Of a stretch of DNA of 2,789 nucleotides, positions 1 through 2,789 are shown piece after piece. The notes below the pieces were generated by a model. The model had not been told where the DNA came from. It saw only the letters and a program-made list of their open reading frames with translations, and searched no databases. The stretch is taken from the IMG/VR virus record IMGVR_UViG_2778261350_000011, positions 1 through 2,789 of that record; one strand, 5' to 3'. The translations under genes were made by a program, and so were the position numbers. The stretch is from a virus. Taxonomy: Duplodnaviria > Heunggongvirae > Uroviricota > Caudoviricetes. Position 1 is the first letter of the stretch; the number at the start of each line of letters is the position of its first letter.

Positions 1-201
1 TTACCCATTGGCGCGGCTTAAGAGCTTATTTTTGAATTCACAATGGTCACGATATAACCATCTTGCTCGCCCGTGGATAACTTTGGCTTTTGGCAGGTCG
101 CCGGACTTAATCCGGTCATAGATGAAGGTTTTACCAAAGCCAGTATCAGCCATGATGAATTTCAAATCAACCAGTGAATCAGGCTGTAGTTCGTGTTGCA
201 T
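1..201 (-). CDS. xis: Excisionase-like small DNA-binding protein (AlpA/Xis family, winged-helix type), 66 aa
   Basis: Complete ORF on minus strand: ATG at 199-201, TAA at 1-3. AGGAG at 211-215 (minus) lies 9 nt upstream of the ATG. The segment TFIYDRIKSGDLPKAKVIHGRARWLYRDHCEF fits the AlpA/Xis pattern (T-IY-W-like helix, then G-FP-P-K-G, then R-W). It is the last gene of the leftward array, where lambda-type prophages place xis ahead of int. Family call is from memory and position only. Confidence 0.6.
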   Translation of the reverse strand: MQHELQPDSLVDLKFIMADTGFGKTFIYDRIKSGDLPKAKVIHGRARWLYRDHCEFKNKLLSRANG

Positions 202-243
202 GAGTGCTATCTCCTAATAGGGAATCGAACCTGCAAATCAGGC

Positions 244-270
244 AATAAAAAACCGCCATCAGGCGGCTTG
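244..270 (-). terminator. Rho-independent terminator on minus strand
   Basis: Minus-strand transcript reads aaGCCGCC-tgat-GGCGGtt followed by UUUUUUAUU. The GC stem is 253-257 paired with 262-266, extendable by G.U and A.U pairs; the U-tract is 246-252. The hairpin overlaps the TGA stop (259-261) of the upstream small ORF and sits just upstream of the xis-like gene. Confidence 0.55.
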
Positions 271-426
271 GTGTTCTTTCAGTTCTTCAATTCGAATATT
301 GGTTACGTCTGCATGTGCTATCTGTGCCCATAGCATCCAGTGGTCATAGCAGTCGTTGATGTTCTCTGTTTCGATAACTCTGTTGAATGGCTCTCCATTC
401 CATTCTCCTATAACTCGGAAGTGCAT
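259..426 (-). CDS. Hypothetical small acidic protein (55 aa from ATG at 424-426; 60 aa if the TTG at 439-441 in the ORF track is used)
   Basis: Minus-strand ORF ending TGA at 259-261. The ORF track start at 441 is TTG with no upstream SD. The in-frame ATG at 424-426 has GGAGA (435-439, minus) 8 nt upstream, so the ATG start is preferred. No recognisable domain (MHFRVIGEWNGEPFNRVIETENINDCYDHW...). Confidence 0.5.
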   Translation of the reverse strand: MHFRVIGEWNGEPFNRVIETENINDCYDHWMLWAQIAHADVTNIRIEELKEHQAA

Positions 427-461
427 TCGTGATTTCTCCAAAAGATGCTTGAGTGCGCTTC

Positions 462-773
462 TTATTCGATTCGCACACCTGGTATTTCGCCTTTTGAAAT
501 GGCTAAGTCATAAATTTGCGCAGCACTATACCCATCTCGCATCCATGAATCTAAGGCGCGAACAGCCTCGCTACGCTTTTTATCTTCTCTCTCATTTTTG
601 ATATCAACGAGGACATCAACGCAATTAAGGCATATGTGGATTTTGTCCTTACATTCGATCATGGCGGCTTTACCATGATTTCCGCCACACAGTGAGCATA
701 AATCTTCAGGGTCTGGCTGGTATTTCTGTAACGTTAGAGGGTTGAATGTTGAACAGGCCATAATCATCTCCAT
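462..773 (-). CDS. Hypothetical protein with C4 zinc-ribbon (C-x2-C-x18-C-x2-C), 103 aa (99 aa if started at ATG 759-761)
   Basis: Minus-strand ORF with TAA at 462-464. Three in-frame ATGs at 771-773, 765-767 and 759-761; only the third has well-spaced SD (GGAG then 6 nt). Cys26/Cys29 and Cys48/Cys51 (nt about 621-698) form a classic four-Cys zinc-ribbon spacing, followed by a charged helical-looking C-terminus. Function unknown. Confidence 0.65.
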   Translation of the reverse strand: MEMIMACSTFNPLTLQKYQPDPEDLCSLCGGNHGKAAMIECKDKIHICLNCVDVLVDIKNEREDKKRSEAVRALDSWMRDGYSAAQIYDLAISKGEIPGVRIE

Positions 774-800
774 AAAACAAAACCCGCCGTAGCGAGTTCA

Positions 801-828
801 GATAAAAGAAATCCCCGCGAATGCGAGG
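801..828 (-). terminator. Putative intrinsic terminator on minus strand (tL-like) between the ASCH gene and the zinc-ribbon gene
   Basis: Minus-strand RNA reads CCUCGC-auuc-GCGGGG (813-828), a 6-bp stem with one G.U pair, followed by AUUUCUUUUAUC (801-812). On the plus strand the same stem has a C-A mismatch, so the structure favours the minus-strand transcript. It begins 4 nt after the TAA (833-835) of the upstream gene. Confidence 0.5.
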
Positions 829-832
829 ATTG

Positions 833-1117
833 TTATTCATTGCTGATATTCACCTTTATCGCGTATACCTTTACCGGTTTATCGCCGAAGTGGGGATGTG
901 TGATTGTCTTGATTTCATATCCGTCATACGGGACATCAATTCTGCGACTGAAGTCGTCGCGCTTCGGATATCCCTTTGTGATAATCAGGCGGTCATACTT
1001 ACGGTTAACGAGGCGCTTTTTCCAGTAGTCATTACACAGGCGATACTCTTCCGTTTTCTCTCCGCGAATCATGGCATCGAAGTATTCACCTTTAACGGCA
1101 AGTTGCAGGTTAGCCAC
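833..1117 (-). CDS. ASCH/PUA-like domain protein, 94 aa
   Basis: Minus-strand ORF with GTG start at 1115-1117 preceded by a perfect AGGAGG (1124-1129, minus) and 6-nt spacer; TAA at 833-835. The start overlaps the upstream gene's stop by 8 nt (GTGGCTAA). LAVKGEYFDAMIRGEKTEEYR ... YDRLIITKGY ... GYEIK ... VKVYAIKV matches the ASCH (PUA-like beta-barrel) pattern as I recall it; not verified by search. Confidence 0.7.
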   Translation of the reverse strand: MANLQLAVKGEYFDAMIRGEKTEEYRLCNDYWKKRLVNRKYDRLIITKGYPKRDDFSRRIDVPYDGYEIKTITHPHFGDKPVKVYAIKVNISNE

Positions 1118-1508
1118 GGTTAACCTCCTGCCTCGGTTCTACTGCAAAATACGCAATACCTTTATCCCAGATGGATTTTATGGTCGTCCACGTGACTGGT
1201 ACTTTAATTTCAATCCGCCCGCTACCGTCACAGGTATCGCAATCATCATCGCCAAAACATTCCGGGCAGCTTATAAACGTCGTTTCTGAAAATTCACCGG
1301 ATAGCACACCCTTAGCGCCGTTCTCAGCGGTTAGTTTCTTCGGCACTATAACCCAACCATCCGGAATTACCGGAGAGTTGCCAGCATTGCGCATGGCAAT
1401 CTCCACGATTTCAACCATATCTCCTGGCGGAATTTTGCAATGCTGACCAAAGCGCCTCTGCTGCCTGGCATACTCGAGGATGTGCTCCAGCTTGGTACTA
1501 TTAATCAT
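1110..1508 (-). CDS. Hypothetical protein with DnaJ-type cysteine-rich zinc-finger motif (CxxCxGxx-x-CxxCxGxG), 132 aa
   Basis: Minus-strand ORF: ATG at 1506-1508, TAA at 1110-1112. GGGAGA sits 6 nt upstream of the ATG. The ATG overlaps the TGA of the upstream gene (ATGA, 1505-1508). Residues 81-97, CPECFGDDDCDTCDGSG (nt 1218-1268), form a tandem CxxCxG zinc knuckle like the DnaJ cysteine-rich repeat. The N-terminal half has PDGWVIVPKK, which resembles motifs common in enterobacterial prophage proteins. Confidence 0.7.
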   Translation of the reverse strand: MINSTKLEHILEYARQQRRFGQHCKIPPGDMVEIVEIAMRNAGNSPVIPDGWVIVPKKLTAENGAKGVLSGEFSETTFISCPECFGDDDCDTCDGSGRIEIKVPVTWTTIKSIWDKGIAYFAVEPRQEVNRG

Positions 1509-1858
1509 GATTTATCTCCCTTAAGCATTGCGGCGCGGCAGGCGTTCCAGCCTTCATCAAAGCCGACTATGCCATTATTTAAAGACGGACGAGCATCTGG
1601 CACCACCGGCACTGGCTTGGCTATGTATAGCGGCTGAACATACCAGCCCTTTGATAACCAACTGTCAGCAATGTTTTTACTCCTCGTTATTGCCGGAATA
1701 CCCAAGCCATTGTCTGAATGCAGCCATGCCATCGGTTCTGCTTCCAGCGAGGCTAACGCTATTTCATAAGCCCGGCGCTCAATATTGTCTCGGACGTCCA
1801 GGCTGCCTATACGCTCTTTGATTTCTTTAATCAGTTCTTTGTCGGTGAACGTTGTCAT
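1505..1858 (-). CDS. Hypothetical phage protein, 117 aa
   Basis: Minus-strand ORF: ATG at 1856-1858 with GAGGA 7 nt upstream; TGA at 1505-1507 overlapping the next gene's ATG. Only 3 nt separate it from the stop of the upstream gene (1862). The C-terminal EGWNACRAAML-type motif recalls prophage proteins of unknown function; no confident domain call. Confidence 0.7.
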   Translation of the reverse strand: MTTFTDKELIKEIKERIGSLDVRDNIERRAYEIALASLEAEPMAWLHSDNGLGIPAITRSKNIADSWLSKGWYVQPLYIAKPVPVVPDARPSLNNGIVGFDEGWNACRAAMLKGDKS

Positions 1859-1861
1859 GTG

Positions 1862-2149
1862 TTAGTCCTCATCCACTTCAACCCCATCTTTCAGCGTGAT
1901 GCCGTGCCAATCATCAGCCCAACTGGTTAGCCCTGGCGCATCAATGCTAGGCATATAGACGCTTGCAGTGTGGTAGCCCTTATCGTTATCAATGCTGGCA
2001 ACGTGCTCGCCGTTGTATGCGCTCAGCGTGTCCAGGACGCTATAAAACTTTCCTCCGGCTGCCCTGAAATCCTTTACAGCCTTCACAAGGCGATTCCACG
2101 CTTTTTCCTGTTCTGGCGTCAGGTCGATTAATTCCTGCAAAGTTGCCAC
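1862..2149 (-). CDS. Hypothetical small acidic protein, 95 aa
   Basis: Minus-strand ORF with GTG start at 2147-2149 preceded by AAGGAGAG (about 5-6 nt spacer) lying in the last codons of the upstream gene; TAA at 1862-1864. One nucleotide separates the upstream TGA (2151-2153) from this GTG. Direct count gives 17 Asp/Glu against 8 Lys/Arg, with a DGVEVDED tail. Confidence 0.65.
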   Translation of the reverse strand: MATLQELIDLTPEQEKAWNRLVKAVKDFRAAGGKFYSVLDTLSAYNGEHVASIDNDKGYHTASVYMPSIDAPGLTSWADDWHGITLKDGVEVDED

Positions 2150-2150
2150 A

Positions 2151-2789
2151 TCACTCTCCTTTCCCCTGAAGCATGGCGTTGCTCCGCTCTATACCATCCA
2201 GCGCGATTCGCAGTGCCTGAATTGTGGTAATGCTATCGTTTGGGGCTATTCCATATCGCTCGAATACAGCGATATGACCGCGCATAATCTCAGGCGTAAG
2301 CTCTTTGTAAGCATAAGCAAGCGACCCTGATGCATTATCCGGCACTACTGGCGATGGCTGTTTAGCTTCTAAATCAGCAATTCTGTCAACCACGGCATCG
2401 ACGGCATCTGAAAAACTGAAACAGTTACTCCACTCCGGCCTATCCCCGGTTGCTGCAAAATACATATCAGATAAAGCAGACTCAGCATTGTCACGCTCAT
2501 TGATGAGTTGCTCTTCGCTTTCCTCCAGCTCTGCAATGCGTTTGCTTTGGGCTTCTCGTTCATCCAACAGCGCCTGCGCTACTTCAGGGTTGAAAGCTGC
2601 GATATAACGAGCGTTGTTCTCTGCGTTTTTCTGTCCATCAAAGCCGGTCCATTTGATGACGTCTTCACATCGTTCATCACCGGGCGTGTGCACCGCATAA
2701 GTACCAGTATCCGTCGAAATAAATGCGACCCATTCGCCTGGTGTTGCCTTTTCTGCCGCCTCACGCAGTACCTGATAGTCAATTGTCAT
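2151..2789 (-). CDS. Ead/Ea22-like family protein (conserved N-terminal domain, central coiled-coil, variable C-terminal domain), 212 aa
   Basis: Minus-strand ORF: ATG exactly at the window edge (2787-2789), TGA at 2151-2153. The N-terminus (LREAAEKATPGEW ... NARYIAAFNPEVAQALLDE) followed by a Glu/Leu-rich heptad-like stretch (RIAELEESEEQLINERD) matches my recollection of the Ead/Ea22-like family of lambdoid early-left genes. The upstream region is outside the window, so the true start and promoter cannot be judged. Confidence 0.72.
   Translation of the reverse strand: MTIDYQVLREAAEKATPGEWVAFISTDTGTYAVHTPGDERCEDVIKWTGFDGQKNAENNARYIAAFNPEVAQALLDEREAQSKRIAELEESEEQLINERDNAESALSDMYFAATGDRPEWSNCFSFSDAVDAVVDRIADLEAKQPSPVVPDNASGSLAYAYKELTPEIMRGHIAVFERYGIAPNDSITTIQALRIALDGIERSNAMLQGKGE

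Follow-up and report, generated by a model that had tools for sequence, protein, structure and literature searches.

Prophages with the KplE1/HK620/Sf6-type recombination module combine a 16-nt att core with an uncoupled organization of the genes for the integrase and the recombination directionality factor (RDF), such that the integrase is located at the opposite end of the prophage beside argW (PMC2951348). HK620, Sf6, and CUS-3 are grouped with this module by description (PMC2951348). The window (the whole 2,789-nucleotide stretch of DNA analysed here) very probably is the 2.8-kb promoter-distal part of the leftward early (pL) operon in a lambdoid Escherichia coli prophage that is integrated at argW, terminates in torI, and encodes IntS at a non-adjacent position. 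The window is a mosaic of already catalogued parts whose combination is itself new, and the only fresh lead that it provides is the likeness of one small protein, O3, to the zinc finger of ClpX.

Gene content of the window

The minus strand holds eight tightly packed ORFs (O1–O8; Table 1) that make up 2622 of the 2789 nt (94%). A GGAG-type Shine-Dalgarno sequence lies 5' of each preferred start that has upstream sequence within the window; O8 starts at the window edge, and this observation therefore covers the other seven ORFs. Of the PHROG and Pfam searches that the first-pass annotation had proposed for each protein, those against PHROG placed all eight in phage families (E-values of 2.7e-08 to 2.1e-69), and its claim of eight minus-strand genes is upheld by the ORF positions, Shine-Dalgarno sequences, and PHROG matches. 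GC skew was negative over most of the window and weakly positive only at ~700-1000 and 1-200, consistent with coding on the minus strand. From O8 through O4, each stop codon either overlaps the next start or is separated from it by 1-3 nt. The start of O2 was taken as the ATG at 426, a mechanically called TTG start at 441 being unlikely, and that of O3 as the ATG (M5) at 761, the longest form beginning at 773. A promoter scan of the window yielded nothing convincing (one site versus 3.9 expected), a result that speaks neither for nor against a separate promoter for torI.

Table 1. Positions and assignments of ORFs and terminator-like hairpins in the window.
Feature	Position	Strand	Description	Basis or match
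O1 (torI, by sequence)	1..201	-	66 aa; recombination directionality factor (excisionase) of the KplE1/HK620-type module; TorR inhibitor	
Intrinsic-terminator-like hairpin	250..269	-	Between O2 and torI	GCCGCC-TGAT-GGCGG then T6
O2	259..426	-	Homolog of lambda/434 ORF55 (lambdap35)	phrog_676, tblastn
O3	462..761	-	ClpX-type C4 zinc finger and helical tail	933W L0063
Two tandem terminator-like hairpins	780..831	-	Between O4 and O3	831-810 and 799-780
O4	833..1117	-	ASCH (PUA-like) domain protein, 94 aa	phrog_625, octapeptide, Foldseek
O5	1110..1508	-	Chimeric 132-aa protein of two modules	phrog_24004, phrog_924, phrog_60
O6	1505..1858	-	EaA/YfdT-like, 117 aa	phrog_5117
O7	1862..2149	-	Acidic 95-aa protein, pI 4.5	phrog_2821
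O8	2151..2789	-	Ead/Ea22-like, 212 aa	Pfam Ead_Ea22, phrog_6847

The accessory genes

The Ea22-like gene recognized in the first-pass annotation is O8, of which residues 2-104 match Pfam Ead_Ea22 (7.6e-24) and residues 136-211 match phrog_6847. Its Ea22 domain at the N-terminus is followed by a coiled-coil-like middle and then by a C-terminal module that is unrelated; the BLASTP alignment with lambda Ea22 is limited to ~18 N-terminal residues, and no PDB sequence was matched at E ≤ 1. Residues 1-56 of O5 match phrog_24004 and phrog_924, a module common to genes of HK022 and VT1-Sakai, and residues 40-131 match phrog_60, a module with a small zinc motif (CxxC...CxxCxGxG) common to the C-termini of ‘Ea22’/‘EaA’ proteins. 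O5 matched the DnaJ Cys-rich domain only weakly (E 0.32). No phage record covers ≥80% of O5, the halves of which match different phages, and none covers ≥80% of O8. O5 and O8 are module chimeras.

Among the remaining genes of this block, O6 matches phrog_5117 (8.8e-37) and shares 56% identity at its N-terminus with 933W L0065 (‘similar to EaA of P22’), and the DNA at 1730-1858 is 81.5% identical to the start of K-12 yfdT. O7 (phrog_2821, 6.9e-66; 98% identical to 933W L0066) was identified in 104 phage records, nearly all of Stx phages and always annotated as hypothetical; it is confined to the Enterobacteriaceae and matched nothing in the PDB, including in a profile search. O4 is a genuine ASCH domain protein, in agreement with the ASCH/PUA-like fold previously suspected for one inner ORF. 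It matches phrog_625 (8.9e-50) and contains the octapeptide G19-E-K21-T-E-E24-Y-R26, in which G19, K21, E24, and R26 are invariant in 31 homologs and which corresponds to the G-X-K-X-X-E-X-R motif as defined in PMC9599836. The best 13 Foldseek PDB matches of its AF2 model (pLDDT 82) are all ASCH (probability 0.84-0.99); its Pfam ASCH score is 14.6 bits, below the cut-off of 21.2. Comparison of O4 with two homologous loci placed 15 of 23 and 12 of 21 substitutions at third codon positions.

Five of the six inner ORFs had been considered to be of unknown function, which is overstated for two of them. O2, read from its ATG, matches phrog_676 (1.5e-37) and is 94.5% identical (tblastn) to lambda 29121-29285 and to ‘ORF55’ of phage 434; the lambda gene likewise lies directly upstream of xis. 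The other is O3, which matches phrog_3680 (E 2.1e-69), is identical in amino acid sequence (100%) to 933W L0063, and carries a ClpX-type zinc finger at residues ~21-58 with four cysteines that are invariant across its family. Searched alone against the PDB, O3 gave six weak matches, the top three of which were ClpX zinc-binding domains, and these domains were the sole PDB matches of the O3 family profile. O3 itself scores 15.7 bits on Pfam zf-C4_ClpX, under the gathering threshold of 27, and its relatives of the same size and architecture score 28-43 bits; of 25 aligned sequences (O3 and 24 relatives from the family profile), 20 match zf-C4_ClpX. In the alignment with the N-terminal domain of ClpX (PDB 1OVX, 2DS5-8), ClpX residues 14-51 correspond to the O3 finger, sharing the four zinc-ligand cysteines (CxxC-18-CxxC) and the helix that follows (CVDL...I..E), with an hhalign probability of 97.2% against E. 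coli ClpX residues. Unlike ClpX, O3 is a stand-alone protein of 99 aa without an AAA+ module, and it has a conserved C-terminal tail of its own (...IYDAIxxGKIPxIRI-D/E).

This likeness raises the idea that some of the small genes encode host-takeover or counter-defence factors and, specifically, that O3 is a decoy of the ClpX zinc-binding domain that would either titrate adaptors or substrates of ClpX or associate with its N-domain. Were this so, a phage protein would be stabilized during the lysis-lysogeny or excision decision. Along with the ClpX matches, the idea draws on the presence of an RDF gene ≤1.4 kb downstream of O3 in 67 of 80 O3-bearing viral contigs, involving three unrelated RDF families. 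However, these contigs are nearly all at least 95% identical, and the linkage may reflect shared ancestry and limited recombination sites instead of function. Moreover, the resemblance is one of domain only, C4 ribbons can bind partners of many kinds, the finger region is poorly modelled by AF2 (pLDDT 55-66), and a literature search found no paper on such a function. We regard the decoy as a doubtful proposal, although one that is compatible with the pL-operon assignment, to which it would add a function for one part.

Prophage setting and the torI boundary

Upstream of the window, the source contig encodes DUF2737, Gp157, RecT, CI (S24), Cro, and CII, and a protein whose start resembles that of lambda N is encoded in the same orientation (contig L002, 2307-2630). 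These genes bear out the first-pass view of a lambdoid early-left (pL-distal) accessory region, including the recombination gene (recT) sought above position 2789, and the predicted order from an Ea22-like to a xis-like gene matches lambda ea22 - ea8.5 - orf55 - xis.

The xis-like label given to O1 was also correct. O1 matches the excisionase family phrog_66 (E 2.7e-08) and, from end to end, has the same sequence (100% identity) as PDB 1Z4H (‘Tor inhibition protein’), and window positions 1-251 are 98.8% identical in DNA to K-12 torI plus its leader. Judged by its sequence, O1 is TorI, the characterized RDF of E. coli K-12 KplE1/CPS-53 with a solved structure. An att site had been anticipated below position 1, and the argW core CTGCAGGGGACACCA(T) follows the torI stop after 73 nt, at 2921 of contig L003; with this attR copy the prophage ends, 74 nt beyond window position 1. 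Past the core, both NCBI assembly contigs that contain the window at 100% identity continue into the host genes dsdC/dsdX/dsdA/emrYK/evgA, and the torI-att-dsdC stretch matches the K-12 torI-pawZ-dsdC segment at 381 of 394 positions. A related complete genome has intS and tRNA-Arg ~39 kb away, adjoining tailspike and ejection-protein genes. The more complete related elements are P22-like (Lederbergvirus; the Kapi1/HK620/Sf6/CUS-3 group), and from these relatives we infer that the prophage is probably intact and of P22-like morphotype.

The element might instead be a decayed, non-inducible remnant like K-12 CPS-53/KplE1, with the genes of the window as relics. Its integration site and TorI are identical to those of the defective KplE1, and both source contigs break within the prophage (L002 shortly after cII, and L003 at 58 nt upstream of O8). 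However, none of the eight ORFs is disrupted, and each has a Shine-Dalgarno sequence where this can be read; CI, Cro, CII, N, RecT, and Gp157, all absent from KplE1, are intact in the adjoining 7.4 kb, and the genomes that share this end are full-length P22-like (pro)phages of 39-40 kb. We consider decay unlikely.

The first-pass annotation had expected int below position 1, as in a lambda-type layout with a tyrosine integrase and attL directly past xis and both genes co-transcribed from pL. The ea22 ... orf55 - xis order is that of lambda, and int directly follows xis in O3-bearing viral contigs with lambda-type (22/24) or 933W-type (11/11) modules. Yet both contigs containing the window run from torI through 73 nt and the att core into host dsdC, with no integrase gene between torI and dsdC in either, and IntS follows TorI in only 4 of the 32 (of 80) O3-bearing viral contigs with TorI downstream, which would fit genome records that are unintegrated or permuted. 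The flanking sequence refutes such a layout at this locus, and we give it very little credence. Absence of an integrase from a flank had been named as a sign against a phage locus; formally this holds on one side, and phage origin is not thereby refuted. Membership in a MADS-type anti-phage defence system has virtually no likelihood and is excluded, given that PADLOC mad1 (mads_1) matches O1 residues 7-66 (E 7.6e-14) because of a shared small AlpA/Xis-type helix-turn-helix fold, that O1 is identical to an experimentally characterized RDF, that the neighbouring genes are phage early genes, and that no other system component occurs in the window, the one other PADLOC match being a marginal RmrT on O8 (E 0.001, 16.6 bits, with no stretch passing alone).

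A terminator scan identified seven terminator-like hairpins versus 2.6 expected from shuffles, and the path to torI crosses three of them. The hairpin at 250-269 (-13 kcal/mol, z -2.45) has the O2 stop codon in its loop and coincides with a mosaic junction: 3' of it the sequence changes with xis type, and K-12 homology stops at window position 251. Lambda and Kapi1 conserve this hairpin together with orf55, 933W conserves it next to just the 3' end of that gene, and in K-12 the corresponding hairpin matches no more than weakly. The tandem hairpins (-24.4 kcal/mol, z -4.6; 0 of 200 shuffles equally stable) are kept in 933W along with O3-O4. These hairpins may just as well act as attenuators within the operon or as RNA-stability elements, or simply mark conserved recombination junctions.

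Under the pL-operon assignment, N-modified transcription would start at pL after induction, cross the putatively translationally coupled O8-O4 block, and pass by N-dependent read-through the two tandem hairpins and then the hairpin over the orf55 stop, with TorI expressed last. TorI, with IntS and IHF, would then bend the att arms, leading to excision. In modules of this type, attP separates int from the RDF gene, so that the two lie at opposite ends of the prophage and are transcribed independently. The accessory genes probably are cassettes that are exchanged by recombination at the boundaries between modules.

Comparison with described systems

KplE1/CPS-53 of K-12 shares the TorI protein, the att core, and the dsdC host flank with this locus, and it carries intS at its other end, beside argW. 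It differs 5' of the hairpin at 250-269, where ypdJ/yfdT/yfdS... replace orf55, O3, and O4 (resemblance to yfdT being limited to the initial ~130 nt of O6), and it lacks the immunity and recombination genes that adjoin the window. Kapi1 has the same order (RecT - Gp157 - ... - Ead/Ea22-like - ... - O3 homolog - orf55 homolog - excisionase - att), with an O3 homolog of 103 aa, an orf55 homolog of 96% amino acid identity, an excisionase of 66 aa, and att at the genome end, whereas between Ea22 and O3 it has a transmembrane protein and other hypothetical proteins in place of O4-O7.

Lambda (ea22 - ea8.5 - orf55 - xis - int - attP) shares orientation, order, the orf55 terminator hairpin, an orf55 product 94.5% identical to O2, and the Ead_Ea22 N-terminal domain found in O8. 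In contrast to lambda, the window has no ea8.5 homolog, its RDF belongs to the TorI family rather than to that of lambda Xis, and int is not adjacent. In 933W, L0063-L0066, immediately upstream of xis-int, show the same order as the window, tandem hairpins included, and L0064 is ~90% identical to O4. 933W differs in having another xis/int pair, which is adjacent to att, in lacking O5 as such, and in retaining only the last ~50 nt of orf55 plus its hairpin rather than the complete gene.

Gene content and upstream flank of the window

The eight minus-strand open reading frames (O1 to O8) cover 94% of the window as coding sequence, and a GGAG-type ribosome-binding site precedes each preferred start whose upstream sequence lies within the window, the start of O8 coinciding with the window edge. 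O8 through O4 are linked by gaps of 1–3 nt or by overlaps of 4 or 8 nt, PHROG matches were identified for all eight proteins (E-values of 2.7e-08 to 2.1e-69), and GC skew is negative across most of the window, being weakly positive only at 1-200 and around 700-1000. Based on the packing, the ribosome-binding sites, the PHROG matches, and the GC skew, the eight-gene minus-strand array that the first-pass annotation had read from the sequence alone is real, far beyond chance. The starts of O2 and O3 were set to their shorter forms by the PHROG alignments. An NCBIfam search of the eight proteins returned no match except fragments of ClpX models on O3. O6 was left uncalled by the gene caller in assembly GCA_025784455.2 (8368-8722 of its contig); the identical sequence is called in GCA_002519865.1, and its PHROG support is strong.

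Coordinates and strand of genes, hairpins, and other features in the window
Feature	Positions	Strand	Description
O1 (torI)	1-201	minus	66 aa
O2 (orf55)	259-426	minus	55 aa, counted from ATG
O3 (933W L0063)	462-761	minus	99 aa, counted from third ATG
O4 (ASCH)	833-1117	minus	94 aa
O5	1110-1508	minus	132 aa
O6	1505-1858	minus	117 aa
O7	1862-2149	minus	95 aa
O8 (Ead/Ea22-like)	2151-2789	minus	212 aa
Terminator-like hairpin	269-250	minus	O2/torI gap; fold -13 kcal/mol, z -2.45
Tandem terminator-like hairpins	831-810 and 799-780	minus	O4/O3 gap; fold -24.4 kcal/mol, z -4.6, stability equaled by 0 of 200 shuffles
Sub-threshold STnc130 match	151-278	plus	full model length
ORF antisense to O4	821-1123	plus	100 aa
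Further plus-strand ORF	1071-1289	plus	

The window is 100% identical, in reverse complement, to parts of two assembly contigs (GCA_025784455.2 and GCA_002519865.1), and the exact O8 protein was found on five contigs. Upstream of O8 lie, in order, a gene for a 214-aa protein, DUF2737, two small genes, Gp157, and RecT, beyond which are several small genes and genes for an Nmad5-domain protein, a lambda-N-like protein, an S24-type CI, Cro, and CII. We take the protein starting MDAQTRRRERRAEKQAQWKAAN... to be lambda N; it has a counterpart in L004 with Pfam N36. This layout is that of a standard lambdoid immunity and early-left region. Thus, the phage context that the first-pass annotation had suggested looking for above position 2789 is present (RecT, Gp157, N, CI, Cro, and CII), and its recognition of a lambdoid early-left region, an ordinary and well-known kind of region, was correct. 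The recombination genes of the prophage are RecT and Gp157, not exo/bet. The Nmad5 protein (207 aa; GCA_025784455.2 contig 2645-3268, ~4.2 kb upstream of the window) carries a nucleotide-modification-associated Pfam domain, and its gene immediately follows the lambda-N-like gene in a shared operon.

TorI, the attachment core, and the prophage boundary

O1 is identical at 66 of 66 residues to the ‘Tor inhibition protein’ of PDB entry 1Z4H, and is therefore the recombination directionality factor (RDF) TorI, an excisionase that is small and of the winged-helix type. Its best Pfam match was a weak one to HTH_17 (E-value of 0.0079), and no lambda-Xis-type family was detected on O1 in the Pfam search; given this and the identity with TorI, assignment to the lambda Xis family was rejected. 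In both source contigs an att core (CTGCAGGGGACACCAT) lies 73 nt beyond the stop codon of torI and is followed by dsdC, with only the attR copy in view. The full order after torI is 73 nt, CTGCAGGGGACACCA(T), and then dsdC, dsdX, dsdA, emrY, emrK, and evgA. This 15/16-mer corresponds to the argW 3' end and to the pawZ/attR core of CPS-53/KplE1, the cryptic prophage at argW in Escherichia coli K-12, for which the 16-nt argW core has been quoted (PMC2951348), and the stretch from torI to dsdC is identical to K-12 at 381 of 394 positions. Since the att core and dsdC follow torI, the right prophage boundary is 74 nt beyond position 1 of the window.

The first-pass annotation had expected int beyond position 1. 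That expectation failed: no integrase gene was found downstream of torI in either source contig, where the att core and host genes occur instead, and a lambda-type module, in which the integrase gene directly follows and overlaps xis and attP/attL comes next, was rejected. The cause of the wrong prediction is already in the literature. In the module common to KplE1, HK620, Sf6, and CUS-3, int has its own promoter, which overlaps attL, and the transcription of int and of the RDF gene is uncoupled (PMC2951348, PMC3509656). The source contigs stop inside the prophage, and the intS end was read from K-12 and from a related complete genome. In K-12, argW-intS is at one end of the element and torI-pawZ-dsdC at the other. 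In the related genome, intS is beside a tRNA-Arg gene, ~39 kb from torI, and the intS end carries tailspike, ejection-protein, and Arc/antirepressor genes, which identifies the element as a P22-like prophage. For argW-type prophages (KplE1/HK620/Sf6/Kapi1), the excisionase itself marks the prophage boundary, and searching for ‘xis next to int’ misplaces both the boundary and the integrase.

The related genome of a horse-gut E. coli (NZ_CP128255.1) differs from the source contigs in its host flank (2140-7705): the torI end adjoins a csc sucrose-utilization cluster, not dsdC, and beyond the cluster come the truncated remains of dsdX and then dsdA. The att-proximal host region is therefore itself variable. 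In a PADLOC screen, TorI matched mad1 of the MADS system (E-value of 7.6e-14) and O8 marginally matched RmrT (E-value of 0.001). A defense-system reading was rejected because these were the only matches, the first being to an AlpA/Xis-type HTH protein; small proteins of this type can thus yield false calls of defense components.

Predicted folds of O3, O4, and the remaining accessory proteins

O3 is 100% identical to L0063 of the Stx phage 933W. Four cysteines (C22, C25, C44, and C47; CxxC-(18)-CxxC) are invariant in both a closer (A2) and a more divergent (A7) alignment of the family. Taken alone, O3 matched Pfam zf-C4_ClpX (PF06689) below the gathering score (E-value of 0.015; 15.7 bits versus 27) and NCBIfam ClpX models over residues 23-70 only (E-values of 0.002-0.003; 17 bits versus a cut-off of about 360), and its weak matches in these two databases were to ClpX only. 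Among six weak matches in a PDB sequence search, the top three were ClpX zinc-binding domains, others being a RING-finger protein and a restriction endonuclease, and a profile of 20 family members matched ClpX chains only (best E-value of 0.019). Searching 1.84 billion representatives with a profile recovered 35 relatives. zf-C4_ClpX was detected at an E-value ≤ 0.01 in 20 of 25 aligned sequences (O3 and 24 profile-found relatives), and four relatives with the same ~100-aa architecture exceeded the gathering score of 27 (P0163, 28.4 bits; P0167, 43.3; P0168, 31.7; P0172, 29.5). Alignment of the broadened family to residues 14-51 of E. coli ClpX with hhalign gave a probability of 97.2% (E-value of 3.5e-11). 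Structure prediction was unhelpful for O3 because the AF2 model, for which 20 sequences were aligned, was of low quality (mean pLDDT of 68; 55-66 in the finger region) and a Foldseek search with it returned nothing (best E-value of 5.6). We conclude from the profile comparisons that O3 is a putative ClpX-type C4 zinc finger with a family-specific helical tail. O3 is not a ClpX itself, since the 99-aa protein has no AAA+ ATPase module after the finger.

An RDF gene is located within 1.4 kb downstream of O3 in 67 of 80 O3-encoding IMG/VR contigs, and nine more contigs end within 700 nt. Three unrelated kinds of RDF occupy this position: TorI (32 contigs), lambda Xis (24), and 933W xis (11). An int gene directly follows the RDF gene in 22 of the contigs with lambda Xis, in all 11 with 933W xis, and in four with TorI, an independent sign that module organization differs. 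The loci were retrieved with the closer alignment (A2) and almost all relatives returned were at least 95% identical, so the positional linkage between O3 and the RDF may be historical and not functional. We regard it as improbable that O3/L0063 and its ~100-aa relatives, as free-standing proteins, mimic the zinc-binding domain at the N-terminus of ClpX and interfere with N-domain-dependent recognition of substrates or adaptors by ClpXP. If this were true, lambdoid and Stx phages would express a decoy just before the excision factor, tuning the stability of a phage or host regulator at induction. The literature searched yielded no ClpX N-domain decoy encoded by a phage, and nothing relevant emerged on phage proteins with a ClpX-type zinc finger or on the present genes in an accessory-gene screen. 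The exo-xis region is known to affect the induction of Stx prophages. L0063, which is found in many Shiga-toxin phages, would be a ClpX-type zinc-finger protein tied by position to three unrelated excision modules, and is a testable lead for this poorly understood region.

O4 is about 90% identical to 933W L0064, and its RefSeq homologs are labeled ‘ASCH domain-containing’. The ASCH octapeptide, G-X-K-X-X-[ETS]-X-R (PMC9599836), is represented in O4 by G19-E-K21-T-E-E24-Y-R26, of which G19, K21, E24, and R26 are invariant in 31 homologs. Pfam ASCH (PF04266) scored below its gathering threshold on O4 (14.6 versus 21.2 bits) and matched just 12 of the 31 homologs (best E-value of 0.029). The AF2 model of O4 had a pLDDT of 82, and its Foldseek neighbors in the PDB at ranks 1-13 were all ASCH proteins (3IUW, 2Z0T, 5GUS, and 1XNE; probabilities of 0.84-0.99 and TM-scores of 0.41-0.59). 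The octapeptide and the model thus bear out the call of an ASCH/PUA-like fold that the first-pass annotation had made for one of the six internal ORFs, and O4 is assigned to the ASCH superfamily with a predicted PUA-like beta-barrel. N4-acetylcytidine amidohydrolases of the YqfB type, an ASCH subgroup, use a Thr nucleophile that is part of a Thr-Lys-Glu catalytic triad within the octapeptide. Read from the sequence, the [ETS] position of O4 is occupied by Glu, with a Thr after the Lys; the E. coli YqfB structure ranked only 15th in the fold search (probability of 0.63).

When plus-strand ORFs were screened against PHROG, the sole full-length match was that of the ORF antisense to O4, to phrog_20945 (1.7e-56). 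Substitutions relative to two homologous loci fall mostly at third codon positions of O4, and residue changes in the O4 frame are half those in the antisense frame. On this pattern the antisense ORF was rejected as a gene and is a shadow of O4, and phrog_20945 was therefore probably built from mis-called genes. The further plus-strand ORF had only a 23-residue fragment match (phrog_38841).

Among the other proteins, O2 shares 94.5% amino acid identity with lambda lambdap35 and phage 434 ‘ORF55’. O5 is a chimera: residues 1-59/76 are present in HK022, VT1-Sakai, and other phages, whereas residues 42-130 form the C-terminal part of proteins that carry an Ea22 or EaA annotation. A phage record covering 80% of O5 was not found. 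Its C-terminal module contains CPEC...CDTCDGSG, with a weak likeness to the DnaJ CxxCxGxG finger (E-value of 0.32). The N-terminus of O6 is 56% identical to 933W L0065 (‘similar to EaA of P22’), and its DNA resembles the start of K-12 yfdT. The DUF551 label of RefSeq neighbors was rejected for O5 and O6: Pfam DUF551 matched neither at an E-value ≤ 0.1, and the label comes from a longer relative, the C-terminal part of which the window lacks. O7, which is acidic (pI of 4.5) and 98% identical to 933W L0066, is confined to prophages of Enterobacteriaceae and Stx phages and is annotated ‘hypothetical’ throughout; a profile search of the PDB with O7 returned nothing. O8 matched Pfam Ead_Ea22 (PF13935) over residues 2-104 (85.3 bits versus a cut-off of 27; E-value of 7.6e-24). 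Its C-terminal module corresponds to phrog_6847, unlike that of lambda Ea22, with which O8 has in common only the first ~18 residues (BLASTP aligns residues 3-20). The C-terminal domain of lambda Ea22 has an NMR structure (PMC10834534); a similar domain was rejected for O8, as the BLASTP alignment stops at residue 20 and the only PDB sequence match at an E-value ≤ 1 was unrelated. No phage record covering 80% of O8 was found, and PDB sequence searches with O2, O5, O6, O7, and O8 gave no meaningful match.

Hairpins, proposed expression order, and cassette exchange

A terminator scan identified seven sites where 2.6 were expected, the three best being on the coding (minus) strand and backed by the folding results. 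The tandem hairpins are kept together with both O3 and the ASCH gene in 933W. The O2 stop codon (TGA, 259-261) is in the loop of the O2/torI hairpin, and a ribosome finishing orf55 would therefore be predicted to cover its 5' arm. This arrangement suggests translation-sensitive termination at a hairpin that may also be a recombination junction. No credible promoter was found in a scan of the window, which held fewer sites than expected by chance. Rfam matches were sub-threshold only (STnc130, 26.8 versus 55 bits; RsmY, 18 versus 57). On the strand opposite torI, the match to the Enterobacteria sRNA STnc130 overlaps the start and leader of that gene and stops at the bidirectional hairpin; chance, driven by the terminator, may alone account for it.

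The gene content, orientation, RDF identity, att core, host flank, and upstream early genes were observed directly, and established lambda biology together with the KplE1 papers would place the following steps upon them. On loss of repressor, N-modified pL transcripts would extend leftward across recT and the ‘ea’ genes, reading past first the tandem hairpins and then the orf55 hairpin, with torI the last gene to be transcribed. TorI, IntS, and IHF would then excise the prophage at argW, with IntS supplied from its own autoregulated attL promoter. Other exo-xis genes are reported to affect host physiology or the balance between lysis and lysogeny, and by analogy the accessory proteins encoded here probably do so. 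TorI is also able to bind the response regulator TorR (PMC3509656).

None of 5426 complete E. coli genomes and none of 50,697 phage records covered at least 80% of the window; pieces of it occur at 80–99% identity in 4028 E. coli genomes and 505 phage records. Homology with K-12 spans window positions 1-251 and breaks off within the O2/torI hairpin, and stretches common with 933W are 244-310, 460-1140, and 1755-2148. We aligned the orf55-xis junction of the window, lambda, Kapi1, 933W, and K-12. Both orf55 and the hairpin are kept in the window, lambda, and Kapi1, whereas only the orf55 3' end and the hairpin are left in 933W and only a weakly matching hairpin in K-12. The sequence just downstream of the hairpin switches with the type of excisionase. 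In a 257-aa database protein (P0160), an EaA/YfdT-like N-terminus continues in frame into O3 residues ~28-99, the two meeting at a short ‘AAM’ micro-homology; this fusion shows directly that modules are shuffled within coding sequences in this region. The pattern is that of cassette exchange, as is classic for lambdoid ‘ea’ regions: the ‘ea’ genes are shuffled as cassettes, and the junctions here fall at conserved hairpins and short in-frame motifs.

This particular mosaic is new among the complete E. coli genomes and phage records searched, and all of its parts are catalogued. The new information is modest, comprising the putative zinc finger of O3/L0063, its constant place before excision modules of three kinds, and the confirmed ASCH assignment, and the main value of the window is as a correction and a catalogue entry. 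As in lambda, where orf55 is directly upstream of xis, O2 directly precedes torI. The order in the Lederbergvirus phage Kapi1 is likewise RecT, an Ea22-like gene, and then the O3 homolog, the orf55 homolog, the excisionase, and att at the end of the genome.

Follow-up and report, generated by a model that had tools for sequence, protein, structure and literature searches.

The question raised by this locus is what kind of protein is encoded by a short reading frame among the early genes of a temperate phage, and what such a protein could do to the infected host. The DNA analyzed was a 2,789-nt stretch of a Caudoviricetes record (IMG/VR IMGVR_UViG_2778261350_000011, positions 1 to 2,789), referred to as the window over its full length. 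It contains eight ORFs, all on the minus strand, and the features located in it are collected in Table 1.

Table 1. Positions of the predicted ASCH gene, its sequence signals and its neighbors in the window.
Feature	Position	Strand	Description and basis
TorI/excisionase-like HTH gene	1..201	minus	phrog_66; RefSeq homologue annotated 'torI'; marks the int-xis end of the early-left operon
Third terminator-like hairpin	250..269	minus	between the 60-aa ORF and the TorI-like gene
103-aa ORF downstream of the ASCH gene	462..773	minus	phrog_3680; homologue of 933W L0063
Second terminator-like hairpin with T-run, in tandem	780..799	minus	before ORF 462-773; consensus scan, pattern match only
Terminator-like hairpin with T-run	810..831	minus	directly after the ASCH stop codon; consensus scan, 9 pairs, 5 G-C; pattern match only
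Gene of a predicted ASCH-superfamily protein	833..1117	minus	94 aa; GTG start 1117-1115; TAA stop 835-833; ORF list
Octapeptide G-E-K-T-E-E-Y-R, residues 19-26	1040..1063	minus	ASCH GxKxxExR, 'GKER' type; predicted catalytic/ligand-binding strand
Overlap of the ASCH start codon with the stop codon of the upstream 132-aa ORF	1110..1117	minus	8 nt, GTGGCTAA; ORF coordinates
132-aa ORF upstream of the ASCH gene	1110..1508	minus	EaA/DUF551-like mosaic; phrog_24004, phrog_60 and phrog_924 matches
Shine-Dalgarno sequence AGGAGG	1124..1129 (plus-strand numbering)	minus	6 nt 5' of the GTG; read from the sequence
Ead/Ea22-like gene	2151..2789	minus	PF13935, E 7.6e-24; upstream end of this exo-xis stretch

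The frame at 833-1117 is a real gene and no chance ORF, because it is under purifying selection, has 1,306 related cluster representatives, and is present in 332 phage genomes. When the ORF was compared pairwise with 87 homologous loci, median dN/dS values of 0.09–0.19 were obtained across identity bands, i.e., purifying selection acts on it (dN/dS about 0.1–0.2). The cluster representatives (clustered at 50% identity, with 437 reaching E ≤ 1e-10) were collected in an exhaustive profile search with the protein family, and the sequenced phage genomes by tblastn. In PHROGs, the protein was matched end to end by phrog_625 (E 9e-50), which is annotated there as 'unknown function'. An earlier, sequence-only reading of this DNA had taken the ORF to encode a 94-aa protein, and both the exact coordinates and the selection acting on the frame bear this out.

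The stop codon of the upstream 132-aa ORF within the overlap GTGGCTAA is TAA, and the 8-nt overlap of start and stop implies translational coupling. An overlap of 1–8 nt with the upstream stop codon was nearly universal among 111 related loci (8 nt in 57, 1 nt in 36, and 4 nt in 6). In many database entries (P0004, P0009, P0017, etc.), the gene product is given a longer N-terminus (108–138 aa), and L0064 of phage 933W (AF125520.1; L001:2133-2498) is annotated as 121 aa, overlapping L0065 by 89 nt. Because the 94-aa form has a strong Shine-Dalgarno sequence and conservation begins at its M-A-N-L-Q, the longer annotated starts look mis-annotated.

For the fold of the product, ASCH/PUA-like had been suggested from motif recognition, together with a Pfam search as a check. 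In that search, the protein's own score on the Pfam ASCH model (PF04266) was 14.6 bits (E 0.054), below the gathering cut-off of 21.2 bits, and the match was confined to residues 6–29, aligned with profile positions 1–24 (for comparison, E. coli YqfB scored 77 bits). The assignment did not stand for the protein taken singly, but it stood for its relatives: the ASCH model was matched by 19 of 40 close and 33 of 70 diverse homologues, the latter being 40–78% identical to the 94-aa protein, with a best E of 4.3e-5, which corresponds to about 25 bits by our conversion and lies above the cut-off. DUF3850 (PF12961) was matched by 15 of the 70 diverse homologues at sub-threshold scores (best E 9.3e-4, about 20 bits when converted, vs. 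22.9; 18.8 bits and E 0.0018 for P0168), and the 94-aa protein itself had no Pfam match to it. Apart from these two, no family recurred in more than three of the 70 diverse homologues. The protein had no match in NCBIfam, and no ASCH chain was retrieved when PDB chain sequences were searched with the single protein and two family profiles. The PDB sequence matches to a beta-xylosidase, ribosomal protein L15, and a designed protein were rejected as chance matches.

The AF2 model of the 94-aa protein had a pLDDT of 84.6, and ASCH proteins were its top fold matches by two fold-search methods. In the model, the octapeptide was placed on strand β2 after helix α1, as expected for ASCH. Its residues G19, K21, E24, and R26 were invariant in the 40 close homologues; among the 70 diverse homologues, K21 was still invariant and G19, E24, and R26 were at least 90% conserved, likewise W32, R35, G49-Y50-P51, G66, H74, and F77-G78. 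Because of the family-level Pfam matches, the octapeptide on β2 with its invariant Lys, and the agreement of the two fold searches, the protein very probably belongs to the ASCH superfamily (PUA-like). The fold proposed in the sequence-only reading was thus upheld by the Pfam matches of the family, the octapeptide, and structure prediction with fold search. The ASCH label is already public and not new: in RefSeq and UniRef, the protein and its relatives are named 'ASCH domain-containing protein' (e.g., WP_000002107.1), and a few records instead say 'RNA-binding protein' or 'DUF3850'.

Within the superfamily, the octapeptide pattern GxKxxExR is common to the phage protein and the GKER-type ASCH proteins (TthASCH, 2DP9; human EOLA1; the ASCH domain of TRIP4), as are the single β-barrel domain and the helix between β1 and β2. 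An aromatic residue is found nine positions before the Lys in both TthASCH (Tyr14/Lys23) and the phage protein (Tyr12/Lys21). The phage protein differs from these three, which come from cellular chromosomes, in being phage-encoded and in having fewer residues (94 vs. 121 or more aa). Neither pairwise nor profile comparison gave a significant sequence match to GKER-type ASCH proteins, and no counterpart of TthASCH Tyr81 was identified. In YqfB (PF04266; PDB 9KYF/9KYH), the nucleophile is Thr24 ('GKTR'), part of a Lys-Thr-Glu74 triad, whereas the phage protein has Glu24. When the 70-sequence family profile was aligned with E. coli YqfB in hhalign, the result was not significant (probability 0.5%), the sole local match being the octapeptide, in register, and no counterparts of YqfB Glu74, His70, and Tyr89 were identified in the phage protein. 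Membership of the YqfB-type (GKTR) group was rejected on the Glu24 at the Thr24 position and the absence of a significant profile match.

The best structural match was an Enterococcus faecalis protein ('activating signal cointegrator', 3IUW), which may belong to DUF3850; its identity to the phage protein was only 15–19%. Zymomonas mobilis ZmASCH (5guq) and its mutant structures were recurrent structural matches in both fold searches. ZmASCH (5GUQ) has about 143 aa with extra elements, i.e., about 50 residues more than the phage protein, and is reportedly an ssRNA-specific ribonuclease; no counterparts of Tyr47 and Ser128, its key residues according to PDB mutant entries, were identified in the phage protein. 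A remote structural relative was found in BFVD (A0A8S5UN54; 25% identity, TM 0.76), a 168-aa protein of an uncultured phage named 'Restriction alleviation protein'. The EVE and YTH readers (PH1033, 1WMM; YTHDC2, 6K6U; VcaM4I, 6YEX; THYN1, 5J3E) ranked below ASCH proteins in the fold searches. They do not have GxKxxExR, and according to the literature, they read methylated bases with aromatic cages. The EVE and YTH Pfam models were matched by none of the 70 diverse homologues, and EVE/YTH membership was rejected on this result and the lack of an identifiable aromatic cage.

Gene order in the window matches that of the xis-to-exo region in phage 933W and in an E. coli prophage. The homologous block of 933W is flanked by xis on one side and by exo, bet, and gam on the other; in the prophage, its flanks are torI and, at the other end, recT, kil, and the repressor. 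By this synteny, the DNA belongs to the exo-xis part of a leftward early operon, that of a lambdoid or Stx-like prophage, in agreement with the phage early region named in the sequence-only reading. No phage or E. coli record spans 80% of the window, and parts of it are 90–99% identical to sequences in hundreds of lambdoid phages, Stx-converting ones included, i.e., the DNA is a mosaic. Published work on the exo-xis region covers orf60a/63/61/73, ea22, and ea8.5, not the ASCH ORF, and no paper linking ASCH with this region was found in the accessible literature.

Several neighbors are mosaic or carry weak domain matches. The upstream 132-aa protein is Cys-rich, with a DnaJ-type zinc-finger-like motif CPECFGDDDCDTCDGSG (CxxCxGxxxCxxCxGxG), and looks chimeric, its N-terminal 53 residues corresponding to phrog_24004 and its C-terminal part to phrog_60; only weak Pfam matches were obtained for it (Anti-TRAP, AVR-Pik). 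Weak matches to the ClpX C4-type zinc finger were obtained for the product of the downstream 103-aa ORF (Pfam E 0.015; NCBIfam ClpX E 0.002, residues 23–69). The TorI/excisionase-like protein matched PADLOC 'mad1' (mads_1) over its full length (E 7.6e-14), which is probably explained by an AlpA/Xis-type HTH common to both, and not by a role in defence. In the Ead/Ea22-like protein, residues 1–146 correspond to phrog_250 and residues 136–211 to phrog_6847, with a weak PADLOC match to RmrT (E 0.001, residues 134–181).

Seven terminator-like sites were counted in the window (2.6 expected from shuffles), and a single, weak promoter-like site, which is fewer than expected. With such hairpins and so little promoter-like sequence, the ASCH gene presumably depends for its expression on antiterminated read-through from pL. 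The Rfam matches to RsmY (18 bits) and STnc130 (27 bits) were sub-threshold and were rejected as hairpin-driven noise.

The phages that carry the ASCH gene include HK022, 933W, many Stx phages, phiV10, many Salmonella siphoviruses, Ralstonia phage RSA1, and an Erwinia phage. Prophage-like contexts were found in gamma-, beta-, and alpha-proteobacteria, Cetobacterium, one planctomycete, and one Desulforhopalus genome. When neighbors were examined in 34 diverse genomes and 80 viral contigs, no conserved gene partner was found besides a tyrosine integrase, the sole recurrent neighbor, located 1–2.5 kb downstream on the same strand in 14 of the 34 loci from diverse genomes. DNA methylases were present near the gene in a few loci, with no conserved linkage to any methylase or nuclease. 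The gene immediately upstream belonged to at least two unrelated families (38 and 37 of 111 loci), and the downstream genes varied. The ASCH gene therefore behaves as a self-contained cassette with no dedicated partner, and the 132-aa upstream ORF is not a conserved partner of it.

Some enterobacterial prophages (L083, L086, L090, L094) have the ASCH cassette in the rightward early operon instead, namely in its nin region, where NinB and antiterminator Q follow downstream. Copies in the nin region and in the exo-xis region thus point to movement of the cassette between the two early operons. Unrelated upstream genes share the C-terminal tail ...QEVNRG or ...QEVNHG along with the 8-nt overlap (window 1110-1135; L003, L012), which apparently places the joint of the mosaic recombination within the final few codons of the gene preceding the ASCH gene. 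The ribosome-binding site of the ASCH gene is located within the same codons.

Fusions were sought among 150 representatives of the family, where the long forms were mostly read-through gene calls into the upstream ORF. The apparent fusions P0121 and P0122 were in-frame read-throughs from the upstream gene, P0121 including the 132-aa protein of the window. The remaining extensions were heterogeneous tails (Cys-rich in only 8 of 129), and one extended homologue contained a weak reverse-transcriptase fragment (E 0.007). No informative domain fusion was found among the 150 representatives, and no Lar or other anti-restriction Pfam domain was detected in ten extended homologues.

Published work on other ASCH proteins suggests an activity for the phage protein. 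YqfB is an ac4C amidohydrolase, and its K21A, T24A, and R26A variants are inactive (PMC6972931). In an unreviewed preprint, ASCH proteins are split into GKTR (YqfB-type) and GKER octapeptide groups, and Lys and Glu are reported as essential for ac4C removal in TthASCH, EOLA1, and TRIP4 (bioRxiv 10.64898/2026.02.27.708502). [quoted passage not shown] According to the same source, ZmASCH, whose motif is GKER-type, deacetylates tRNA in vitro, and an earlier report is cited in which ZmASCH, TRIP4, and EOLA1 do not hydrolyse free ac4C (bioRxiv 10.64898/2026.02.27.708502).

By analogy with these enzymes, we propose, at a probability of roughly 0.3, that the phage ASCH protein is an N4-acylcytidine (ac4C) amidohydrolase acting on tRNA or nucleosides, since its motif is of the GKER type, Lys and Glu are among its most conserved residues, and the spacing of the aromatic residue is that of TthASCH Tyr14. 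As a very probable ASCH protein of the GKER type, it is minimal and stand-alone, and temperate phages carry its gene in their antiterminated early operons as an accessory cassette. The cassette has no predicted promoter of its own, and its translation is probably coupled to whichever gene precedes it. A cytidine-type nucleoside or RNA loop would be held in the cleft of β2 by Lys21, Glu24, and Arg26, and the conserved Tyr12/Phe13, Tyr50, His74, and Phe77, assumed to cluster in one pocket, would complete the cleft. The bound substrate would then lose its N4-acyl group by hydrolysis, which would make the protein an ac4C amidohydrolase or a tRNA ac4C 'eraser'. Candidate substrates in E. coli would be, most obviously, ac4C34 of elongator tRNA-Met or else free ac4C.

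Several observations speak against an amidohydrolase. The key preprint is unreviewed and partly contradicts the earlier report on GKER proteins, and all characterised ASCH enzymes are longer than the 94-aa phage protein. Its own Pfam match is sub-threshold and limited to residues 6–29, the family profiles reach no PDB ASCH chain, the hhalign probability against YqfB is 0.5%, and YqfB Glu74/Tyr89 as well as TthASCH Tyr81 are without identified counterparts. Furthermore, E. coli already has YqfB, the deletion of which leaves tRNA ac4C unchanged (bioRxiv 10.64898/2026.02.27.708502), and the gene neighborhood yields no pathway link. The further step, in which a minimal ASCH enzyme of temperate phages, Stx-converting phages and HK022 included, strips N4-acetyl or other N4-acyl groups from host RNA early in infection or upon induction, is quite improbable at present. 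It may take the form of ac4C34 removal from tRNA-Met, retuning decoding, or of the reversal of GNAT-type toxin or defence acylation.

The sequence-only reading had instead proposed a binder of modified nucleic acid that evades or triggers defence, a proposal for which no conserved partner gene, informative fusion, or defence-library match was found. As a non-catalytic reader, the barrel would bind a modified DNA or RNA base like EVE, YTH, and SRA domains, and would shield phage nucleic acid from, or act as a decoy for, modification-dependent (type IV) restriction or a similar system. This is unlikely: the readers rank behind ASCH proteins in each of the two fold searches, and the top conservation falls on the catalytic set of Lys, Glu, and Arg, with no identifiable aromatic cage. 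The 94-aa protein has no match in PADLOC, the extended homologues carry no Lar or anti-restriction domain, and no methylase or nuclease is linked to the gene in a conserved manner. The DNA of lambdoid phages has only ordinary host-type methylation, which also counts against a reader. In the accessible literature on ASCH and anti-defence, no paper was found that characterises the family as anti-defence proteins. The hydrolase model is more likely than the reader model. An RNA-binding protein or an ssRNA-specific ribonuclease similar to ZmASCH, acting on host or phage transcripts or tRNA with no deacylation, is likewise doubtful. ZmASCH recurs among the structural matches and has a GKER-type motif too, RNA binding was the original prediction for ASCH, and 'RNA-binding protein' is the name given in some database entries; such labels, however, are propagated predictions, and ZmASCH is about 50 residues longer, with Tyr47 and Ser128 lacking identified counterparts in the phage protein. 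Deacetylation of tRNA by ZmASCH in vitro also blurs the distinction from an amidohydrolase (bioRxiv 10.64898/2026.02.27.708502).

Two further explanations were weighed. The protein could be a counter-defence deacylase, a diffusible 'antitoxin' that strips acyl marks set by host GNAT-type toxins or defence modules. We consider this very unlikely, and to our knowledge, there is no experimental precedent for such an ASCH protein. ASCH proteins are amidohydrolases, the gene moves widely as a cassette among phage accessory regions, and unexplained ASCH genes occur in (PIN)-GNAT-EVE operons, all of which would fit; the acetylation target of the known GNAT toxins, however, is the alpha-amino group of aminoacyl-tRNA rather than cytidine N4 (PMC7641849). 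No GNAT gene turned up in the neighborhoods of the phage gene in 34 diverse genomes, and the argument for this role is entirely inferential. The other explanation is that the ASCH resemblance is a generic likeness between small β-barrels and that the protein has another role, e.g., as a protein-protein inhibitor or structural adaptor. It is highly improbable, as ASCH and DUF3850 are the sole recurrent Pfam families among the 70 relatives, two methods return ASCH proteins as top folds, the octapeptide with its invariant Lys is at the expected place, and the NCBI pipeline gives the same ASCH name.

The result confirms an existing database label, and leaves the anti-defence idea with no computational support. 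The family is very widespread and conserved, with about 1,300 clusters at 50% identity and 332 sequenced phages that carry it, Stx phages of medical relevance among them. Its members have kept the Lys/Glu/Arg motif, i.e., the residues that work from 2020–2026 has tied to catalysis of ac4C deacetylation. If the ac4C activity is true, phages would edit the host epitranscriptome, and if the eraser reading is true, this would be the first example of a phage-encoded RNA-modification eraser.

Follow-up and report, generated by a model that had tools for sequence, protein, structure and literature searches.

A putative zinc-hairpin module with a DnaJ-like cysteine motif, shared by mosaic early proteins of temperate phages and free-standing proteins of environmental phages

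In lambdoid and Shiga-toxin phages, the exo-xis or early-left region influences both the choice between lysis and lysogeny and the release of toxin, and to our knowledge most of the proteins encoded there have no known mechanism. The locus described here raises this question for a 132-aa protein which carries a tandem cysteine motif resembling that of DnaJ, but for which Pfam, NCBIfam and PADLOC searches returned no family match and a PHROGs search returned solely families of unknown function. What kind of protein the motif belongs to, and what such a protein may do for the phage, is addressed below for the whole stretch of DNA that was analysed (the window; 2,789 nt, positions 1-2,789 of IMG/VR record IMGVR_UViG_2778261350_000011).

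According to the ORF list, all long open reading frames of the window reside on the minus strand (Table 1). By its DNA matches, the window lies between xis and the recombination genes, in the early-left accessory region that is found in lambdoid or P22-like prophages of Escherichia coli and in Stx phages, and the xis-to-ea22 stretch that holds the 132-aa gene is the early-left operon of a lambdoid E. coli prophage. The annotated locus of E. coli T309 has an identical gene order, which is then followed by RecT and Kil; at this locus the excisionase is annotated torI, and a protein equal in length to our 94-aa product is annotated as an ASCH protein. A protein identical to the 132-aa product is also on record for E. 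coli (P0001). Terminator-like hairpins number 7 when both strands of the whole window are considered, as compared to 2.6 expected, and those on the minus strand at 831-810 and 799-780 flank the gene block. Two of the neighbouring products deserve a comment of their own. The TorI-type excisionase matches the PADLOC model mad1 (mads_1) with an E-value of 7.6e-14, which probably reflects a common excisionase/AlpA-like fold and is not the sign of a defence gene. The 103-aa protein has a CSLCGG...HICLNCVD arrangement similar to that of the C4 zinc finger at the N-terminus of ClpX (PF06689, E 0.015; PDB 2ds7, E 0.054; NCBIfam ClpX, E 0.002); it is a second, distinct zinc-finger protein of the operon and might be a mimic of the adaptor-binding domain of ClpX.

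Table 1. Features of the window, with positions counted from its first nucleotide and residues referring to the 132-aa protein.
Feature	Positions (nt)	Strand	Basis
TorI-type excisionase	1-201	minus	
60-aa protein	259-441	minus	
Terminator-like hairpin with T-run, after the 60-aa gene	269-250	minus	
103-aa protein, phrog_3680	462-773	minus	
Terminator-like hairpin with T-run, before the 103-aa gene	799-780	minus	
Terminator-like hairpin with T-run, directly 3' of the ASCH gene	831-810	minus	
94-aa ASCH protein	833-1117	minus	
GTGGCTAA overlap of ASCH GTG start and 132-aa TAA stop	1110-1117	minus	ORF coordinates 833-1117, 1110-1508
Gene of the 132-aa mosaic early protein, stop codon included	1110-1508	minus	ORF list
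C-terminal helix, residues 107-121, with invariant W107 and K111	1146-1190	minus	
Conserved acidic alpha/beta domain, residues 53-121	1146-1352	minus	
Beta-strand 2 of the hairpin, residues 98-104, RIEIKVP	1197-1217	minus	DSSP on AF2 models
Putative zinc-knuckle pair CPECFGDDDCDTCDGSG, residues 81-97 (C81, C84, C90, C93)	1218-1268	minus	
Beta-strand 1 of the hairpin, residues 74-80	1269-1289	minus	DSSP on AF2 models
LTAENGAK, most conserved motif of the family, residues 59-66	1311-1334	minus	133 sequences
Conserved linker GNSPVIPDGWV, residues 42-52, junction common to many module combinations	1353-1385	minus	
N-terminal module, residues 1-41, two predicted helices	1386-1508	minus	
ATGA overlap of 117-aa stop and 132-aa start	1505-1508	minus	ORF coordinates
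117-aa protein	1505-1858	minus	
Shine-Dalgarno-like AAGGGAG, 7 nt 5' of the 132-aa ATG (function inferred)	1516-1522	minus	sequence reading
95-aa protein	1862-2149	minus	
212-aa Ead/Ea22-like protein	2151-2789	minus	PF13935, E 7.6e-24

The initial annotation had described the gene as overlapping both of its neighbours, and the ORF coordinates bear this out on either side. Upstream, the ATG of the 132-aa gene (1508-1506) overlaps the TGA of the 117-aa gene (1507-1505), an arrangement by which the two genes are translationally coupled; downstream, GTGGCTAA contains the GTG of the ASCH gene at 1117-1115 and the TAA of the 132-aa gene at 1112-1110. The protein would then be translated within a coupled gene block that specifies the Ea22-like, 95-aa, 117-aa, 132-aa and ASCH proteins. 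Similarly, the tandem cysteine motif which had drawn attention to the protein, CPECFGDDDCDTCDGSG at residues 81-97, maps exactly to nt 1268-1218, and the motif is real and non-random. The second repeat, CDTCDGSG, is a full CxxCxGxG; the first reads CPECFGDD and stops at CxxCxG, the final glycine being missing. In the consensus of distant relatives, both repeats are complete.

The assignment of this motif to the DnaJ type is well founded. A profile of the family searched against all PDB sequences matched 1exk (E 7.8e-4) and 2ctt (DNAJA3; E 3.4e-3), followed by the anti-TRAP entries 3lcz and 2bx9 (E 0.12-0.19). In hhalign comparisons, probabilities of 81% for E. coli DnaJ, with only repeats 3-4 aligned, and of 80.5% for anti-TRAP, over 27 columns, were obtained; the negative controls, rubredoxin and the zinc finger of ClpX, gave 1-2%. 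The sequence similarity to both DnaJ and anti-TRAP is confined to the hairpin. On the grounds of its sequence the domain can be placed in the broad class of DnaJ-like CxxCxGxG zinc fingers. At the level of single members, sub-threshold matches (E<=0.1) to the DnaJ cysteine-rich domain PF00684 were found for 48 of 127 proteins, the best of which scored 29.9 bits (E 6.6e-7; P0373) against a gathering threshold of 32.7, and the 132-aa protein itself gave no match to PF00684 at E<=1. Matches to anti-TRAP were likewise sub-threshold; they were seen for 16 of the 127 members, and the cut-off of PF15777 (32 bits) was reached neither by the full protein (12.8) nor by the domain (14.5). As the initial annotation had pointed out, Pfam and NCBIfam searches of the 132-aa protein reveal no J domain. 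The same holds for the 127 family members, in which neither a J domain nor a DnaJ_C domain (PF01556) was found and no gathering score was reached. The pattern of type I DnaJ, with four repeats and two zinc centres, is absent, and both the 132-aa protein and the family consensus have two CxxC knuckles. The knuckle pair is of the DnaJ type, but the protein is neither a DnaJ nor a co-chaperone. Some database entries that contain the domain are named 'molecular chaperone DnaJ' by automatic annotation, and this label is incorrect. We also considered whether the LTAENGAK...GEF segment is homologous to the LTLEEAxxGxxKEI strand located ahead of the zinc fingers in DnaJ, with which it can be paired in the alignment to 2ctt. 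However, hhalign against E. coli DnaJ aligned the knuckles only and no DnaJ_C domain is present, and the resemblance was set aside as a mere lead.

PHROG and tblastn matches divide the 132-aa protein into two parts, a mosaic make-up which the initial annotation had missed together with the modular biology of the domain. Residues 1 to about 56 are similar to the N-terminal parts of DUF551 proteins from HK022, VT1-Sakai and Stx phages; phrog_24004 matches residues 1-53 (E 7e-35), and tblastn matches extend over residues 1-59 or 1-76. Within this part, helices at residues 4-19 and 28-41 are predicted by AlphaFold2 (AF2) with a pLDDT of about 63. Residues from about 42 to 132 resemble instead the C-termini of proteins from other phages that are annotated as Ea22, EaA or hypothetical, and protein searches recover these C-terminal 90 or so residues, often at more than 90% identity, on many different N-terminal parts. 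These parts include Ead/Ea22 (PF13935), DUF550 (dATP/dGTP pyrophosphohydrolase) and DUF551 regions as well as stretches with no recognised domain, and many relatives are annotated as 'Ea22' or 'EaA' and carry the domain at the C-terminus of a PF13935 protein (e.g. P0037 and P0066). In the relatives, the junction consists of a conserved linker, ...ACRAAMLQ(A/G)GNSPVIPDGW.... At the present locus this linker appears in two pieces, GWNACRAAML at the C-terminus of the 117-aa protein (1505-1560) and GNSPVIPDGW in the 132-aa protein, which in many relatives form the single linker ACRAAMLQAGNSPVIPDGW. Because of this, the 117-aa and 132-aa genes look like a fused 'beads-on-a-string' protein that was split by an inserted N-module cassette bringing its own ATGA stop/start. 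The 33 nt of linker DNA are 100% identical in a DUF551 gene which has no zinc domain (H147), suggesting that linkers of this kind may act as recombination junctions for the shuffling of modules.

What is shared between all these mosaics is larger than the cysteine motif. The initial annotation took the knuckle as the feature, whereas it forms an insertion within a conserved domain of greater size. Modeling of residues 50-125 with AlphaFold2 on an alignment of 127 sequences (pLDDT 91.7, pTM 0.71) predicted an ordered PxxLTAENG segment without regular secondary structure, followed by a short helix at residues 65-69, strands at 74-80 and 98-104 with a loop (81-97) between them, and a C-terminal helix (107-121). 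In this model the knuckles form a 17-residue loop at the tip of a beta-hairpin, within an acidic domain of about 70 aa. Structure searches with the domain identified no matching fold among solved structures. The domain has a net charge of -6 and a pI of 4.3, the family means of the net charge range from -4.6 to -6.3, and Asp and Glu residues line the knuckle; such acidity agrees with what has been reported for the portable C-terminal domains of Ea22 proteins (PMC10834534).

All four cysteines, on whose conservation among homologues the initial annotation had made its reading depend, are invariant in 133 aligned sequences, which share 36-57% identity with the 132-aa protein and were retrieved with a profile that included the cysteines. 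Also invariant in this alignment are P56, L59, T60, E62, N63, G64, K66, W107 and K111, next to C81, C84, C90 and C93, and A61, A65, G71, E72, F73, T109, I110 and I113 are conserved to at least 90%. The 132-aa protein fits every invariant column of the PxxLTAENGAKxxLxGEF segment, the cysteine-rich hairpin and the VPVxWxTIKxI(Y/W) helix. None of the four cysteines varies among 147 representatives of enterobacterial clusters either, and single-cysteine substitutions are sporadic, with 2 among 267 enterobacterial proteins. Since the profile behind the 133 sequences contained the cysteines, these were also counted at 56 loci from a genome scan, 49 of which had been collected with the cysteine-free pattern LTA[EA]N[GF]AK[GA]. 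A canonical CxxC-x(4-20)-CxxC tetrad was present at 49 of the 56 loci, and at 42 of the 49 that came from the cysteine-free pattern. Three further loci have four cysteines in the form CxC...CxxC, and two have three cysteines and a nearby His. In another two, from Maribacter (L054) and Phycisphaerales (L057), the insert has been lost, with all or all but one of the cysteines gone together, and LTAENGAK...GEF and VPVxWxxIKxIY are kept; given these lineages without the cysteines, zinc would not be essential to the fold everywhere. The most conserved element of the domain is PxxLTAENGAKxxLxGEF together with the W..IK helix, not the cysteines, which are strongly conserved and yet decorate a still more conserved core. 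Comparison with copies from Citrobacter, Enterobacter and related genera gave dN/dS values of 0.04-0.17, showing that the domain is under purifying selection. The invariant polar residues E62, N63 and K66 could equally well form a ligand or catalytic site or reflect pure folding constraint in a tiny domain.

The domain is very widespread. In an exhaustive HMMER search with residues 40-132, E<=1e-3 was reached by 1330 clusters formed at 50% identity, of which 252 reached E<=1e-30; the matches listed in this search of representatives are near-identical domains only, because it is the fusion partners that differ, and the search yields counts and not distant members. The latter came from the scan of one genome per species, whose 56 loci belong to Enterobacterales, many Pseudomonas, Burkholderiales, Xanthobacteraceae, Cellvibrionaceae, Bacteroidota, Verrucomicrobiota and Planctomycetota. 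A profile built from these distant members retrieved 934 further proteins, and the best 120 of the 934 are mostly free-standing metagenomic proteins of 75-90 aa. Taken together, family members occur on contigs of Proteobacteria, Bacteroidota, Planctomycetota, Verrucomicrobiota and Patescibacteria. At least 329 viral contigs of IMG/VR carry a relative of the domain, as do about 24 of 50,697 cultured-phage records, all of them either unannotated or named Ea22/EaA, and of 5426 complete E. coli genomes, 216 (about 4%) contain DNA encoding the domain. The most divergent homologue from a cultured phage is that of Serratia phage vB_SspS_OS31 (L001, 2704-3237), which has a CRECGGEGCDDCGDAG knuckle with a 4-residue spacer and lies between a HigB-like gene and exoribonuclease, excisionase and integrase genes, an end-of-prophage position as in E. 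coli. Two metagenomic homologues, P0337 and P0365, have a precomputed match to Pfam PF27659.1.

The domain stands alone in 82 of 117 metagenomic proteins and is C-terminal in 244 of 260 enterobacterial ones. Among the 147 enterobacterial representatives, the recognised fusion partners are dATP/dGTP pyrophosphohydrolase (10), Ead_Ea22 (7), DUF551 (5), the restriction-alleviation domain Lar (2) and DUF3850 (1), and 122 have no fusion partner that Pfam recognises. A Lar fusion like those in the two enterobacterial representatives was also seen in Pseudomonas parafulva, where Lar (PF14354, E 1.7e-7) is N-terminal to the domain (L039, match 4001-4261). Metagenomic members for which context is available lie in phage early regions, among small ORFs and near genes for SSB, RecT, Prim-Pol or SbcC-like proteins, and family genes are also found near int/xis in the early accessory region. 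The neighbours at the 56 scan loci are integrases, excisionases, DUF2303 proteins, methyltransferases and other typical accessory genes, and their clustering revealed no conserved partner gene.

On balance we lean towards the interpretation that the domain is a portable, protein-binding effector module of phage early proteins which is built around a putative Cys4 zinc site. This is because it is a portable module with stand-alone forms and an early location, has a polar motif conserved across phyla, is acidic, and has a precedent in DnaJ-like zinc fingers that serve to bind proteins. In such a module, the two consecutive knuckles at the tip of the hairpin would most likely hold one structural zinc ion that rigidifies the hairpin, and the surface formed by the invariant LTAENGAK, GEF and W..IK elements, together with the acidic hairpin, would bind a conserved host (or phage) protein, in a manner akin to the way in which anti-TRAP blocks its target. 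Variable N-terminal modules may add oligomerisation or enzymatic functions. In temperate phages of enterobacteria, the domain is the C-terminal 'cargo' of mosaic proteins of the early-left operon, and in many environmental phages it is a free-standing early protein of 75-90 aa; in the case described here, the GNSPVIPDGW linker joins it to a short two-helix N-module. It might further be speculated, as a rather improbable extension, that the domain is a previously undescribed effector fold whose invariant surface phages use across phyla against one universal bacterial target, for instance in DNA replication, recombination or immunity, with the enterobacterial Ea22/EaA mosaics as delivery scaffolds that bring it together with Lar and dATP/dGTP pyrophosphohydrolase as further counter-defence modules.

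A narrower version of the effector interpretation would assign the domain to counter-defence or host takeover, the mosaics being 'polyvalent' anti-defence proteins that inhibit a protein of bacterial immunity or DNA metabolism. The fusions to Lar and to dATP/dGTP pyrophosphohydrolase are a weak hint in this direction, and the presence of DNA methyltransferases among the neighbours, the position of the gene in the early accessory region beside int/xis and an acidity like that of many DNA-mimic inhibitors are all compatible with it. However, the 122 representatives whose partners lack a known domain, the absence of a PADLOC match and the pro-lysogenic, not anti-defence, phenotype described for lambda Ea22 (PMC7093339) speak against this version, and we regard it as possible but rather unlikely. 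A search of the literature found nothing that links the Ea22/EaA, DUF550 or DUF551 families or the motif strings of the family to anti-defence. Several readings outside the effector interpretation are less likely than the latter. The domain could be a module for homo-oligomerisation. Anti-TRAP, to which the hairpin is similar, forms trimers and dodecamers around its zinc domain, and the C-terminal placement is shared with the C-terminal domains of Ea22. A purely self-oligomerising protein would be of no evident use in the stand-alone versions of 75-90 aa that make up the metagenomic majority, though, and an invariance of polar residues across phyla is unusual for self-interfaces, rendering this role unlikely.

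Mimicry of DnaJ, in which the hairpin imitates the zinc-finger-like region of the host protein and engages DnaK or DnaJ clients, would be in line with the sequence similarity to the DnaJ cysteine-rich domain and with the names of some database entries, and candidate clients would be the lambda replication complex or the TorI-type protein at 1-201, since binding of DnaJ to TorI is described, as cited in PMC9038755 (reference 62), as affecting excision of the KplE1 prophage. The names are automatic annotations, however; J domain, G/F region and DnaJ_C domain are all lacking, only two of four repeats are present and their counterparts in the alignment, repeats 3-4, contribute to separate zinc centres in DnaJ, no structural match was obtained, and the phages that carry the domain are spread over many phyla and have unrelated excisionases. 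We consider such mimicry very unlikely. A role in binding nucleic acids, which the initial annotation had offered as an alternative to protein interaction, would be in accord with the many CxxC zinc knuckles and ribbons that bind DNA or RNA and with an operon full of genes for DNA transactions. It is disfavoured to the point of being highly improbable because the domain is acidic, as is the whole family, and because Asp and Glu line the knuckle; Pfam and PDB profile searches also gave no similarity to nucleic-acid-binding zinc fingers. Finally, the two CxxC motifs might not form a zinc site at all, but a redox-active pair in a thiol-disulfide oxidoreductase or redox sensor, and oxidoreductase activity in vitro has been reported for the cysteine-rich domain of DnaJ. 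Against this, the spacing and the glycine pattern fit zinc-coordinating CxxCxGxG repeats, the protein is cytoplasmic and has no thioredoxin fold, and most lineages retain all four cysteines together, while two have lost them jointly, all or all but one. Redox activity appears to us the least probable of the readings considered. The effector interpretation is the one that we retain, and the initial annotation was right on motif class, and probably right on zinc and wrong on nucleic acids.

Our analysis defines a recurring building block of the exo-xis region as a discrete and very widespread domain. A DnaJ-like zinc finger is here embedded in a widespread uncharacterised phage domain; taken alone, the zinc motif is an ordinary one. 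The family is large and the domain practical to study, as its boundaries are clear, the model is confident, the list of invariant residues is short and stand-alone versions exist in nature. Should there be a conserved target in the host, the domain would offer a way into a general interaction between phage and host; otherwise it would be one more structural zinc module.

How does the domain compare with known systems? With DnaJ (PF00684; 1exk, 2ctt) it shares the CxxCxGxG type of repeat. DnaJ, however, has four repeats and two zinc centres, as opposed to two repeats and one presumed zinc centre in the phage domain, and the DnaJ repeats 3-4 to which the phage knuckles align do not share one zinc ion; furthermore, the J domain, the G/F region and the C-terminal domains of DnaJ are all lacking in the phage protein. 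In another phage example that has been described, the partial DnaJ central domain in DNA polymerases of HMO-2011-type marine phages, there are again exactly two CxxCxGxG repeats and no J domain (PMC9038755). By this description, on which our comparison is based, the insertion lies within a family A DNA polymerase, and no LTAENGAK core is reported.

The Ea22/Ead/EaA mosaics (PF13935) share the genomic region and the operon with the 132-aa protein. The logic of their architecture is also alike: these proteins are mosaics in which a variable N-terminus and a coiled coil form an oligomerising scaffold for interchangeable, acidic and portable C-terminal domains (PMC10834534, PMC7093339, PMC8614690). 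In contrast, the 132-aa protein has no PF13935 region, and the Ea22-like protein of the window is the product of a separate gene. The C-terminal domain of lambda Ea22, for which an NMR structure is available, and those of the V1, V2 and V3 variants (PMC10834534) are not zinc domains and are unrelated in sequence to the knuckle domain.

Anti-TRAP (RtpA, PF15777; 2bx9, 3lcz) is, like the phage domain, small and devoid of a J domain, and has one consecutive CxxC(xGxG) pair, flanking antiparallel strands and a C-terminal helix. It works by binding another protein. Differences exist in that anti-TRAP lacks the more conserved N-terminal PxxLTAENGAKxxLxGEF segment, was not recovered in structure searches with the phage domain, and belongs to the regulation of trp in Bacillus, whereas the phage domain belongs to early genes. 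Nevertheless, owing to the order of two consecutive repeats, flanking strands and then a helix, the single-zinc mini-protein anti-TRAP is the nearest organisational analogue of the phage domain.
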